A DNA stretch of 64,000 bases from a bacterium (GTDB lineage: Bacteria > UBA8248). The stretch is from contig OZ242260.1 of assembly GCA_965207065.1 (NCBI GenBank), forward strand, positions 1,600,001-1,664,000. The letters run 5' to 3'. The notes under the pieces were generated by a model, which worked only from the letters and a program-made list of their open reading frames with translations, did no database searches and was not told the DNA's origin. Shown here piece after piece: positions 1 through 64,000 of the stretch. The first letter of the stretch is position 1. Every line of letters begins with the position of its first letter. The translations under genes and the position numbers were made by a program.

Positions 1-1
1 C

Positions 2-2242
2 ATGCTGGACTGGCGCGAGCGCGAGGACATGACTCCCTCCTCCCGCGCGTTCGCTATCGGGTGGGACGCGCTTTTCATCAGCCTCGCCCTGTATGCCTGC
101 ACCTACCTCATTATCGAGGAAGAAGCCCTGGCGGACAGAAGCGGCGCCGAGACCGGGCTCGACCTCATCGTCGCGGGGCTGGGCCCCGTCATGCTGCTCG
201 AGATGGTGCGCCGCGCGGTGGGCGTACCGCTCTTCATCGTGACGCTGTGCATCGTGGTCTACTCCTACCTGGGCGACGTGACGCTCATCTTTTTTTCCTG
301 TGTTCTCATATTCGTGGGGCTCAAGCGATACGCGAGCCTCAAGGTCGCGGTGGGCTTCGCCGCCCTCGCCGCCTTGTTCCTGCTATGGCCCGGGCGCGGT
401 TTTCTCGACCCGGCCATCTACACGTTCAAGGGAGAGGAACACAGCCGGCTGGCTGCCTACCTGTGGCTCACCTCCGAGGGAACGTTCGGAACCATCTCGG
501 CCATCATGAGCGAGTTCATTTTCATCTTCATCCTGTTCTCCGCCCTGCTGGAGGCGACGGGCACCGGGCAGATACTCATCAACCTGGCCTTCGCGCTCAC
601 GGGCCGCTTCCGCGGGGGACCCGCCCAGGCGGCCGTCGTCGCGAGTTCGATGTTCGGCATGGTCTCGGGCTCCACGATGGCCAATGTTGTAAGCACGGGC
701 ACGTTCACGATACCGCTGATGATCCGAACCGGATTCTCGCGCCTGTTCGCGGGCGCGGTGGAGGCGGTTGCCTCGTGCGGCGGGCAGATTGTGCCGCCCA
801 TCATGGGCGCGAGCGTCTTCATCATGTCCGAGATCATCGAGGTGCCTTACGTCTACTTGATGCTCTACGGGCTGATTCCCGCCTTTCTGTATTACTTCAG
901 TCTATCCACGTCGATTTATTTCGAAGCGCGCAGGCTCGGCCTGGAAAGAATGGACAGATCGGAAATACCCGACGCCCGAGAGCAGGTACAGCAGGGGGGC
1001 TACCTTCTGATCCCCGTGCTGATCCTGCTGGGCAGCATCGTGAGCGGCGAGACGCCGGGCCTTGCGGGATACAAGGCGGTGATCTCGCTCATTGTGATGG
1101 TGGATCTTGTGCGCTCGCTGAGGTTCATCCGGGTGCGGTGGGGAAACCCGGGGGTCTGTCTGGCGGGCGCACTGATCCTGGCGGCCATCTTCTTCGCCTT
1201 CGGTCCGGTGAGCGCGCCGGCGGCCATCTCTCAGAACGTCCACCTTCCCCTGTGGGGCGAGGTTCCGCTCCACAGGATGGCGTTGGTTTTGCTCGGGGTC
1301 TGCTTTGCGGTGGTTCCGGGGTGGCGGGGGCTTCCCATCGTCTTTCCCGTCGCGCTGGGTCTGGCGCGCTGGAAGATACCATCTGAACTCGGGTGGATAG
1401 GCCAGATACCCTTCGTCGGGATATTGCTGCCCATCGCGTTGTGCTGCATGGTGGTCTATCTGATCGCGCTGCCGGTGTTCAGGGCGGGGGAGACGCCCGA
1501 GGCGAAGGCGAGCGCGCGCGATCTGGGCGGCGCCGTCTGGAGGAGCCTGGAGGCGGGGGCGAAAAACGCCCTTGGTCTGGTCGCGGCCACCTCGGCCATC
1601 GGCCTCATCGTCGGCCTGTTGGTGCTCGCAGCTGTCGGCGTGCGCATATCGATCCTGGTGACGGAGATGGCCGCGACCTCCCTGTTCCTCGCGTTTTTCC
1701 TGGTGATGATCGCCTCGCTCGTGATGGGCATGGGGCTTCCGACCATCGCCGCCTATCTTCTTTTGGTGATCGTGGTGGCGCCCTCGGTCACGAGCCTGGG
1801 CGCGCCGCTGGTGGCCGCGCACTTCTTTATCTTCTATTTTGGGGTCATCAGCTCCATCACGCCGCCGGTCGCATTGGCCGCCTACGGCGCGTCGGGCATT
1901 TCGGGCGCGAACCCGATGCAGACGGGCTTCACCGCCTGCCGGCTGGCGGTCACCGCCTTCATCGTGCCGTACCTGTTCGTCTACTACCCCGAACTCCTGT
2001 TGCTCGAGGGAACGTACTGGACGGTGGCTTACCGTCTCGCCGTGAGTTGCGCCGGAATCGCGCTTCTCTCGATGGCGACGATGGGCTTCGGTAGAGCGCC
2101 GATGAGCGCACCGCTGCGAACCGTCATGACGGGCGCGTCCCTGCTTCTGTTCCTGGGGCCTGCGTGGCTGCACGTTCTGGGTCTGGCTGCGGGGGGCGCG
2201 GTCCTGTTCCGCCAGAAGGCGGGTGCGGGAGAAGCTACTTGA
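2..2242 (+). CDS. TRAP transporter fused permease (4TM/12TM fusion), probably 5' truncated by window edge
   Basis: Many TM segments; motifs GRFRGGPAQAAVVASSMFGMVSGS, ASCGGQIVPPIMGA, MGMGLPT, ITPPVALAAY typical of DctM-like TAXI-TRAP fusions. Confidence 0.9.
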   Translation: MLDWREREDMTPSSRAFAIGWDALFISLALYACTYLIIEEEALADRSGAETGLDLIVAGLGPVMLLEMVRRAVGVPLFIVTLCIVVYSYLGDVTLIFFSCVLIFVGLKRYASLKVAVGFAALAALFLLWPGRGFLDPAIYTFKGEEHSRLAAYLWLTSEGTFGTISAIMSEFIFIFILFSALLEATGTGQILINLAFALTGRFRGGPAQAAVVASSMFGMVSGSTMANVVSTGTFTIPLMIRTGFSRLFAGAVEAVASCGGQIVPPIMGASVFIMSEIIEVPYVYLMLYGLIPAFLYYFSLSTSIYFEARRLGLERMDRSEIPDAREQVQQGGYLLIPVLILLGSIVSGETPGLAGYKAVISLIVMVDLVRSLRFIRVRWGNPGVCLAGALILAAIFFAFGPVSAPAAISQNVHLPLWGEVPLHRMALVLLGVCFAVVPGWRGLPIVFPVALGLARWKIPSELGWIGQIPFVGILLPIALCCMVVYLIALPVFRAGETPEAKASARDLGGAVWRSLEAGAKNALGLVAATSAIGLIVGLLVLAAVGVRISILVTEMAATSLFLAFFLVMIASLVMGMGLPTIAAYLLLVIVVAPSVTSLGAPLVAAHFFIFYFGVISSITPPVALAAYGASGISGANPMQTGFTACRLAVTAFIVPYLFVYYPELLLLEGTYWTVAYRLAVSCAGIALLSMATMGFGRAPMSAPLRTVMTGASLLLFLGPAWLHVLGLAAGGAVLFRQKAGAGEAT

Positions 2243-3851
2243 CGGTCTCTTTTTGTATTTCCTCGACTTCCTGCGGAAAGAGCGCCGCGTGGGTTTCCTC
2301 GAAAAGGTGCTTCCCGACGGCGAGTTGCATGGTGGCGGGCATGACCTTTTTCGCGAGGCGGATCATCTGCGTGGACTTGTCGCGAATGTCCCACTGGGCG
2401 TGGGGGTCTTCCCTGAGCCTCGATACGTGGTAGAGCTCACGCGCGTTCGATGAGAACAGCACGCGCCGTTTATGCGCGTTCGTGAGCACGTAGGGCGCGG
2501 CCAACGGGGTATGCGCGGCGATTTTCTCGTACGCGGCGTTGGTTTCATCCACAGCGGCCTGAAACTCAGGTCTTGCGCCTGCTTCGGGGATAGCCGAGGG
2601 CATCGTCACGCCCAGAGAGATGTCGTAGGGCTGGGTGTTGAGGGTGGACATGCGGTGGCGTTTTAACTGCCCGAAACACGCTGCGGAAAGCGTCACCTCG
2701 AACACGCAGCGCACGTTCTCGAATTCGCGAAGCACGGCGTCGTGACCGCGCATGAGCTTGAAGGTGGAGGCGATGAAGCGCGCGCGTTCATCCTCGCTCA
2801 TCTCTTTGGCCGCCGCCTTACAGTGCGGCATCGTTTTCCCTGAGGAAGAATGGAGCAGCGCCGCGGCGATGAGCGCATCCGCGTCCGGGGTGACGTCGAT
2901 GAGGGAGACGTCTTTCTCTTGGGCGATGGGCGGAACCGGTTCGGTTTCCTCGTCCACTCGCCCCAGGATGTCAGAGGCCGCCTCGCGCAGCGCCGCCCGG
3001 GTGTGGGAGTTGTATTCGGTGGGGTCGGTGTATTTCACGAGCGAGGGCGCGACGCCGCCAACGCATTCATACAGACGGCGCGCGTATTCCCTGATTTCCG
3101 CGAGGGGATGCGAAGCGCAGCGGCAGATGACGTGCTCGAGGCTCCTCGCGCTGAGCGTCATGCCGATTTGTGATTCCGTGGCGAAGGAGACGATGTAGCG
3201 CGCGTCCTCTTTGGCCCAGCCCTCCAGCGTCTTGTGGTTTCTCTTCTTGGCGGCGAGTTCGGGATTCTGGTCGAACACCCAGGGCCTGAGCTTCTCGTAC
3301 AGCACGTGGTAGCAGGCGTTCTGGGCCTTTATCGTCCGTACGAAGAGGTTTTTGAGGCCTGCTTTCTCGATCTCCTCAGGGATTACGAAATCGTCTTCGA
3401 GCAGGATGTAGCGCTGGCTCTTCTCGGTGTAGGCCAGGAGCCTGAATTTCTGAATCTCCTCCACCGCGTAGCGGCTCACGCCGATGACGTCGATGTTGAA
3501 GCTCGCGTGCTCGGCCACGGAACTGTGCCCGTAGCCGAAGATGATGGTCTGGTTGCTCTTTCGCGCCTTCTCCACCTCTTCGCGCGCGATGGCGCGGAGT
3601 TCGTCGATGGGCCGCGGATCGCGGCTGATGCGCGCATAGGACGCGCTGATGGGCTCGGGCGTCAGGTTGTCGCGCTCGATAAAATCAGCCGCCCTGCGCT
3701 GTAGCTCCGCCGCCTGCGCGCGCAGTTCGGCTTCGCTCATGGCGTCGAGACGGCTCTCCTCCCACCCGCGGGCGGCGGGCTCGATGATCTCTTTTTTCAT
3801 CTGGCGGAGCACGTCGACGTCGACGTTGTGACCGGCGAGAACGATGCGCAT
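2235..3851 (-). CDS. thyX: FAD-dependent thymidylate synthase, tandem two-domain form
   Basis: GHSSVAEH, EKSQRY and EDARY in N-half; QLKRHRMS, NARELYH and HAQWDIR in C-half; 538 aa is about twice a single Thy1 domain. Confidence 0.85.
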   Translation of the reverse strand: MRIVLAGHNVDVDVLRQMKKEIIEPAARGWEESRLDAMSEAELRAQAAELQRRAADFIERDNLTPEPISASYARISRDPRPIDELRAIAREEVEKARKSNQTIIFGYGHSSVAEHASFNIDVIGVSRYAVEEIQKFRLLAYTEKSQRYILLEDDFVIPEEIEKAGLKNLFVRTIKAQNACYHVLYEKLRPWVFDQNPELAAKKRNHKTLEGWAKEDARYIVSFATESQIGMTLSARSLEHVICRCASHPLAEIREYARRLYECVGGVAPSLVKYTDPTEYNSHTRAALREAASDILGRVDEETEPVPPIAQEKDVSLIDVTPDADALIAAALLHSSSGKTMPHCKAAAKEMSEDERARFIASTFKLMRGHDAVLREFENVRCVFEVTLSAACFGQLKRHRMSTLNTQPYDISLGVTMPSAIPEAGARPEFQAAVDETNAAYEKIAAHTPLAAPYVLTNAHKRRVLFSSNARELYHVSRLREDPHAQWDIRDKSTQMIRLAKKVMPATMQLAVGKHLFEETHAALFPQEVEEIQKETVK

Positions 3852-4096
3852 GTGAAAGGCCGTTTCCCGAGCGGTGGGTGTCGCTTCTGGTTCATTAAAT
3901 TTTTGGAAGCGCTATTATGAACCTTGGGTTCTGAAAGAACAAGTAGAAAGTTTCAGCGCGGCGCCCAAGCTGAGTTAGCTATTATGCCTGAACTTCTTAG
4001 TTGCGGTTTTTCAAGGGTTTTGGGATGATGTTTTTCATTGTTGCCGCTGAAGAGCCGACGCGCAATGCGTGGCCCTTTTGAGAAAAGAGGAGATTC

Positions 4097-5458
4097 GTGA
4101 ACTCTCTCGTCGCCCGAGCCATTTCCGTTCTCATCATTCTTGCATCTTTCGGCTTGAACATCGCCGCCTCCGAGGCCGGGCGTCCGCGCAAGCGGCCCCC
4201 GCCGCTGGTGTCGGTGGCGAAGGTGGTGGAGCGCCAGGTGAGAAACCGCCTCACCGCCGTCGGCAGCGTGGCGCCCTATCGCCGCTCGGTCGTGAGCAGC
4301 GAACTCGAGGGCCGCGTGCAGTCGGCCCCGATCAAGGTGGGCGATTTCGTCCGCGCGAACAAGACGGTGCTCGCCACCGTGGGGCGCTCGGGTCTCCAAA
4401 TCGACCTGCGCATCCTGCGGGCGGAACTCGAAAAGGCGCGCCAGGACCTTCTGCGCCTGGAGCGTGGAATGCGCCCCGAGGAGATCGCAGCGCATCAGGC
4501 CAAGGTGCGCGAGCGAGAAGCGCAGATGAGAAACAACGAACTCGAACTGAACCGCGCGCGGGATCTGTATGAGAAAAAAATTCTGGACAAGGCCAGTTTC
4601 AACCGCGCCGAGGCCGCCTACGAGGCCAGTTGGCAATTGTTCGAGGAGGCCTCCCGCAACCTGGAGATCGCCAGGCTCGGCCCCCGGAGGGAGGAGAAGG
4701 CCCGCGCCAAGGCGGAAGTGGACCGGGTGCGGGCGCGCGTCGCCCGGGTGCGCGACGATCTGGCCAAGACGAAGATTCGCTCCCCGCTCACGGGCTTTAT
4801 CACCCAGGAATGGGTGGAGGTCGGGCAGTGGCTCACCAAGGGGGGCCGCGTGGCCGAGGTCATCGAACTCGACAGGGTGCTGGTGCAGGCCCCGATTGCG
4901 GAGCGGCGCATATCCCTGGTGCGCGTGGGCGATGAGGCGCGCGTGGTCGTCGACGCGCTGGGAGGCCGGGCGTTCAAGGGCCGGGTGCGCGGCGTCATCC
5001 CCAAGGCGGACCCCAAGAGCCGCACGTTCCCTGTGGAAGTCGAGATAAAAAACACCGAATCCTATGACTTGAAGGCCGGCATGTTCGCCCGCCTGAGCGT
5101 TGAATACGGACAAGCGGCCCGCATGGTTCTGGTACCCAAGGACGCGTTGATGCTCAGGGCGCGGGGTGCTTCGGTCTTCGTGTTCGAGAAAGGGCGCGTT
5201 CGCGAGGTATCCTTCGCGCAGGGCAGAAGCGTGGATTCCTTCATGGAGGTCACGGGCGGCGCGCTCAGGCCCGGTATGCAGGTGGTTGTGAAAGGAAACG
5301 AGAGATTGAGAGCCGGGATGCCCGTTCGCTTGCAGGGTAAGGGCGGCAGGCCCGGCGGAGGACGCGGCGGCCCTCCGAGAGGCGGCGCTCCTCGCGGAGG
5401 CAGTCCCGGAAGAGGTGGAAAGCCCGCCGCTGATTCCCGGCGCGGAGCCGGTGGATGA
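4097..5458 (+). CDS. RND efflux periplasmic adaptor (MFP) with Gly/Arg/Pro-rich C-terminal tail
   Basis: Signal-like N-terminus, lipoyl halves (VKVGD-like, IRSPLTG), coiled-coil hairpin, SRTFPVEV, LKAGMFARL. Confidence 0.9.
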   Translation: MNSLVARAISVLIILASFGLNIAASEAGRPRKRPPPLVSVAKVVERQVRNRLTAVGSVAPYRRSVVSSELEGRVQSAPIKVGDFVRANKTVLATVGRSGLQIDLRILRAELEKARQDLLRLERGMRPEEIAAHQAKVREREAQMRNNELELNRARDLYEKKILDKASFNRAEAAYEASWQLFEEASRNLEIARLGPRREEKARAKAEVDRVRARVARVRDDLAKTKIRSPLTGFITQEWVEVGQWLTKGGRVAEVIELDRVLVQAPIAERRISLVRVGDEARVVVDALGGRAFKGRVRGVIPKADPKSRTFPVEVEIKNTESYDLKAGMFARLSVEYGQAARMVLVPKDALMLRARGASVFVFEKGRVREVSFAQGRSVDSFMEVTGGALRPGMQVVVKGNERLRAGMPVRLQGKGGRPGGGRGGPPRGGAPRGGSPGRGGKPAADSRRGAGG

Positions 5459-5573
5459 TGCGCGTCCGGCTAAGGGCTGTTGAATTCATAGAAGCCAGTA
5501 TGCGGTGGAACGGAAATAGACACAGCCGCGCAAAAGAGCGAATGAAAGAGAAGCCGCCGATGAAGGAGAGGGC

Positions 5574-8500
5574 ATGAATCTGCCCCGCGCGAGCGTTAAA
5601 TACCCCGTCACGACTACCGTCGGGGTCATACTGGCGGTGCTCTTCGGCGCGATCAGCCTCTACTGGATTCCGGTGCAGATGACGCCCACGATTGACAGGC
5701 CCGTCATCACGGTGGAGACCGAATACAGGGGCGCGGCGCCGCTGGAGGTGGAGGAAGAGGTGTCGAAACCCATCGAGGAGAAGCTCACCTCGGTGGAGGG
5801 CCTGAACCGGATGACCTCGCGCAGCGAGGAGGGAAAGTCGCGCGTCTTTCTTGAATTCGACTGGGACGTGAACAAGGACGTGGCCCGCCTCGACGTCTCG
5901 GAAAAGCTGGGTCTCGTGCGCAACCTGCCCGATGATTCGGACCGCTCCACCGTCAACGCGCTCAACTCAGATGCGGAAAACCCCATCGCCTGGATGGTCG
6001 TCGAGACCGATCTCCCCATCAACGAGGTTCGCATCGAGGCGGATAACGTCATCCGCCCCAAGCTCGAGCGCGTGGAGGGCGTGGGCCAGGTGTGGATGTT
6101 CGGCGGACAAGACAGGGAAGTCCGCGTCACGCTCGATTACGCCGCCATGAGCGCGCGCGGCATCACGGTGTCCGCCCTCAGAGAGGCCCTGCAGCGCGAG
6201 AACAAGAACACCAAGGCGGGGAAGATCGACGAGGGCAAGCGCAGCTATTCGGTTCGCACGGTGGGCAACTTCACCCGCCTCGATCAGCTGCGCAACACCA
6301 TCATCGCGCAAAACGGGAGCGGCGCCGTCTACCTGCGCGACGTCGCGAAGGTTTCCTTCGACTACGGCGATCTCCAGCGGCGGATTCGCGTCCGGCGGAA
6401 GCCTACCCTGGCTTTCGGCGCCTTGCGGAAAACCGGCGCCAACACCATCGAGGTGATGGCGGGGGTTAAAAAGGCGCTCGCCGAGATCAACGAAATCTAT
6501 GCGGGGCGCGGCATCAGGCTCAAGCAGGTCTATGACGAGACCGTCTACATCGACCAGTCCCGTTCCCTCGTGATCAACAACATCTTCATTGGCGGCGCTT
6601 TGGCGATAGGCGTGCTGCTCCTGTTCCTGGGCAGTCTTTCGAGCGTCATGATCATCGGCGTCGCGATTCCGGTCACCGTGGTCTCCACGTTCATCTTCAT
6701 CTTCGTGCTGGGCCGATCCATCAACATCATCTCCCTCGCGGGCATGGCGTTCGCCGTCGGCATGGTGGTGGACAACTCCGTCGTGGTGCTGGAGAACATC
6801 TTCCGCCACCGCGAGATGGGCAAGAGCAAGTGGGACGCCGCCGTGGACGGCGCGCACGAGGTATGGGGAGCGGTGCTGGCCTCCACGCTCACCACGCTGG
6901 CCGTCTTCGTCCCGGTGGTGTTCGTTCAGGACGAATCGGGCCAGCTCTTCCGCGACATCGCCATCGCCATCAGTGTGGCGGTGGCTCTCTCCCTCATCGT
7001 ATCCATCTCCGTGGTGCCCATGCTCAGTTCGCGCATCCTAAGCGGGGCGGGGAAAATATCACCGGTGGGTCGCTTATTCAGCGCCCTGGGGGTGTATGCG
7101 CTGGGCAGGCTTTGCCGGCGAATCTACGTGGCTACCCTGGGCTGGCTGCTGCGCGGGGTGATGAGACGCGTCATCGTGGCCGCGCTCATCACGGCGGGCG
7201 CCATCGCCGTGGCGGTTTTGTCCTTTCCTCCGATCGACTATCTGCCGAAAGGCAACCGCAACCTCCTGTTCGTGATCGTGCGCACGCCCGCAGGGCTGAA
7301 CCTCGAAGAAGTGGACAAGGTCGTGCAGACTCTGGAGGCGAAGCTGGAGCGCGCCCCGGAAGTTGACCGGTTTTTCGCCGTGGTGCGTACGCAAAACCCC
7401 ATTGTCGGCATCATCGCCAAGAAGGAATACTCCGACCTCGCCTCCATGCGGAGCCTCGTGCAAAAGTTGTTCAGAAACCTCCAGGGGACGCCCGGGGTGC
7501 GCACGTTCGTCACCCAGGCTCCCCTGTTCCGGCGGCGGGGTTCCGGCTTCATCGGCGGGATTAACCTCAAGGTCGACATCACGGGAGACGGTTTGAGCGA
7601 GATTCAGCGCATTGCCGGAGACGTGGGGGCCCGCGCGCGCGGGCTCGGCGGCGTGCGTTTCGTGAACTCGAGTTTCGATTTGGGTAATCCCGAGCTTCAG
7701 GTGCACGTGGATCGCCAGAGGGCGTCGGATTTCGGCGTGTCGGTCGCAGAACTCGGGAGCGTTGTGGAGACGCTCGTGAACGGAACCAAGGCGGGCATTT
7801 TCCGGGATCGCGGAGAGGAACTCGACATTATCCTGCGCGGGCCGCTTTCGGATTTCACCCAGACGCAGCGGATCGAGGAACTCAAGCTGCACACGCCCGA
7901 GGGGCAGGTCGTTTCGCTCGGGGACATCGCCCGGGTGCAGGCGGCGCTCGGGCCGACTAAGGTCGAACACATCGACCGCGACCGCTCGGTTACGCTCACG
8001 GTCAACATCGGCAGCGAGCTGCCGCTTCAGGTGGCGATCGACAAGATGAAGAAAGAGGTCATCGAACCGATGCGCCAGACGCTTCCGCTCGGCTATTCGC
8101 TGGGCGTGAGCGGGCGGGCGAAGGACCTGGAGCGGACCTGGGCGTCGCTCAAGTGGTCGCTGTTGCTCGCGCTCCTGATTACCTATCTGCTGATGGCCGC
8201 CCTGTTCGAGGCTTGGAGCTACCCGCTCATCATCATGTTCAGCGTGCCCTTCGCCGCCACGGGCGGCGTGCTGATGGTGAGCCTCATGAACACGATAGAA
8301 CCGTCGGTGAAGATGGACACGCTCACCATGCTGGGCTTCATCATCCTCACTGGCATCGTGGTAAACAACGCGATTCTTCTCGTCCACCAGGCGCTGAACC
8401 ATTTCCGCGCCGGTCTGCCCATGCGCGAGGCGATTCTAGAGAGCGCGCGCGACAGGATGCGCCCCATCTTCATGACGACCACGACGACCGTGCTCGGCAT

Positions 8501-8777
8501 GCTGCCCCTGGTGGTCTCCTCGGGTTCTGGCAGCGAGCTCTACCGGGGACTGGGCTCGGCCGTCCTTGGCGGACTGGCAATGTCCACGATCTTCACCCTG
8601 CTGCTGATACCGGTCGTCTTCTCGCTGTGGGTGGATTTCCTCGCGCTCATAAGGCCTGCGAGCTTCGCCGCCGGAGCGGCGGTTACATCGCCGAGCGGCG
8701 CCAGCGGCGCGCCCTCAAATCGCGTACGACCCCGGAAAGCGGTCAACCTGATCGAACAAGAGGAAGAAGAAGCGTAA
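5574..8777 (+). CDS. RND efflux permease (AcrB/AcrD/AcrF family)
   Basis: 1067 aa; GMVVDNSVVVLENI, GIVVNNAILLV, RMRPIFMTT motifs; follows MFP gene. Confidence 0.95.
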   Translation: MNLPRASVKYPVTTTVGVILAVLFGAISLYWIPVQMTPTIDRPVITVETEYRGAAPLEVEEEVSKPIEEKLTSVEGLNRMTSRSEEGKSRVFLEFDWDVNKDVARLDVSEKLGLVRNLPDDSDRSTVNALNSDAENPIAWMVVETDLPINEVRIEADNVIRPKLERVEGVGQVWMFGGQDREVRVTLDYAAMSARGITVSALREALQRENKNTKAGKIDEGKRSYSVRTVGNFTRLDQLRNTIIAQNGSGAVYLRDVAKVSFDYGDLQRRIRVRRKPTLAFGALRKTGANTIEVMAGVKKALAEINEIYAGRGIRLKQVYDETVYIDQSRSLVINNIFIGGALAIGVLLLFLGSLSSVMIIGVAIPVTVVSTFIFIFVLGRSINIISLAGMAFAVGMVVDNSVVVLENIFRHREMGKSKWDAAVDGAHEVWGAVLASTLTTLAVFVPVVFVQDESGQLFRDIAIAISVAVALSLIVSISVVPMLSSRILSGAGKISPVGRLFSALGVYALGRLCRRIYVATLGWLLRGVMRRVIVAALITAGAIAVAVLSFPPIDYLPKGNRNLLFVIVRTPAGLNLEEVDKVVQTLEAKLERAPEVDRFFAVVRTQNPIVGIIAKKEYSDLASMRSLVQKLFRNLQGTPGVRTFVTQAPLFRRRGSGFIGGINLKVDITGDGLSEIQRIAGDVGARARGLGGVRFVNSSFDLGNPELQVHVDRQRASDFGVSVAELGSVVETLVNGTKAGIFRDRGEELDIILRGPLSDFTQTQRIEELKLHTPEGQVVSLGDIARVQAALGPTKVEHIDRDRSVTLTVNIGSELPLQVAIDKMKKEVIEPMRQTLPLGYSLGVSGRAKDLERTWASLKWSLLLALLITYLLMAALFEAWSYPLIIMFSVPFAATGGVLMVSLMNTIEPSVKMDTLTMLGFIILTGIVVNNAILLVHQALNHFRAGLPMREAILESARDRMRPIFMTTTTTVLGMLPLVVSSGSGSELYRGLGSAVLGGLAMSTIFTLLLIPVVFSLWVDFLALIRPASFAAGAAVTSPSGASGAPSNRVRPRKAVNLIEQEEEEA

Positions 8778-8986
8778 GGGGGTTGTTGAAAAAGTCCTTG
8801 TATCCCCCCGGTCGACGACGTGATGATCCCGTAGGGACAGGCCTCCATGCCTGTCCTTTTGCAGGATGGTTTCAATCAGGACAGGCACGAAGGCCTGTCC
8901 CTACGGTGAATAATTCGATGATCGGGATTCCCTCCCCTTGAGGGGTTTTCGATGGCCTTCCTCGGGAGGCTTCTTCAACAACCCCC
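8778..8986. mobile_element. MITE-like element with 17-bp terminal inverted repeats, TAA target duplication and internal GTAG-type REP pair
   Basis: GGGGGTTGTTGAAAAAG ... CTTCTTCAACAACCCCC (1 mismatch), TAA on both flanks; inside GTAGGGACAGG..CCTGTCC and its inverted partner. Confidence 0.7.
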
Positions 8987-9783
8987 TAACCACTCGCTTC
9001 GGCCAGGAATGAATCCACGGCCGCGTTCCATTCGGTGTGGGAGCGGCGGTAGCTGTAGTGGCCTCCCTCCTCCAGGATCACGAGCTCAGAACCCGCTATC
9101 GCCTTCTGCAGGTCCTGGGCGAAATACGGCGGGGTGAGGGCGTCGTCCTTTGCGGCGATGATGAGCGAGGGCTTGTCGATCTTGTGAATCTCTGACGTCC
9201 TGTCGTGGGAGAGCGTCATGTCGAGGCGCGCGGTGATGACATCAACGGGCGCGATGGTGTCCTTCTGGCGCGCTTCGAGGTCGAGCAGGTTCTCGTACAT
9301 GTTCCGGAACTGCGTCCACCCGCACGTCCAGAGCGAACTGAACTTGATGTATTCCTCCAGCCCGTAGGCCTCGGCGATCTGCTTGCGCGAGGTCTGTAAG
9401 CGCGTCATGTAGGGGTCCGCCGTCGTCCAGGTGTTGGTGAATACGCAGCAGTTGATCCGGTCGGGATAATCGAGCGCGAGGTTCTGCAGTATGCAGCCTC
9501 CGGTTGACGTGCCCGCCACGTGGGCCTTTTCGATTCCCAGCGTGTCGAGCAGGGCGACCGCGTCCTGCGCGATGATGCCGGTGGAATAGGCGTCTTTGGG
9601 CTTGTCGCTCTCGCCCGTGCCCCGGTGGTCGAAGGTGATGCAGCGGTAGCGATCCGAGAAATGGGGCATCTGGAAATCCCAGGCGTCGAGAAGGCCCATG
9701 AGGCCGGGGATGAAGAGGAACGCCTCCCCCTCTCCTCGTTCCGCGTAGTTGAGTTGCACCTCACCTGCTTGAATGCGTGGCAT
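8986..9783 (-). CDS. alpha/beta hydrolase (RutD/enol-lactonase-like)
   Basis: DHRGTGES, nucleophile elbow GTSTGG, DDALTPP, GGH catalytic His. Confidence 0.85.
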   Translation of the reverse strand: MPRIQAGEVQLNYAERGEGEAFLFIPGLMGLLDAWDFQMPHFSDRYRCITFDHRGTGESDKPKDAYSTGIIAQDAVALLDTLGIEKAHVAGTSTGGCILQNLALDYPDRINCCVFTNTWTTADPYMTRLQTSRKQIAEAYGLEEYIKFSSLWTCGWTQFRNMYENLLDLEARQKDTIAPVDVITARLDMTLSHDRTSEIHKIDKPSLIIAAKDDALTPPYFAQDLQKAIAGSELVILEEGGHYSYRRSHTEWNAAVDSFLAEASG

Positions 9784-9808
9784 GGTTTCTCCTTTCAGAT
9801 TTTATGAT

Positions 9809-10822
9809 TTATTCGTTCGGGTCATTGAGGATTTCGGTCACTTCCACCCGGCGTCCCTCTTTCGCTGAGCGCACGCCCGCGCGGATGACGGCGAGAGAGG
9901 ACACGGCGGCGTCGCCTTCCATCTCGGGCGCAGCGCCTCCGCGAACGGCGTCCGCGAATTCATCGAGCTCTTCCCTGATGGTGTCGTTCTTCTCGCACGC
10001 CACCGCCTGGGGCGCCTCCTCTCCCCGGTAGAGGACGCGCAGGCCGTCAAAGAGCGTGTAGTAGGCCGTGGCCGTCTTCCCGTAAATGTTCATGAGGTAA
10101 TACTCCGACGCCGAGGCGTAGCTCGCCGTCAGGTTCGAAATGGCGCCCGATTCGTGCTCGAGAATCAGGTTCGCCACGTCGGGATTGTCACCGGGGAGGA
10201 CGAGTTGCGCCGTCCGGCCCGATACGGCGACTATCGGCCCCATGAGGTAGGTCAGCACGTCGGCGTAGTGGATGCCTATCTGGAGCATGACGCCGCCCGG
10301 CATGGCGTCCGACTGGTAGCGCCAGTGGCCGAGTTCGAACTGGCCCTCCCTGTCCCTGCTGATGTTGCACTCCGCCTGCACGAGCCTGCCGAACTCGCCC
10401 GCTTCGATCTGGTTCCTGATCCAGCGGAAGTGGTTCTCCCGCCGCCGCTGGTAGCCGATGGCGAGCACCACGCCCGCCTCGGCGCACGCGCGGGTGAGCG
10501 CCTTGCCGTCGGCGACGGTGTGGGCGATGGGCTTATCGAGAAACACGTGCTTGCCCGCCTCCGCCGCCGCTTTCGTGGTTTCCAGGTGAACGTGGTTGGG
10601 CGTGGTGTTGATGACGGCCTCTATGGAGTCATCCGCCAGAATTTCCTCGTAGCTCGCGGCCGCCTCACAATTATATTTTTCGGCGAAGGCCGCGCGCTTG
10701 TCTTCCGAGCGCGTGAAGCAGGCGGCAATCTCTATCTTGTCGGTTCTGCCGATGGCGTCGGCCAGAACGTCCGACCACCAGCCCATGCCGAGTGCGGCCA
10801 CCCTCAGGGGTTTTGAGCTCAT
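9809..10822 (-). CDS. Gfo/Idh/MocA family oxidoreductase
   Basis: Rossmann start VAALGMGWWS, TPNHVH, AGKHVFLDKP, GGVMLQIGIH. Confidence 0.9.
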   Translation of the reverse strand: MSSKPLRVAALGMGWWSDVLADAIGRTDKIEIAACFTRSEDKRAAFAEKYNCEAAASYEEILADDSIEAVINTTPNHVHLETTKAAAEAGKHVFLDKPIAHTVADGKALTRACAEAGVVLAIGYQRRRENHFRWIRNQIEAGEFGRLVQAECNISRDREGQFELGHWRYQSDAMPGGVMLQIGIHYADVLTYLMGPIVAVSGRTAQLVLPGDNPDVANLILEHESGAISNLTASYASASEYYLMNIYGKTATAYYTLFDGLRVLYRGEEAPQAVACEKNDTIREELDEFADAVRGGAAPEMEGDAAVSSLAVIRAGVRSAKEGRRVEVTEILNDPNE

Positions 10823-10928
10823 TTTTTGTATGACTCCTTATGATGCCGATACAAGTGATGGAAAATGCTTTTGCGGGTTATGGCGAAGGCTCGTCGCGCC
10901 AGAGTATTCTTCAATCCGCGCCCCGGAA

Positions 10929-11366
10929 TTAAAAAGAAGCGCCCACCGCCTCGACGGCCACGCGCGCGATGGCCAAATCCTGCTCCCAGTCGCCCCCGCT
11001 GACGCCGATGCCGCCCAGGCACTCGCCCTCATAAAGAATCGGGAAGCCGCCCTCCATCGCCGTCCACCGCTCGGGACCTGCGGCCAGGGCCAATCCTAAG
11101 GCGTGGGCCGTATCCAGATGCTGCGCCTGCGCGCCCTGCGTGGTGGTGGGCCGCTTGTTCGAGGCCGAACACACCGCCTTGGTGGTGGATGAGTGAACGG
11201 TATGAAAACGCCCGCCGTCCATGCGCTCGAGCAGGACGAGGTGTCCGCCCGCGTCGGCGATGGCCACGGTGACGGGGATGCCGAACTCCTCCGCCTTGGC
11301 GATGGCGGCCGTCATCATCAGCTTGGCCCCCCTGGTGGTGAGTCGATGGGTACGGGCGAATGGCAT
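10929..11366 (-). CDS. GlcG/HbpS family heme-binding protein
   Basis: VTVAIADAGGHLVLLERMDG, GGFPI, GGIGVSGGDWEQD; start re-placed at MPFART after GGAGA. Confidence 0.85.
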   Translation of the reverse strand: MPFARTHRLTTRGAKLMMTAAIAKAEEFGIPVTVAIADAGGHLVLLERMDGGRFHTVHSSTTKAVCSASNKRPTTTQGAQAQHLDTAHALGLALAAGPERWTAMEGGFPILYEGECLGGIGVSGGDWEQDLAIARVAVEAVGASF

Positions 11367-11539
11367 GGATGCATCTCCTGTGTCTGTGGGCTTCCCGCAA
11401 AGCGAGCGAAATTTTCCACCTTTTAACAATTCATCCCCCTTTTGTCGATGATTCGGCTTTGCGCCCTCTCTTCCTTGTCTTGTGCTCAAGGCTCCTCCAT
11501 GATGCGCGCACCCCGGAAGTGCAGGAAAAGGAGAGTCAG

Positions 11540-12316
11540 GTGTCAGATGTCGTTTCCTTTATAGAGGAGACCGCGCGCAAGGCGGGCGCGCGCGCGATGG
11601 AGCTGTTCGGCCAGGTAGAGGCGGAATCCAAAGGACGCAGCATCGTCTCGCGCGCCGACAGGGAGGTGGAGCGGATCATCATCGGGGAGATTCGCGGGGC
11701 GTATCCGGACGATCCCGTCCTCGCGGAGGAAAGCGGCGCGAGCGGCGCGGGCGATATCGGCCCCGATACGCGCTGGTGGGCGATAGACCCCATCGACGGC
11801 ACGGGGCCTTATCTCAAAGGACTCCCCTTCTGGGCGGTCTCTATTGCGTGTCTGAGAGGCTCGCGCGTCGTGGCGGGCGTCGTCCACATGCCCGCGATGG
11901 GGCAAATCTTCACAGCCGAGGCTTCAGGCCCTGCCATGAGAAACGGCGCGCCGCTGGCGCAAGTCAGTCAGGGGGTTCCCGGCGATCACGATTATCTCTT
12001 CGTGCCGTGCGGCGAGGTGGCGGGTCTCTCGCACCAATACCCCGGACGCTTTCTGGCGCTGGCGTCCGCCGCCTGCCACATTTGCCTGACGGCGGCTGGG
12101 TCGGCCTTCGGCACGCTGATGGAGCCGATTCGCGCGTATGACTTCGCCGCTGCAGCGCTCATCTACGAACGCGCGGGGGGAAGCGTCGGCTACCTCTCGG
12201 GAGCGGAGATCGACTACGCCGCGCTGGCGGATGGACGCCGGGCGCCCGAGCCCGTCCTGGCAGCGCCGGCAGGGCAAATCGACTGGCTGAGGGAGAGAGT
12301 GTTCTGGGAGCAGTAG
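11540..12316 (+). CDS. Inositol monophosphatase family protein
   Basis: ADREVE, VLAEES, WAIDPIDGT, YDFAAA; GTG start after AAGGAGAG. Confidence 0.88.
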   Translation: MSDVVSFIEETARKAGARAMELFGQVEAESKGRSIVSRADREVERIIIGEIRGAYPDDPVLAEESGASGAGDIGPDTRWWAIDPIDGTGPYLKGLPFWAVSIACLRGSRVVAGVVHMPAMGQIFTAEASGPAMRNGAPLAQVSQGVPGDHDYLFVPCGEVAGLSHQYPGRFLALASAACHICLTAAGSAFGTLMEPIRAYDFAAAALIYERAGGSVGYLSGAEIDYAALADGRRAPEPVLAAPAGQIDWLRERVFWEQ

Positions 12317-12371
12317 GGACAGGCCCCCGTGCCTGTCCGTGGCCGCTTAATCAACAGCCCTTACGCCGAGC

Positions 12372-13175
12372 CTACATCCACATGCCGGCGCGCTGCATCA
12401 TCTGGTCGAGCTGGAAGCTCACGCGGTCCGCGCACTCGAACGGCGTCGTGTGGCCGGCGCCCTCCACCAACTCGATGACGGAATCGCCCAGCCCCTCGTG
12501 CAGGTCGGTCATCTGCGCGTGCGGCACCAGCGCGTCGCCCGTGCCGCCGAACACCAGGCAGGGCACGGCGATTTCGCCCAGGCGCGGCGTCAGCTCCTCG
12601 CGCGTACGAAGCGCGTCGATGAGCGAGGCGATCTGGTCCGGGATCTGAGAGAGCACGACCTTCTGCGTGGCCTCGATTTCGAGCGGATGGGAGGCGATGT
12701 AGGCGGGCGCGAACAGGCTCTCGATGAAGTGCCCGGCGAACCCCGCCATTCCCTCGTCGATGACGGTCTGCATGTGCTGCAGGCGCACCTTTTTTCCCTC
12801 TTCTGTATCCGCCGCCGCCCGTGTGCTGATGAACCCGCACGCGCGCACCTTGAGCGGGTGGCGGAGCACCATCTGGAGCAGGATGTAGCCGCCCAGCGAG
12901 AAGCCCGCCACGGCGGCGGCGCTGATGTCGAGCGCGCCGAGAAAGCCCGCCATGTCGTCGGCCATCATCGAGACCGTGATTTGGCCGCCGTCGTGGGGCG
13001 TGCGCCCCATGCCGCGCAAGTCGGGGACCAGGAGGCGGTAGCTGCTCTGCAGGGCTTCCACCTGCGGCGCCCAGATGGTGTGATCCAGCGAAAAGCCGTG
13101 CAGGAGCAGGAGCGGCGGCCCGCTCCCCGATTCCTGGTAGGCGATGTCGATTCCGTTCACGGATACGGTTTTCAT
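12372..13175 (-). CDS. alpha/beta fold hydrolase
   Basis: LLLHGF, PDLRGMG, GFSLGG, GTGDALVP, GAGH; start MKTVSV. Confidence 0.88.
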   Translation of the reverse strand: MKTVSVNGIDIAYQESGSGPPLLLLHGFSLDHTIWAPQVEALQSSYRLLVPDLRGMGRTPHDGGQITVSMMADDMAGFLGALDISAAAVAGFSLGGYILLQMVLRHPLKVRACGFISTRAAADTEEGKKVRLQHMQTVIDEGMAGFAGHFIESLFAPAYIASHPLEIEATQKVVLSQIPDQIASLIDALRTREELTPRLGEIAVPCLVFGGTGDALVPHAQMTDLHEGLGDSVIELVEGAGHTTPFECADRVSFQLDQMMQRAGMWM

Positions 13176-13177
13176 GG

Positions 13178-13276
13178 CGCGCTCCCATCGTGTCTGAACC
13201 GGCTTGTAGACGCCGAGTTGTTTTTTGAGGACTTGGATTCTAGCACACGGGAGAAAGAGCCGGAACGCGGGGAGGG
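13178..13276. repeat. Direct repeat A, copy 1 (others 18411-18508, 21306-21398)
   Basis: CGCTCCCATCGTGTCTGAACCGGCTTG...GATTCTAGCACACGGGAGAAAGAGCCGGAACG recurs three times in the same orientation. Confidence 0.9.
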
Positions 13277-13325
13277 TTAGGCGGCGTGCAATGTGGGGAA
13301 GAGTTAATCTCATAGGCGAAAAATG

Positions 13326-13353
13326 AAGGGGGCGGCCGCAAAGCCGCCCCCTC
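13326..13353 (-). terminator. GC-rich hairpin, probable terminator after lipoprotein gene
   Basis: GGGGGCGGC-CGCAAA-GCCGCCCCC stem with A-run to the left (U-run on minus strand). Confidence 0.6.
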
Positions 13354-13361
13354 ACGGTTGA

Positions 13362-14549
13362 TTATTGTTTATACGCCCCGAAAGCGCCGGTGATGGCCTG
13401 GAGATCATCGGCCGTCTTGGCGCCGAAGGTGCCTGCCACCGAACCAGGATGATCGGTCGCGCTTGCTCCGTTGCCGAATAGCCTGCCGCCCCATTTGCCC
13501 GTCAGGCCTTCGCCGCTGGTGTCGCCATTAAAATTTGAACCACTCTGGGTGAATTCGGCGGGCTCAAGTGTCAGTTCGGGCAGGGCTACGCCTCCATCCG
13601 TCATACCTTCGGTGATTGTTCCGGAGACGCTTCCGAACTCGCTCTCATCGCCGAAATCAGCCGTCAGTCTCGCCTTCGCGTTGAAGTAATCGAATGCTGG
13701 TGTAGCGTCGGCGTTTTCCTTTGTCATGTGCAGGCCGGTCGCGGGGCCTTCGTATGTCGCTTCTCCTGTGAGGGGGGCTGTATTGCTTCTTTCGAAAGGA
13801 TCGTTGCCGCTGGCAAAAATAACCAGACCATAGTTGGAAGCGTCGTCTCTTCTCTGTTTTCTGACCCGAACCCAATACCCCAGAACCAGATAATCAGAAT
13901 CTGAGTTGCCATTGATATCGGATAAGGCATCCACATGGTAATACCATGAAGGGGATTCATCCCGGAACTCAACGCCTTTCCAGCCTGCCGCCGGGATGTC
14001 CTTGATCCTGTTGACCGACGCTTCCGGTTCGTTTGTGGAAAGTCTGGTCGCACTACCGCTATCAGGCACAACTCTCACGAAAACATCCAGCATTCCGTCG
14101 GCGCCATATTCCGCCCTGGCGGATATTCTTCTGTTCGTCACGCCGCCTCTTGTTGAAGAGTTCTGCGTCACGCTGCTGATTGTTGGTCCCAGCCTGGTGG
14201 AGGTCAGACCTCTTGGCTGGTTTATAGCCGTTTGCAGGATGTCTCTCACAACGTCATCATCACTGTCATTGGCGTGCTCCGTAGCCTGGATTTCATTGAT
14301 ATTGCTAAGCATTAACTCTCGGCGCATCGGTTCCTGGCCACCACTGCCAGGCATCTCCTGGCCACCTTCATCGGGCATTTGCTGGCCGCCGCCAGTCATC
14401 TCCTGGCTATCATCGCCGGGCATCATTGCGCTACTGCCCCCGCCTCCCCCGCCACAGCCTGATAATGTGAAAACACAAACAAGGACTACCAAAATCCCTG
14501 CGAAACGAAATGAGGTATTGTTGAGTATTTGTTTGTCGAGTCGCGCCAT
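13362..14549 (-). CDS. Surface lipoprotein with C-terminal TbpB/transferrin-binding-like beta-barrel
   Basis: Lipobox LSGC then Gly run; DYLVLGYW, ATYEGPATG, ARLTADFG, WGGRLFG, SVAGTFGA, GAFGA; start MARLDKQ. Confidence 0.75.
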   Translation of the reverse strand: MARLDKQILNNTSFRFAGILVVLVCVFTLSGCGGGGGGSSAMMPGDDSQEMTGGGQQMPDEGGQEMPGSGGQEPMRRELMLSNINEIQATEHANDSDDDVVRDILQTAINQPRGLTSTRLGPTISSVTQNSSTRGGVTNRRISARAEYGADGMLDVFVRVVPDSGSATRLSTNEPEASVNRIKDIPAAGWKGVEFRDESPSWYYHVDALSDINGNSDSDYLVLGYWVRVRKQRRDDASNYGLVIFASGNDPFERSNTAPLTGEATYEGPATGLHMTKENADATPAFDYFNAKARLTADFGDESEFGSVSGTITEGMTDGGVALPELTLEPAEFTQSGSNFNGDTSGEGLTGKWGGRLFGNGASATDHPGSVAGTFGAKTADDLQAITGAFGAYKQ

Positions 14550-14732
14550 TTTGTTTCCCCTAAATTTTAGAAACCAACCAGTGGTAAGCATGATCGAGAC
14601 GACCCCCGACAGGGCGATCGACCCTTCGCTGTGTGCGCTCATTCCGATGGCTGCTTTGCTCCCGTCTGCTGCAATCCAAAATCCTCGGCTCCGGTGATAC
14701 CCGAAGCCGCCAAGAGTTCGATCACATGCTCG

Positions 14733-14885
14733 CAAACGCCACGAAGTTTCACGCCGGCTCCGTTCCAATGTCGCTGAAGAGATATTTGAATTATAGAAAT
14801 TCGCACACTCCTTCGCGTCCCCAGTTTTGGGGAGTTCCAGTATTTTTTTGCAATTTCCAAGGAGTTATCGGGAAGATATACGGCG
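14733..14885 (-). promoter_or_regulatory. Direct repeat C copy 1: duplicated promoter with TATAAT (14790-14795) and TCCCCA-N4-TGGGGA box (14818-14833)
   Basis: 153 bp nearly identical to 16869-17021. Confidence 0.75.
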
Positions 14886-15061
14886 ACGGATATCGCGGCG
14901 GCCCGGGTGGAGAAGTTCCATGCGACGCCGTACGATGAATAATCGAATCCACGTTCGTCGTGCTTGTATGCCACCGAATACCATTTGCGGCTGTCTTCCG
15001 CGCTCGCCTCGGCAGCGAGCAGGGCAAGCAGAAGACCGGACACGGTAGTAATTTACTTCAT
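14886..15061 (-). pseudogene. Truncated secreted protein remnant (DUF4189-like)
   Basis: RBS AGGAGA, ATG AAG TAA premature stop, then signal peptide and YGVAWNFSTRAAAISVA; cut by repeat C. Confidence 0.55.
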
Positions 15062-15090
15062 ACTTGTCTCTCCTGGATTCGACTCCTCTG

Positions 15091-15843
15091 TTATCGGGAT
15101 ATCAGGTGCTTTTTGAAGAATCGCACCACGTGATCGCGGGATTTGTGAGCCGCATCTTCATCCCATCTCATAATTCGACCGCGCCGGTTGCGATTCACTC
15201 CTTCCTTGTCGAACCCGTGATGCGCGCCTTCAAAGAAAATCACGGGCACGTTGTGGTTGTGCTGGAATTGAAAGCACCTGTCGGGATCCACAATCGTGTC
15301 GGCGGTGCCCATCAGCATCAACATCGGAAGATTGTACAGACTCACCCTGGGGCTTCGCGTGCATCCGCCGTAGATCCCCACGTGGGCGGCGAAGACCGGG
15401 GCATGGGTCTTTTCGGTATTCACCATACGAAACGCCACCGTGCCGCCGAAAGACCACCCCATGATCCCGACGCGCTCGCCGTCCACGTCGGAGCGTTTGC
15501 GAATCCGTTTTGCAGCCGCCAACACCACCGGAATGTAGTCATCCGCCGGGGGGCGATCATGGCGGTTCCTGAAGATGCCCTTCTTGATGTCCAAGATGAA
15601 GGTAGCTATCCCTGCGCGCAACAGGTGCGATCGGTAAAACTTCTGCCTCCGATCCACGCCCGACGTTCCCGGGATCATGACCACCAGCGGGACGGGGCCT
15701 GCCGCCTTCGGCAGGTGAAGCTTCGTGCCGTACCGCTTGCCGTCAACTGTAATCGAGCCGCGTTCGGTTGAAGCTCCATAAGCCGCCAGGGGCAGCAGCT
15801 CCGCCAAGGCAAGGCTTACGCAAAGCGAAAATATTTTCGGCAT
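15091..15843 (-). CDS. Secreted dienelactone hydrolase family protein
   Basis: Signal peptide; GIMGWSFGG, MGTADTIV, GAHHGFD. Confidence 0.85.
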   Translation of the reverse strand: MPKIFSLCVSLALAELLPLAAYGASTERGSITVDGKRYGTKLHLPKAAGPVPLVVMIPGTSGVDRRQKFYRSHLLRAGIATFILDIKKGIFRNRHDRPPADDYIPVVLAAAKRIRKRSDVDGERVGIMGWSFGGTVAFRMVNTEKTHAPVFAAHVGIYGGCTRSPRVSLYNLPMLMLMGTADTIVDPDRCFQFQHNHNVPVIFFEGAHHGFDKEGVNRNRRGRIMRWDEDAAHKSRDHVVRFFKKHLISR

Positions 15844-15877
15844 GGGAATCCTCCTGAATATGGCCTCCTGGGGCGTT

Positions 15878-16543
15878 TCACTGTTTCCAGGCGTTCGTCA
15901 TTCCCTCGTTGGGGACGTAGCGGTAGATGTGATCCAACCTGTCCCTCCTGGACCAATACTCGAATTTAAGTTCGCTCAGGTGGCCTTTATCATCCAGACC
16001 GACATGGGTGATTTTCAACGAAGTCTTGACGCAGTCTGTCTTAACGCCAATTTTCCACCCGTGTCCGGCAGGAAACTTGCAGCGTCCAATACGGTAATAT
16101 CGTGGCTTCCGGCTGTCATACAGCCTGCCGATCCCTTTCTCATGACAGGTGAAGTACTGCTCCTTGAACCCCTGGACCTTTTCCCGGACCCAGACCATTT
16201 CTTCTTTGTCCGTTTTGGGGTTCTTCCATTTCTTCGGGCCCCAGATCCTCGTCTGGCTCCTGTTGTTGACGGTGAAGGTGTTGTCGGCCTTGTGCATGCA
16301 AGGCCCGTCCTTGCGGCCGTCCCACTTCGCGCCGGTCCAGAGATGATACGGAACGAACATTTTACGGGTCTCGCAATCATAGAGGTTCTTTACGTGCCAG
16401 GGAGATGAACTTTGCGGATAGTCCACGCAGGCGAGCTTGTGGAATTTATCCGCTGTTGCCTCTTCCGCCCATGCAGGCGTAAAGAGACCAAGGAGAAACC
16501 CGCTTGCAATAAGAGTCAGCAACACCGAGTGTAAAGTCTTCAT
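15878..16543 (-). CDS. Secreted Cys-containing hypothetical protein
   Basis: GGAGA RBS, signal peptide ending AWA, six Cys, basic mature part; no family recognised. Confidence 0.7.
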   Translation of the reverse strand: MKTLHSVLLTLIASGFLLGLFTPAWAEEATADKFHKLACVDYPQSSSPWHVKNLYDCETRKMFVPYHLWTGAKWDGRKDGPCMHKADNTFTVNNRSQTRIWGPKKWKNPKTDKEEMVWVREKVQGFKEQYFTCHEKGIGRLYDSRKPRYYRIGRCKFPAGHGWKIGVKTDCVKTSLKITHVGLDDKGHLSELKFEYWSRRDRLDHIYRYVPNEGMTNAWKQ

Positions 16544-16868
16544 GTCTATTTCCTCTCCATTGCCCTCATCCAATATAGAACGACACAATTGTTAAAAATG
16601 GTCATTACGGTGTTAACCGTCTGCAGCTATCGATCATCCAGCCCAAAGGCGTCCCGAGCCTCGAAAGCGCGTAACATCCGACGGGCCGAATGGCCCACTC
16701 CATGTGCGAGTATGAGCTTCCAATTGAAATCCCACCCCTTTTCAAGCGCCAAGGCTCGCGCGGCTTTGAATGCATTCTTGCCGCGCTCCAAGCGATTCTT
16801 TCCTTGACGGACGGCTCCCGCCCTGCGGCTAAGACTCCGTTTTCGCGTATCTTTCGAGCCCATCCTCA

Positions 16869-17021
16869 CAAACGCCACGAAGTTTCATGCCGGCTCCGTT
16901 CCAATGTCGCTGATGAGATGTTTGAATTATAGAAATTCGCACACGTCTTCGCGTCCCCAGTTTTGAGGAGTTCCAGTATTTTTTTGCAATTTCCAAGGAG
17001 TTTTTGGGAAGAAATACGGCG
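16869..17021 (-). promoter_or_regulatory. Direct repeat C copy 2: promoter with TATAAT (16926-16931) and box variant TCCCCAGTTTTGAGGA (16954-16969)
   Basis: Near-identical to 14733-14885. Confidence 0.75.
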
Positions 17022-17050
17022 CCAGCGACAGCCCAGGGCTACTCCTGCCT

Positions 17051-18199
17051 TCAGTCTTGAGGCTCCGGAATGCCAGCCAGAGCCAGTATAAGCCGTACCA
17101 GATCGACCTGCCGTGAGAGGCCGTGTTTTGTGAAGATGTGCTTCACGTGCGTGCGGATCGTGCTTTCCTTCCGGCCCATCGCCGCGGCAATCTCACGGAC
17201 GCTCTTGCCTTCGGCCAAAAGCACCGCCACCCGGCTCTCCATTCCCGTCAGGCCGAGAGCCACCCTGGTCACGGCCGGATCGATGCGTAATCGGCTCTCC
17301 GGGTCGACGACCAGTACGAGCGCCGCGACCGGCCAGGCGCGGAAATCCGACTCTTGCCAAACGACCGGGTTGACGTGTATCAGCAGCGGAAGGGCCGATG
17401 CGCGTCTGATCATCGTTGAACCGGCGACGCCCTGAACCTGGAACGGCGGCAGCGCGCGCTTGAGCAGTTGCTGGAGTTTGGCGTTTTCCTCCGGCGTTCG
17501 GGCGAACAGGAAACCGTGCGCGTCGAAAAGACCGTCTCCGCTCCGCAGCAAATCCCGGGCGCGGCCGTTCATATCGACGATTCGCCCGCGCCGGTCGAGT
17601 TGGATGTTGCCCAGCCCTGTGGTGTCGAGCAATCCCGTTAAGGACGCGCCAAGCGCATCCGTGCCTGCCAGCGCCTGCCGGACGCGCACGTATTGGCGGA
17701 TATGGGGCTGTAGACGCCGGACCAAATCGAGCCGGGCGGACGACCAGTCTTCACTGCCAACCGGGTCGTAGACGCCCCAGAAAATGCTCGAACCGTCCGG
17801 TCCGTCCAGGCGCATGTTGATGCTGTTCCGGTAATGCACAAGGGTCGAGAAATCGTTGTATACCGCGGAGGTTTTCCGCTCATACTCGGAGTACAAGTCG
17901 TTCAGATGGATCAGTTGGCCGTCGGGCATTCGCTGCGCGCGGGGAACCCGCTCGTCCAGGGGGTAATAGACCTCGTAGTACACGCGTTCCCATTCGCGGT
18001 TCCGTTGGCCGTGATAGAAAAACCCCAAAAAGTAAATCTGGATGTTCTCAGGGGAGTTTAAGTCAACCAGCACCAAGCCGTTGCCGTGTACATTCAGGGT
18101 ATCGTCGATCAGCGCGGAGGCGGTCGACCAGTGCGTATCGTCCAGCGCCGCCTCGTGCAACGACGCCAGGATGCGATCGAACGCCTCCCGTTCGCTCAT
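17051..18199 (-). CDS. LuxR-family HTH transcriptional regulator with large N-terminal sensory (GAF/PAS-like) region
   Basis: C-terminal LTGMESRVAVLLAEGKSVREIAAAMGRKESTIRTHVKHIFTKHGLSRQVDLV. Confidence 0.9.
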   Translation of the reverse strand: MSEREAFDRILASLHEAALDDTHWSTASALIDDTLNVHGNGLVLVDLNSPENIQIYFLGFFYHGQRNREWERVYYEVYYPLDERVPRAQRMPDGQLIHLNDLYSEYERKTSAVYNDFSTLVHYRNSINMRLDGPDGSSIFWGVYDPVGSEDWSSARLDLVRRLQPHIRQYVRVRQALAGTDALGASLTGLLDTTGLGNIQLDRRGRIVDMNGRARDLLRSGDGLFDAHGFLFARTPEENAKLQQLLKRALPPFQVQGVAGSTMIRRASALPLLIHVNPVVWQESDFRAWPVAALVLVVDPESRLRIDPAVTRVALGLTGMESRVAVLLAEGKSVREIAAAMGRKESTIRTHVKHIFTKHGLSRQVDLVRLILALAGIPEPQD

Positions 18200-18264
18200 G
18201 GCGGATACCTCGCTTGCTGTTCCTCGGCCGACCTATACCTCATCGTCTCGTGAGGTATAGGCCC

Positions 18265-18508
18265 TTCTGTTCCGAGTTTTCAGGCCAAACAACAATACTT
18301 AAAGTATAGGATATCGCGCGCTTGTTCTCTTCCCCAATATTGGGGAGTTTTTGCGAAATCTTTCGCAGCGGCTTGGGAGTCTTCAGGAAGGTGCATTACG
18401 TGAGCGCCGACGCGCTCCCATCGTGTCTGAACCGGCTTGTAGACGCTGAGTTGTCGTTAGAGGCATCGATTCTAGCACACGGGAGAAAGAGCCGGAACGT
18501 TGGGAGGG
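18265..18508. repeat. Direct repeat B+A copy: promoter with TATACT (18303-18308, minus strand) and palindrome TCCCCAATATTGGGGA (18331-18346) joined to repeat A
   Basis: About 245 bp closely matching 21158-21398. Confidence 0.9.
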
Positions 18509-18735
18509 GGTGGATGCTTCAAGATCAAGGGAGGGATTTCCACCTGCTCTTTTTAAGATTACAGGGCCGCGCTCTCGAAAAAATTTCAGGCTTGCATTGC
18601 TACCCTCTTCATGGTACTTGGGCCTCGTGATTTCGCTCCGTCACGGTCATGCGCTCAGTCAGTGGCTTGGCGAGCCGCCAACCGGCGGGATCACAAAGCT
18701 TTTCGGGATGGACACTTTCTGAGGTTTCTCATCCG

Positions 18736-19554
18736 ATGAGCCCCGCGCCGCCCGGCCTCGTTCACTTCCGAAGCGTCTTCATATCCGACATCCACCTGGG
18801 CACCAAAACCGCCCAGCCCGCAGCACTGCTCGAATTCCTCAAAGTGGTCGAGAGCGACAGGCTCTACCTCGTCGGCGACGTCATCGACAACTGGGCGCTC
18901 AAGCGCAACTGGTACTGGCACCAGACTCACAACGACGTCATCCAGAAACTCCTCCGGAAGGCGCGCAAGGGCACCAAGGTCTTCTACATTCCCGGCAATC
19001 ACGACGAGATGTTCCGCGACTTCTGCGGGCAGCACTTCGGCCGCGTGCGGGTGCGGCACGATTACGTGCACCGCACGGCGGACGGCAAGAAATACCTGGT
19101 GCTCCACGGCGATCAGTTCGACGGCGTCGTCCTCTACGCCAAGTGGCTGGCGCACTTCGGAGACCGCGCCTACAAGACGGCCATCTGGGTCAACCAGCGG
19201 TTCAACAAGCTCAGGCGCGTGGTGGGCCTGCCCTACTGGTCGCTCTCGGCCTATCTCAAGCGCAACGTGAAGCGCGCCGTGGAGTTCATCTCCAATCTCG
19301 AGCAGGCGGTCGTGCGAGCGGCGCGTGACGCAGGCGCCGACGGCGTCATCTGCGGGCACATCCACACGCCCGACATGCGCATGATCGAGGGAATCCACTA
19401 CTGCAACGACGGCGATTGGGTGGAGAGCTGCACGGCCCTGGTCGAGCACATGGACGGACGCCTCGAACTCATCTACTGGAACGAATACAAGAAAACCCTG
19501 GAGGAGGAACATGCGCGTTCTCATAGCGACGGACGCCTGGCGGCCGCAGGTTAA
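18736..19554 (+). CDS. UDP-2,3-diacylglucosamine diphosphatase-like metallophosphoesterase
   Basis: ISDIHLG, VGDVID, PGNHD, LHGD, CGHIH, NDGDWVES. Confidence 0.88.
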   Translation: MSPAPPGLVHFRSVFISDIHLGTKTAQPAALLEFLKVVESDRLYLVGDVIDNWALKRNWYWHQTHNDVIQKLLRKARKGTKVFYIPGNHDEMFRDFCGQHFGRVRVRHDYVHRTADGKKYLVLHGDQFDGVVLYAKWLAHFGDRAYKTAIWVNQRFNKLRRVVGLPYWSLSAYLKRNVKRAVEFISNLEQAVVRAARDAGADGVICGHIHTPDMRMIEGIHYCNDGDWVESCTALVEHMDGRLELIYWNEYKKTLEEEHARSHSDGRLAAAG

Positions 19555-20602
19555 CGGGGTCGTCCGCACGATAGAGAACGTCGCGGCGCAACTGGAGGCG
19601 GCCGGACACGGCGTCCGCATGCTGACGCCCGAGGGACGCCGCACGGCCGCGCTGCCTTATTATCCCGAAATCAGGCTCGCGCGGCTCTCGCAAAAAGAGA
19701 TCACGAATACGGTTGCCGATTTCCTGCCCGACCACGTCCACGTCTCGACCGAAGGCCCCATCGGACTCGCCGTGAGGCGCTGGTGCATGAGGCGCGGACT
19801 CCCCTTCACGACGGGCTATCATACGCGCTTCCCTGAGTTTCTCGCCGCGCGCTTTCCACTTCCCGGCATGCAGCGTATTGCCTACGCCGTCCTGCGCCGG
19901 TTCCACGGGCCGGGCCTGTGCGTCATGGTCCCCACGCCGAGCATGGCGCGCGAACTGGGGGAACGGGGCTTCAACGAAGTCAGGATCTGGACGCGCGGGG
20001 TGGATCATGCGCGCTTCCGCCCCCTCCCGGGCGGCGCAACGGCGAACCTCCCCGGCCCGAGGCTCGTCTACGTGGGACGCCTCTCGGTGGAGAAGAATAT
20101 CGAGGCGTTTCTGGGTGCCGAGACGCCCGGCACCAAGGTCGTCATCGGCGACGGCCCGTCCCGCAAATCGCTCGAAGCCAGATACCCTGAGGCACATTTC
20201 ACCGGCTACCTCTTCGGCGATGATCTCGTACGCGAGATATCGGGCTGCGACGTCTTCGTCTTTCCGAGCCGTTCAGATACCTTCGGCCTCGTTATGATAG
20301 AGGCCATGGCGTGCGGCCTGCCCGTCGCGGCCTATCCGGCGCCCGGCCCCATCGACGTCGTCGAACACGGCGTGAGCGGCTGGCTAGACCAGGATTTGAG
20401 ATTAAGCATAGAGAACGCCCTCTCGCTCGACCCCGCCGCCGCCATCGCCCGCGCGCGCAAATACACCTGGGCCGAGTCGGCGCGGCAGTTCGCAGGTTCT
20501 CTCGCCCCCATCGCGCCCGAGACCGTCGACGCCGCCCTCAGGAGAGACGCGCGGCCCCGAACCACCCAAGGCGGAGCGTCGTCGACGGGGAAAGCGAGAT
20601 AA
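19511..20602 (+). CDS. Glycosyltransferase family 4
   Basis: TDAWRPQVNGVV, YVGRLSVEKN, FPSRSDTFGLVMIEAMACGLPV; overlaps the phosphoesterase gene as is usual for this pair. Confidence 0.92.
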   Translation: MRVLIATDAWRPQVNGVVRTIENVAAQLEAAGHGVRMLTPEGRRTAALPYYPEIRLARLSQKEITNTVADFLPDHVHVSTEGPIGLAVRRWCMRRGLPFTTGYHTRFPEFLAARFPLPGMQRIAYAVLRRFHGPGLCVMVPTPSMARELGERGFNEVRIWTRGVDHARFRPLPGGATANLPGPRLVYVGRLSVEKNIEAFLGAETPGTKVVIGDGPSRKSLEARYPEAHFTGYLFGDDLVREISGCDVFVFPSRSDTFGLVMIEAMACGLPVAAYPAPGPIDVVEHGVSGWLDQDLRLSIENALSLDPAAAIARARKYTWAESARQFAGSLAPIAPETVDAALRRDARPRTTQGGASSTGKAR

Positions 20603-20687
20603 TGGAACTGACTCAAGGCAGGTTTTTATTCTGCATTTATTTTGCGCCTGTTATTTTCAGGTGATGATGCACATGATTCCGGCGGGG

Positions 20688-21040
20688 TCAGCTTCCACCC
20701 AGGACGAACCTTGCGTTTTCGCGACGCAACATTTCAAACGGCGTCAAATAGCCGATATCCAAACCCTCGCATACATCGGGAATCTTGGTCTTCTATTGCG
20801 AACCAGATTTGATTTCGTGCGTTACGATCTCGTAGCCGCCGAAAAGAGCGTGCGCAACCAGGAAATAATCCGCATCTTGAAAAAACTCCTGACAGCGGAT
20901 TGCTCGTAATCTTGATTGGTTACCCACTCGGCTACCTCTGCGAGCGCGGAGGACATATCGGGAAGTTTGAGGAAAAATTCATCGTCACGCTTACCGGCCC
21001 ATTCGGATAGTTCGCTTTCAGATGCCGGTCCGGCAAATAT
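20688..21040 (-). pseudogene. DUF4411 (PIN-like) family remnant with frameshift and internal stop
   Basis: ELSEWAGKRDDEFF...VRSFF then other frame DADYFLVAHALFGGYEIVTHE...*KTKIPDVCEGLDIGYLTPFEMLRRENARFVL; N-terminus missing. Confidence 0.7.
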
Positions 21041-21157
21041 CGCCTTGGAAGCGGGTGAGAGCCGCATTCCTGGGCCAGAGTCATTTGACCGACTTCGAAT
21101 TCCACTCCGCCAGTGTTTTACTCCCCTGCACTGAGCGGCGCAGGGGTATCTATCCAT

Positions 21158-21398
21158 TTCTGTTCCGAGTGTTCAGGCCAAACAACAATACTTAAAGTAT
21201 AGGAAATCGCCCGCTTCTTATCCTCCCCAATATTGGGGAGATCCAGCGTAAATATTCGCAGCGGCTTGGGAGTCTTCAGGAAGGTGCATTACGTGAGCGC
21301 CGGAACGCTCCCATCGTGTCTGAACCGGCTTGCAATTGCCGAGTTGTTATTGAGGCCTTGGATTCCAGCTCACGGGAGGGAACGCCGAGAGGGAGGGG
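21158..21398. repeat. Direct repeat B+A copy with perfect 18-bp palindrome CTCCCCAATATTGGGGAG (21223-21240)
   Basis: Matches 18265-18508; the A part also matches 13178-13276. Confidence 0.88.
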
Positions 21399-21525
21399 TG
21401 GAGGAATCGAGGTGAGTTTTCTGTTGCTCGTTCAGGGTCACGGCAAGCGGGGCGTCGTGACTAGCGGCAAATTGAAGTAGCAGAGCGAGGTATCAGGCGA
21501 GGTTAGTAGCGAATCAGATTGTTTT

Positions 21526-22767
21526 TCACTCCCCCCACCCCAGAACAGGCAGGGACATCAGGGAGAATTCTCCGAGCGCCAGTTCGATCTCCTCGCGCAC
21601 CCAGGCGTCTCTTTCGACCTCGAGTCTTGCCTCGAGAGCGAGGCGCGTGCGCTCATCGCGCAGGCGTTTGCCGACCCGTGCCAGTGCCCAGGCGGCGTGG
21701 CCTCGGGCGAGGGGTTCGCGGTGCTCCAGCGCGCGGGCGAGGATTGCCAAGCTCTCCGCTCCTCCCGTGTTGCCGATGGCGACGATGACGTTTCGGAGAA
21801 ACCCCCCGTAGCGCGCGCGCATGACGGGCGTGCCGCGAAACGCCTTCTGGAACTGCCGCTCGTCCATCGCGGCGAACGCGTGCAAGTCGGGCGCCAGCGC
21901 CGCCGGGCGGGGGTCGAACCTCGGCTCGCGCGCGTTGGGGACGTCGTCGTTCCAGGGGCAGACCTCCTGGCAGATGTCGCAGCCGAAGATGTGAGCGCCC
22001 ATAGGAGCGCGGAGCTCCCGGGGAATCGGGCCCCTCAGTTCGATGGTAAGATAGGAGATGCAGCGCCTGGCATCTACCACGCCGGGCGCGATGATGGCGT
22101 CGGTGGGGCAATCGTCGATGCAGCGCGTGCACGTGCCGCAGTGCTCATCCATGAAGGGCGCATCAGCTTCGAGCACCCTGTTCAGGAGAAGACAGCCCAA
22201 AAAGAAATAGCTCCCCAGCTTGCGCGAGAGGAGCAGCGAGTTCTTCCCTTTCCAGCCGAGGCCCGCCATGACGGCGAGGTCGCGCTCGAGCAGGGGGCCG
22301 GTGTCCACGTAGCTTCTGCCCTCGACGCCGGGGTCGATTTCCTTCAAATCGCGCAGGACGCGGATGAGACGTTTCTTCATGAACTTGTGGTAATCCCCGC
22401 CGTGGGCGTAGCGTGCGATTTTTCCATGTCCCTCCGCGTGGGGCGTCTCCCGCTCTGGCTTGTACTGCATGGCGACGACCAGGGCCGCGCGCGTCTCCGG
22501 CCAGAGACGGCGCAAATCGCCGCGCACGTAGGGGTTTCTGGCGAGATAGCTCATCTCGCCCGCGTAGCCGCGTTCGATCCACTCGAGGTATCGCCCGTGC
22601 GCCTCGCCCAGGCCGGGCGGAGCGACGGCGGCGAGGTCGAAGCCGTGTGTGAGGGCGCATTCCTTGACCTTGCTCGTAAGCTCGCCCGCGCTCATGCGGC
22701 CCACGCCGGTGTGTGCGGAGTCTGCGCCCCTGTTTTCGGGATGCGGGTTCGGGCGGGCGTCGGCCAT
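21526..22767 (-). CDS. queG: tRNA epoxyqueuosine(34) reductase
   Basis: IARYAHGGDYH, YVDTGPLLERDLA, CGTCTRCIDDCPT, CISYLTIE, FGCDICQEVCPWN; start uncertain (22767 or 22695). Confidence 0.93.
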   Translation of the reverse strand: MADARPNPHPENRGADSAHTGVGRMSAGELTSKVKECALTHGFDLAAVAPPGLGEAHGRYLEWIERGYAGEMSYLARNPYVRGDLRRLWPETRAALVVAMQYKPERETPHAEGHGKIARYAHGGDYHKFMKKRLIRVLRDLKEIDPGVEGRSYVDTGPLLERDLAVMAGLGWKGKNSLLLSRKLGSYFFLGCLLLNRVLEADAPFMDEHCGTCTRCIDDCPTDAIIAPGVVDARRCISYLTIELRGPIPRELRAPMGAHIFGCDICQEVCPWNDDVPNAREPRFDPRPAALAPDLHAFAAMDERQFQKAFRGTPVMRARYGGFLRNVIVAIGNTGGAESLAILARALEHREPLARGHAAWALARVGKRLRDERTRLALEARLEVERDAWVREEIELALGEFSLMSLPVLGWGE

Positions 22768-22945
22768 GTCTTCTCCAGGCAAAACAGGATAAGTCTCGTG
22801 AACCACCGATCTTGGGGCGCGAGTGGTTCTCTTGTCAACAATTGCGCGGATATGATTTTTTAGTTACCCATGCAAGGGATTTGGTGGTATGTATTGATTC
22901 GCTTTTGCTTCAGGTGTTTCATCGCCCGCACGAGGAAAACCCGAG

Positions 22946-23659
22946 TTGAACGGCAAGACGAAAATTCTGTGGATCGCGGGGCTCTGCCTGCTGCTGACCG
23001 TGTTGCTCGCCTACCTCTTCTGGGGGCAGATAGACGACGCCTGGGCGTATCTTCTGAAGCTCCAGGACAAGAAGGAAAAATTCAGGGACTGGATTCACTC
23101 CTTCGGCCCCTGGGGGCCCGCCGTGTTCATCGGCGTGCAGGTGCTCCAGGTGGTTTTCTCCCCCATACCGGGCGAATTGACGGGGTTTCTGGGCGGGTTC
23201 GTTTACGGCGCGCTCACAGCGACGATCCTGAGCACCATCGGCCTGACGATAGGCAGTTTTCTCGCCTTCTACATCGGGCGAAGGCTGGGCCGTCCCTTCG
23301 TGGAAAAGCTCATCCCGCCCAGGATTCTCGATAAATTCGACTTCCTCATCTCGAACAGGGGCGCTTTTATCGCTTTCATCCTGTTCTCGATACCGGGTTT
23401 CCCGAAGGACTACATGTGCTACCTGCTGGGTCTGAGTCCTCTCAAGACCCTGACGTTCGTGCTCATCGCGTTTCTGGGCAGAATCCCCGGCACCATCATG
23501 CTGGGCATCCAGGGAGCCGGGATGTACAAGGAGCAATACGGGATGGTGGTCGCCCTGCTGGTGGTCATGGTGCTCTGCGGCGCGGCGGCGGTCTATTTTC
23601 AGGAGCCTCTGAGACTCTGGCTCAAGGACAAGGCCGGCCACGGGGTCGAACACGATTGA
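22946..23659 (+). CDS. TVP38/TMEM64 (DedA/VTT) family membrane protein
   Basis: QVVFSPIPGE, GGFVYG, IPGFPKDYMCYLLGLS, GRIPG. Confidence 0.88.
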   Translation: MNGKTKILWIAGLCLLLTVLLAYLFWGQIDDAWAYLLKLQDKKEKFRDWIHSFGPWGPAVFIGVQVLQVVFSPIPGELTGFLGGFVYGALTATILSTIGLTIGSFLAFYIGRRLGRPFVEKLIPPRILDKFDFLISNRGAFIAFILFSIPGFPKDYMCYLLGLSPLKTLTFVLIAFLGRIPGTIMLGIQGAGMYKEQYGMVVALLVVMVLCGAAAVYFQEPLRLWLKDKAGHGVEHD

Positions 23660-23719
23660 TGATTGAGTGATTGCGCTTTTTGAGCCGGAGGCGCGCGTTG
23701 TCTCCCAAGAGCTGGAGCA

Positions 23720-24260
23720 ACCCTCCAACCCCCCTTGTCAGGGGGGCAAGAAAAAGCAACCCCCTATCGAACGGGCAAGAGCAAAGTCACCTCTGCCCGG
23801 CGGGGGCGCATCGCCTTTTTATACCCCCCTGACAAGGGGGGGTAGGGGGGGGGTGATTTTGTAGGGACAGGTCGCGACCTGTCCCTACGGTCGAAACCCG
23901 ACCGACGAGAGAGGAAAATCACTCCCCCCTTGAGGGTCGTGGCCGACACACGAGAGGGAAGAATTACTCCCCCCTTGAGGGGGAGTCGAAGAGCTGAGGG
24001 CGTAAGCCCGAAAGCGATTCGGTGGGGGGTATAACTCGAAGTGACGATAAAACGCGATTCACCCCCCACCGATTCAGCCTTCGCACAAACCGCTCGGCTT
24101 CATCGACTCCCCCTCAAGGGGGGAGTGATATCTCTTTTCTCGTCGGTCGCGTCGAATCCTCATTGATTGGGACTTTTTCAACAGCCCGATATGCGACCCC
24201 CCCCTACACCTTCACATCCGTCGAACCAAATCACGAAATCGGGCTTTCCCAACAACCCCC
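23720..24260. repeat. Cluster of REP-like palindromes and MITE ends
   Basis: CCCCCCTTGTCAGGGGGG / CCCCCCTGACAAGGGGGGG, GTAGGGACAGGTCGCGACCTGTCCCTAC, ACTCCCCCTTGAGGGGGAGT, GGACTTTTTCAACAGCCC; same units recur at 28.8-29.4, 50.8, 52.5 and 57.2 kb. Confidence 0.8.
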
Positions 24261-24362
24261 ACTGCCGCGGTTCGTCGACAATCCCTGTCGGTTGGAAAAT
24301 CCAGGTGAGGAAAGCTGATTCGTTATGGCTGGATGCTTGTAGCTTGGCGCTAATCCCTGCCC

Positions 24363-25247
24363 CTATGAAACGCCCAGATAGAGCAGGAGCAGGGGAATGG
24401 TGATGAGGCTCAGCGCCGTGCCCGTGAAGACGATGGAAGCGGCGAGAGAGCCCTCCTCGCAGTAGCGCTCGGCGAAAATGTAGTTCAGCACGGCGGGCGG
24501 GCTGCACGACATCAGAAAGAGCGCCGCGCGGGAAGCGCCGGTGAGCGCGAAGGCTTCCGAAAGCGCCCAGGCGAGCACGAACCCGAGGCCGAACCGGAGC
24601 GCCGCGACGGAGAGGCTGATTTTGAAATCAGACGCCCGGATGGAGCGGAGCCGGTAGCCCAGCGTGAAGAGCTCCACCGGGAACATGCCGCGTCCGGTCA
24701 GGTGCGAGAAGCGCAGGATGAACTTCGGCACGGGGATCGCCGCCAGCGCGATGACGATGCCGGCAACCGCCGCGTAGAGGGCGGGCATCTTGAGGGGTTC
24801 CTTCACGCTCGCGCCGCCGCCGTAGGCCATGATCCCCAGCGTGAAGCTGATGAAGATGTTCGGAATGGAGAGCAGCACCACGTACGCCAGACCCTCTTCG
24901 CCGAAGGCCAGAAGCGCCAGGGGATAGGGCAGCGAGACGGAGTTCATGAGCATCACGCTGGGCACGAAGGGGCGCTGCGTCAAGCCCGCCGCGCGCTTGA
25001 CGGCCAGGGCGACGGCGGCCGGGATGATATGTATCAGAATCGAAATGACGCCCGTCTTGGCGAGCTCCTCCCAGTGGATCTGCTGGCGCGCCAGCGCGTC
25101 GAACACCACGGCGGGGGCGAGCAGGAACAGGACGAGTTCGGCCAGCACCCTAGGTTCGATCTTTTTCCACCGGCCGTAGAAGAAGCCGACCCCGATCACG
25201 GCCATGACCGGAAAGACGATGTTCAAAAGCGGCAATATGGAAGACAT
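24363..25247 (-). CDS. AEC (auxin efflux carrier) family transporter
   Basis: About 10 TMs; MNSVSLPYPL, PVELFTLG, SPPAVLNYIFAERY. Confidence 0.85.
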   Translation of the reverse strand: MSSILPLLNIVFPVMAVIGVGFFYGRWKKIEPRVLAELVLFLLAPAVVFDALARQQIHWEELAKTGVISILIHIIPAAVALAVKRAAGLTQRPFVPSVMLMNSVSLPYPLALLAFGEEGLAYVVLLSIPNIFISFTLGIMAYGGGASVKEPLKMPALYAAVAGIVIALAAIPVPKFILRFSHLTGRGMFPVELFTLGYRLRSIRASDFKISLSVAALRFGLGFVLAWALSEAFALTGASRAALFLMSCSPPAVLNYIFAERYCEEGSLAASIVFTGTALSLITIPLLLLYLGVS

Positions 25248-25560
25248 GCGTTTTCAGATATTCCTCTGTTGCACAAAAGAGGCTGAGTATACATACCGCT
25301 CTACCGGGCGGCCACCCCACAGGGGTGGCTGCCCCGGTAGGGTGGCTGCTCCGACAGGCAGGCCCTCAAGGCGAGGCGTCCCGTCGGATGAACCGCCTTT
25401 GCAGGCGGCTGCCTCCCTTGCGGGCGCCTTCCGCGCTCGAGAGAGAGCGACGCTCACGGCGGGAAGAATTTGCGCTCGGGCGCGGGGACGCGCTAGCCTG
25501 CGGGCGGTCTGTCGCATCAATCGTCTTTCGTTTTCTTGTTCCTGAGAGGGGTTTTGAAAA

Positions 25561-25998
25561 ATGCCGAAAGTGGATCACCTGGGTTACGCCGTGAACAATC
25601 TGGATGAGAAGAAGAACGTGATGGAGGACTTGCTGGGTTTCCGGTTTCTCGAAAGAAAGGTGTATGAGCGGCCCGGAAACACCGCGCGGCTCGATTTCTA
25701 CGAGGCCGAAGGCGCCGTGATGGAGCTCGTGGAGATGAGCGACCCCGACGCGCCGCTCAACCGGTTTATCGCCGCGCGCGGCGAGGGGCTGCACCACATC
25801 TGCTTCGTCGTCGACGACTTGAGAGCCACGATGGCCGAATGGGAGGCGAAGGGAGTCGAGTTCGTCCTCGCGCCCACATACGGCTCGCGCGGCGGCGTCA
25901 TCACCTTCACGAACGCGGCCACCACGGGCGGGCTCGCGATAGAGCTGGTGCAGTACGTCCCCGAGGGGGAGGAGATTCCCGACTGGGCGCAGAAGTAG
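25561..25998 (+). CDS. VOC family protein (methylmalonyl-CoA epimerase-like)
   Basis: VDHLGYAV, ELVE, RGEGLHHICFVVDD, TGGLAIELVQ. Confidence 0.85.
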   Translation: MPKVDHLGYAVNNLDEKKNVMEDLLGFRFLERKVYERPGNTARLDFYEAEGAVMELVEMSDPDAPLNRFIAARGEGLHHICFVVDDLRATMAEWEAKGVEFVLAPTYGSRGGVITFTNAATTGGLAIELVQYVPEGEEIPDWAQK

Positions 25999-26163
25999 GG
26001 GTCGCTTTCGAGGAGCGCGGGCCGCGCGCCGGACACGCCCGGAGCGCGAAAGGGCTCATGGCGCCCGGAGGTTTTCGGTGAGATTCGCTCTGAAAGCGGA
26101 TTCAGGGCGACGCCGGTAATTTGTGAAAAACCGTAAAACCCGAACAAAAGCCTCAATTCTTTC

Positions 26164-26192
26164 TTGACAAGTCGGGTTCAATCCCCCACTAT
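26164..26192 (+). promoter_or_regulatory. Sigma70-like promoter
   Basis: TTGACA-17 nt-CACTAT, predicted start about 26199-26200. Confidence 0.5.
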
Positions 26193-26199
26193 TTCACCC

Positions 26200-26315
26200 G
26201 GCATACAATCCATGTGCGGTCGATCCACGGGCTGCCCGCTGAATACAATACGACTCTTCCCAAGAGTTGGAATAGGCGGGAACCCACTTTTCTTCCAAAA
26301 CGTGGATTGTATGCC
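26200..26315 (+). ncRNA. Candidate structured ncRNA domain 1 (unassigned)
   Basis: 16-bp closing stem 26200-26215/26300-26315, inner stems CCCGC/GCGGG and GACTCTT/AAGAGTT; begins at the predicted TSS. Confidence 0.4.
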
Positions 26316-26572
26316 AACCAGCCCGTACTTCGTCCGATGGTTCGAGTGGATCAATCCGGGTGCGGATCGGGAAGGATTGTATGGGTCGAGCTAATTCATG
26401 ATGAGCGCACCTATCTAAACCATACAAGGGCGGCTTTTTTTCAGGAAACTGATGCTGGAGGTGCACTATAGTTAAAAATGACCGATTGGTCAAATATGGT
26501 AACCGGCTACCGGAAATGGCGCCGGGGCGGGTTTCAGGAACGCCTCTGGAACTCAGGAAAGAAGAAGAATTT

Positions 26573-26673
26573 GGGGGTTACTCATTGGCTGCTTGACCTC
26601 GTGGAGTAGTAAGTACCGTTCCGGGTTCGAGTTGGGTCCTCAGGCCCGAGACGGGAATCAATGAGTAACCCCC
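26573..26673. ncRNA. Candidate structured ncRNA domain 2 (unassigned)
   Basis: Perfect 15-bp inverted repeat GGGGGTTACTCATTG/CAATGAGTAACCCCC enclosing two further hairpins. Confidence 0.35.
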
Positions 26674-26958
26674 TCCTTCTCTGGACGATGCGCGCTCGAA
26701 AGCGGATTCAAGCAAAATCAACTCTCGCGTCGGCTCCCCGAGTCGGGGGCGACCAACCCCATTATAGTCTCATCTCCCCGCCGATTGCGAGTTATTTCCC
26801 GGCCGCGGGTTTCGCGCCCCGGCGCCGGCCGCTTTTGGGGACGCCCGGCAAGGGGAAGGATGGGCGGCCGGGCCAGGAGGATGATAGTATAATGACATAT
26901 GCTCTCTCCGGTGATTTGGCCAATCGGCTGAAATCGAGAGTTGCTCGGGAGGCGCGCC

Positions 26959-27204
26959 ATGGAAAATGGATTGAACGATGAATTTAAATACTATTTGGAA
27001 AACCAGACGAATCTCGCCGAGAAGTATGACGGCAGGTATATCGTAATCAAAAATCGCAATGTAATCGGAGACTACGATACCAAGAGAGTTGCAATCGAAA
27101 CGACGATGAAAACACATATGCTGGGCACTTTTCTGGTACAGAAATGTAGCAGTGACCCCGACAGCATAAAACAAAGGTTTCTGTCGCGGGCCAATTTTTC
27201 ATAA
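26959..27204 (+). CDS. Small protein (DUF5678-like), partner of retropepsin gene
   Basis: GGGAGG RBS; EFKYYLENQTNLAEKYDGRYIVIKNRNVIGDYD pattern; TAATG overlap with next gene. Confidence 0.7.
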   Translation: MENGLNDEFKYYLENQTNLAEKYDGRYIVIKNRNVIGDYDTKRVAIETTMKTHMLGTFLVQKCSSDPDSIKQRFLSRANFS

Positions 27205-27668
27205 TGTTCGAAAAGAAAAGTTTTGCTTTCACGACATATTGCAGAGGATATGAAAACGTCCTTTCCAATCTGGTCGAAGTCGCACCTGCCTATGACCCTG
27301 AATCAGGTTTCTCCAAGTCTTCCTTCAGGAAATACAGAGCGGTTTGGGATACCGGCGCGACGCACAGCGCGATAACGTCGCAAGTGGTTCGGGATTTCGC
27401 TTTGCGGGCTACTGGCATGGCCGTCGTTTATGACGCTACCACTACGCAAAATGTCCATACGTTTTCCGTCAACATCTTATTGCCCAACCATGTAGAGTTC
27501 CCCGATTGGGAAGTGACCGAGGCGGGTGGACTTGTCGGGAATGAAGATATCCTGATTGGCATGGACATCATCGGGACCGGGGATTTCGCGGTCAGCAATA
27601 AAGAACGAACGGTATTCACCTTTCGCTATCCTTCGCAAGAAGAAATCAGTTTTTCCAGGCAAGGCTGA
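27204..27668 (+). CDS. Retropepsin-like (clan AA) aspartyl protease
   Basis: AVWDTGATHSAI and DILIGMDII motifs. Confidence 0.88.
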   Translation: MFEKKSFAFTTYCRGYENVLSNLVEVAPAYDPESGFSKSSFRKYRAVWDTGATHSAITSQVVRDFALRATGMAVVYDATTTQNVHTFSVNILLPNHVEFPDWEVTEAGGLVGNEDILIGMDIIGTGDFAVSNKERTVFTFRYPSQEEISFSRQG

Positions 27669-27719
27669 TATCCAAGACACTTTATCGGAAATATGGCGCC
27701 ATGACTCGACGGCCCCGCG

Positions 27720-28727
27720 CTATGACTTACCACTCTCCCCGCCGAAGAACGCGGCGATTTTGCCGAGCGACGCCGGGATGTCCACGTCCCACTGGCGGTT
27801 CGAGCCGCCGCCGGTGTGGGGCAGAAGCACGGCGTTCGGCAGCCCGATGAGGGGGCTGTCGGCGGGCAGGGGTTCGTAGCGGTAGACGTCGAGACCGGCC
27901 ATGGCGATCTCACCCGCCCGGAGCGCTTCGGCGAGCGCCGCCTCATCGACCAGCGCCCCCCGGCCCACGTTGATGAGCGCCGCCGTTTTCTTCATGCGCT
28001 CAAGCTCACCGGCGCCTATCATCCCCTCGCTTTCCTCGGTGTGCGGCAGGACAAGGACGAGATAATCGACGCGCGCGAGCAGGTCGTCAAAGCCCAGATA
28101 CCTGGCCTGATACTCTGCCTCCACATCTGCCGTGTGGCGCGTCCTCTGGTAGTAGAATATCTCCATGCCGAAGGCCAGACAGCGCCTGGCGATGTCCATG
28201 CCGATGTCGCCCAGGCCGATGATGCCCACGCTCTGCCCGAAGAGCTCCGCGACGCCCTCAATCTCCGGCCAGTTGGGCCGGATGTTCCACTGGCTGGTGG
28301 CGACCGGCTCCAGCCCCATCTCGCGGTAGACGCCCGCCTCGACCGCCTTCTGGCCCAGAATCGCCTTGCGCTCGCAGCAGAGCATGAGGGTCAAGGCCTG
28401 CTCGGCCACCGTGGCGTTCCGCATGAGCGACTGCGTGCCGACGGGGACCCCCCGCTCGCGCGCCGCGTCGGCGTCGATGTTCTTGCAGTTCAGCCCGTGT
28501 TTCTGGATGTAGCGCAGCTTCCCCGCCGCATGGATGACCGAGGCGGGGAGCGCCGCCTTGTAGCAGAGGACCGCCTCGGCCCCGGGCGCGAGCGCCAGGA
28601 GCGCATCCAAATCCGCGCTGTCGGGCGCCGTGATATCGAAAGGCGCGGAGGCTGCGTTCGCCTTCACCCTCTTCAGAAAATTGCCCGACGCCCCGTCGGC
28701 GACGAGCAGGCGTATCTTGTCGCTCAT
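27720..28727 (-). CDS. D-isomer specific 2-hydroxyacid dehydrogenase
   Basis: GIIGLGDIG, LINVGRGALVDE, AGLDVYRYEP, LPHTGG. Confidence 0.92.
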   Translation of the reverse strand: MSDKIRLLVADGASGNFLKRVKANAASAPFDITAPDSADLDALLALAPGAEAVLCYKAALPASVIHAAGKLRYIQKHGLNCKNIDADAARERGVPVGTQSLMRNATVAEQALTLMLCCERKAILGQKAVEAGVYREMGLEPVATSQWNIRPNWPEIEGVAELFGQSVGIIGLGDIGMDIARRCLAFGMEIFYYQRTRHTADVEAEYQARYLGFDDLLARVDYLVLVLPHTEESEGMIGAGELERMKKTAALINVGRGALVDEAALAEALRAGEIAMAGLDVYRYEPLPADSPLIGLPNAVLLPHTGGGSNRQWDVDIPASLGKIAAFFGGESGKS

Positions 28728-28984
28728 GTGCTCTCCTTGCGCGGTATGAATGATGAAGGCGGTAGAGCGGTTTTTTTAGCATAGTCGGGGCGGTGGGTGC
28801 TACGGGGTCGAACCATCTGTGGAGGGAGGGACGCATTTATGCGTCCGCTACGGAACCCCCCAACTCCCCTTGTCAGGGGTTGTTGAAAAAGCCTGATTTC
28901 GCGTTTCTGCGTATGCAACCGACCGGAGAGGGAGGAGACAACACTTTCCCCATGTAGAGTACTCAACAATCACTCCCCCATTGA

Positions 28985-29188
28985 GGGGGTTGTTGAAAAG
29001 TCCGGACTCTGCGGTTCGGTTCGACGTATGTGAATGTGTAGGGGGCGCATATATGCGCCCCGCACCAATTTCCCACCAAAAGGGCCGCATACTATGTAGC
29101 GCTCCCTAGGAGGGAGCGCTACATACAAAAACCGTCCCTACCCGGTCGAGTCGAATCCTCGTTCATAAGGACTTTTTCAACAGCCCCG
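28985..29188. mobile_element. Second MITE-like element with TGA on both flanks and internal REP hairpins
   Basis: GGGGGTTGTTGAAAAGTCC ... GGACTTTTTCAACAGCCCCG; same end family as 8778-8986. Confidence 0.6.
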
Positions 29189-29229
29189 TGAGGGTCGTGC
29201 TTCCTGAGGGGAAATCTCGACGGTGAGGT

Positions 29230-29372
29230 GAGGGTGCATACCCGAAACCGAATCGGTGGGGGGAGTATTTTCTGTGGCATGTCCCCCACCACATCGGCCT
29301 TCGCACAAATCGCTCGGCCTCTGTCGGGCTTTCCCCTCGGGAAGCCCGACCCCCTCAAGGGGGGAGTGGAAT
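29230..29372. repeat. Palindromic repeat family copy (cf. 23965-24127, 52544-52712)
   Basis: TCGGTGGGGGG..CCCCCACC, GCCTTCGCACAAA.CGCTCGGC, CCCCTCAAGGGGGGAGT shared. Confidence 0.75.
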
Positions 29373-29618
29373 CCGAAGTACGCATTACGGAAACCTGCAC
29401 AGCATGGTTCACAACCGCCGCGTCGCGTTTCTTCTTTATCCCCAAAGCAGGGCGGTCCGCGAACCGCCCCTGCGGGATGCCGAAAGGGGCTCCGGCGCGA
29501 GCGAACCGACGGGCGACCGCTCTTCCATCGGCCGGCCGCCGTGCCCGCCGCCGCTGCTTCGCCTTCATCGCGTCGCTCCCCGATCGCGTTCAGGCAGTCG
29601 GGGAGCGCCGCGCTATGA

Positions 29619-30101
29619 TCAGTTGGATCCTGTCGCTGTCGAAAGGCCGTTCGCCTTCGCCGTATCGGCGTCGGTATCGTCGCTGGCGCATCCCGCCTTC
29701 AATTGCATCCCCCACTCGGTCTTTCCCTGGCCGACGCCCTCCGTCTTCACGAAGCAAACGTCGAGAAGCTTAAGGTCGGCAGGGCTGATGTATACCGGAT
29801 TATCCCATGAGGCCAACAATGAGACGCTAATGTCGTACGACGTTTCGACGCCGTCGACCTTCACCGTGACGGAGCAGCTTCCAGAGTACCAGCACATGTT
29901 ACTGGCACTGATGAATTCAGCGACCGCGTTCGCTTTCAGCTCCGGGCAATGCGTCTTGGCGGTGGAGTCATCCATCGCATCGCGGCACTCCTGTACACGC
30001 GGGTTTACATCCTGAGCGGATGCCTGCGTCGCAGGAAGTGCGGCATACGCAACCACGGCAAGTGCGAAGATGATTGTCCTGGTAAAGAGTCTGGCTTGCA
30101 T
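29619..30101 (-). CDS. Secreted six-Cys hypothetical protein, paralog 1
   Basis: AGGAGA RBS, signal peptide ending ASA, paralog at 30445-30918. Confidence 0.8.
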   Translation of the reverse strand: MQARLFTRTIIFALAVVAYAALPATQASAQDVNPRVQECRDAMDDSTAKTHCPELKANAVAEFISASNMCWYSGSCSVTVKVDGVETSYDISVSLLASWDNPVYISPADLKLLDVCFVKTEGVGQGKTEWGMQLKAGCASDDTDADTAKANGLSTATGSN

Positions 30102-30444
30102 CGGGTGTCTCCTATCACTGGTTGTCTGTAACGGGTCCTCCCGCCATCGAAGATAAGTAGTGAATATTGTGTCGATGAGGGCCTGCTCGGGATGAAGAAG
30201 GTTTTTGTTTTTCTCACCCTGAGCAGCCGCCGAAGGTAGAACGTGACTGAAAAAGGAGCGTTCGTATCGAAGGGCGCTCATGGGTCCGCGAACCGCCCCT
30301 GCGGGATGCCGAAAGGGGCTCCGGCGCGAGCGAACCGACGGGCGACCGCTCTTCCATCGGCCGGCCGCCACGCCCGCCGCCGCTTCGCCTTCATCGCGGC
30401 GCTCCCCGATCGCGTTCAGGCAGCCGGGGAGCGCCGCGCTATGA

Positions 30445-30918
30445 TCAGTTGGATCCTGTCTCTGTCGAAAGGCCGTTCGCCTTCGCCGTATCGGCGTCGG
30501 TATCGTCGGCGGCGCATCCCGCCTTCAAAAACATCCCCCACGAGGTCTTTCCCTGGCCGACGCCCTCCGACTTCACGAAGCAAACGTCGAGAAGCCGAAG
30601 GTCGGCAGGGTCGATGTATACCGCATCTCCATATGAGACGCTCACTTCGAACGAATTATCGGCGCCGTCGACCTGCACCGTGACGGAGCAGCTTCCGTAG
30701 TACCAGCACGTGTGACTGGGGCCACTGGTGCTTTCAGCGACCGCGTGCGCTTTCAGCTCCGGGCAATGCGTCTTGGCGGTGGAGTCAGCCATCGCATCGC
30801 GGCACTCCTGTACAAGCGGGTGTACATACTGAGCGGACGCCTGCGTCGCAGGAAGCGCGGCATACGCAACCACGGCAAGTGCGAAGATGATTGTCCTGGT
30901 AAAGAGTCTGGCTTGCAT
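30445..30918 (-). CDS. Secreted six-Cys hypothetical protein, paralog 2
   Basis: AAGGAGA RBS, identical signal peptide, frame-preserving indels versus paralog 1. Confidence 0.8.
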   Translation of the reverse strand: MQARLFTRTIIFALAVVAYAALPATQASAQYVHPLVQECRDAMADSTAKTHCPELKAHAVAESTSGPSHTCWYYGSCSVTVQVDGADNSFEVSVSYGDAVYIDPADLRLLDVCFVKSEGVGQGKTSWGMFLKAGCAADDTDADTAKANGLSTETGSN

Positions 30919-31368
30919 TTGGGGTCTCCTTTCACTGGTTGCCGGCAACGGGTCCTCCCACCACCGAAGCAATGTAGTGGATATTGCATAGATAATATTA
31001 TGTATGAATTATCCAATGCAATATTTTTCGTACCCCGCAGTAACATTTTTTTGTCAGGGTGACTGTCCGCTGTGGACATGCCCGGCGCATCTCCCCGCAA
31101 CTGGCGTCATGGGGCTCGAAGGGAGTTCGCGTATGATGGGGAAGCCGCCGGGCGCGTTCGAAAATACGGAATTTCGGAGAATATCGATAAATATCGATAA
31201 ATTCACGGGGTTTTTCGATAAATTGACGATGTTTTTCCGGGAATGAAACCGGCGGGAAACGGGGGGCGGGCCGGGGGGTTCTTCCGCCGGCGCGATGATG
31301 TATATTAGGCGCATCCGCCGCCCGCGCGAAACCGGGAAATGCGAGAATACGAGAGGAGATGCGAGCAA

Positions 31369-32088
31369 ATGCCGGAAATTATCGACCTGTCCATGCCCGT
31401 CCACATGTGGATGGAGCGCTACCCGGGCACGCCGCAGCCCGTCATCCAGATGATAGAGACGACGTTCGAGTCCGCGGCGCGCATCGGCACCGACAAGATG
31501 GGCTTCCCCGAGCTGTTCGCCCACAGCGTGTGCATCTTCAGCGAGCATTGCGGCACCCACATCGACGCGCGAAGCCACGGCGGCATGAACGATTCGTGGT
31601 CCGAGGACATCCCGCTGGACAAATGCTACGGGCCGGGTCTCAGGCTCGACATGCGGGGAAAGAAACCGGGCGAGGCCATTCAAATCAATGACTTGAAAGA
31701 AGCGCTCGCGAAGGAGAAATACACGATCCGGGGCGGTGAGATCGTCTTCCTCTGGACGGGGGCGGCCGACTACAACGAGGAGCCGCGCTACCTGACGGAC
31801 CACCCCGGCATGGTGGGCGAGAGTGCGGAGTGGCTCATCGACCAGGGGGTGAGCGTGATGGGCATCGACGCGCCGGGCTTCGACCTGCCCATCAAGGAGA
31901 TGCTGGAGAGACGCGACCCCTGGCCGTGCCACCGCCTCTTCCAGACGCGCGAATACTGGCACATCGAGAACCTCTGCAACCTGGACGCCATTCCCGCCGC
32001 GCACGGGTTCACGGCGAGCGTGCTGCCGCTTCACTGGCGGGGCGCCACCGGGACGCACATCCGCGCCGTCGCCATCGTGAACGGGTAG
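31369..32088 (+). CDS. Cyclase family protein (kynurenine formamidase-like metal hydrolase)
   Basis: IIDLS, EHCGTHIDARSH, GIDAPGFD, HIENLCNL, RAVA. Confidence 0.9.
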   Translation: MPEIIDLSMPVHMWMERYPGTPQPVIQMIETTFESAARIGTDKMGFPELFAHSVCIFSEHCGTHIDARSHGGMNDSWSEDIPLDKCYGPGLRLDMRGKKPGEAIQINDLKEALAKEKYTIRGGEIVFLWTGAADYNEEPRYLTDHPGMVGESAEWLIDQGVSVMGIDAPGFDLPIKEMLERRDPWPCHRLFQTREYWHIENLCNLDAIPAAHGFTASVLPLHWRGATGTHIRAVAIVNG

Positions 32089-32094
32089 CCGAGC

Positions 32095-33138
32095 GTGTCC
32101 TCCACGGGCCGCAGGGATGCTGGAAAACGGGTGGCTCGCCTCGCCGTTTTCTCGCTCGCGCTGCTCGTGGGAGCGCTCCTGGCGGGAGGAATCGCCGGCG
32201 CCGCGAAGCCGCCCAACTCACTGAAATCGAAGGGGAAGGAATACCGCGAGGCGAGAGTCAAGCTGTATGAACGCACGCTCAAGAAGCATCTGGCAGCCGA
32301 CCCCTATCCACTGATCGATCTGGAAATCTCGCTTGAGAAGTGGAAGAGCGCGGCAGGGCTCATCGAGGGCATGGACCGGGCGGGCGTCGCGCTGGGCGCA
32401 GTCACCTCGGCGAGCGAGGAGGCGGTCAAAAAGGCGGTAGAGCGCTACCCTGACCGACTGATACCGTTAACCACCTCGGCGGCTCAAAAAGACTGGACGC
32501 AGGCCGACGGCGGTTATCTGGCCGGCATCAAGCGGCAGCTCGCGGTCGGCGCGTTCGGGGTCGGGAAGGTCACCTGGCGGCCGGGAGCCACCGGTAAGGG
32601 GCAGATGAAGCAAGCCGGAGAAGCTTTGGGGGCGGTTATCCGTCTGGCAGTCGAAAGACGAAGCTTTCTCCTGCTCGACATGCCGCCCGATGACGGCGGT
32701 CTGGAGCTGCTCGAGAGGCTATTGAGAGAGACGCCCGAGGCGAATCTCGTCTGGGTGAAAGCCGGTAGGATATTGAATCTGAACGCCTTACCGGGGTACG
32801 GGCATGGGCTTCTTCGGGCGCTGAGCCTGAGGCACGCGGGTCTTTTCTTCACATTGACGCAGGACCCGCCCGCCCCCGCCGATTCACCCCCTCCGAGAAC
32901 AAACCACCTGTATGACCCGGGCGGGGCGTTCTCGCGCGAATGGCGGGCGTTGCTCGAAGCGCGCGTGGGGCATTTCACCGCCGGGAACGATGCCTCCCCC
33001 GCCACTCCAGCGGCCTATGCGGGGAGGACACGCTTTTTTCGCCGAAACGTCCTCGCGAATATCAGCCCCGCCGCCGGAAAGCTCATCGCCTACCGGAACG
33101 CATGGCGGCTCCTCACGAACCGGCGCTGGAAGCCTTGA
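32095..33138 (+). CDS. Exported amidohydrolase-like protein, apparently lacking metal ligands
   Basis: Signal peptide; MDRAGV, AVERYPDRLIP, LERLLRETPEANLVWVKAG, IAYRNAWRLL follow the Amidohydro_2 layout. Confidence 0.6.
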   Translation: MSSTGRRDAGKRVARLAVFSLALLVGALLAGGIAGAAKPPNSLKSKGKEYREARVKLYERTLKKHLAADPYPLIDLEISLEKWKSAAGLIEGMDRAGVALGAVTSASEEAVKKAVERYPDRLIPLTTSAAQKDWTQADGGYLAGIKRQLAVGAFGVGKVTWRPGATGKGQMKQAGEALGAVIRLAVERRSFLLLDMPPDDGGLELLERLLRETPEANLVWVKAGRILNLNALPGYGHGLLRALSLRHAGLFFTLTQDPPAPADSPPPRTNHLYDPGGAFSREWRALLEARVGHFTAGNDASPATPAAYAGRTRFFRRNVLANISPAAGKLIAYRNAWRLLTNRRWKP

Positions 33139-33264
33139 TTCACGAAATTCCCCCGTATCCGTTGCATCCGGCCAGGCGCACGGGGATAATGCCGACCTTC
33201 GGGATTGAAACCATCCCGAACATGATTTCCCGATAATACAGCTTACGATCAAGGAGTTCGCCTC

Positions 33265-34413
33265 ATGTACAGCATACGCCACCCGCAACGGACCTGGTTC
33301 GGCCTCGGAACCATAGCGAAAATCAAGGATGAAGCGGAGTTTCTGGGCGCCCGCAACGCGCTTTTCTTCACGGACAAGGGCGTCAGGGGCGCAGGTGTGG
33401 CCGACATGGCGCTGGCCCCTCTCGATGAGGCCGGCGTCACGGTAACGATATACGATGAGTGCCCGCCCGAGCCCGCCATCGGCGACCTGGAACAAGCGTT
33501 TGATGAATTCAAAAACGGCTCATTCGACCTCGTCGTCGGGGTCGGTGGCGGCAGTTCGATGGACATGGCGAAATCCATCGGTGTGCTGCTGGGTAACGAA
33601 GGCGCGCCAAGGGATTACCTGGGGGTAGAACTCGTTCCGAAACCGGGCCTTTCCACGATTTTGGCGCCCACCACGAGCGGAACCGGCGCCGAGGCCACGC
33701 CCAACGCCATCTTCTCGGTGCCGGAAGAACAGGTGAAACTGGCCATCGTGAGCACGCACGTCATACCTTTCGCCGCCATCGTCGACCCCAAGCTCACGAT
33801 TTCCGCACCGCCGAAGGTCACATCCGCCGCCGGTGTGGACGCCTTCACGCATTGCCTGGAAACCTACGTGGCCAGAAACGCCACCCCCTTGAGCGAGATG
33901 TACAGCCTGGAGGGCATGAAACTCATCGCCCGCTCATTGAGGCGCGTATGTGACGACGGAAGCGACATCGAGGCCAGGACCGACATGGCCTTGGGTTCAT
34001 ACTATGGCGGGGTCGCGCTCGCAGGGGCAGGCGCGGGGGCCATCCATGCCCTGGCGTATCCACTCGGCTCGCGGTTCCATATTCCCCACGGGGTAAGCAA
34101 CTCGCTGATGTTCTCCCACGTCATGAAGGAAAACCACGCGGCGGTGCCTGAGAAATTCGCCCGCATCGCCCGAATACTGGGCGAATCCACGGATGGCATA
34201 GCCGAAGCCGAAGCGGCGGAACTTTCCGTTGGCGCGGTCGAGAAGCTTTGTCGTGACTGCGGGGTGCCTACCCGACTCGGCGAAGTGGATGTGCCCGCAC
34301 ACGCCATCCCGGAGTTGGCCGAAGCCGCCTTCAAGCTTGAACGTCTGTTAAGTTGTAATCCCAAAGAACTTTCGCTCGAGGACATCGAGAGAATCTATCG
34401 CGCTGCGGCTTGA
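33265..34413 (+). CDS. Iron-containing alcohol dehydrogenase
   Basis: GGGSSMDMAK, PTTSGTGAE, DAFTHCLE, HALAYPLG, PHGVSN. Confidence 0.93.
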   Translation: MYSIRHPQRTWFGLGTIAKIKDEAEFLGARNALFFTDKGVRGAGVADMALAPLDEAGVTVTIYDECPPEPAIGDLEQAFDEFKNGSFDLVVGVGGGSSMDMAKSIGVLLGNEGAPRDYLGVELVPKPGLSTILAPTTSGTGAEATPNAIFSVPEEQVKLAIVSTHVIPFAAIVDPKLTISAPPKVTSAAGVDAFTHCLETYVARNATPLSEMYSLEGMKLIARSLRRVCDDGSDIEARTDMALGSYYGGVALAGAGAGAIHALAYPLGSRFHIPHGVSNSLMFSHVMKENHAAVPEKFARIARILGESTDGIAEAEAAELSVGAVEKLCRDCGVPTRLGEVDVPAHAIPELAEAAFKLERLLSCNPKELSLEDIERIYRAAA

Positions 34414-34415
34414 AT

Positions 34416-35201
34416 ATGTCCATGGAATCATCTTCTTCGCAAGAGTTGCGCCCGCTGATGGACATCACCCCCGGCGATATGGTCTGCGTCATGGGTGCCG
34501 GCGGCAAGGCCACGCTCATGAAGCGGCTCATCCGCGAGATGCTCGACGAGCCGTTCCCCGTCATCATCACCAGTACGACGAATCTTCACGCCCTGGGTGG
34601 CGAAGACGCCCCACCCGTTTTACTGAGCGAGAAGGGTCGCACCGAGTTGCAATCCGCCGCCCATGAGTGGTCCAGGCGCGGCGCAGTTGTCTGGGTGGAG
34701 AAAAAACTGCCTCAGAATATGTTTCGCGGCCTCGAGGCAAGTCAAGTGGAGGCGCTGCACGCTTCAGGTTTTAACGGCGTGATGGTCGTAAAAACCGATG
34801 GCGCCAGAAAACGGCTCATCAAGGCCCCGGGACCGGGTGAACCGGTCATTCCCGAAGGAGCGTCTCATTGCGTACTCGTGTTGGGGCTTACCGCAATCGG
34901 CCAGAAAGCTGATAAGAAAATCGTCCATCGCATGGAAACAGTCCGCGCCATCGCAGGCTTAGACGCCGGGGAAGTAATCGGAGCAGATCATCTGGCGAGA
35001 TTGGCGAGTCATCCGGAGAGCTACCCGAGTCGGTTTCCCAAAAGCACAAAGCGAATACTCTACCTGAGCCATTGCACTTCCCCAAAAGCCCTTGAGGACG
35101 CCCAAGCGATTTTCGAGGCCGTACCCGATGGCATTTACGATTACCTGCTCACGGGAGATTCTGTAGCGGGGAAATTTTATAGCAGGAGAGTACATAAATG
35201 A
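34416..35201 (+). CDS. yqeC: Selenium cofactor biosynthesis protein YqeC-like
   Basis: VMGAGGKATL, ITSTT, VKTDGARKRLIKAPGPGEPVIP, LGLTAIG..IVHR; some canonical residues diverged. Confidence 0.75.
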   Translation: MSMESSSSQELRPLMDITPGDMVCVMGAGGKATLMKRLIREMLDEPFPVIITSTTNLHALGGEDAPPVLLSEKGRTELQSAAHEWSRRGAVVWVEKKLPQNMFRGLEASQVEALHASGFNGVMVVKTDGARKRLIKAPGPGEPVIPEGASHCVLVLGLTAIGQKADKKIVHRMETVRAIAGLDAGEVIGADHLARLASHPESYPSRFPKSTKRILYLSHCTSPKALEDAQAIFEAVPDGIYDYLLTGDSVAGKFYSRRVHK

Positions 35202-36355
35202 TCGGCGCGGCCGCAATCAGAAAAGCGCTTGAAGCCAGACAAGAGGAAATCATCGAACAAATCGCCCATGTGGTGAACATCGACTCCCCGACGTTTCCCA
35301 GCAAGGGTACGAACGCCGTCTCCTCCCATTTCGCTGGAAAATATCGCGCCATGGGAGCTGACGTAGAGATGATCCCGGGAACGCATGAAACGGGAGATCA
35401 TCTTCTGGTGACGTTTCTCGGCAAAAGAGAAATCGGCCCCCACATATTCCTGATCGGGCATTGCGACACCGTTTTCCCCGAGGGAACCGCCGCGCAAAGA
35501 CCGTTCACCATAGAAGACGGGATTGCCTGCGGCCCCGGGGTGGCCGACATGAAAGGATGTCTGGTGGTTTGTCAATTCGCAATGGAGGCCTTACTGGCTG
35601 AAGGATTCGAGGAGTTCGGGAAAATCAGCATCTTATATGATACCGATGAAGAACGCGGGAATCCCTCATCGAGGGAACTGATCGAACGAATCGGGAAAGA
35701 TGCTGCGGCCGCCTTGATCATCGAGTCCGGCCGCGCAAACGGCTCCATCGTATCTTCGAGAAAAGGGAGTTGCTACGGGAAATTGCTCGTCAGCGGCGTC
35801 TCGGCCCATGCAGGGGTAGACCCTGAAAGAGGCAGAAGCGCCGTACACGAACTCGCACACAAAATGGTGACTATCCAAAACCTGGAACAAAAAGGCGGAA
35901 CCATCAATTTCACCGGTCTTTCGGGTGGGGACAGGCCGCACATCGTGGCGGACAAAGCTTCTTGTCACATTGAAGTGCGTGCAGACCGGCAGACAACCCT
36001 TGATTCCATGACGGATGAGCTGCTTCGAATTGTTTCCAAATCACATATTGAAGGCACACATTCAGAATTTAATAAAATCAGCGGTAGGCCCGCCATGGAA
36101 TTCAACCATGGGACGGAAAAACTCTTGTCTATCGCGGCAGTAATCGCCCGGGATGCGGGCGTCGAACTTAAGCACGGCCCCACCGGTGGGGGTTCCGACG
36201 GGAATTATCTCTCACCGCTTGGAGTTGCCGTTCTGGATGGTCTGGGACCTGTGGGGGGAAATCTGCACACGGATGAGGAATACATGGAACTCGACTCCAT
36301 CGCTCCGAGAGGCGCGCTGCTTGGCGGGTTGATAGAAAGTCTGTCTGTAAAATGA
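35198..36355 (+). CDS. M20 family metallopeptidase (glutamate carboxypeptidase-like)
   Basis: GHCDTVF, GPGVADMKG, DEERG, AHAG, GGGSDGN, DGLGPVGGNLHT. Confidence 0.92.
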   Translation: MIGAAAIRKALEARQEEIIEQIAHVVNIDSPTFPSKGTNAVSSHFAGKYRAMGADVEMIPGTHETGDHLLVTFLGKREIGPHIFLIGHCDTVFPEGTAAQRPFTIEDGIACGPGVADMKGCLVVCQFAMEALLAEGFEEFGKISILYDTDEERGNPSSRELIERIGKDAAAALIIESGRANGSIVSSRKGSCYGKLLVSGVSAHAGVDPERGRSAVHELAHKMVTIQNLEQKGGTINFTGLSGGDRPHIVADKASCHIEVRADRQTTLDSMTDELLRIVSKSHIEGTHSEFNKISGRPAMEFNHGTEKLLSIAAVIARDAGVELKHGPTGGGSDGNYLSPLGVAVLDGLGPVGGNLHTDEEYMELDSIAPRGALLGGLIESLSVK

Positions 36356-36373
36356 GGAGCTCATCAAGAGTTT

Positions 36374-37615
36374 TCAATATTCCAAAGGCATTCCAATCTC
36401 CGATCTGGGCTTAGGTTCTGCGACCACTTTGTCTCTCACCAACTCTTCTATTCTTTCATCACTCCACCCTAGATTTTCGGACAATACTTTGCGTGTATGT
36501 TCCCCGTGCAAGGGGGCCGGCCCTTGCACCTTGCCCGGATGCTCGGAAAATTTTGGGGGAACACCGGTAGTGTTCATTTTACCCAGAAGCGAATGGTTCG
36601 TTTCCACCACCATCTCTCTGTGGCGAACCTGCTCATCCTCGAGGGCTTCGCCGACATCATAAACCGGGCCGCAGGGAATCCCTTTTTCCTCCAGTAATTT
36701 CAGCCATTCATTCCCGTTTCGTCTGCAGAGATACTGCTCCAAAATGGGGATGAGTTCATGGCGATTTTTCGCGCGGCTTGGGATGTCGACGAACCTCGGG
36801 TCATTCGCCAACTCGGGAGCCTCGATGATGTCGCAAAAATAACCCCAGAACCGATCGCTCGTCACACCGATGATGATTTCCTTATCCTTGGTCTTAAGCG
36901 CCTGATAGGGAACGATTTGAAAATGGGCCGAACCCCACCGCTCGCTCATGCTGCCATCCATGAAATAGCAGCCGCTCAGGTTGGTGAGCAGCGACACGCT
37001 GCTGTCGAGAAGAGACAGATCGATGTATTGCCCCTTGCCCGTCTTCTCCCTGGCAAACAATGCGCTACTAACGCTATAAGCCGCCCACATGCCCGCCGTG
37101 AGGTCACTGAGCGGAACCCCGGCCTTGCAAGGTCCGCCGTCCGGTTCGCCCGTTGCACTCATGATGCCGCTCATCGCCTGGCCGACGATGTCAAAACCCG
37201 AGCGCTCCCGATACGGGCCCGTCTGTCCGAAGCCGGAGACGGAAACGTATATCAGTCGAGGGTTCAAGGCGGACAGCGCCTCATAACCGACGCCCAGGCG
37301 CGCCACGACGCCAGGACGAAAATTCTCGACAACAACATCCACCTTTTCAGCGATGGCGCGAGCGATTTCGAGGCCTTCGCTTTTTTTGAGGTCGACCACG
37401 ATACTCTTCTTGCCGTGGTTCACACCCAAAAAATAGGCGCTTTCTCCTTTCTTGAACGGAGGACCCCAAGTGCGGGTTTCATCGCCGTTTCCGGGAGATT
37501 CGAGCTTGATGATTTCCGCTCCCAGATCCGAGAGCATCGTGGTGCAAAAAGGTCCGGCGAGAATTCGGGACATATCCAACACGCGAATTCCCTTCAATGG
37601 TCCCTGTGCGTTCAT
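36374..37615 (-). CDS. CaiB/BaiF class III CoA-transferase
   Basis: GPLKGIRVLDMSRILAGPF, DLGAEIIKLE, ENFRPG, GFGQTGPY, APLHGEHT. Confidence 0.93.
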   Translation of the reverse strand: MNAQGPLKGIRVLDMSRILAGPFCTTMLSDLGAEIIKLESPGNGDETRTWGPPFKKGESAYFLGVNHGKKSIVVDLKKSEGLEIARAIAEKVDVVVENFRPGVVARLGVGYEALSALNPRLIYVSVSGFGQTGPYRERSGFDIVGQAMSGIMSATGEPDGGPCKAGVPLSDLTAGMWAAYSVSSALFAREKTGKGQYIDLSLLDSSVSLLTNLSGCYFMDGSMSERWGSAHFQIVPYQALKTKDKEIIIGVTSDRFWGYFCDIIEAPELANDPRFVDIPSRAKNRHELIPILEQYLCRRNGNEWLKLLEEKGIPCGPVYDVGEALEDEQVRHREMVVETNHSLLGKMNTTGVPPKFSEHPGKVQGPAPLHGEHTRKVLSENLGWSDERIEELVRDKVVAEPKPRSEIGMPLEY

Positions 37616-37755
37616 AATCCCCATCCTGTGTTGCGAGCAAGAAGTTTTTTTCGAGATTATAGAATGTGCAAAGACGCGGGGCAGTCTGTCAAGGAATCTC
37701 CGTTAAATTCAAGGCGTTTCTCCCTACGTCGAGGGCATGGGCAGGATGAACGCTT

Positions 37756-38784
37756 TCAAGCCGAAAAATGCTCCCAAGCGAGGTTATCCAACGCGAAAAT
37801 CCCGTCTGCGCGTTTGAGAGAAATTCCTTGAGTGACCGGCAGGATTTCTCCGATGGGCGTAAGCGGCGCCCCGCACGCCCGCCGGAGGACTTCTTGAAGC
37901 GCGCGAACGGATTCAGCGGGTGTCGTAACGAGAAGTTCATAGTCCTCTCCACCGTGCAACGCCCACTCCATGGGCTTTTTCTCGGCTACCGAGGCTGTTT
38001 CGAGCAGGGCGCCGGAGACGGGCAGTTCGGATTCCCAGAGGAGCGCGCCTGTTCCGCTCGCCTCACACAGGTGACGGATATCGCCCGCCAGACCATCGCT
38101 GATGTCCATCATTGCGGTCGCAAACCCCGACTCCGCGATAACTACCCCTTCCGCAACCCGGGGCTGCGGTTCGAGTTGCACGCGGGTGAGCGAGGCATGC
38201 ACGTCTTCGCGGAGTTGGATGTGCGGTGTGGAGGACAAGTGAAGCCCTGCTGCGGCATCTCCCAAATATCCCGTCACCAGAATCTGGTCCCCTGCGCGGG
38301 CGCCGTTTCTGCGAAGAATCTTCTCCTCCATCACCTCGCCGACGAGGAACACGTCCACGAACAAAGGCCCACTCGTCCGCGTGACGTTTCCACCCAGAAC
38401 CAAAATGTCGTATCGCTCAGAGAGCGCGCGAACCCCGCCATACAAGTCATCGAGAAACGAAATTGCTGTCTCTTCGGGTATGCCCAACGAGATGAGTGCG
38501 AAGCGCGGCTTTCCCCCCATGGCCGCCACATCGCTCACATTCACAGCCAGCGACTTGTAACCCACGGCGAATCCCGAAACATTCCCCGTGGACGGGAAAT
38601 GCACGCCGCTCACCTGCGCATCGCACGTCACAACCCAGCATTTTCCATCCGCCGCTTTGATGACGGCCGCATCATCTCCATTGCCTACGATGACGTCTGT
38701 GTCGTTCCCCACCGATCCGAGTACGTCTCTTAGACGCTCTATCAGGGCGAATTCGCCGATCTCACCAGCCGACTTGCCACTCAT
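37756..38784 (-). CDS. thiL: Thiamine-phosphate kinase
   Basis: GEFALIERL, GDDAAV, AVNVSDVAAMGG, MDISDGLAGD, GGEDYELL. Confidence 0.95.
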   Translation of the reverse strand: MSGKSAGEIGEFALIERLRDVLGSVGNDTDVIVGNGDDAAVIKAADGKCWVVTCDAQVSGVHFPSTGNVSGFAVGYKSLAVNVSDVAAMGGKPRFALISLGIPEETAISFLDDLYGGVRALSERYDILVLGGNVTRTSGPLFVDVFLVGEVMEEKILRRNGARAGDQILVTGYLGDAAAGLHLSSTPHIQLREDVHASLTRVQLEPQPRVAEGVVIAESGFATAMMDISDGLAGDIRHLCEASGTGALLWESELPVSGALLETASVAEKKPMEWALHGGEDYELLVTTPAESVRALQEVLRRACGAPLTPIGEILPVTQGISLKRADGIFALDNLAWEHFSA

Positions 38785-39425
38785 TCTTTCGCCCTCTCAA
38801 TGCGATTGCGCAATTCCCTTGTCGCGGCTTCCGGGTTTGGTGCCCCCATAACCGCGCCGATTACAGCTACGCCGGAGGCGCCGGCTTCGATGACGGGCTC
38901 CACGTTCTCGATACCGATCCCCCCGATGGCGACGGCGGGCAAACCAGGGGCATGTTCGATAATCCGCCGAAATCCTTCTGGCCCAATCGGCTCTCTCGCA
39001 TCGGCCTTGTTGCCCGTCGCGTAGATGGGACCTACGCCGATATAATCCGCATCCTCAGCGGCGGCTCGCGACGCCCATTCGGATTTTCCGGCTGTTACGC
39101 CATAAATCAACACATCTCCGCCTATCGCCCTGGCCCTCGGGAGCGGGAAATCCTCCTGTCCCAGATGCACCCCCTCCGCGCCACACGCCATGGCGACGTC
39201 CAACCGATCATTCACCGTCAAAGCACAGCCGGTTCCCTCCAGAGCATCTCGCAATTCATCAGCCAAGCGAATCATCTCCACACCACTCATATTTTTCTCG
39301 CGAAGCTGGACCATACCGGCCCCACTTATCGCGGCTGCCCGAACCGCGTCCCTCAGCTTCCATCCGGAAGCCTTCGCCAGAACCTTGCGGTCGGTAATGA
39401 CAACCAGCGATGGGTCGAATTTCAT
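38781..39425 (-). CDS. thiE: Thiamine phosphate synthase
   Basis: VQLREK, VNDRLDVA, GVHLGQED, DYIGVGP, AIGGI; overlaps thiL. Confidence 0.93.
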   Translation of the reverse strand: MKFDPSLVVITDRKVLAKASGWKLRDAVRAAAISGAGMVQLREKNMSGVEMIRLADELRDALEGTGCALTVNDRLDVAMACGAEGVHLGQEDFPLPRARAIGGDVLIYGVTAGKSEWASRAAAEDADYIGVGPIYATGNKADAREPIGPEGFRRIIEHAPGLPAVAIGGIGIENVEPVIEAGASGVAVIGAVMGAPNPEAATRELRNRIERAKE

Positions 39426-39614
39426 GGCGTCCCCCAAGCAGACAAGAGCAAAACTACCACGTTGATAATGAAACACGACTACCATGATAAGCAAGACAAT
39501 CCATGTTGAAGAATGCGTTTATCAATGAGAGGAGAAAAAATAATGAGGGATGTATCTCTTGCGTATTTCTTTCATGCTTGAGAATCTCTTCTTCTATCTT
39601 AAAAGGAGAGCATC

Positions 39615-40214
39615 ATGAGTTGGATCCAACCCATTTCTCCGGATGCCGTGGAGGGAGCAACAAAAGAAATTATCGAAGACCTGCGCAAGGCGAGAAAACC
39701 CATTCCAAAAATATTTCTCGAGATGGGAAGAAGACCCGGCATTTTGGCAGGGCGTGAAATGCTCCGCAATTCCGTACATGGCGGCTCGAGTCTCGGCACT
39801 AGGAGAGCGGAACTGCTTGCGTACTACGTGGCGGCTCATGGGGGCTGATACGGCTGAGCGATGAACCACGGGCAGTTGTTCCGTGACGCATGCGATGGTG
39901 TTTCCATCGCTGAAGTGGCTAAAGTACTAGACGACCCGAAGCAAGCGGATATCCTCGATCCCGCGGACCGAGTCATGCTCGACTATGCAGAGAAGATCAC
40001 ATACACGCCCCACGATATGGAAAAAACGGACATCGAGCGTTTGAGGCGCGTCGGCTTCAGCGAGGAGAATATCGTGGACATCATCGCTGCTGCGGTTTAT
40101 CGAAACTTCGCCAATTCCATAAACTACGCCTTCGGGCACGTGGAGCAAAACCCCGAAGGACCCGAGGAGTTGAATGCCGCCATCCAGAGGTTGAAAAAGA
40201 AGATTCGTGGCTAA
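39615..40214 (+). CDS. AhpD/carboxymuconolactone decarboxylase-family peroxidase, predicted selenoprotein with UxxU (TGA at 39846 and 39855), 199 aa
   Basis: ORFs 39615-39848 and 39861-40214 are in frame; readthrough gives ELLAYYVAAHGG-U-YG-U-AMNHG, aligned with the E-x11-CxxCxxxH AhpD motif. Confidence 0.75.
39858..39889 (+). promoter_or_regulatory. Putative bacterial SECIS hairpin
   Basis: CACGG-GC-AGTT-GT-T-CCGTG stem-loop with loop G 18 nt after the second UGA and 27 nt after the first; outer GCG/CGC pairing. Confidence 0.55.
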
Positions 40215-40950
40215 CAAATCACAAACCCTCTCATCTATATCGTATGTGGGCCTGTTCATATCGGGCACCTGCGCGCTGGCCGCTGCGGCTTCGGGACTGG
40301 GCCATCGCTGGGGATTTTGGCATTTCAGCACGGGGTTCCAGATTTTCAAGTCCGCATCCGTTATCGCTCTGATATCAGTCGCCGTATCCATGGCAGGTGG
40401 GCTATTTGCCCTGCGCGACGCCTCGAGATTGAGAACCGTCTGCGCCGCTCTCGGCATCGCGCTGGGTTTTACCGTAGCAGGTTTTCTGTATTCGCACATG
40501 CAAATTGCGAGACGGGTGCCCAAGATTCACGACATCACCACGGACAACCGAAACCCTCCCGCTTTTCAAGTCGTTCTTGCACTCAGAAAAGGAGCGAAAA
40601 ACCCTCCTGGGTATGAGGGGACGCGCATTGCGCGGCTCCAGATAAAAGCGTATCCGGACATCAAGCCAGTCACATTCCGGGATTCAAAAGAAGAAGTTTT
40701 CAAGCGCGCCCTCGACGCCGCACGCGCCATGGGCTGGCATGTGGTGTCATCCAAACCAACCGAAGGCCACATCGAGGCTTATGACACGACTTTCTGGTAC
40801 GGTTTCATCGACGACATCGTTATACGGATCACGTCGAACAGCGGGATGACGCGCCTCGATATCCGCTCGAAATCCCGCGTCGGCGTCGGGGACATCGGTG
40901 CGAACGCCCGGCGGATACGCGGCTTTTTCGAAAAACTGAAATTAAGATAA
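40207..40950 (+). CDS. DUF1499 domain membrane protein
   Basis: Three TMs then IHDITTD, AYPDIKP, IEAYDTTFWYGFIDDIVIR, DIRSKSRVGVGDIGANARRI. Confidence 0.88.
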   Translation: MANKSQTLSSISYVGLFISGTCALAAAASGLGHRWGFWHFSTGFQIFKSASVIALISVAVSMAGGLFALRDASRLRTVCAALGIALGFTVAGFLYSHMQIARRVPKIHDITTDNRNPPAFQVVLALRKGAKNPPGYEGTRIARLQIKAYPDIKPVTFRDSKEEVFKRALDAARAMGWHVVSSKPTEGHIEAYDTTFWYGFIDDIVIRITSNSGMTRLDIRSKSRVGVGDIGANARRIRGFFEKLKLR

Positions 40951-40969
40951 ACTCCGGTATACCAATTTC

Positions 40970-43354
40970 GTGATCGAGGACTCGTCAGGAAACGATAATG
41001 TCTTGAACATCAAGGTGAGGGCGCAATTGTCTGAATATCAGGTTCTGGGCAAATCCATACCGAGACTCGACTCCGCAGAGAAGGTCTCCGGTTACGCCGA
41101 TTTCGGCGATGATTTGAGAAGGCCCGGCTGCCTCACCGCGAAACTGCTCCTGAGCCCGCTTCCCCACGCCGAAATCAAAAAAATCGACACTACCGATGCC
41201 TTGAAAGTTCCCGGCGTACACGCCATCGTCACGGCGGATGATTTTTCCGGTATCCGCCACGGCAGGCTCGTGCGCGATGAACCACTACTCGCCATCGACA
41301 AGGTGCTTTACGTCGGCGAACGCGTGGCGGCCGTCGCCGCTGAAACCCCCGAAACCGCGCAAGCTGCGCTCGATAAAATTCATGTCGACTACAAGGTTCT
41401 CCCCGCTGTTTTCACGACAGACGACGCCATGAAGGACGACGCCCCGCTACTCCATGACGCGCTGGATGATTACGCATCGTTTCCGGGTATCGTGCGCTAT
41501 GGGAACGTGGCCGCCGATATTCTCATTCGATCCGGTGATCCCATAGAAAACGCGCTTGCGCACGCCGACTTCGTTTTCGAGGACGAATACGAAACACCCC
41601 GCGTTCACCAGAATTATCTCGAACCCCGCGCCATGCTCGCGGAGCCGGGGCCCGAGGACAGCACGACAGTCTATTCTCCCACCCAGGGGGCTTTTGTGGT
41701 GCGCGCCATCGCCTCGGAAATTCTCGCACTCCCCATGAACAAACTGCGCGTCGTGAGCACCCATGTGGGAGGCGCTTTCGGCGGAAAATCCCAACATCTG
41801 ATGGAAGCCCTGGCCGTTTTGTTGAGCAGAAAGTCGAACCGGCCCGTTCAACTGACGCTCAACCGCGAGGAGGAGACCATCACCGGAAACCCGAGGCACG
41901 CTTACCGTATGCGCTATCGCACGGGCTTGACGCGGGAAGGGAAAATCATCGCGCGCCACGTACAAATCACATCGAACAACGGCGCCTATTGCATGACGGG
42001 CCCAATGGTTTTGGGAAAATCCTGCTACACCAGCGCGGGGCCATATAAAATTCCAAATGTCAGGGTCGATGGTCTGCTCATATATACAAACCTTCCGCCC
42101 AGCGGCTCCTACCGGGGATTGGGCGTGGCGCAGGTCGCTTTCGCCTGCGAGCGTCATACCGACCGCATCGCTTCGGAACTGGAAATGGACCCGCTCGCCT
42201 TTCGGCGCCTCAACGGGATGGATGAAAACGACGAGGACCCCGCAGGCACGATTCTACAGAGCGTCAGCATCAAGGAAACACTCGATCGTGCGGGCAAGAA
42301 GGCGGGCTGGGGAAAGCAGAAAAAGAAAAACCGGAATGTCAGAATCAGGCGCGGGATAGGCATCGGCTGCGCACGCTATCCCACGGGTGGGGGAGCGTCG
42401 GGCGCCGTGGTGAAGGTGAACGAAGATGGGGGTCTGGCCGTGCTGGCCGGGTGTGCTGATTTAGGCACCGGGGCGGCTACTGTTATGGCGCAGGTGGCGG
42501 CGGAGGTGCTTGGAGCCGAAGTTCAGAAGGTGAGCGTTCGTATCGCCGACACCGAAACAACGCCCTTCGACGCCATCTCTGCGGGCAGCCGTACTACGTT
42601 CAACATGGCGCACGCCGTGCGAATGGCGGCGGAGGATGCCCGAGAGCAAATGCTTCGCCAAGCGGCGCGCATGCTCGAATCCTCCCCGGAAGACTTAAGT
42701 ATAGGCGAGGGAAACATTTTTGTGCGCGCCGCACCCTCACGCGCCATCGCGTTTTCCGAGGTGGCATTTTCGGCCGTATGGAAAGGCGACGGCCCCGTGA
42801 CCGGGCGCGGCTCCTACCGCGGGGAGAATCCCCCTCATCGTACGGACAACGTGCGTGGCCACCCGGAACCCTCAAGGCCTGGGCCCGAATTCGCCACCCA
42901 AATCGCCGAAGTCGAAGTCGATACCGAGACGGGAGAAACCAGAGTCTTGAGAATCACCAGCGCGCAGGACGTGGGCTTCGCCATGAACCCCCTCACCCTG
43001 AACGGACAGATAGAGGGCGGCATCGCCCAGGGGCTGGGCTGGGCGCTTGCCGAGCAGATCCACCACGAAGGGGGCATCATCGAACATGCGGATTTCGAGA
43101 GCCAGCTCAATCCCACGAGTCTGGACGTATCGGAAATCGCAAGCGTGATCGTGGAATCGCCCGACGTGGAAGGCCCCTACGGGGCCAAGGGGGCGGGGGA
43201 GATGCCGCTCATTCCGGCAGCGCCCGCGATTGTGAACGCGATCGCAGACGCCATAGGGGATCCGGCCAACCCGAACCTCAACAAGCTGCCGATTGCGCCC
43301 GAAGACATCGTTCGCGCAGTTCGCGACAAAAACGGTTCAGTATCCGTTTCCTAG
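40970..43354 (+). CDS. Xanthine dehydrogenase family molybdopterin-binding (large) subunit
   Basis: GKSIPRLD, SPLPHAEI, HQNYLEP, VGGAFGGK, SYRGLG, GQIEGGIAQGLG, GAKGAGE; true start may be about 41027. Confidence 0.92.
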   Translation: MIEDSSGNDNVLNIKVRAQLSEYQVLGKSIPRLDSAEKVSGYADFGDDLRRPGCLTAKLLLSPLPHAEIKKIDTTDALKVPGVHAIVTADDFSGIRHGRLVRDEPLLAIDKVLYVGERVAAVAAETPETAQAALDKIHVDYKVLPAVFTTDDAMKDDAPLLHDALDDYASFPGIVRYGNVAADILIRSGDPIENALAHADFVFEDEYETPRVHQNYLEPRAMLAEPGPEDSTTVYSPTQGAFVVRAIASEILALPMNKLRVVSTHVGGAFGGKSQHLMEALAVLLSRKSNRPVQLTLNREEETITGNPRHAYRMRYRTGLTREGKIIARHVQITSNNGAYCMTGPMVLGKSCYTSAGPYKIPNVRVDGLLIYTNLPPSGSYRGLGVAQVAFACERHTDRIASELEMDPLAFRRLNGMDENDEDPAGTILQSVSIKETLDRAGKKAGWGKQKKKNRNVRIRRGIGIGCARYPTGGGASGAVVKVNEDGGLAVLAGCADLGTGAATVMAQVAAEVLGAEVQKVSVRIADTETTPFDAISAGSRTTFNMAHAVRMAAEDAREQMLRQAARMLESSPEDLSIGEGNIFVRAAPSRAIAFSEVAFSAVWKGDGPVTGRGSYRGENPPHRTDNVRGHPEPSRPGPEFATQIAEVEVDTETGETRVLRITSAQDVGFAMNPLTLNGQIEGGIAQGLGWALAEQIHHEGGIIEHADFESQLNPTSLDVSEIASVIVESPDVEGPYGAKGAGEMPLIPAAPAIVNAIADAIGDPANPNLNKLPIAPEDIVRAVRDKNGSVSVS

Positions 43355-44637
43355 TTTTTCAGTTCGAATTTCTCATCATAGATATCAAAACTCGATGACG
43401 CCGCGTTGTCTCGCGCCTGTTTGATAAGCTTGTGCGAAAGATCAGAAATATTCTGGTTTTTCAGAAACTGGATATAGAAATCATGATAAAAGGCGTCGGG
43501 TCGCACGTGGACCCGCACCCTGAGTCTGGCGGCTCCTTCGCCTCGTCCCCTCCTGTACCGGAACGTGACAGATTCTTGAGGGGGAATACGCGTGTCATGG
43601 ATTTCACGGCTGAAATCGGACGAGAGTTTCCGCTCTATCACGTTGATCTGTCTTGAACCCGGTAAGGTTCGTCCGTCCTTATCCTCAAGTTCAGTGATGA
43701 CTTCCACCGAGGGCGTGATGTAGGTGGGAAAATAATGGCCGGCTCCCGAGTTCGTGAGCTTAATTTCGGCCGTCACGATTTCCCCGCGCGCTTCCGCTCC
43801 CAACGTAACGTCGATTTGCACAGCGCTTTGGGTCATATCCTTGTCATGTATGCCCCGCCACAGATGCGCGCGTCCTGGCATGTGGCAACTCTGGCAGGAG
43901 ACGCCCTCCTTGCCCCAAAGGGAGCTTTTCCACTCGTTATAAGTATTCTGAATCGACTTCCCGTTCGGCCCGGGAAACGTGTGCTGATGGCAACCCATGC
44001 AAAATTCAGCGCGGCTGAAAAATGGCGTGCGCTCCACACCGGCGTGCGCACCACTCTTCGTCGTATCGTTCACACCCTCTGGTGTCTCTGTCTTCTGTGG
44101 ACCATATACGCGCCAATCGCGCACATGGCATGCGGCGCAGGCCAGCCCGTGCATCTCCAGTTTTGGGTCGTGGACCGGGTTTTTCCGCCAGTTTGTAATT
44201 TGGCCCGCACCCAATTTCGCGCGCTTCTGCTGTTCCGCCAAGGGCGCATGGCACTCATTACAGCTTTGCGCTTGCTCGGGATTCGACTTCCACATATCGA
44301 CGAGTTGCCCGTATATGCCCGGACTCATCGCCTTGGCGTGAAGCGTGGTTTTCCACTGTTTGTACTGCTCGGGATGACAACTCCCGCAACTATCCGGCAA
44401 CAGAGAGCGTTCGGCGTCTTTGTATGATTTCGGCGCCTCGCCCATGGGGGGCAGAGGATAGCGGAAATGATCGTTCACGAAATCCCGCCAACGCTTCCAT
44501 TTGCCGGGAATCTCTTTTTTTTCAACAGCTTCGATGGGGGGGAAGTAGCTTTTTGATAATTTCGGGAAAACAGTCGGAAACGCGAAAAGAAGCATAGATA
44601 ATACTAAAGCCATGAATTTCAAGCGCATTTCAGACAT
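43351..44637 (-). CDS. Pentaheme c-type cytochrome (c554-like)
   Basis: N-terminal hydrophobic anchor; CGSCH, CNECH, CAACH, CMGCH, CQSCH; GAGHYFPT. Confidence 0.88.
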   Translation of the reverse strand: MSEMRLKFMALVLSMLLFAFPTVFPKLSKSYFPPIEAVEKKEIPGKWKRWRDFVNDHFRYPLPPMGEAPKSYKDAERSLLPDSCGSCHPEQYKQWKTTLHAKAMSPGIYGQLVDMWKSNPEQAQSCNECHAPLAEQQKRAKLGAGQITNWRKNPVHDPKLEMHGLACAACHVRDWRVYGPQKTETPEGVNDTTKSGAHAGVERTPFFSRAEFCMGCHQHTFPGPNGKSIQNTYNEWKSSLWGKEGVSCQSCHMPGRAHLWRGIHDKDMTQSAVQIDVTLGAEARGEIVTAEIKLTNSGAGHYFPTYITPSVEVITELEDKDGRTLPGSRQINVIERKLSSDFSREIHDTRIPPQESVTFRYRRGRGEGAARLRVRVHVRPDAFYHDFYIQFLKNQNISDLSHKLIKQARDNAASSSFDIYDEKFELKN

Positions 44638-44915
44638 CCTGCTCCGGCGGCCCGTCTGTTTATCCTGTTTGCTTTCACCCAACGACACTCGGCAGGCAAG
44701 TTATTGAAAAACCGAGAAATTGTAGCGCTGCCTCACGTCCGTATGCATTGTGAGCTTAAAGCCCTTTTTTTCTCAACAGGTTTGTTTCGACACAAATTTC
44801 ATGACTCAAAATTGGGAAATGACATCTCCCGGCATAGGTTTTACTTGCTTGATCGGATTGTATAGGTTGTCTGCCGGAATCATTGACACCCATACCAATC
44901 GAATCAGGAGTAAAA

Positions 44916-45368
44916 ATGAATTTCGCCATTCGACCTGCCACTATTCATGACGCAGAGAAAATCATCCAATTCAACATCGAGATGGCTCTGGAGAGTGAAA
45001 ACCTGCGCCTCGAGCCCGAGAAGGTCCGCCAGGGCGTGGAAAAATCGCTCTCCAATCCGTCGATGGGTCAATTTTATCTCGCGCACCGGGGTGATGAGAT
45101 AATAGGCCAGATCCGGGTCACCCTGGAGTGGAGCGACTGGAATAACGGCGATTACTGGTGGATCCAGAACGTTTACGTCATTCCTTCGGCGAGGAAACAG
45201 GGCGTCTACAGGGCCTTGCACCACTACGTAAAAAATCTCGCCGAACAAGCCGGCGCCTGCAGCCTCCAGCTATACGTCGACGCGCAAAACACGGCGGCCC
45301 AGGCGGTTTACAAGAACCTGAACATGTCGCAAAGCCATTATCTGATTTTCGAGCAGATGGAAGACTAG
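44916..45368 (+). CDS. GNAT family N-acetyltransferase
   Basis: IRPAT, EWSDWNNG, IQNVYV, RKQGVY, NTAAQAVYKNL. Confidence 0.9.
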   Translation: MNFAIRPATIHDAEKIIQFNIEMALESENLRLEPEKVRQGVEKSLSNPSMGQFYLAHRGDEIIGQIRVTLEWSDWNNGDYWWIQNVYVIPSARKQGVYRALHHYVKNLAEQAGACSLQLYVDAQNTAAQAVYKNLNMSQSHYLIFEQMED

Positions 45369-45408
45369 CCGGGAAGGTGAACAACACTCTCCCAATCGTG
45401 ACTGGAGA

Positions 45409-45885
45409 TTAGCCGCCTTCGCGATTTCTCTTGAGCGGGATGACATCCGCAGGTTTTTGCGCATCATCCCGTCGGCGTCCCCGCCAGTTGGAAGGCCAGA
45501 TATAGCGCACGCGCCACAGGGTTCTGGCCGCTCCTCCCACCGCCCACGTGAGCGTGCTGCCCGCGTCTCGCGTTCTTTTTCCCAGCGAGCGAAACACTTT
45601 CTTGCCGCCTTCCTCGCCAATGGAGACGAGGCGCGAGGTCGCCTCTCTCGCTGCGTCGATGGGCCGGAGTGCCTGCGCGATCACCTGGCGCAAAACCCAC
45701 TTCATCATCAGGCAAAACACGAAGGAGAGCGCGAAAAAGACACCCAGCACCTGGAGGCCGCGGGCGGGCTCATCCACTATCATGACGCTCATCTGGGCGA
45801 TGCCGTAAAACGCCAGGCCAATCATTCCCAGACAAACGGCGATAGCGCCTCCTGAGCGCACTATCAAGCGCAACATGCCAAACAT
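45409..45885 (-). CDS. Hypothetical two-TM membrane protein
   Basis: GGAGA RBS, two hydrophobic helices, basic tail. Confidence 0.55.
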   Translation of the reverse strand: MFGMLRLIVRSGGAIAVCLGMIGLAFYGIAQMSVMIVDEPARGLQVLGVFFALSFVFCLMMKWVLRQVIAQALRPIDAAREATSRLVSIGEEGGKKVFRSLGKRTRDAGSTLTWAVGGAARTLWRVRYIWPSNWRGRRRDDAQKPADVIPLKRNREGG

Positions 45886-46065
45886 GATCGTCTCCGAATG
45901 TCTGCGGACGCCGGAAAATACTTCTGATCCATCAAGAATACCCCATTTACAAAACCAAAAGCCAGCGCGGGCGTTTCATCTCCTAGGAGATGTTTCCGTT
46001 GACGCGCGCAACCTCTCGTTTTATGTTCACTACCCCGTAAGGAAACATCATGGAGGAGCAGCAAA

Positions 46066-47349
46066 TTGTTCGACATTCGCCTCATCAGAAACGACCCCGA
46101 AGCGGTGGCGCGCTCGCTCGCGCGAAGGGGCGGTGGTTGGGACCTCTCAGGCTTACTGGAAATCGACGCCCGAAGGCGGGATCTGACCCACCAGGTCGAG
46201 AGCCGGGTGGCCGACGTGAGAAAACGCAGCAAGAAAATCGGCGAGCTCAAGCGCAGCAAGGCGTCCGAAGAGGAGGTTGAGGCGTTTCTGGCCGAGAACC
46301 AGCGCTTGACGGCCGAGGCGAAATCCATGGAGGGCGAGCTGAGAGAACTCGAGCAAAAACAAAACGATGCTCTCCTGGAACTGCCCAACGCGCCGCATGA
46401 GACCACCCCCGAGGGCCAGTCTGCAGAGGAGAACGCCCTCGTGCGGGTCTGGGGCGAGAAGCCGGCGTTTGACTTCGAACCCAGGGCGCACGACGAACTG
46501 GGCGAGGCACTGGGCATTCTGGACATGAAGCGCGCCGCCAAGATAGCGGGCGCGCGGTTTGCGCTCTACCGGGGCGCGGGGGCGCGGCTGGAGCGCGCCC
46601 TCATCAACTTCATGCTCGATCTGCACACGAACGAGCACGGCTACACCGAGTGGCTCCCGCCCTTCATGGTGAACCCCGAGGCCATGACGGGCACGGGTCA
46701 GCTGCCCAAGTTCGAGGAAGACCTCTTCCGCGTAAATGACGGAAAATACTACCTTATCCCCACCGCCGAGGTGCCCGTCACGAACATCCACCGGGAGGAA
46801 ATCCTGGATGGCGGGGATTTGCCCCTGAAGTACACGGCCTACACCCCCTGTTTCAGGAGCGAGGCCGGCTCCTACGGCCAGGACACGCGCGGCCTCATCC
46901 GCCAGCACCAGTTCAACAAGGTCGAACTCGTCAAGTTCAGCCGCCCCGAGACGAGCTACGAGGAATTAGAGAGCCTGACCCTGGACGCCGAGAAAGTACT
47001 GAAACTACTTGGGTTGCACTACCGCGTCGTCACGCTGTGCGCGGGAGATCTGGGCTTTTCCGCCGCCAAGACGTACGACATCGAGGTCTGGGTGCCGTCC
47101 CAGAACACCTACCGGGAGATATCTTCGTGCAGCAACTTCGAGGATTTCCAGGCGCGCCGCGCGGGCATCCGCTACCGGCCCGGTGCGGGAGATAAACCAC
47201 TGTTTCTGCACACGTTGAACGGCTCGGGCCTCGCGGTGGGGAGGACGCTCGTGGCGATTCTGGAGAATTTCCAGCGCGCGGACGGAAGCGTGGCGATACC
47301 CGAAGCCTTGCGCCCCTACATGGGCGGAGCGGCCTCCATCCCGGCCTGA
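46066..47349 (+). CDS. serS: Serine--tRNA ligase
   Basis: [58 protein letters not shown] start after GGAGGAG. Confidence 0.98.
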
Positions 47350-47743
47350 AATCCGCGCAACTCCCCGCATTTGCCGTCATCGCATATGTAGCGGATCGTG
47401 GCAGGATTCCCCTGCGCCGCACTTCCGCGGCGTCATTTCCCAGGAAAATAAATAGCCGGAAACTTATCGATAAACCCCGTGAATTTATCGAAATTTATCG
47501 AATTTCTTGGATAAAACCCGACCGGGGAGGGAGGGTTTCCATATCTTTAAGCGAAACGCGCGGCTCCGTCATGATACTGAAATCCACCGAATCCATGCGG
47601 ACGGCAATTGCGGGGAAATGCGCCTTCGTCTCGATGAGGGCGCGGAGCCGGAGAGCAAGGTTTTCCGGCGTAAGTCGGCGGCGATTGCGGAAATGCGGGC
47701 GTCATGAAACGGGCGATGGGCGCAACCCTTTCCGGCGCTCCGC

Positions 47744-48214
47744 CTATTCGTTCACATGCCAGGCCTCGCGCATCGCGCAGCCGCCGGCCTTGTATAGATT
47801 GTACACCGGGCATCTGCGGAAATACGCCGCCTTGAGCGCTTCTATCTGCTCATCCGTCGCGTCGATCTCGAGCCATATCTCGCTGTGCGCCTCGGTGGGG
47901 TGCGATTGGTAGCCCTCCTGTCCCGCGATGCCCCTGGGGCTGTAGACGATGGCGGACTTCACCTTGAGGGAGCCGATTTCCAGCTTCGCGTCCTTGGCGC
48001 ATCTCTCCAGGATCACCGCGGTGCACCCCGCGAGCGAGGTGACGAGATAGTCCATGGGCGAGGGGCCCTCGCCCGAGCCGCCCAGGTGCTTGGGCTCGTC
48101 CATCACCAGGGTGTATCCGCGCATCAGGGTGACGACGCTCTTCGCTTGGCCCTTGAAGTCCGCTTCCGCCCAGTTCTCCGTGGTTTCGGGTATTTCCTTC
48201 GGCCGAATCGCCAT
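47744..48214 (-). CDS. OsmC family protein
   Basis: MDEPKHLGGSGEGPSP, SLAGC, RCPVYN. Confidence 0.88.
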   Translation of the reverse strand: MAIRPKEIPETTENWAEADFKGQAKSVVTLMRGYTLVMDEPKHLGGSGEGPSPMDYLVTSLAGCTAVILERCAKDAKLEIGSLKVKSAIVYSPRGIAGQEGYQSHPTEAHSEIWLEIDATDEQIEALKAAYFRRCPVYNLYKAGGCAMREAWHVNE

Positions 48215-48437
48215 TTCCTGCGCTCCTTTTGGTGATGAGAAATGAAATTTCCGTCCCGCCGCCGCATCCCCGCGGGTTTTCATCGCCCGCGTCTTTTAGC
48301 AGGGAATCCGGGGAAAGGGTAGCCGGGGTCAAACGCGCGTGAGGAGCGGGCGTTTGACGCGACCAATGCGGGAGGGTTCGCCGGAATGACGGGGTGAGAC
48401 CCCCGTAGGGGCGGACCGGTGTGTCCGCCCTTGGCCC

Positions 48438-49964
48438 CTACTTGGACCGCGCCGCTTTCAGCCGCTCATAAACTTCCGTCCCCTTGAGCGCGGGGTTCTC
48501 TTTCGCGTAGTCCCGCGGCGTCTTGCCGGATTTGTTTCTGGCCCCCGGGTTCGCTCCCGCATCCAGCAGGGCCGCCACGACCGCCGAGTTCCTGCTGTAA
48601 GCCGCCGCCCAGTGCAGGGGCGTCCTACCGCTATTGTTCCGTGCGTCCACCTGAGCGCCCGCTTTCAGGAGAATTGTCGCAACCGCCGGATTCTGGTTGA
48701 GCGTCGCCAGGTGGAGGGGCGTCCATCCTTTTGCTTTATCCCTCGCGTTCACCCTGGCGCCGGCCTTCAATAAAGCAGCCGCGGTCGTCGGGTTTTCGTT
48801 GCGTGCCGCCCGGAACAGGGGCGTCTGTCCGAGCGTGTCCCGCGCGTTCGGGTCGCCCCCGGCCTTTAAGATAGTCGTCACGACCGCCGGGTTTTCGTTG
48901 CTCGCCGCCCGGAACAGGGGCGTCATTCCCTTCTCGTCCCGCGCGTTCAACTCGCTTCCGGCCTTCAGGAGCGCCATCATGACCGCGGGGTTCTCCTTGT
49001 ACCCCGTCACCAGATGCAGCGGCGTCATTCCGTATTTGTCCCGTGAGTCGACCTTCGCTCCTGCATCCAGCAAAATCTCCAAAACCGCCGGGTTTTCACT
49101 GTACATCGCCGCATCGTGCAGGGGTGTCCTGCCTTGCTCATCCCGCGCGTTCACCTCGGCGCCCGCCTCCAACAGGGCCGTCACGACAGCCGGGTTTCCT
49201 CTATGGGATGCCGCGAAGTGCAATGGCGTCGTTCTGGATTTATCCCGCGCGTTCACCTCGGCGCGGGCATGGATCAAAGCTCTCGCGACTGCCGGGTTCT
49301 TGTTGAGCGCCGCCCGGTGGAGGGGCGTCCATCCCTCTGCTTCATCCCGCGCGTTCACGTTTGCCCCGGACTTCAGCAATGTAGCCGTGATCGCGGGGTT
49401 TTCGTTGAGCGCCGCATGGAACAGGGGGGTTCGTCCAAGCACTTCCCGCGCGTTCGGGTCGCCTCCGGCCTGTAAGAGGGTCGCCACGACCGCCGGGTTT
49501 TCGTTGTACGCCGCCTTGTGGAGGGGCGTCTGTCCCCCGTCAGTCCGCGCGTTCACCTCGCCTCCGGCCTTCAGGAGCGCCGCCGTGATTGCCGGGTTTC
49601 GGTTGGATGCCGCCCAGTGCAGGGGATTCCGATCGAACTTGTCCCGCGCGTTCACCACGGCGCCGGCCTTGAGGAGGGCCGTCAAGACCGCGAGGTTCTC
49701 GTTGTACTCCGCCGCCAGGTGCAGCGGCGTGAGTCCGAACCCGCCCCGGGCGTCGACGTTCGCTCCGGCATCGAGACACCGGGAGACGTCCGCTGCGCGG
49801 GCGCGTTGGAAGAACTTCGCCGATTTCAAGTACTTCGCCATGTTCCAATCCCGGCACAACACCTTCGCCGCCATCCCGGTCGTCGCGCTCACCGCCACCG
49901 CGAGCCACAGGCAGAATCCCGCCAGGTACGCTCTGAAAAGTCCGGTCGATGGAATCATCTCCAT
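48438..49964 (-). CDS. Secreted ankyrin repeat protein (12 TPLH-type repeats plus caps)
   Basis: Signal peptide; recurring TPLHxAA..NPAV..ALLKAGA.VNARD. Confidence 0.95.
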   Translation of the reverse strand: MEMIPSTGLFRAYLAGFCLWLAVAVSATTGMAAKVLCRDWNMAKYLKSAKFFQRARAADVSRCLDAGANVDARGGFGLTPLHLAAEYNENLAVLTALLKAGAVVNARDKFDRNPLHWAASNRNPAITAALLKAGGEVNARTDGGQTPLHKAAYNENPAVVATLLQAGGDPNAREVLGRTPLFHAALNENPAITATLLKSGANVNARDEAEGWTPLHRAALNKNPAVARALIHARAEVNARDKSRTTPLHFAASHRGNPAVVTALLEAGAEVNARDEQGRTPLHDAAMYSENPAVLEILLDAGAKVDSRDKYGMTPLHLVTGYKENPAVMMALLKAGSELNARDEKGMTPLFRAASNENPAVVTTILKAGGDPNARDTLGQTPLFRAARNENPTTAAALLKAGARVNARDKAKGWTPLHLATLNQNPAVATILLKAGAQVDARNNSGRTPLHWAAAYSRNSAVVAALLDAGANPGARNKSGKTPRDYAKENPALKGTEVYERLKAARSK

Positions 49965-49993
49965 CTCCTCCGGTGTTGTTCCTATTCGTTGAT

Positions 49994-50605
49994 TCAGTGT
50001 CGTTTGCGCCGCGCCGCTTTCAGTCGCTCATAAACTTCCGTCCCCTTGAGCGCGGGGTTTTCTTTCGCGTAATCGAATGGCATCTTGCCGGATTTGTTTC
50101 TCGTCGCCGGGTTCGCGCCCGCATACAGCAGGGCCGCCACGACCGCCGGCGTCCTGCTCTCTCTCGCCGCCGTGTGCAGGGGCGTCTGCTTGAATTTATC
50201 CCGCAGGTTCACTTTGGCGCCGGCCTTGACCAGCGCCGCCACTATCGCCGGCGTTTTGCTGAACGCAGCGGCTGTGTGGAGGGGAGTCGTTCTCTTATAG
50301 AGATTCCGCGCGTTGGGGTCCGCCCCCGCTTTCACCAGCGCCGCGATGACCGCCGGGTTCGCGCTGTAAGCCTCGGCATTGTGCAGGGGGGAGTCTCCGC
50401 TGAATACGCTCCGCTTGACCGGGTTCTCCCCGGCCTTCACGCACCGGGAGATGTCCGCCGCATCCGCGCGCTCGAAGAAGGCCTGCGTATTCCAGTCATC
50501 ACACGAAACGCCCGCCGCCGTTGCGGGCGCCGCGCCCGTCACCACAACGAGCCACAGGCAGAATCCTGTGAGCGTCGTTCTGAAAAGTCCGGTCGATAGA
50601 ATCAT
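49994..50605 (-). CDS. Secreted ankyrin repeat protein (3 repeats), paralog of the adjacent gene
   Basis: Shares signal region STGLFR..L.GFCLWL and tail DYAKENPALKGTEVYERLKAAR; start may be 50623. Confidence 0.9.
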   Translation of the reverse strand: MILSTGLFRTTLTGFCLWLVVVTGAAPATAAGVSCDDWNTQAFFERADAADISRCVKAGENPVKRSVFSGDSPLHNAEAYSANPAVIAALVKAGADPNARNLYKRTTPLHTAAAFSKTPAIVAALVKAGAKVNLRDKFKQTPLHTAARESRTPAVVAALLYAGANPATRNKSGKMPFDYAKENPALKGTEVYERLKAARRKRH

Positions 50606-50689
50606 CTCCGTCTCCGCCTTCATCACCCCCGCTTCCACTTCACGAAATGAGGCCGCTACGCCTCGCCCACGGTGTTTTATAGATTGGAT

Positions 50690-50975
50690 CTTGCTCGTCA
50701 TTCCGAGTATGCCGGAATCCGGGCGGATGAGGAACGCGTTATCAGTCTCGACGAAGAGGGCTTGTTGAAATACCCCTCGTCGGGAGGCATCGCTTTTACC
50801 CCCCTGACAAGGGGGGGTAGGGGGGGTTGGTTTTCATGCCGGGGGTTGTTTTCCGGCGTCCCTCGATATGGCCCTTGCGGGCCTACTCGGGATGAGAGCG
50901 TTTTTTGTTTTCCTCACCCCGTGTAGTCCTGAGCCCCCCGAAGGACGTATCGAAGGGCCACCCTGAGCGGGTCGC
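50690..50975. repeat. REP/MITE-end cluster
   Basis: CGTCATTCCG..GCCGGAATCC, GGGCTTGTTGAAATAC, CCCCCTGACAAGGGGGGGTAGGGGGG. Confidence 0.65.
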
Positions 50976-51064
50976 GTGTATGCGTGGGGTGCTTCTGAGG
51001 AGTCGGTTCCGACCGAAAAGTGATCAGGTTCCGACCAATTAGAAAGCGATTGCTACGACTTATC

Positions 51065-51229
51065 AGAGCCGCCCGTCGCGTTGATGAAATCGCGCAGCAC
51101 CGCCTTGCCTACATCCACCTCGCCCGAGAGCAGGCATTCGACGCCCTATTTCAGAAGCTCTTGCCGGAAGGCCCGGTCGCTCTGAACCCTCGCCTGAATC
51201 GATTCCCTGAAATCCCGTGTGAGTGGCAA
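51065..51229 (-). pseudogene. Addiction-module antidote-like regulator remnant
   Basis: (M)PLTRDFRESIQARVQSDRAFRQELLK*GVECLLSGEVDVGKAVLRDFINAT; internal TAG, HTH half lost. Confidence 0.75.
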
Positions 51230-51383
51230 GGTTAGGTCTCTTGTCGGCGGCGTATCGGTGTGAAGATTGCGGTAACTGTGGCTTATGGTAAAATACATCA
51301 TCATCAAGTCGTCGGATAGGCGCATTTCTTTCCGCTTATTTCCACCACGAGACTGAGGGCCCACCATACACGGAGTTGTGTGA

Positions 51384-51971
51384 ATGGGACAGATGGGTCT
51401 GGCATCCAGCGAAACGGTGAGCGTACTGATCTTTCTTCTGCCCGGATTCGTGGCGGCGGCTGTTTTCTATTGGCTCACATCGCATCCCAGGCCCGGCGCG
51501 TTCGAGCGAATCGTTCAGGCATTGATTTTCACCATCTTGGTGCAGGCGGTGGTGAAGATGTTTTTCATCGTCGTGGAGAGCATCGGCTGGACTTTTACTT
51601 GGGATGAGGCGTGGCGGCTGGTTTTCTCGACCTTGGTGGCAATCGGTCTTGGTTTCTTGTCGGTCTATTTTTTGAACAAGGATATACTGCATCGTTATTT
51701 GCGCCGCATCGGTATCACGAGGGAGAATTCCTATCCGTCGCAGTGGTATTCCGCCTTCGACCGCCATGCGGGCTGCTATCTTGTATTGCACCTGAAGGGC
51801 GAACGCCGCCTTTACGGCTGGCCCACGGAGTGGCCGGGTCGCCCGGATGAAGGACATTTTTTGATTGAGGAGGTAGAATGGCTTCATGGCGACGAGCGCA
51901 CTCCCGCGGAGGGTGTCGTCGGCATGTTGGTCCCAGTCTCCGAAGTCGAAATGGTGGAGTTTTTGATTTAG
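51384..51971 (+). CDS. DUF6338-like membrane protein
   Basis: LIFLLPGF, IVQALIFT, SQWYSAF, LHLKGERRLYGWPTEWP, VEMVEF; start uncertain. Confidence 0.7.
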   Translation: MGQMGLASSETVSVLIFLLPGFVAAAVFYWLTSHPRPGAFERIVQALIFTILVQAVVKMFFIVVESIGWTFTWDEAWRLVFSTLVAIGLGFLSVYFLNKDILHRYLRRIGITRENSYPSQWYSAFDRHAGCYLVLHLKGERRLYGWPTEWPGRPDEGHFLIEEVEWLHGDERTPAEGVVGMLVPVSEVEMVEFLI

Positions 51972-52000
51972 GCAATTTCATCGAATCCGAGGAGCAATCC

Positions 52001-52096
52001 ATGGTTAGAGAACAGAACCCGCCCCCAAGCAGATCCGGAAAAGGCCCGGCCGTCAAGCCTCCGCCTCCGCCGCCTCCACCGCCGAAGAAGAGGTAG
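52001..52096 (+). CDS. 31-aa proline-rich peptide
   Basis: GAGGAG RBS 6 nt before ATG; MVREQNPPPSRSGKGPAVKPPPPPPPPPKKR. Confidence 0.55.
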   Translation: MVREQNPPPSRSGKGPAVKPPPPPPPPPKKR

Positions 52097-52238
52097 GGCT
52101 GCCCAAGGCCTGAAAACCGATAGTTGCGTTGATGAGTCGTGAAGTTCGGTCTTATCTATCACCCGCCGCGCGTTTCGGAATCACTCCTCGAAAAAAGCCG
52201 AACAATACGAGAAGGCATTTTTGACTTTTGCCTTTGAA

Positions 52239-52740
52239 CGTCATTCCGGCGCATGCCGGAATCCAGAGCCGATGAGGACGCCGACACCGCAGGACGACTC
52301 ATAAAAACGATAAAGCGAAAAGAAAAACCCAAAGATAAAGTGAAATGCCCAACGCGGGTATTTCTGGATTCCGGCATGCGCCGGAATGACGGGAGTGGAG
52401 AGGTCTTTGTAGGGGCGGACCCGCGTGTCTGCCTGCCTTTCTTGAAGGGCAAAAAGAGAACTGTAGGGTAGCCTGTGAATTCTGGGGAATTGCGAACAGT
52501 AACTCCCCCTTGAGAGTTCTTGCTGTCCGACGAGAGAGTAATTCACTCCCCCCTTGAGGGGGAGTCGACGAGGTAAGGGCGCAAGCCCGCAAGCAAGTCG
52601 GTGGGGGGAGCATTTTCTGTGGCATGTCCCCCCACGGATTCAGCCTTCGCAAAAATGCTCGGCTTCATCGTCTGGCTTTCCCCTCGGGAAGCCAGACCCT
52701 CAAGGGGTGAGTGAATTGGAAGCTCCTCAAGGGGGAATCA
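52239..52740. repeat. REP-like cluster including a perfect inverted pair CGTCATTCCGGCGCATGCCGGAATCCAG / CTGGATTCCGGCATGCGCCGGAATGACG
   Basis: Inverted pair 52239-52266 and 52364-52391, GTAGGGGCGGAC unit, ACTCCCCCTTGAGGGGGAGT family. Confidence 0.8.
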
Positions 52741-52775
52741 AGATTCCCTGTGTTTCTCCGTTCTTCGGAAATGGC

Positions 52776-54482
52776 CTACTTGAACCGCGCGTCGTTCAGC
52801 CGCCAGTAGACCTCCGTCCCCTTGAGTATGGGGTTTTCTTTGGCGTAGTCCCAAGACGTTTTGCCGGATTTGTCTCTTGCCATTGGGTTCGCTCCGGCAT
52901 CCAGCAATACGAACACTACAGCTGGGGTTTTGCTTAACGCCGCAGCGACATGCAAGGGTGTCAATCCATGATTTGCTTTCAGGCTCACCTTGGCTCCAGC
53001 TTGTATGAGGGAGGTTAAAATTACCGGATATTTACTGTGCCGTGCCGCATAGTGTAGCGGTGTCAATCCTTTTTCATCCCGTGCGTTCGGGTCGGCTCCT
53101 GCTTTCACGAGAGTTGTCACGTCCACAGGTGATTTGCCAATCTCCGCAATCATGTGGAGGCGTGTCCACCCTTTTTCAGTTCGTGCATTCACCTTGGCTC
53201 CTGCATCTAGCAAAGCCGCAGTGATTTTGTTATTTGCAGCCATGTGCAGGGGCGTCCAACCAATTTGTGTCCGTGCGTTTAATTTGGCTCCAGCACGCAA
53301 CAATGTATTCAGAATTGCTGGAGTTTTATTTTTCGCCGCCGCGACGTGTAAGGGGGTCAACCCCAGATTTGTTCTCGCACTCACCTTAGCTCCAGCTTTT
53401 ATGAGAGCGGTTATAATTGCAGGCTTTTTACTGTGCCTCGCCGCGATGTGTAGAGGTGTCCTTCCTTTTTCGTCTCGCGCGTCCGGGTTTTTAGTTTTTA
53501 GACAACGGGAGAGGTCCGCCACTCGTGCGTGCTTAAAGAACTTCAACGTGTTCCAGCTCTCACAAGGAAGTATTACTGATGACGTAAGAGTTGCCTTCAT
53601 CTCTCTTTTTAGTTTTTTCCTTAGTTTCGGAGGTTTGAGCCGTTCCTCATCAAGTCGTTTGCAAACATCCGTCCCTTTGAGCGCAATATTCGCATTTGAG
53701 TAATATCGCGGCGTTTCACCCGCTATGTTTTTCGCCAAAGGGTTAGCCCCAGCGTCCAATAAGGTTTTCACGATGGCGGGGTTTTTATTGAAGGCCGTCG
53801 CCCAATGTAAGGGAGTCAATCCAAATTCATCCTGCGCGTTCAAGTTGGCCCCAGCCTTAATCAGGAAGGTCACGACTTCTGGTATTTTGTTCCACCCCGC
53901 TGCAATGTGTAAGGGTGTCCATCCGTTTTTATTCTCTGCGGTCACTTTCGACCCAGCCTCAAGACAATAGGAGATATCCTCCACACTAGCGCACTCGAAG
54001 AACTCTCTTGTATTCCAATTTGCACATGAAACTCGCTCCAGTTGCTGGTGAAGCTTCGTTCCTTTGAGTGCAAAGTTCTTCTTTGCATAATCCGATGGCG
54101 TATTACCTGCGTTGTCTCTCGCCGCTAAATCTGCTCCTGCATCCAGCAAGCTTTTCACGACGTATGGGTCTGTGCTGAATAGTGCGGCCCAGTGCAGGGG
54201 AGTTAATCCTGTTTTATCTCGCGCGTTTGGGTTGGCCCCTGTCTTGAGCAAGACTTTCACAACATGGGATACACTAAACGCAGCTGCATAGTGCAAGGGT
54301 GTTTTTACGCCTTTCTGCTTTCTGTTCTGATTTATTAGGAGACAGCGGGAGATACCCGCCAAATCAGCGCTCCCTAAAAATTCTCTTGTATTCCAATTTG
54401 CACATAAAACCTCTGCTGACGCCGGAGTCGCGTTCACCCACGCGACAACCCACAGGAAAAGCACCACGAGCAAGGGCCTCAT
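52776..54482 (-). CDS. Secreted ankyrin repeat protein made of three capped modules (2+2+6 repeats)
   Basis: Three CxxWNTxxF...CL caps and three LKGT tails; visibly more AT-rich codons. Confidence 0.92.
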   Translation of the reverse strand: MRPLLVVLFLWVVAWVNATPASAEVLCANWNTREFLGSADLAGISRCLLINQNRKQKGVKTPLHYAAAFSVSHVVKVLLKTGANPNARDKTGLTPLHWAALFSTDPYVVKSLLDAGADLAARDNAGNTPSDYAKKNFALKGTKLHQQLERVSCANWNTREFFECASVEDISYCLEAGSKVTAENKNGWTPLHIAAGWNKIPEVVTFLIKAGANLNAQDEFGLTPLHWATAFNKNPAIVKTLLDAGANPLAKNIAGETPRYYSNANIALKGTDVCKRLDEERLKPPKLRKKLKREMKATLTSSVILPCESWNTLKFFKHARVADLSRCLKTKNPDARDEKGRTPLHIAARHSKKPAIITALIKAGAKVSARTNLGLTPLHVAAAKNKTPAILNTLLRAGAKLNARTQIGWTPLHMAANNKITAALLDAGAKVNARTEKGWTRLHMIAEIGKSPVDVTTLVKAGADPNARDEKGLTPLHYAARHSKYPVILTSLIQAGAKVSLKANHGLTPLHVAAALSKTPAVVFVLLDAGANPMARDKSGKTSWDYAKENPILKGTEVYWRLNDARFK

Positions 54483-54492
54483 TTGTACCCCC

Positions 54493-55200
54493 TCACCCCC
54501 TCTTCCACTTCACGAAATCCAGCCACCACGTCTCCCTTACCGCGTTCTTGAGATTCGGCCGCATGGCCGCGCTTCTGGGTGTGCCGTAGGCGGCTTCCTC
54601 CCAGGCGTCCGTTGTCGGGATGGTCGGGTCTTCCATGTCGTATAGCGCAATGATGCGCCGCACGCTCTTTTTCGTCTCCTGAATCTCCGCCTCCGCCGTC
54701 GCTCCGCCCGTGGCGGCGGTTTCTAACTGATACACGCGCCCGCGTGTCATGCCCTCCACCGCATACAGCCGCTCCAGGTGCTCCTCGCGGTACCAGGCGA
54801 GCATCTCCTCTTTCATCTCCTCGGTGTCGGGATTGGGACTCACCATGTAGACGTAAGGCGCATCAAAACGGTGCGGCTCCCCGATGGAAGTCTGAAGGCT
54901 GTACACGGCGCGCTCCGCGTTATTGATGAACGCCATGCACTCCCTGGTCCAGGGGGAGGGGTTGTCCCTCGATTCTTTGTAGTAATCGCTCTCGAACGCC
55001 GCGAGGGTATCGCCCTCGAAGGTGCAGAGAATGTTGTGATTCGCGCCGGCGTCCACCGCGTTGTAGCGGTAGCCCACCCGGAAGCCGGGGCCGTCCATCC
55101 TGTCGGTGGAATGCTCGCAGTTGTGCCACTTTCTGAACTCCTCGTGGTTCTCTGCGTCGACGTTCAGCCAGATGGCGACGAGCGCCTGGGTCGGGTTCAT
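54493..55200 (-). CDS. Twin dimeric alpha-beta barrel (EthD/DUF4286-like) protein
   Basis: FRKWHNCEHSTDRMDGPGF and MLAWYREEHLERLYAVEG repeat the W-Y-x2-E-H pattern. Confidence 0.65.
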   Translation of the reverse strand: MNPTQALVAIWLNVDAENHEEFRKWHNCEHSTDRMDGPGFRVGYRYNAVDAGANHNILCTFEGDTLAAFESDYYKESRDNPSPWTRECMAFINNAERAVYSLQTSIGEPHRFDAPYVYMVSPNPDTEEMKEEMLAWYREEHLERLYAVEGMTRGRVYQLETAATGGATAEAEIQETKKSVRRIIALYDMEDPTIPTTDAWEEAAYGTPRSAAMRPNLKNAVRETWWLDFVKWKRG

Positions 55201-55215
55201 CCGAAGAATCTCCTT

Positions 55216-56649
55216 TTATTCGATGCCCGCGAGGCGTTTCGCGTAATCGATGGCGGGGGTGACCTCGTGCTCGCGCCAGATGGTCATCTTCTCGGCCTCG
55301 ATGCTGCCTTCGGCGTGAATCGCCAGCACGGCCTGGTAGCCCGCGAAGTCGGACGCCGTAATCTCGGCGATCAGGTTCATGAGCCTGAGCCGCTCTTCCG
55401 TCGACGCGGCGGGCGAAGCGCCGAGGTATTTGTCGATGATTTCACTTAGCCTGGGGTCGTCCATGTCCTCCTCGCTCGGACCTGTGACGAGCAGCCCGCC
55501 CGCAATGTCCTGCACCCAGGCGAGCGCCTGGTGGTAGCCGGTGGCGAAGTGCAGCTTCGCGATGTTTATTACTTCGGCGTTGGGTATGGCGACGCCATCC
55601 ATGACTTTGCATTCCCTCGCGGCTTCTCGCGTCATGCCCCGGCAGATCTGCGCGTAGGAGATGAGCTTGGCGAGCTTGTCGCGCACGTGGCCCGCGCGCA
55701 GGATGCCGTTGTACTCCGCCATCAGGTGCGATGCGCCCACGAACAGGTCCACGAGCGGCAGCTTGTAGCTCACGGCGGTGAAGCGGTGGAACTCGACGAA
55801 GGTCTTCGCAAGCGGCCCGGCCATGTCCACCTCGCCGTTCAAGAACACGCGCTCCCAGGGCACCTTCACGTCGTCGAAGACGGTGAGCGTCTCCATCATC
55901 TTGTGCTTGCTCGAAATCGGGTTCTCGAACTCGGTTCCCTTCCTGCCGCCGTAGCCGCTGGCCAGCATGGTGAGGCCTGGCGCGTTGGCGGGCACGGCGC
56001 AGGCCACGGCGTACGCTTCATCGCCCGCCCGCATGTTTCTCGTCGGCAGCACGATTATCTCGTGCGCGTTCGTGGAAACCGAAGTGTGCACCTTCGCCCC
56101 GCGCAGGGTGATTCCCTCCTCATCCTGGGCCGCCACGCGGACGTAGTAATCGGGATGCGCCTGATCGGCAGGCCCCTTGCCCCTGTCTCCTTTCACGTCC
56201 GTCTGGGCGACGGCGACGGCGAGGTCGTTCTCCCGGCAGTGGTCGTGGAATTTCCGGACGCGCTCCAGGTAGCTCGTCCCCATGTTCTTGTCCATGTAAG
56301 AGGCCAGGAGACGCAGGGCGAAGAGCGCGTCGGTTCCAATCTCCTTGATGAGCACCACGAGCGTGCCGCCAAGCGCGGTGGCGCGCTCGATGAGAGCGCT
56401 TCTCTTCAAGAGATCGTCCGCGTTTTCGGGGATGTGGTAGTAGCGCGAGTAGGGGCCGTCCGGGCCGTCGACGAGCGCGAGTTCCTTGTCGGCCTCGTCT
56501 TCGGCCATCTCGTAGTCGATGGCGGCGTGATCCACCGCGATCCCGATGACGGGGTGGGTGGCCACATTTTCCACGCGCTCGCCCCGGTAGTAGACGACGC
56601 GGCCGTCATTCAGGCTTTGTTTGTATTCTTCGGGGCTCATGAGCGGCAT
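55216..56649 (-). CDS. 4-hydroxyphenylacetate 3-hydroxylase / 4-hydroxybutyryl-CoA dehydratase family flavoprotein
   Basis: EEYKQSLNDGRVVYYRGE, AQTDVKGDRG, LRGAKVH, VFDDVKVPWERVF, QDIAGG, HAEGS. Confidence 0.88.
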   Translation of the reverse strand: MPLMSPEEYKQSLNDGRVVYYRGERVENVATHPVIGIAVDHAAIDYEMAEDEADKELALVDGPDGPYSRYYHIPENADDLLKRSALIERATALGGTLVVLIKEIGTDALFALRLLASYMDKNMGTSYLERVRKFHDHCRENDLAVAVAQTDVKGDRGKGPADQAHPDYYVRVAAQDEEGITLRGAKVHTSVSTNAHEIIVLPTRNMRAGDEAYAVACAVPANAPGLTMLASGYGGRKGTEFENPISSKHKMMETLTVFDDVKVPWERVFLNGEVDMAGPLAKTFVEFHRFTAVSYKLPLVDLFVGASHLMAEYNGILRAGHVRDKLAKLISYAQICRGMTREAARECKVMDGVAIPNAEVINIAKLHFATGYHQALAWVQDIAGGLLVTGPSEEDMDDPRLSEIIDKYLGASPAASTEERLRLMNLIAEITASDFAGYQAVLAIHAEGSIEAEKMTIWREHEVTPAIDYAKRLAGIE

Positions 56650-56813
56650 GGTGGATTCCTCCCGGTTCTTGAATGCGCCCTGGGGGCGGCTGCGTGTGAT
56701 GTCGGTGAGTGGACAGGGTATCTTCTTTCGCGCTTCGGTGAAACGCCGCCCCGCCGGAATCAGGCGAAAAAAGGGCCGCCCACGCCTTTTTCACGCGGAC
56801 GGCCCAAGAGGCT

Positions 56814-57071
56814 TTACGCTTCTGCGAGTTCGCTCAGCTTGCCTTCCTTGTCGTAGGCCTGGAGCTGCGGGAAGCCGCCGATGACCTCGTCGTCGATGAC
56901 GATCTGGGGCACCGACTTGCCGCTGGTGCGCGCGATCATGGCGTCCCATTCGGGCGAGCCGCCGAACACCAGGTGCTCGGTCCATTCGAGACCGCGCTTT
57001 TTCAGGAGGTTCTTCGCGGCCAGACAGAAGGTGCAGGGTTCGGTGGTATAGACTTCGATGCTTGCTGCCAT
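56814..57071 (-). CDS. grxC: Glutaredoxin 3-like protein
   Basis: CTFC active site, SVPQI, IGGF. Confidence 0.85.
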   Translation of the reverse strand: MAASIEVYTTEPCTFCLAAKNLLKKRGLEWTEHLVFGGSPEWDAMIARTSGKSVPQIVIDDEVIGGFPQLQAYDKEGKLSELAEA

Positions 57072-57181
57072 TTTTCTCTCCATGAAGACGGCATTGACGG
57101 GTGAACGGGTTCGCGCCTCGCATGAGACGCCTGCTCATCCATAAAATAACAAAACGCCGGTCTTTCGTCATCTGAAATAGC

Positions 57182-57382
57182 GGTTGTTGAAAAAGCCTTT
57201 ATCAAAGGAGCAACCCCCCCCTACCCCCCCTTGTCAGGGGTCAAACGCGAGTGAGGAACGAGCGTTTGCAGAAGCCATTGGCGGGAAACGCATCGCCTTT
57301 TTTTACCCCCCTGTTAAGGGGGGGGTAGGGGGGGTTGGTTTTGAAGGCAGGGGGAGGACGAGCGGGGGGACTTTTTCATCGG
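57182..57382. repeat. Degenerate MITE/REP copy
   Basis: GGTTGTTGAAAAAGCC ... GGACTTTTTCATCGGC enclosing inverted CCCCCCTACCCCCCCTTGTCAGGGG units. Confidence 0.6.
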
Positions 57383-57527
57383 CATTCCCCTCGGGATGTC
57401 CGACCCCTCAAGGGGTCAATCCCGACCAAGGCGGGAGGGATTGTGATTCTCTTCTCATCGTTGGTTGGCAATACTGCACATGTCGTTTTACGCAACAAGA
57501 ACCGGCGTTTCGAGAGCGTTAGAATTA

Positions 57528-57610
57528 TTGACACAGGCCCCCAAAAACTATATATATTCTCTCCCTGTTGTTTAGGCAACTTATTTTGGAAAGCATCTTC
57601 TGCTAAACAA
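57528..57610 (+). promoter_or_regulatory. Sigma70 promoter of polyamine operon with downstream inverted repeat
   Basis: TTGACA-17 nt-TATATA; TTGTTTAG (57568) / CTAAACAA (57603) candidate operator or leader hairpin. Confidence 0.55.
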
Positions 57611-57728
57611 CGGATTCCGCCGCCCGGCCCCTTTGCAACGAATGGGATCGTGCGGCCGAATCTTCCGGGTGCGGTAGGTCATGAGTTCGTCCCGGTCCGA
57701 ATACGGCCGGACTTGAGCGGGTGAGGCG

Positions 57729-58328
57729 ATGGCGCACGAATCCCAGGACAAGCCGAGCAGGACGGGCATGAGCCGCTCCGTCGAGAGCATGCTGCGCGTG
57801 GGCGCGCGCATACGGGGCCTCCGCCTCTCCCACGGCCTCACGCAGGAAGAACTCGCCCACCGCTCGAACCTGACCAAGGGGTTCATCTCCCAGCTCGAGC
57901 GCGACCTCACATCGCCCTCCTTGGAAAGCCTGCTGGAGATATTAGAGGCCCTCGACACCGACATCGTCCGCTTCTTTCAGGGTTATGAGGCGGGACGAAT
58001 CGCCTTCGGTCCGGCGGATTCGCGCCATGCGGCGACATACGAGGAAGTCAGCGCCTTCGAGCTCATGGTGCCCGGAACGGCGAACCGCAACATGGAGCCG
58101 GCGCTGGTGACGATGGAACCGGGCGAGTCGATTTATGAAGACGCGCACGCGGGCGAGGAGTTCGGCTACGTTCTGGAGGGCAAGGTGCAGATTACATACG
58201 GGGAGATGCGCGCCAAGTCGAAAAGAGGGGAGTGGTTCTATTTCGCCTCGGACAGAAACCACCGCGTGGCGAATCCCTACAAGAAGCGCGCGAGGCTCCT
58301 CTGGGTGTCCACGCCGCCGAGTTTCTGA
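57729..58328 (+). CDS. XRE-family HTH regulator with cupin domain (PuuR-like)
   Basis: LTQEELAHRSNLTKGFISQLERDLTSPS, HAGEEFGYVLEG, WVSTPPSF. Confidence 0.9.
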   Translation: MAHESQDKPSRTGMSRSVESMLRVGARIRGLRLSHGLTQEELAHRSNLTKGFISQLERDLTSPSLESLLEILEALDTDIVRFFQGYEAGRIAFGPADSRHAATYEEVSAFELMVPGTANRNMEPALVTMEPGESIYEDAHAGEEFGYVLEGKVQITYGEMRAKSKRGEWFYFASDRNHRVANPYKKRARLLWVSTPPSF

Positions 58329-58380
58329 TTTGAGGAGCGCCGGACATGGTCTGTCGATTCGCATTAGGAGGAACGCCGAG

Positions 58381-58818
58381 TTGAATTCCCTGGGCCGCCA
58401 TCTGCTGGCGGAATTTTATGACTGCGCCTCGGATGCCCTGAACGATCCCGGGCGGGTCGAGCGATTGATGAACGAGGCCGCGCGCCTGAGCGGGGCCACC
58501 GTCGTGCAGAGCGTGTTCCACACCTTCAGCCCCCACGGGGTGAGCGGGGTGGTCGTGGTGGAGGAAAGCCATCTGGCGGTGCATACCTGGCCCGAGCATA
58601 ACTACGCGGCGGTGGATTATTTCTCCTGCGGCGAGGTGGATTGCGACGCGGCGGTGCGCTATCTGGCAGAGCACCTCCTGCCCGCCCGCGTGGAGACGAA
58701 AGAGGTGCCGCGCGGCGTCCTCGAAGAACGCGAGGTGTCGCTTGACGCGCCGTTCGCCACGAACGGGGAAGGGGAAACATCCCTCATGCTCAAGAACGGG
58801 GAGGGGCGCGGGCGATGA
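58381..58818 (+). CDS. speD: S-adenosylmethionine decarboxylase proenzyme
   Basis: TTG start after [44 protein letters not shown]. Confidence 0.92.
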
Positions 58819-59282
58819 TCGTCGCAACACCGACGAAGTATTTCATGGCCCACGGATGCGCCGAGGGCGTGACGGAGCTGAACGCCTTCGACGCCGCGCT
58901 CCTGCGCGCGGGCGTGGGCGACACGAACCTCGTCCGGGTGAGCAGCATCCTGCCGCCCGGATGCGAGGAGATGGAGCCGCCCCCGCTGCCGCCGGGCGCG
59001 CTCGTTCCGGCGGCCTATGCGTCCGTGAGTTCAAACAAGCCTGGCCAGGTGATTACGGCGGCGGTGGCGATCGCCTTGCCTGAGGACGAGGCGCACCCCG
59101 GCCTCATCATGGAGCATCACGGCCACGCCCCCCGCGCGGGGGTGGAGGAGGAGGCCCGGCGCATGGCGGAGGCCGGCATGGCGCATCGAGGCGTGAGTAT
59201 CCGGGAGATCAGGAGCGTCGCCACCGAACTCGTCGTGATGAATATTGGCGCCGCCTTCGCGGGAGTCATCCTTTGGAGCTGA
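58815..59282 (+). CDS. pdaD: Pyruvoyl-dependent arginine decarboxylase
   Basis: [32 protein letters not shown]. Confidence 0.92.
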
Positions 59283-59296
59283 CGCGCGCCCCCTTC

Positions 59297-60154
59297 ATGC
59301 CCGAAAGCCCTCCGGCCAAGCCGGCCACCTGGTTCACCGAGTATCACGGCCCCGGCACCGGCCTCACCATGAAGGTGCTGCGCACCCTCTATTCCGCAAA
59401 GAGCGCGTTTCAGGAAATCACCGTGGTCGAAACCGAGGATTTCGGCCGCGTCCTTCTCCTGGACGGTATCATCCAGACCACCGAGCGCGATGAGTTCATC
59501 TACCACGAGATGCTCGTCCACGTGCCCTTGTGCGCGCATCCCGAACCCAGGAACGTCCTCATCGTCGGCGGCGGGGACGGCGGGTGCGTCCGCGAGGCGC
59601 TCAGGCACGAGACGGTCGAGCGCGTCACCCTGGTCGAGATCGACGAGATGGTGGTGGATTGCTGCCGCGAGTTCCTGCCGGGCATCGCGGGAGGGCTGGA
59701 CGACCCGCGCGTGGAGGTGCGCATCGAGGACGGGGTGAAGTTCATCGAGGGCAGGGAAGAGGCGTTCGACGTCATCCTGGTCGATTCCACCGACCCGGTC
59801 GCCATGGCGAACCCGCTCACGCAGGTCTCCTTTTTCCGCGCGGCCAAGCGCGCCTTGGCGCCCGGCGGCCTCTACGCCGCGCAGACGCAGGGCCCCGTGT
59901 TCGAGGGTCACCGGATGCGGCGCATCACGAGGCGCATCCGGCGGGTGTTCCCCGGCGCGGCGACGTATCTCGCGAACGTGCCGACCTATCCGGGGGGGAT
60001 ATGGTCGTTCGCGCTGGCGCCGAAATCGACGAAAACGGACGTCCGCGCGGAGCCGAGAGCGCTGCCCCCCGATGTGAAGACCCACTACTACTCCCCCGCG
60101 ATTCACGAAGCCGCCTTCACGCATCCCCCCTACGTGGCGGAGATGCTGGGCTGA
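59297..60154 (+). CDS. speE: Polyamine aminopropyltransferase (spermidine synthase)
   Basis: LDGIIQTTERDEFIYHEMLVH, VGGGDGG, VEID, ILVDSTDP, VPTYPGGIW. Confidence 0.95.
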   Translation: MPESPPAKPATWFTEYHGPGTGLTMKVLRTLYSAKSAFQEITVVETEDFGRVLLLDGIIQTTERDEFIYHEMLVHVPLCAHPEPRNVLIVGGGDGGCVREALRHETVERVTLVEIDEMVVDCCREFLPGIAGGLDDPRVEVRIEDGVKFIEGREEAFDVILVDSTDPVAMANPLTQVSFFRAAKRALAPGGLYAAQTQGPVFEGHRMRRITRRIRRVFPGAATYLANVPTYPGGIWSFALAPKSTKTDVRAEPRALPPDVKTHYYSPAIHEAAFTHPPYVAEMLG

Positions 60155-61011
60155 TGGGCGGGGAGGCCCGCCCGCGATTTCTCTGCGCTGAAAACTCTTT
60201 CGATTCAGCGCGCGTCGTTCTGCTGGGATGCCCCTTCGATGAGACGGCGAGCTTCCGGCGAGGCGCGAGATTCGGCCCCGACGCGATGCGCGAGGCGTCC
60301 GATTGCCTCGAAACCTACAGCCCGCATTTGGACAAGGACTTGGGCGACGCCGCCCTGTGCGATTTGGGCGATGTCGATCTCGCCTCAGGCGACACCCAGG
60401 CCGTTCTCGCGGCCATCCGTGCCGAAGCCTCGCGGGTATTCCGGGCGGGCAAGCGTCCCGTCTTCCTGGGCGGTGAGCATCTGGTGAGCCTTCCCGCCGT
60501 GGAGGCGGCGCTCGAACTCTTCCCCGGCTTGGCCGTGTTCCAGTGGGACGCCCACGCGGATTTGCGCGATGACTACCTGGGAGAGCGTCTCTCGCACGCC
60601 TGCGTGGTACGGCGCATTCTGGAACTTGAGGGCATAGGCCCGCTTCGCCAGTTCGGCGTCCGCTCCGGTACGCGCGAAGAGTTCGAATGGATGCGGGCGA
60701 ACGACACCATGCGCCCCTTGAGTCCCGAGGCCGTGTCGGCGGCGCTCAAGGTGGCGGGTGATCGCCCCGTATATCTCACCCTCGACGTGGACGTCGTGAA
60801 CCCCGGCGAGATGCCCGGAACCGGCAGCCCCGAACCGGGCGGCTCCGGCTTCGATGCGCTCATGGACTGCATTCGCGTTCTTGACGCCTCGGGCGCGCGC
60901 ATCATCGGCGCCGACGTGGTGGAACTCGCCCCCGAGTGGGACCCGACCGGCGCGAGCGCCATAGCCGCTGCGAAGCTGGTGCGTGAACTCGCGCTGGTGC
61001 TGGGGGCTTGA
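60154..61011 (+). CDS. speB: Agmatinase
   Basis: GARFGP, LGGEH, DAHADLR, LDVDV, PGTGSPEPGG, DVVELAP; TGATG overlap with speE. Confidence 0.93.
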   Translation: MGGEARPRFLCAENSFDSARVVLLGCPFDETASFRRGARFGPDAMREASDCLETYSPHLDKDLGDAALCDLGDVDLASGDTQAVLAAIRAEASRVFRAGKRPVFLGGEHLVSLPAVEAALELFPGLAVFQWDAHADLRDDYLGERLSHACVVRRILELEGIGPLRQFGVRSGTREEFEWMRANDTMRPLSPEAVSAALKVAGDRPVYLTLDVDVVNPGEMPGTGSPEPGGSGFDALMDCIRVLDASGARIIGADVVELAPEWDPTGASAIAAAKLVRELALVLGA

Positions 61012-61370
61012 GTCGGATGGGGCGGCGCGGCTTCTGGGCGCTGGCGCTCCTGTGGCTTCCGGCCGGGGTTGTCGCGACCGCGCTCGTGCGTTTCGGGGCC
61101 GAGCCCGGGTTCTGGATGTCGTTGCCGATGCAGTTGGGGTCGCTGGTCCCGGTCGCGCCCTGCGGCCTGCCGCTGGCGCTGGGGTGCCGGAGGCTTTGGC
61201 GGCTGGGCTACCGCCGCGATGCCTGGACGGCGGGAATAATACTCGGCGTCGTCACGGTGGCGGCGTCGCTGGTGGCGGGACTGCTCGGCCCGATTGCCAT
61301 CGCTCTCTACGCGGTGACTTTAAGCCTGCCGGTCTGGGCGGCGGCGTGGTGGCTCGCGCGGCGGGGCTGA
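61008..61370 (+). CDS. Small four-TM membrane protein at operon end
   Basis: TTGA overlap with speB stop; four hydrophobic segments. Confidence 0.6.
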   Translation: MSRMGRRGFWALALLWLPAGVVATALVRFGAEPGFWMSLPMQLGSLVPVAPCGLPLALGCRRLWRLGYRRDAWTAGIILGVVTVAASLVAGLLGPIAIALYAVTLSLPVWAAAWWLARRG

Positions 61371-61548
61371 TAGCAGAGAAAAGAGGGGTCGCGGCGTGAT
61401 CAGGGTCGCGAACCGGAATATCGGGGAGCGCATGGAGCCGTGGCGCGATCTCGCGGAAATGGCGGTCCGGCGAGCCTCCCGGAACGGCCGCGGCCACTCC
61501 GGGAGGCGTACTCGGTGAGGTGAGTGCGTTACCGGCCCGCCTTCGTAT

Positions 61549-62565
61549 TTACTCCGGCTTTTGCCCGTAGAACACGGATCGCAGGTCCGAACCGGAGGCG
61601 TGGCCGGCAACGCCGGCCTGGCTGGGGCCGCCGAACTGCCCGGTGGCTTCATACGTTTTGGAGCCTGGCGTCGTGATCGTCCCCGTGAACCTGCCGTCGC
61701 TGACCGGCATGTCCTCCCACTGCAGGGTTCCGAGGGTCGGCACGTCGTCCAGGGCAAGGGTCGCCTTCGTCCCGTCGTCCAGCGTCACGGTAACGCGCGC
61801 CTCCCCCGAATCGATCGCCGGGTCGTCCCCGTAATAGCCCATCCATTCACCCGTCCACGTCGCCGCCTCCGTCGGCTGATGCTCAGGCGCGGATGGGGAG
61901 AGGTGCGGAGTCCAGACATCGCCCTCCAGCGTGTACCAGGCCCGCAGGTCATAGCCCTGGTTCTCGATGCCCAGCCCGACGCCGTCCATGGTGGCCCATC
62001 CCCCGAGCGAGGATGCGGACGTCTCCAGAGCGTCGACCCCGGTTGCGCTCGCCGTGCCGCCGCTCCCCGACCCGACTTCCGCGTGCGGCGTCCATCCATC
62101 GAAGGTTTGGCCGCTTGCGTCGAGAGTGACGTCGGCGGTCCCGCCGGATTGTAGATCGACCGGCGTCGTCGGCCCCAACTCCACCCCGTTCGAGAGGTGC
62201 ACCTCGACGCGGACGCTGCTCAGCGGGGCGTTGGTCGTATTGGTCACGGTCCCCTTGAAAGTCTGGGTGGCGGCGTCGTAGCGCAGTTCGAGGCGGGCGC
62301 CATTGCGAACCATGTCGAAGGTGTCCGTCAGCCCGAGCTGCGCGCCGGATTCTTCCCCGCCACCCTCGGAAGATTCCCCGCCACCCTCGGAGCTTTCTCC
62401 TCCGCTCTCGGAGCCTTCCCCGCCGACCTCCGAAGATTCACCGCCGCCGTCGGATAACCGGCTCCCCGAACAGCCGGCGAGGCTGAATACCAGCAGGACG
62501 ACAAGCGGGATGACAAGGCGGCGTTCCAGACAAAATCTCTTGAGCCAAAACAATGATGATTCCAT
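61549..62565 (-). CDS. Lipoprotein with Gly/Glu/Ser repeat linker, FxLYD-like domain and C-terminal beta-barrel
   Basis: Lipobox LAGC; 7-aa GGESSEG repeats; FKGTVTNTTNAPLSSVRVEVHLSNG; ATWTGEWMG, GQFGGP..GVAG. Confidence 0.7.
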   Translation of the reverse strand: MESSLFWLKRFCLERRLVIPLVVLLVFSLAGCSGSRLSDGGGESSEVGGEGSESGGESSEGGGESSEGGGEESGAQLGLTDTFDMVRNGARLELRYDAATQTFKGTVTNTTNAPLSSVRVEVHLSNGVELGPTTPVDLQSGGTADVTLDASGQTFDGWTPHAEVGSGSGGTASATGVDALETSASSLGGWATMDGVGLGIENQGYDLRAWYTLEGDVWTPHLSPSAPEHQPTEAATWTGEWMGYYGDDPAIDSGEARVTVTLDDGTKATLALDDVPTLGTLQWEDMPVSDGRFTGTITTPGSKTYEATGQFGGPSQAGVAGHASGSDLRSVFYGQKPE

Positions 62566-62780
62566 GATCGTCTCCCTCTAGACGATGCGTAAGCGGCGCG
62601 GCGGAAGATATCCCGGGCCGGCCCGCAGCGTCAAGCATTCGTTTCGGCGAGGTCGGCCCCGGCGGCGCGAACCACGCCCGGACGCACGGCGTCATTCACT
62701 CGTTGGCGCGCAATTTCCGGGATTCGTGAATCGCACTGTCATTACTTGCAGCGCGTAGCGCTATACGTTACAATATTACG

Positions 62781-63052
62781 ATGAAGATCAGGCACAAGGG
62801 ATTGCGGTCGCTACATGAACGGGACGACCAATCGCGGTTGTCTGCCAATCTGGCGCCGCGTCTCCGTCGCATCCTGTTTCGGCTGCAGGAAGCGACGCGA
62901 CCGGGTGATGCGGACGCGCCGGGCTTCCGGCTGCATCCCCTGAAGGGCGACCGGCGGGCGAGTGGAGCGTGCGTGTATCCGGCAACTGGCGCGTGGTGTT
63001 CCGCTTCGAGGACAGCGAAGCCGTGGACGTGGACCTGGTCGACTACCACTGA
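62781..63052 (+). pseudogene. higB: HigB/RelE-family toxin with a 1-nt frameshift
   Basis: IRHKGL...FRLHPLKGDR then in another frame GEWSVRVSGNWRVVFRFEDSEAVDVDLVDYH*; shift near 62953. Confidence 0.85.
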
Positions 63053-63070
63053 CGGAAAGGAGAAAGAGCG

Positions 63071-63379
63071 ATGAGCGATGGCGAACGTGCAGGCCCGATG
63101 CGGAACCCGCCGCACCTGGGCGAACTGGTCCGCGAGAGCATGGAAGAGGTAGGCTGGAGCGTCACCGAGACCTCGGCCCGCCTGGGCTGTGAGCGCGGGA
63201 CGCTTTCGCGCCTTCTGAACGGAAAGGCGGGCGTGTCCGCCAACATGGCGCTCGCGCTGGAGGGAATCGGGTGGGGAACCGCCGACCACTGGATGCGCAT
63301 GCAGGCGAGCTACGAACTGGCGCAGGTCCGCAGGGAGAGAGCCGGGGGGAAACGGCCGGCGGAAGTGAGGTCGGCGTGA
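63071..63379 (+). CDS. higA: HigA family antitoxin
   Basis: MRNPPHLGELVRE, LSRLLNGKAGVSANMALAL, WMRMQASYEL. Confidence 0.9.
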   Translation: MSDGERAGPMRNPPHLGELVRESMEEVGWSVTETSARLGCERGTLSRLLNGKAGVSANMALALEGIGWGTADHWMRMQASYELAQVRRERAGGKRPAEVRSA

Positions 63380-63494
63380 GCCGGCGTTGCAGTGGCGCTT
63401 TGGAACGAAAAGTAAAATATTTATTGACGTTGCCGGGGAACTATGGCATCTTTATTGTCAATAACTACTCCCCCGCTGGTTTCGACCGCCGGGT

Positions 63495-63525
63495 GCGGGG
63501 CCTCTAAGGAGGCCCCTGCTTTTTT
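63495..63525 (+). terminator. Intrinsic terminator
   Basis: GCGGGGCCTC-TAAG-GAGGCCCCTGC followed by TTTTTT. Confidence 0.75.
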
Positions 63526-63752
63526 GAGGGAATGATTTTTCCTGACCAGCCAAAGAGTTTTGGTTACGTTTTTGCAGTCGCGGTATGTTGCGGATATACA
63601 TTCATTTTTCAATACTGGGAACAGGAGGGTATCATTCTTCTCTAAAATCGCATTCAAGGTTGGAGAGAAGGCGGGCTACGTGAAACAAGTTTTCTGCTGT
63701 AAATGACCTAAGAGGTTATATAGCCGCCTTCAGATCGAGAAAGGAGAAAGCA

Positions 63753-63944
63753 ATGAACCAGGTTGCAGAAAATGATGAACTTATCAAGCGTATGAAGGAA
63801 GCAGCGCAGCGACCGATGACCCCTGAAGAAAAAAGAGCGCAAAGGATATCTTACATTCTCTCCGTGGTCGGCAGAGATGATGAATCCACCAAGAAGGAAG
63901 TTGAGGATTATATTGATGAGCGTTACGGGAACACGCATGAATGA
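63753..63944 (+). CDS. Small hypothetical protein, possible antitoxin
   Basis: AAGGAGA RBS; MTPEEKRAQRISY; ATGA overlap with next ORF. Confidence 0.6.
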   Translation: MNQVAENDELIKRMKEAAQRPMTPEEKRAQRISYILSVVGRDDESTKKEVEDYIDERYGNTHE

Positions 63945-64000
63945 TTTTGTACGAACTGACAGGAACGGAAGACGACGATACTTACAGGACACTGGAATAC
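63941..64000 (+). CDS. 5' end of next gene (possibly Fic family), cut by window edge
   Basis: MILYELTGTEDDDTYRTLEY resembles N-termini I recall for small Fic proteins; the Fic motif itself is not in the window. Confidence 0.35.
   Translation, partial: MILYELTGTEDDDTYRTLEY

What the first reader, a model, noticed from the sequence alone, without database searches (positions are those of the whole stretch)
39615..40214. Candidate double-selenocysteine (UxxU) AhpD-family peroxidase hidden as two ORFs
Seen: ORF 39615-39848 and ORF 39861-40214 share one frame and are separated only by TGA TAC GGC TGA GCG. Read through, they give a 199-aa protein with ELLAYYVAAHGG-U-Y-G-U-AMN-H; both TGAs fall exactly on the Cys positions of the AhpD E-x11-CxxC-xxx-H motif, and a hairpin (CACGG...CCGTG, G in loop) follows within SECIS distance of both. 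No strong RBS precedes 39861, and other genes here (e.g. serS) stop at TGA, so global recoding is unlikely. Known: AhpD-like selenoproteins are described with CxxU; UxxU with a diselenide is known in SelL. Inference: a diselenide-forming AhpD-fold enzyme in which one SECIS may serve two UGAs 9 nt apart; I do not know of a characterised example.
Basis: partly seen in the sequence, partly recalled or inferred. Interest (0 to 1): 0.9.

Follow-up and report, generated by a model that had tools for sequence, protein, structure and literature searches.

The report
Two-selenocysteine AhpD-like redox gene
Two neighbouring "ORFs" are really one gene for a small AhpD-type redox protein in which both active-site cysteines are written as selenocysteine (UGA) codons; this two-selenium form is a new variant of an already known selenoprotein family.

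Summary
Window 39615-40214 (+) reads through two in-frame TGAs (39846-48, 39855-57) as a 199-aa protein with E66-x11-U78-Y-G-U81-x3-H85.

- **Conservation:** Both TGAs are kept in 24 of 51 Nitrospinota genomes (three genera, down to 52% identity) and in 4 metagenome contigs.
- **Selection:** Both halves are under purifying selection (dN/dS 0.13 and 0.17).
- **Cys alignment:** The TGAs align with the CxxC cysteines of Cys homologues (78 and 74 of 89).
- **Family and fold:** The protein passes NCBIfam TIGR01926 and folds as an AhpD-core protein (pLDDT 96.8).
- **Decoding machinery:** The genome has selA, selB, selD and one tRNA-Sec. No tRNA-ReC-like gene was found. TGA also serves as an ordinary stop.
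- **SECIS:** One conserved hairpin (39867-39885) with frozen synonymous sites fits the published bacterial SECIS model for both UGAs.

The UxxU form sits beside a CxxU paralogue (46% identity).

It is not unprecedented. AhpD-like CxxU selenoproteins are catalogued, UxxU occurs in other bacterial families, and a 2026 paper already proposes one SECIS for two UGAs. This scan has noted UxxU genes in other folds on other genomes, but none in an AhpD fold.

Verdict: a real gene, a new variant of a known kind. Sec insertion and a diselenide remain untested.

The parts
39603..39608 (+). Shine-Dalgarno AAGGAG, 6 nt before the start codon
   Evidence: read directly
39615..40214 (+). Single gene for a 199-aa AhpD-like (TIGR01926) selenoprotein, stop TAA 40212-14
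39846..39848 (+). UGA1 = Sec78, at the first Cys position of CxxC (the newer Sec site; Cys in the paralogue)
39855..39857 (+). UGA2 = Sec81, at the second Cys position of CxxC (also Sec in the CxxU paralogues and class-level relatives)
39849..39885 (+). Stretch with frozen synonymous sites (codons 79-90), running from just after UGA1 to the 3' end of the hairpin
39867..39885 (+). Candidate SECIS upper stem-loop: 7 bp with bulged U39879, loop AGUU 39874-77. There are 16 nt between UGA2 and the loop, and 25 nt between UGA1 and the loop.
   Evidence: model constraints from PMC13188914
40207..40950 (+). Downstream DUF1499 gene, overlapping the stop of the selenoprotein gene; co-located in genus g1 and in G024
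40970..43354 (+). Xanthine-dehydrogenase-family molybdopterin-binding subunit gene; this neighbourhood was seen only in genus g1
38781..39494 (-). Divergent thiamine-phosphate synthase (ThiE) gene, followed by ThiL at 37756-38784; ThiE lies near the gene in all three genera

Best explanation
One gene encodes a 199-aa all-helical AhpD-core thiol/selenol oxidoreductase of the 'peroxidase-related' subfamily (TIGR01926). Both redox residues of the E-x11-CxxC-x3-H centre are selenocysteine (U78-Y-G-U81).

The ribosome reads both UGAs, 9 nt apart, with SelB and Sec-tRNA(Sec) recruited by a single hairpin at 39867-39885. This hairpin is the SECIS already used by the one-Sec (CxxU) relatives for the second UGA. 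The first UGA arose later from TGC/TGT by one base change and uses the same element from 9 nt further away.

By analogy with AhpD, Sec81 would be the attacking nucleophile and Sec78 the resolving residue, so the oxidised enzyme would carry an intramolecular diselenide.

Shown: gene integrity, conservation, fold, Cys alignment, presence of the decoding machinery, and RNA-level constraint on the hairpin.

Inferred: Sec insertion at both sites, shared SECIS use, the diselenide, and the substrate (peroxide or a partner peroxidase).
For: Family and motif
- Read-through protein and motif.
- TIGR01926 scores 88.9 bits against a cutoff of 81.8.
- Of the 89 length-selected representatives (170-220 aa) out of 149 listed, column 78 is Cys in 78, column 81 is Cys in 74, CxxC occurs in 67, E66 in 84 and H85 in 88.

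Conservation and selection
- Two TGAs occur in 24 of 51 Nitrospinota genomes. The motif was verified in 24 of 24 loci and in 4 of 4 metagenome loci.
- Median dN/dS is 0.132 (codons 1-77, 171 pairs) and 0.170 (codons 96-199, 170 pairs), with dS 0.55-0.70.
- Independent DNA assemblies X3 and X10 show no difference at either TGA.

Fold
- AF2 gives pLDDT 96.8 and pTM 0.91, with a helix starting at residue 79.
- Foldseek finds 6k40 (TM 0.75/0.80), 2oyo and 2prr. By sequence, 6k40_A matches at E 7.7e-13.

Decoding machinery
- selA, selB, selD (itself with an in-frame TGA) and tRNA-Sec are present.
- Among 46 tRNA genes there is one tRNA-Sec(UCA) and one ordinary 75-nt tRNA-Cys.

Hairpin
- Codons with no synonymous variation: 7 of 10 inside codons 79-90 against 6 of 84 outside (Fisher p = 1.7e-5).
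- 22 of 24 orthologues share the same fold, 1 has an 8-bp variant and 1 is disrupted.
- 93.3% of cells are paired, against 24-52% when the partners are slid.
- In 40-nt context the MFE is -8.3 to -12.8 kcal/mol.
- Spacing is 16 and 25 nt, within the 16-37 nt model window, with G at loop position 2.
- The distant CxxU relatives keep the hairpin at the same place even though its 3' arm encodes different residues (L-C instead of F-R).
Against: - No direct evidence of Sec insertion. The RNA contigs (X19, X20) cover only 39482-39731 and never reach the TGAs.
- The hairpin region is not thermodynamically unusual: z = -0.16, and 86 of 200 shuffles fold at least as well.
- The 19-nt core alone is -6.1 kcal/mol, weaker than the model's -7.5.
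- Only 1 of 7 pairs shows a change on both sides, and the tested structure was derived from one of these sequences.
- G055 has a stem mismatch (CGT to CAT).
- In E. coli the stem-loop sits 11 nt from the UGA (PMC8659212). Here it sits 9 nt from UGA2 and 18 nt from UGA1, so one of the two sites is off the E. coli optimum.
- Pfam CMD scores 19 bits, below its threshold of 23.
- In the CxxU paralogues the MFE prefers a different hairpin about 8 nt further downstream, so hairpin homology with them is not certain.
- The Fisher test treats related sequences as independent and therefore overstates significance.
Confidence: 0.8

Rival explanations
1. Only UGA2 is read as selenocysteine. UGA1 is read as cysteine (or another residue), by a SECIS-dependent Cys-recoding tRNA (tRNA-ReC/SelC*) or by near-cognate decoding, so the mature protein is effectively CxxU.
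For: PMC13582414 (passages) reports tRNA-ReC-like genes enriched in genomes with UXXU hydrogenases and raises this possibility. UGA1 lies 18 nt from the stem, compared with 11 nt in E. coli. The CxxU state is the catalogued one for this family.
Against: ARAGORN finds 46 tRNAs in the closed 4.48-Mb genome, with one tRNA-Sec(UCA) and one ordinary 75-nt tRNA-Cys(GCA). The weaker Rfam tRNA-Sec hits that were examined (7 of 9) are Leu, Ser, Tyr and Asp tRNAs. If Cys were wanted, TGC or TGT would serve, yet TGA is kept in 24 of 24 orthologues at dS of about 0.6-0.7.
Confidence: 0.1
2. UGA1 mostly terminates translation. The gene yields mainly a 77-aa fragment, and full-length protein appears only when selenium is plentiful, so the double UGA acts chiefly as a selenium-dependent gate.
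For: Two successive Sec insertions should multiply inefficiency (general knowledge of bacterial Sec decoding, not tested here). The RNA contigs seen cover only the 5' part, but contigs cannot show transcript ends.
Against: UGA1 sits exactly on a catalytic Cys column (78 of 89 homologues), not at an arbitrary site. The C-terminal half is under the same purifying selection as the N-terminal half. This reading is compatible with the main one rather than opposed to it.
Confidence: 0.06
3. The locus is a split gene or pseudogene: two separate polypeptides (77 aa and 117 aa), as public annotation has it.
For: Public protein sets hold only the 117/118-aa downstream ORF, as 'hypothetical protein' (24 clusters). 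An ATG is present at 39861 in the window.
Against: The frame, both TGAs and the Y-G between them are conserved in 24 genomes. Codon 83 is GTC, GTA or ATT in three orthologues. There is no Shine-Dalgarno match before 39861. dN/dS is 0.13-0.17 on both sides. A split would cut the fold inside its active-site helix.
Confidence: 0.02

Closest known systems
AhpD-like selenoprotein family (TIGR01926, CxxU, one Sec), as tabulated in PMC13188914 and first reported from the Sargasso Sea and GOS metagenomes (PMC1088965 listing only; PMC2398784 passages)
   Same: Same HMM family, same fold, Sec at the second position of the CxxC motif, and a hairpin at the same place after that UGA. The window's own genome has a 46%-identical CxxU paralogue.
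   Different: The first Cys is also Sec (UxxU, two Sec). The review tables I read list this family only as CxxU with one Sec.
DR1765, the AhpD-like protein of Deinococcus radiodurans (PDB 6k40)
   Same: It is the best solved relative by sequence (E 7.7e-13) and among the best by fold (TM 0.75/0.80). The CxxC aligns with U78/U81. The mutant is H2O2-sensitive and the Cys residues matter for complementation (PMC8945050 passages).
   Different: It has Cys rather than Sec, is about 25% identical, and comes from a different phylum.
Prokaryotic UxxU selenoproteins: Prx-like thiol:disulfide oxidoreductase, metal-binding protein NF041115, FmdB-family protein, and UXXU Group 4 [NiFeSe] hydrogenases (PMC13188914, PMC9312934, PMC13582414)
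   Same: Two UGAs 9 nt apart in a CxxC-derived motif. A single downstream SECIS is proposed for the hydrogenases.
   Different: None of those listed is in the AhpD/CMD family (recalled: they are thioredoxin-fold, metal-binding-motif or hydrogenase large-subunit proteins). NF041115 matches in this genome contain no TGA and fall below its cutoff.
Selenoprotein L (SelL), the eukaryotic UxxU protein with a diselenide (Shchedrina et al. 2007; seen only as a reference entry in PMC2398784; content recalled)
   Same: A UxxU redox motif capable of forming a diselenide.
   Different: It has a thioredoxin-like fold, a eukaryotic 3'-UTR SECIS and a different lineage.
Mycobacterium tuberculosis AhpD (PDB 1gu9/1knc)
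   Same: The E-x11-CxxC-x3-H active-site pattern (pattern recalled; conservation of these columns among this protein's own relatives) and a helical core.
   Different: Only a weak structural match (E 0.06, TM 0.46/0.53). No ahpC gene lies next to it.

Membership tests
NCBIfam TIGR01926 'peroxidase-related enzyme' (AhpD-like protein of the selenoprotein catalogues) | Whole-protein HMM score above the curated cutoff | tested here: met
   88.9 bits against a cutoff of 81.8, with TGA read as Cys. In the six-frame genome search, where stops are not scored as Cys, the score is 73.8 bits.
NCBIfam TIGR01926 'peroxidase-related enzyme' (AhpD-like protein of the selenoprotein catalogues) | AhpD-core all-helical fold | tested here: met
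   AF2 pLDDT 96.8 with ten helices. Foldseek top hits are 2prr, 6k40, 2oyo and 3c1l, with TM 0.67-0.80.
NCBIfam TIGR01926 'peroxidase-related enzyme' (AhpD-like protein of the selenoprotein catalogues) | Conserved E-x11-C-x-x-C-x3-H centre, with the Sec codons on the Cys columns | tested here: met
   Of 89 homologues: E66 in 84, C78 in 78, C81 in 74, H85 in 88.
NCBIfam TIGR01926 'peroxidase-related enzyme' (AhpD-like protein of the selenoprotein catalogues) | Catalogued Sec pattern CxxU, one Sec | tested here: not met
   This gene is UxxU with two Sec. The table in PMC13188914 lists CxxU with 1 Sec. It is therefore a variant form of the family.
NCBIfam TIGR01926 'peroxidase-related enzyme' (AhpD-like protein of the selenoprotein catalogues) | Peroxidase or disulfide-reductase activity | not testable with these tools
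   Needs an enzyme assay.
Pfam PF02627 Carboxymuconolactone decarboxylase (CMD) family | Score above the Pfam gathering threshold | tested here: not met
   19 bits against 23, and only residues 141-174 match. The fold nevertheless matches CMD/AhpD structures.
Bacterial SECIS (consensus model quoted in PMC13188914, Fig. 2 legend) | Apical loop of 3-9 nt on an upper stem of 4-16 bp | tested here: met
   7-bp stem with one bulged U and a 4-nt loop in 22 of 24 orthologues; an 8-bp stem with a 3-nt loop in 1; disrupted in 1 (G055).
Bacterial SECIS (consensus model quoted in PMC13188914, Fig. 2 legend) | G in one of the first two loop positions | tested here: met
   Loop AGUU in genus g1 and GGUC in G023, G056 and G057; in G024 the first loop base is G under the MFE (8-bp stem, 3-nt loop).
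Bacterial SECIS (consensus model quoted in PMC13188914, Fig. 2 legend) | [quoted passage not shown] | tested here: met
   16 nt for UGA2 (at the lower limit) and 25 nt for UGA1, counted coordinates and the structure.
Bacterial SECIS (consensus model quoted in PMC13188914, Fig. 2 legend) | MFE of -7.5 kcal/mol or lower | tested here: inconclusive
   The core 19 nt give -6.1. The 40 nt after UGA2 give -11.5 in the window and -8.3 to -12.8 across orthologues. The region is no more stable than shuffled sequence (z -0.16).
Bacterial SECIS (consensus model quoted in PMC13188914, Fig. 2 legend) | Binds SelB and directs Sec insertion | not testable with these tools
   Needs a reporter or binding assay.
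Bacterial Sec-decoding trait | selA, selB, selD and tRNA-Sec present in the genome | tested here: met
   selA 579 bits, selB 386 bits, selD 334 bits (with 1 TGA) and tRNA-Sec 75.9 bits, all above their cutoffs. ARAGORN calls a tRNA-SeC with anticodon UCA.
SelL-type diselenide oxidoreductases | UxxU motif | tested here: met
   U78-Y-G-U81.
SelL-type diselenide oxidoreductases | Thioredoxin-like fold | tested here: not met
   The model is all-helical with an AhpD core.
SelL-type diselenide oxidoreductases | Diselenide bond in the oxidised state | not testable with these tools
   Model coordinates were not exposed and Sec was modelled as Cys. Needs biochemistry.
Canonical AhpD (M. tuberculosis type, partner of AhpC) | Close structural match and an adjacent ahpC gene | tested here: not met
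   1gu9 matches at E 0.06 with TM 0.46/0.53. The neighbours are ThiE, DUF1499 and an XDH-family gene. ahpC elsewhere in the genome was not searched.

The most novel reading that the evidence does not exclude
Both UGAs, 9 nt apart, are read as selenocysteine off one 19-nt hairpin, giving the first natural diselenide redox centre in a non-thioredoxin, all-helical AhpD fold. That would make this small gene a compact natural test case for how much UGA-to-SECIS spacing bacterial SelB tolerates (9 and 18 nt to the stem).

A bolder extension: the fold also resembles the thiol-dependent debrominase Bmp8 (6ohj, TM 0.68/0.72). Earlier scan notes call the host a sponge symbiont, so the enzyme could be a selenium-based reductive dehalogenase rather than a peroxidase. 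I give that extension about 5%.
Probability: 0.55. Interest if true: 0.6.

Novelty: new variant of a known kind. Interest (0 to 1): 0.45.

Why it matters
- **Annotation:** The gene is mis-annotated everywhere I looked. Only the 117/118-aa tail appears, as 'hypothetical protein', so selenoproteome counts for these Nitrospinota symbionts miss it.
- **Biochemistry:** A Sec-Sec pair in an AhpD fold would extend diselenide chemistry beyond thioredoxin-fold proteins.
- **Evolution:** The UxxU form and its CxxU paralogue sit in the same genomes. They form a natural matched pair for asking what a second Sec adds.
- **Mechanism:** It is one more independent case, conserved across three genera, in which two UGAs 9 nt apart share one visible SECIS. 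A 2026 paper raised this question for hydrogenases but did not test it.

Tried and rejected
- **Rfam:** the gathering scan of the window gave 0 hits. I do not know of a bacterial SECIS model in Rfam (not checked), so this says nothing.
- **ARAGORN on the window:** no tRNA.
- **Thermodynamics:** no signal (z -0.16).
- **Extra hairpin specific to the two-Sec form** (a lead from earlier notes e1-985097 and e1-769723): none found. Synonymous sites upstream of UGA1 vary freely. The small GGCUG-AUA-CGGCU hairpin around UGA1 loses a pair in most orthologues, which have GGG rather than GGC. The perfect hairpin at 39892-39910 is specific to the window's strain.
- **Other UxxU genes in this genome:** of 195 in-frame TGA-N6-TGA sites with at least 40 open codons on each side, only this one looked by eye like coding sequence with a redox motif. 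This was inspection, not a homology test. NF041115 matches have no TGA.
- **Single origin of UxxU:** the ML tree needs 2 changes, but well-supported branches force only 1, and 11% of 200 bootstrap trees give 1. Unresolved.
- **Metagenome scan:** The 10-row alignment found only 4 loci of the same clade. Its patterns came from the motif region, so it says nothing about UxxU AhpD-like genes in other phyla.
- **RNA evidence:** two metatranscriptome contigs cover only 39482-39731 and 39482-39681. This is no evidence on read-through, and not proof of transcription.
- **Conserved functional partner:** DUF1499 follows the gene in genus g1 and in G024. The XDH-family gene follows only in g1. In genus g2 only ThiE/ThiL lie nearby. 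No partner is shared by all three genera.

Full report
**1. Observation**

- An ATG at 39615, preceded by AAGGAG with a 6-nt spacer, opens a frame that runs to TAA at 40212-14.
- The frame is interrupted only by TGA 39846-48 and TGA 39855-57 (TGA TAC GGC TGA).
- Reading TGA as U gives 199 aa with E66-LLAYYVAAHGG-U78-YG-U81-AMN-H85.
- TGA is an ordinary stop in this genome. 18 of 39 ORFs of 300 aa or more in the window end in TGA, among them the Pfam-confirmed CoA-transferase and ThiL genes. 5 of 21 orthologues of this gene also end in TGA.

**2. One gene under selection, not two ORFs or a pseudogene**

*Distribution.* A six-frame search of 41 related genomes found the orthologue with two in-frame TGAs in 21. 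The search of all 51 Nitrospinota genomes held found it in 24:
- 19 of 23 in the window's genus (not found in G001, G007 or G009; G010 has only C-terminal fragments);
- 1 of 1 in genus g3;
- 4 of 5 in genus g2;
- none at E <= 1e-35 in the other 22 genomes.

*Sequence check.* I inspected all 24, and every one reads GG-TGA-TAY-GGN-TGA-GCN. Four metagenome contigs are also UxxU, one of them U-H-G-U. Identity falls to 52%.

*Selection.* Among the 19 genus sequences, median dN/dS is 0.132 for codons 1-77 (171 pairs, dS 0.70) and 0.170 for codons 96-199 (170 pairs, dS 0.55).

*No separate downstream start.* Codon 83, the supposed start of the second ORF, is GTC, GTA or ATT in three orthologues.

*Read-level support.* Independent DNA assemblies from two other studies (X3, X10) differ from the window at 12-13 positions, none of them in either TGA.

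*Public annotation.* Public protein sets contain only the 117/118-aa tail, named 'hypothetical protein' where named at all (24 clusters).

**3. What the protein is**

- With TGA read as Cys, the protein scores 88.9 bits on NCBIfam TIGR01926 'peroxidase-related enzyme' (cutoff 81.8). Pfam CMD is below threshold (19 against 23 bits).
- An exhaustive HMMER search gave 1042 relatives at E <= 1e-3. Of the 149 new proteins listed, I aligned the 89 that are 170-220 aa long and dropped 60 shorter or longer ones.
  - Column 78: Cys in 78, Ser in 10, Ala in 1.
  - Column 81: Cys in 74.
  - 67 of 89 are CxxC. E66 is kept in 84 and H85 in 88.
- AlphaFold2 on an 88-row alignment gave pLDDT 96.8 and pTM 0.91. 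It is an all-helical protein with residue 78 just before the N-terminus of helix 79-92 and residue 81 in its first turn.
- Foldseek's best solved matches are AhpD-core 'peroxidase-related' proteins: 2prr, 6k40 (TM 0.75/0.80), 2oyo (0.76/0.80) and 3c1l. Next come the debrominase Bmp8 (6ohj, 0.68/0.72) and S. pneumoniae AhpD. M. tuberculosis AhpD matches only weakly (E 0.06, TM 0.46/0.53).
- By sequence, 6k40 (D. radiodurans DR1765) is the best solved relative (E 7.7e-13). According to passages of PMC8945050, loss of DR1765 increases H2O2 sensitivity, and its CxxC cysteines matter for complementation.

**4. Decoding machinery**

- The closed 4.48-Mb genome has selA (579 bits), the adjacent selB (386 bits), selD (334 bits, itself with one in-frame TGA) and tRNA-Sec (75.9 bits). 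All are above their curated cutoffs.
- ARAGORN finds 46 tRNA genes: one tRNA-Sec(UCA), one ordinary 75-nt tRNA-Cys(GCA) and one tRNA-Trp(CCA).
- Seven of the nine weaker Rfam tRNA-Sec matches were examined (the other two were not) and are Leu, Ser, Tyr and Asp tRNAs.
- I therefore found no candidate for the Cys-recoding tRNA-ReC that PMC13582414 discusses for UXXU genes.

**5. The RNA element**

*Synonymous freeze.* Upstream of UGA1 synonymous sites vary freely. From codon 79 to the first base of codon 91 they are almost frozen. Among residue-invariant degenerate codons, 7 of 10 in codons 79-90 show no variation among the 19 genus sequences, against 6 of 84 elsewhere (one-sided Fisher p = 1.7e-5). 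The sequences are related, so this p-value is optimistic. Arg90 is CGT in 23 of 24 orthologues and Leu88 is TTG in all 19 genus sequences.

*Structure.* The frozen stretch ends exactly at the 3' end of a hairpin at 39867-39885. The hairpin has a 7-bp stem with a bulged U and the loop AGUU. The loop is GGUC in G023, G056 and G057, and G024 has an 8-bp variant.
- 22 of 24 orthologues share this fold, 1 has the 8-bp variant, and 1 (G055) has a mismatch.
- On an alignment of 35 family members, 93.3% of cells pair, against 24-52% when the partners are slid. Only one pair changes on both sides, and the structure was derived from these same sequences.

*Test against the published model.* The model is quoted in the Fig. 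2 legend of PMC13188914.
- Loop and stem sizes fit.
- G is at loop position 2.
- 16 nt separate UGA2 from the loop, and 25 nt separate UGA1 from it. Both are inside the 16-37 nt window.
- The 19-nt core alone is -6.1 kcal/mol. With 40 nt of context the MFE is -8.3 to -12.8.
- The region is no more stable than shuffled sequence (z -0.16).

*Relatives.* Class-level CxxU relatives (about 32% identity) keep a hairpin at the same distance from their single UGA, although its 3' arm encodes L-C rather than F-R. This argues for selection on the RNA. In the 46%-identical CxxU paralogues the MFE prefers a different hairpin about 8 nt further on, so I do not press the homology there.

**6. Origin**

- The window's genome holds a 46%-identical paralogue reading GG-C-YG-U (C1:2935078). 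The class-level relatives are CxxU as well. The second UGA is therefore the older Sec site, and the first is one base change from TGC or TGT.
- On a tree built with the two motif columns masked, UxxU needs two changes. Well-supported branches force only one, so a single origin is neither shown nor excluded.
- The genome has 12 TIGR01926-like loci: 9 with one TGA, this one with two, 1 with no stop and 1 with a TAA.

**7. Context**

- In the window's genus the order is CoA-transferase, ThiL and ThiE on the minus strand, then the UxxU gene, DUF1499 and an XDH-family molybdopterin subunit on the plus strand.
- DUF1499 also follows the gene in G024. In genus g2 only ThiE/ThiL lie nearby.
- No partner is shared by all three genera, and no ahpC gene is adjacent.

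**8. Comparison with what is known**

*AhpD-like families.* The tables I read list all four AhpD-like selenoprotein families as CxxU with one Sec each (PMC13188914 passages): AhpD-like TIGR01926, CMD-like PF02627, AhpD-related NF041238 and the distant AhpD homologue NF041047.

*UxxU elsewhere.* UxxU is listed for Prx-like thiol:disulfide oxidoreductase, metal-binding protein NF041115 and an FmdB-family protein. It is also reported in a GOS Prx-like 2 family (PMC2398784). PMC13582414 describes 16 UXXU Group 4 hydrogenases and states that both UGAs may be decoded under a single downstream SECIS.

*Searches for a UxxU AhpD-like protein in print.*
- UxxU, AhpD and selenoprotein together: 21 papers held at least two of the terms. 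Three held all three, and I read their matching passages. I also read passages of two other listed papers, BSepDB and the Olavius paper. None of the passages describes such a protein.
- Nitrospinota with selenoprotein: 1 paper, BSepDB.
- A diselenide / bacterial selenoprotein search found nothing relevant.
- I saw passages only, not whole texts.

*This scan.* It has earlier notes of UxxU genes in thioredoxin-fold, Trx/PDZ, VKOR and Asgard Prx-like proteins on other genomes. It has nothing resembling this sequence.

**9. Verdict**

This is a real, intact, conserved gene for a two-selenocysteine AhpD-like redox protein. It is a new variant (UxxU) of a known selenoprotein family, found so far in one Nitrospinota family. 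Its decoding by one shared SECIS and its diselenide chemistry are plausible but untested. Because both UxxU motifs and the shared-SECIS idea are already in print for other families, its interest is moderate rather than high.

Noticed in passing
G000:C1, 12 loci listed (e.g. 2935081-2935608, 571033-571563, 3371045-3371563, 478509-479036): Large expansion of AhpD-like (TIGR01926-like) genes in this genome: 12 matches, 9 of them with a single in-frame TGA. The organism may carry about ten AhpD-like selenoprotein genes.
   Followed up: partly
window 40970-43354 and G000:C1:2849109-2852016 (L079): An XDH-family molybdopterin subunit gene lies two genes downstream of the UxxU gene. This is a twice-seen AhpD-like selenoprotein / Mo-enzyme neighbourhood. 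The link is genus-specific for the UxxU gene.
   Followed up: partly
G000:C1:543537-544499 (L011): selD itself contains one in-frame TGA, so selenophosphate synthetase is a selenoprotein here.
   Followed up: no
window 39482: Contigs from two metatranscriptome runs of one study both begin at 39482, 133 nt upstream of the ATG. The sigma-70 scan found no promoter-like site in 39300-41100. Contigs cannot define a 5' end.
   Followed up: no
window 39892-39910: A perfect 7-bp hairpin GCGATGG-TGTTT-CCATCGC lies downstream of the SECIS candidate. Its 5' arm and loop differ in the other orthologues within the A2 alignment, which ends at 39905, before the 3' arm. It also lies beyond the 16-37 nt window.
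   Followed up: yes
G010:C4:127136-127390 and G010:C5:835962-836216: Two matches with the same E-value, score and identity to the query (79%), covering only residues 115-199 of the UxxU protein, in a genome of the same genus that lacks the full gene.
   Followed up: no
L094:1501-2058: A metagenome relative has U-H-G-U (TGA CAT GGG TGA). This is the only variation seen between the two Sec codons.
   Followed up: no
window 40213: In the assemblies of runs X3 and X10 the stop codon TAA reads TGA (A>G at 40213), as in 5 of the 21 orthologues.
   Followed up: no
G000:C1:22551, 1188248 (-), 3153574: Three near-identical copies of a gene junction, '...PNH-TGA-AAG-GAG-TGA-ACC-ATG...' followed by MTATATHDHKEM..., turned up in the TGA-N6-TGA scan. 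This is probably a repeated element, not a selenoprotein.
   Followed up: no
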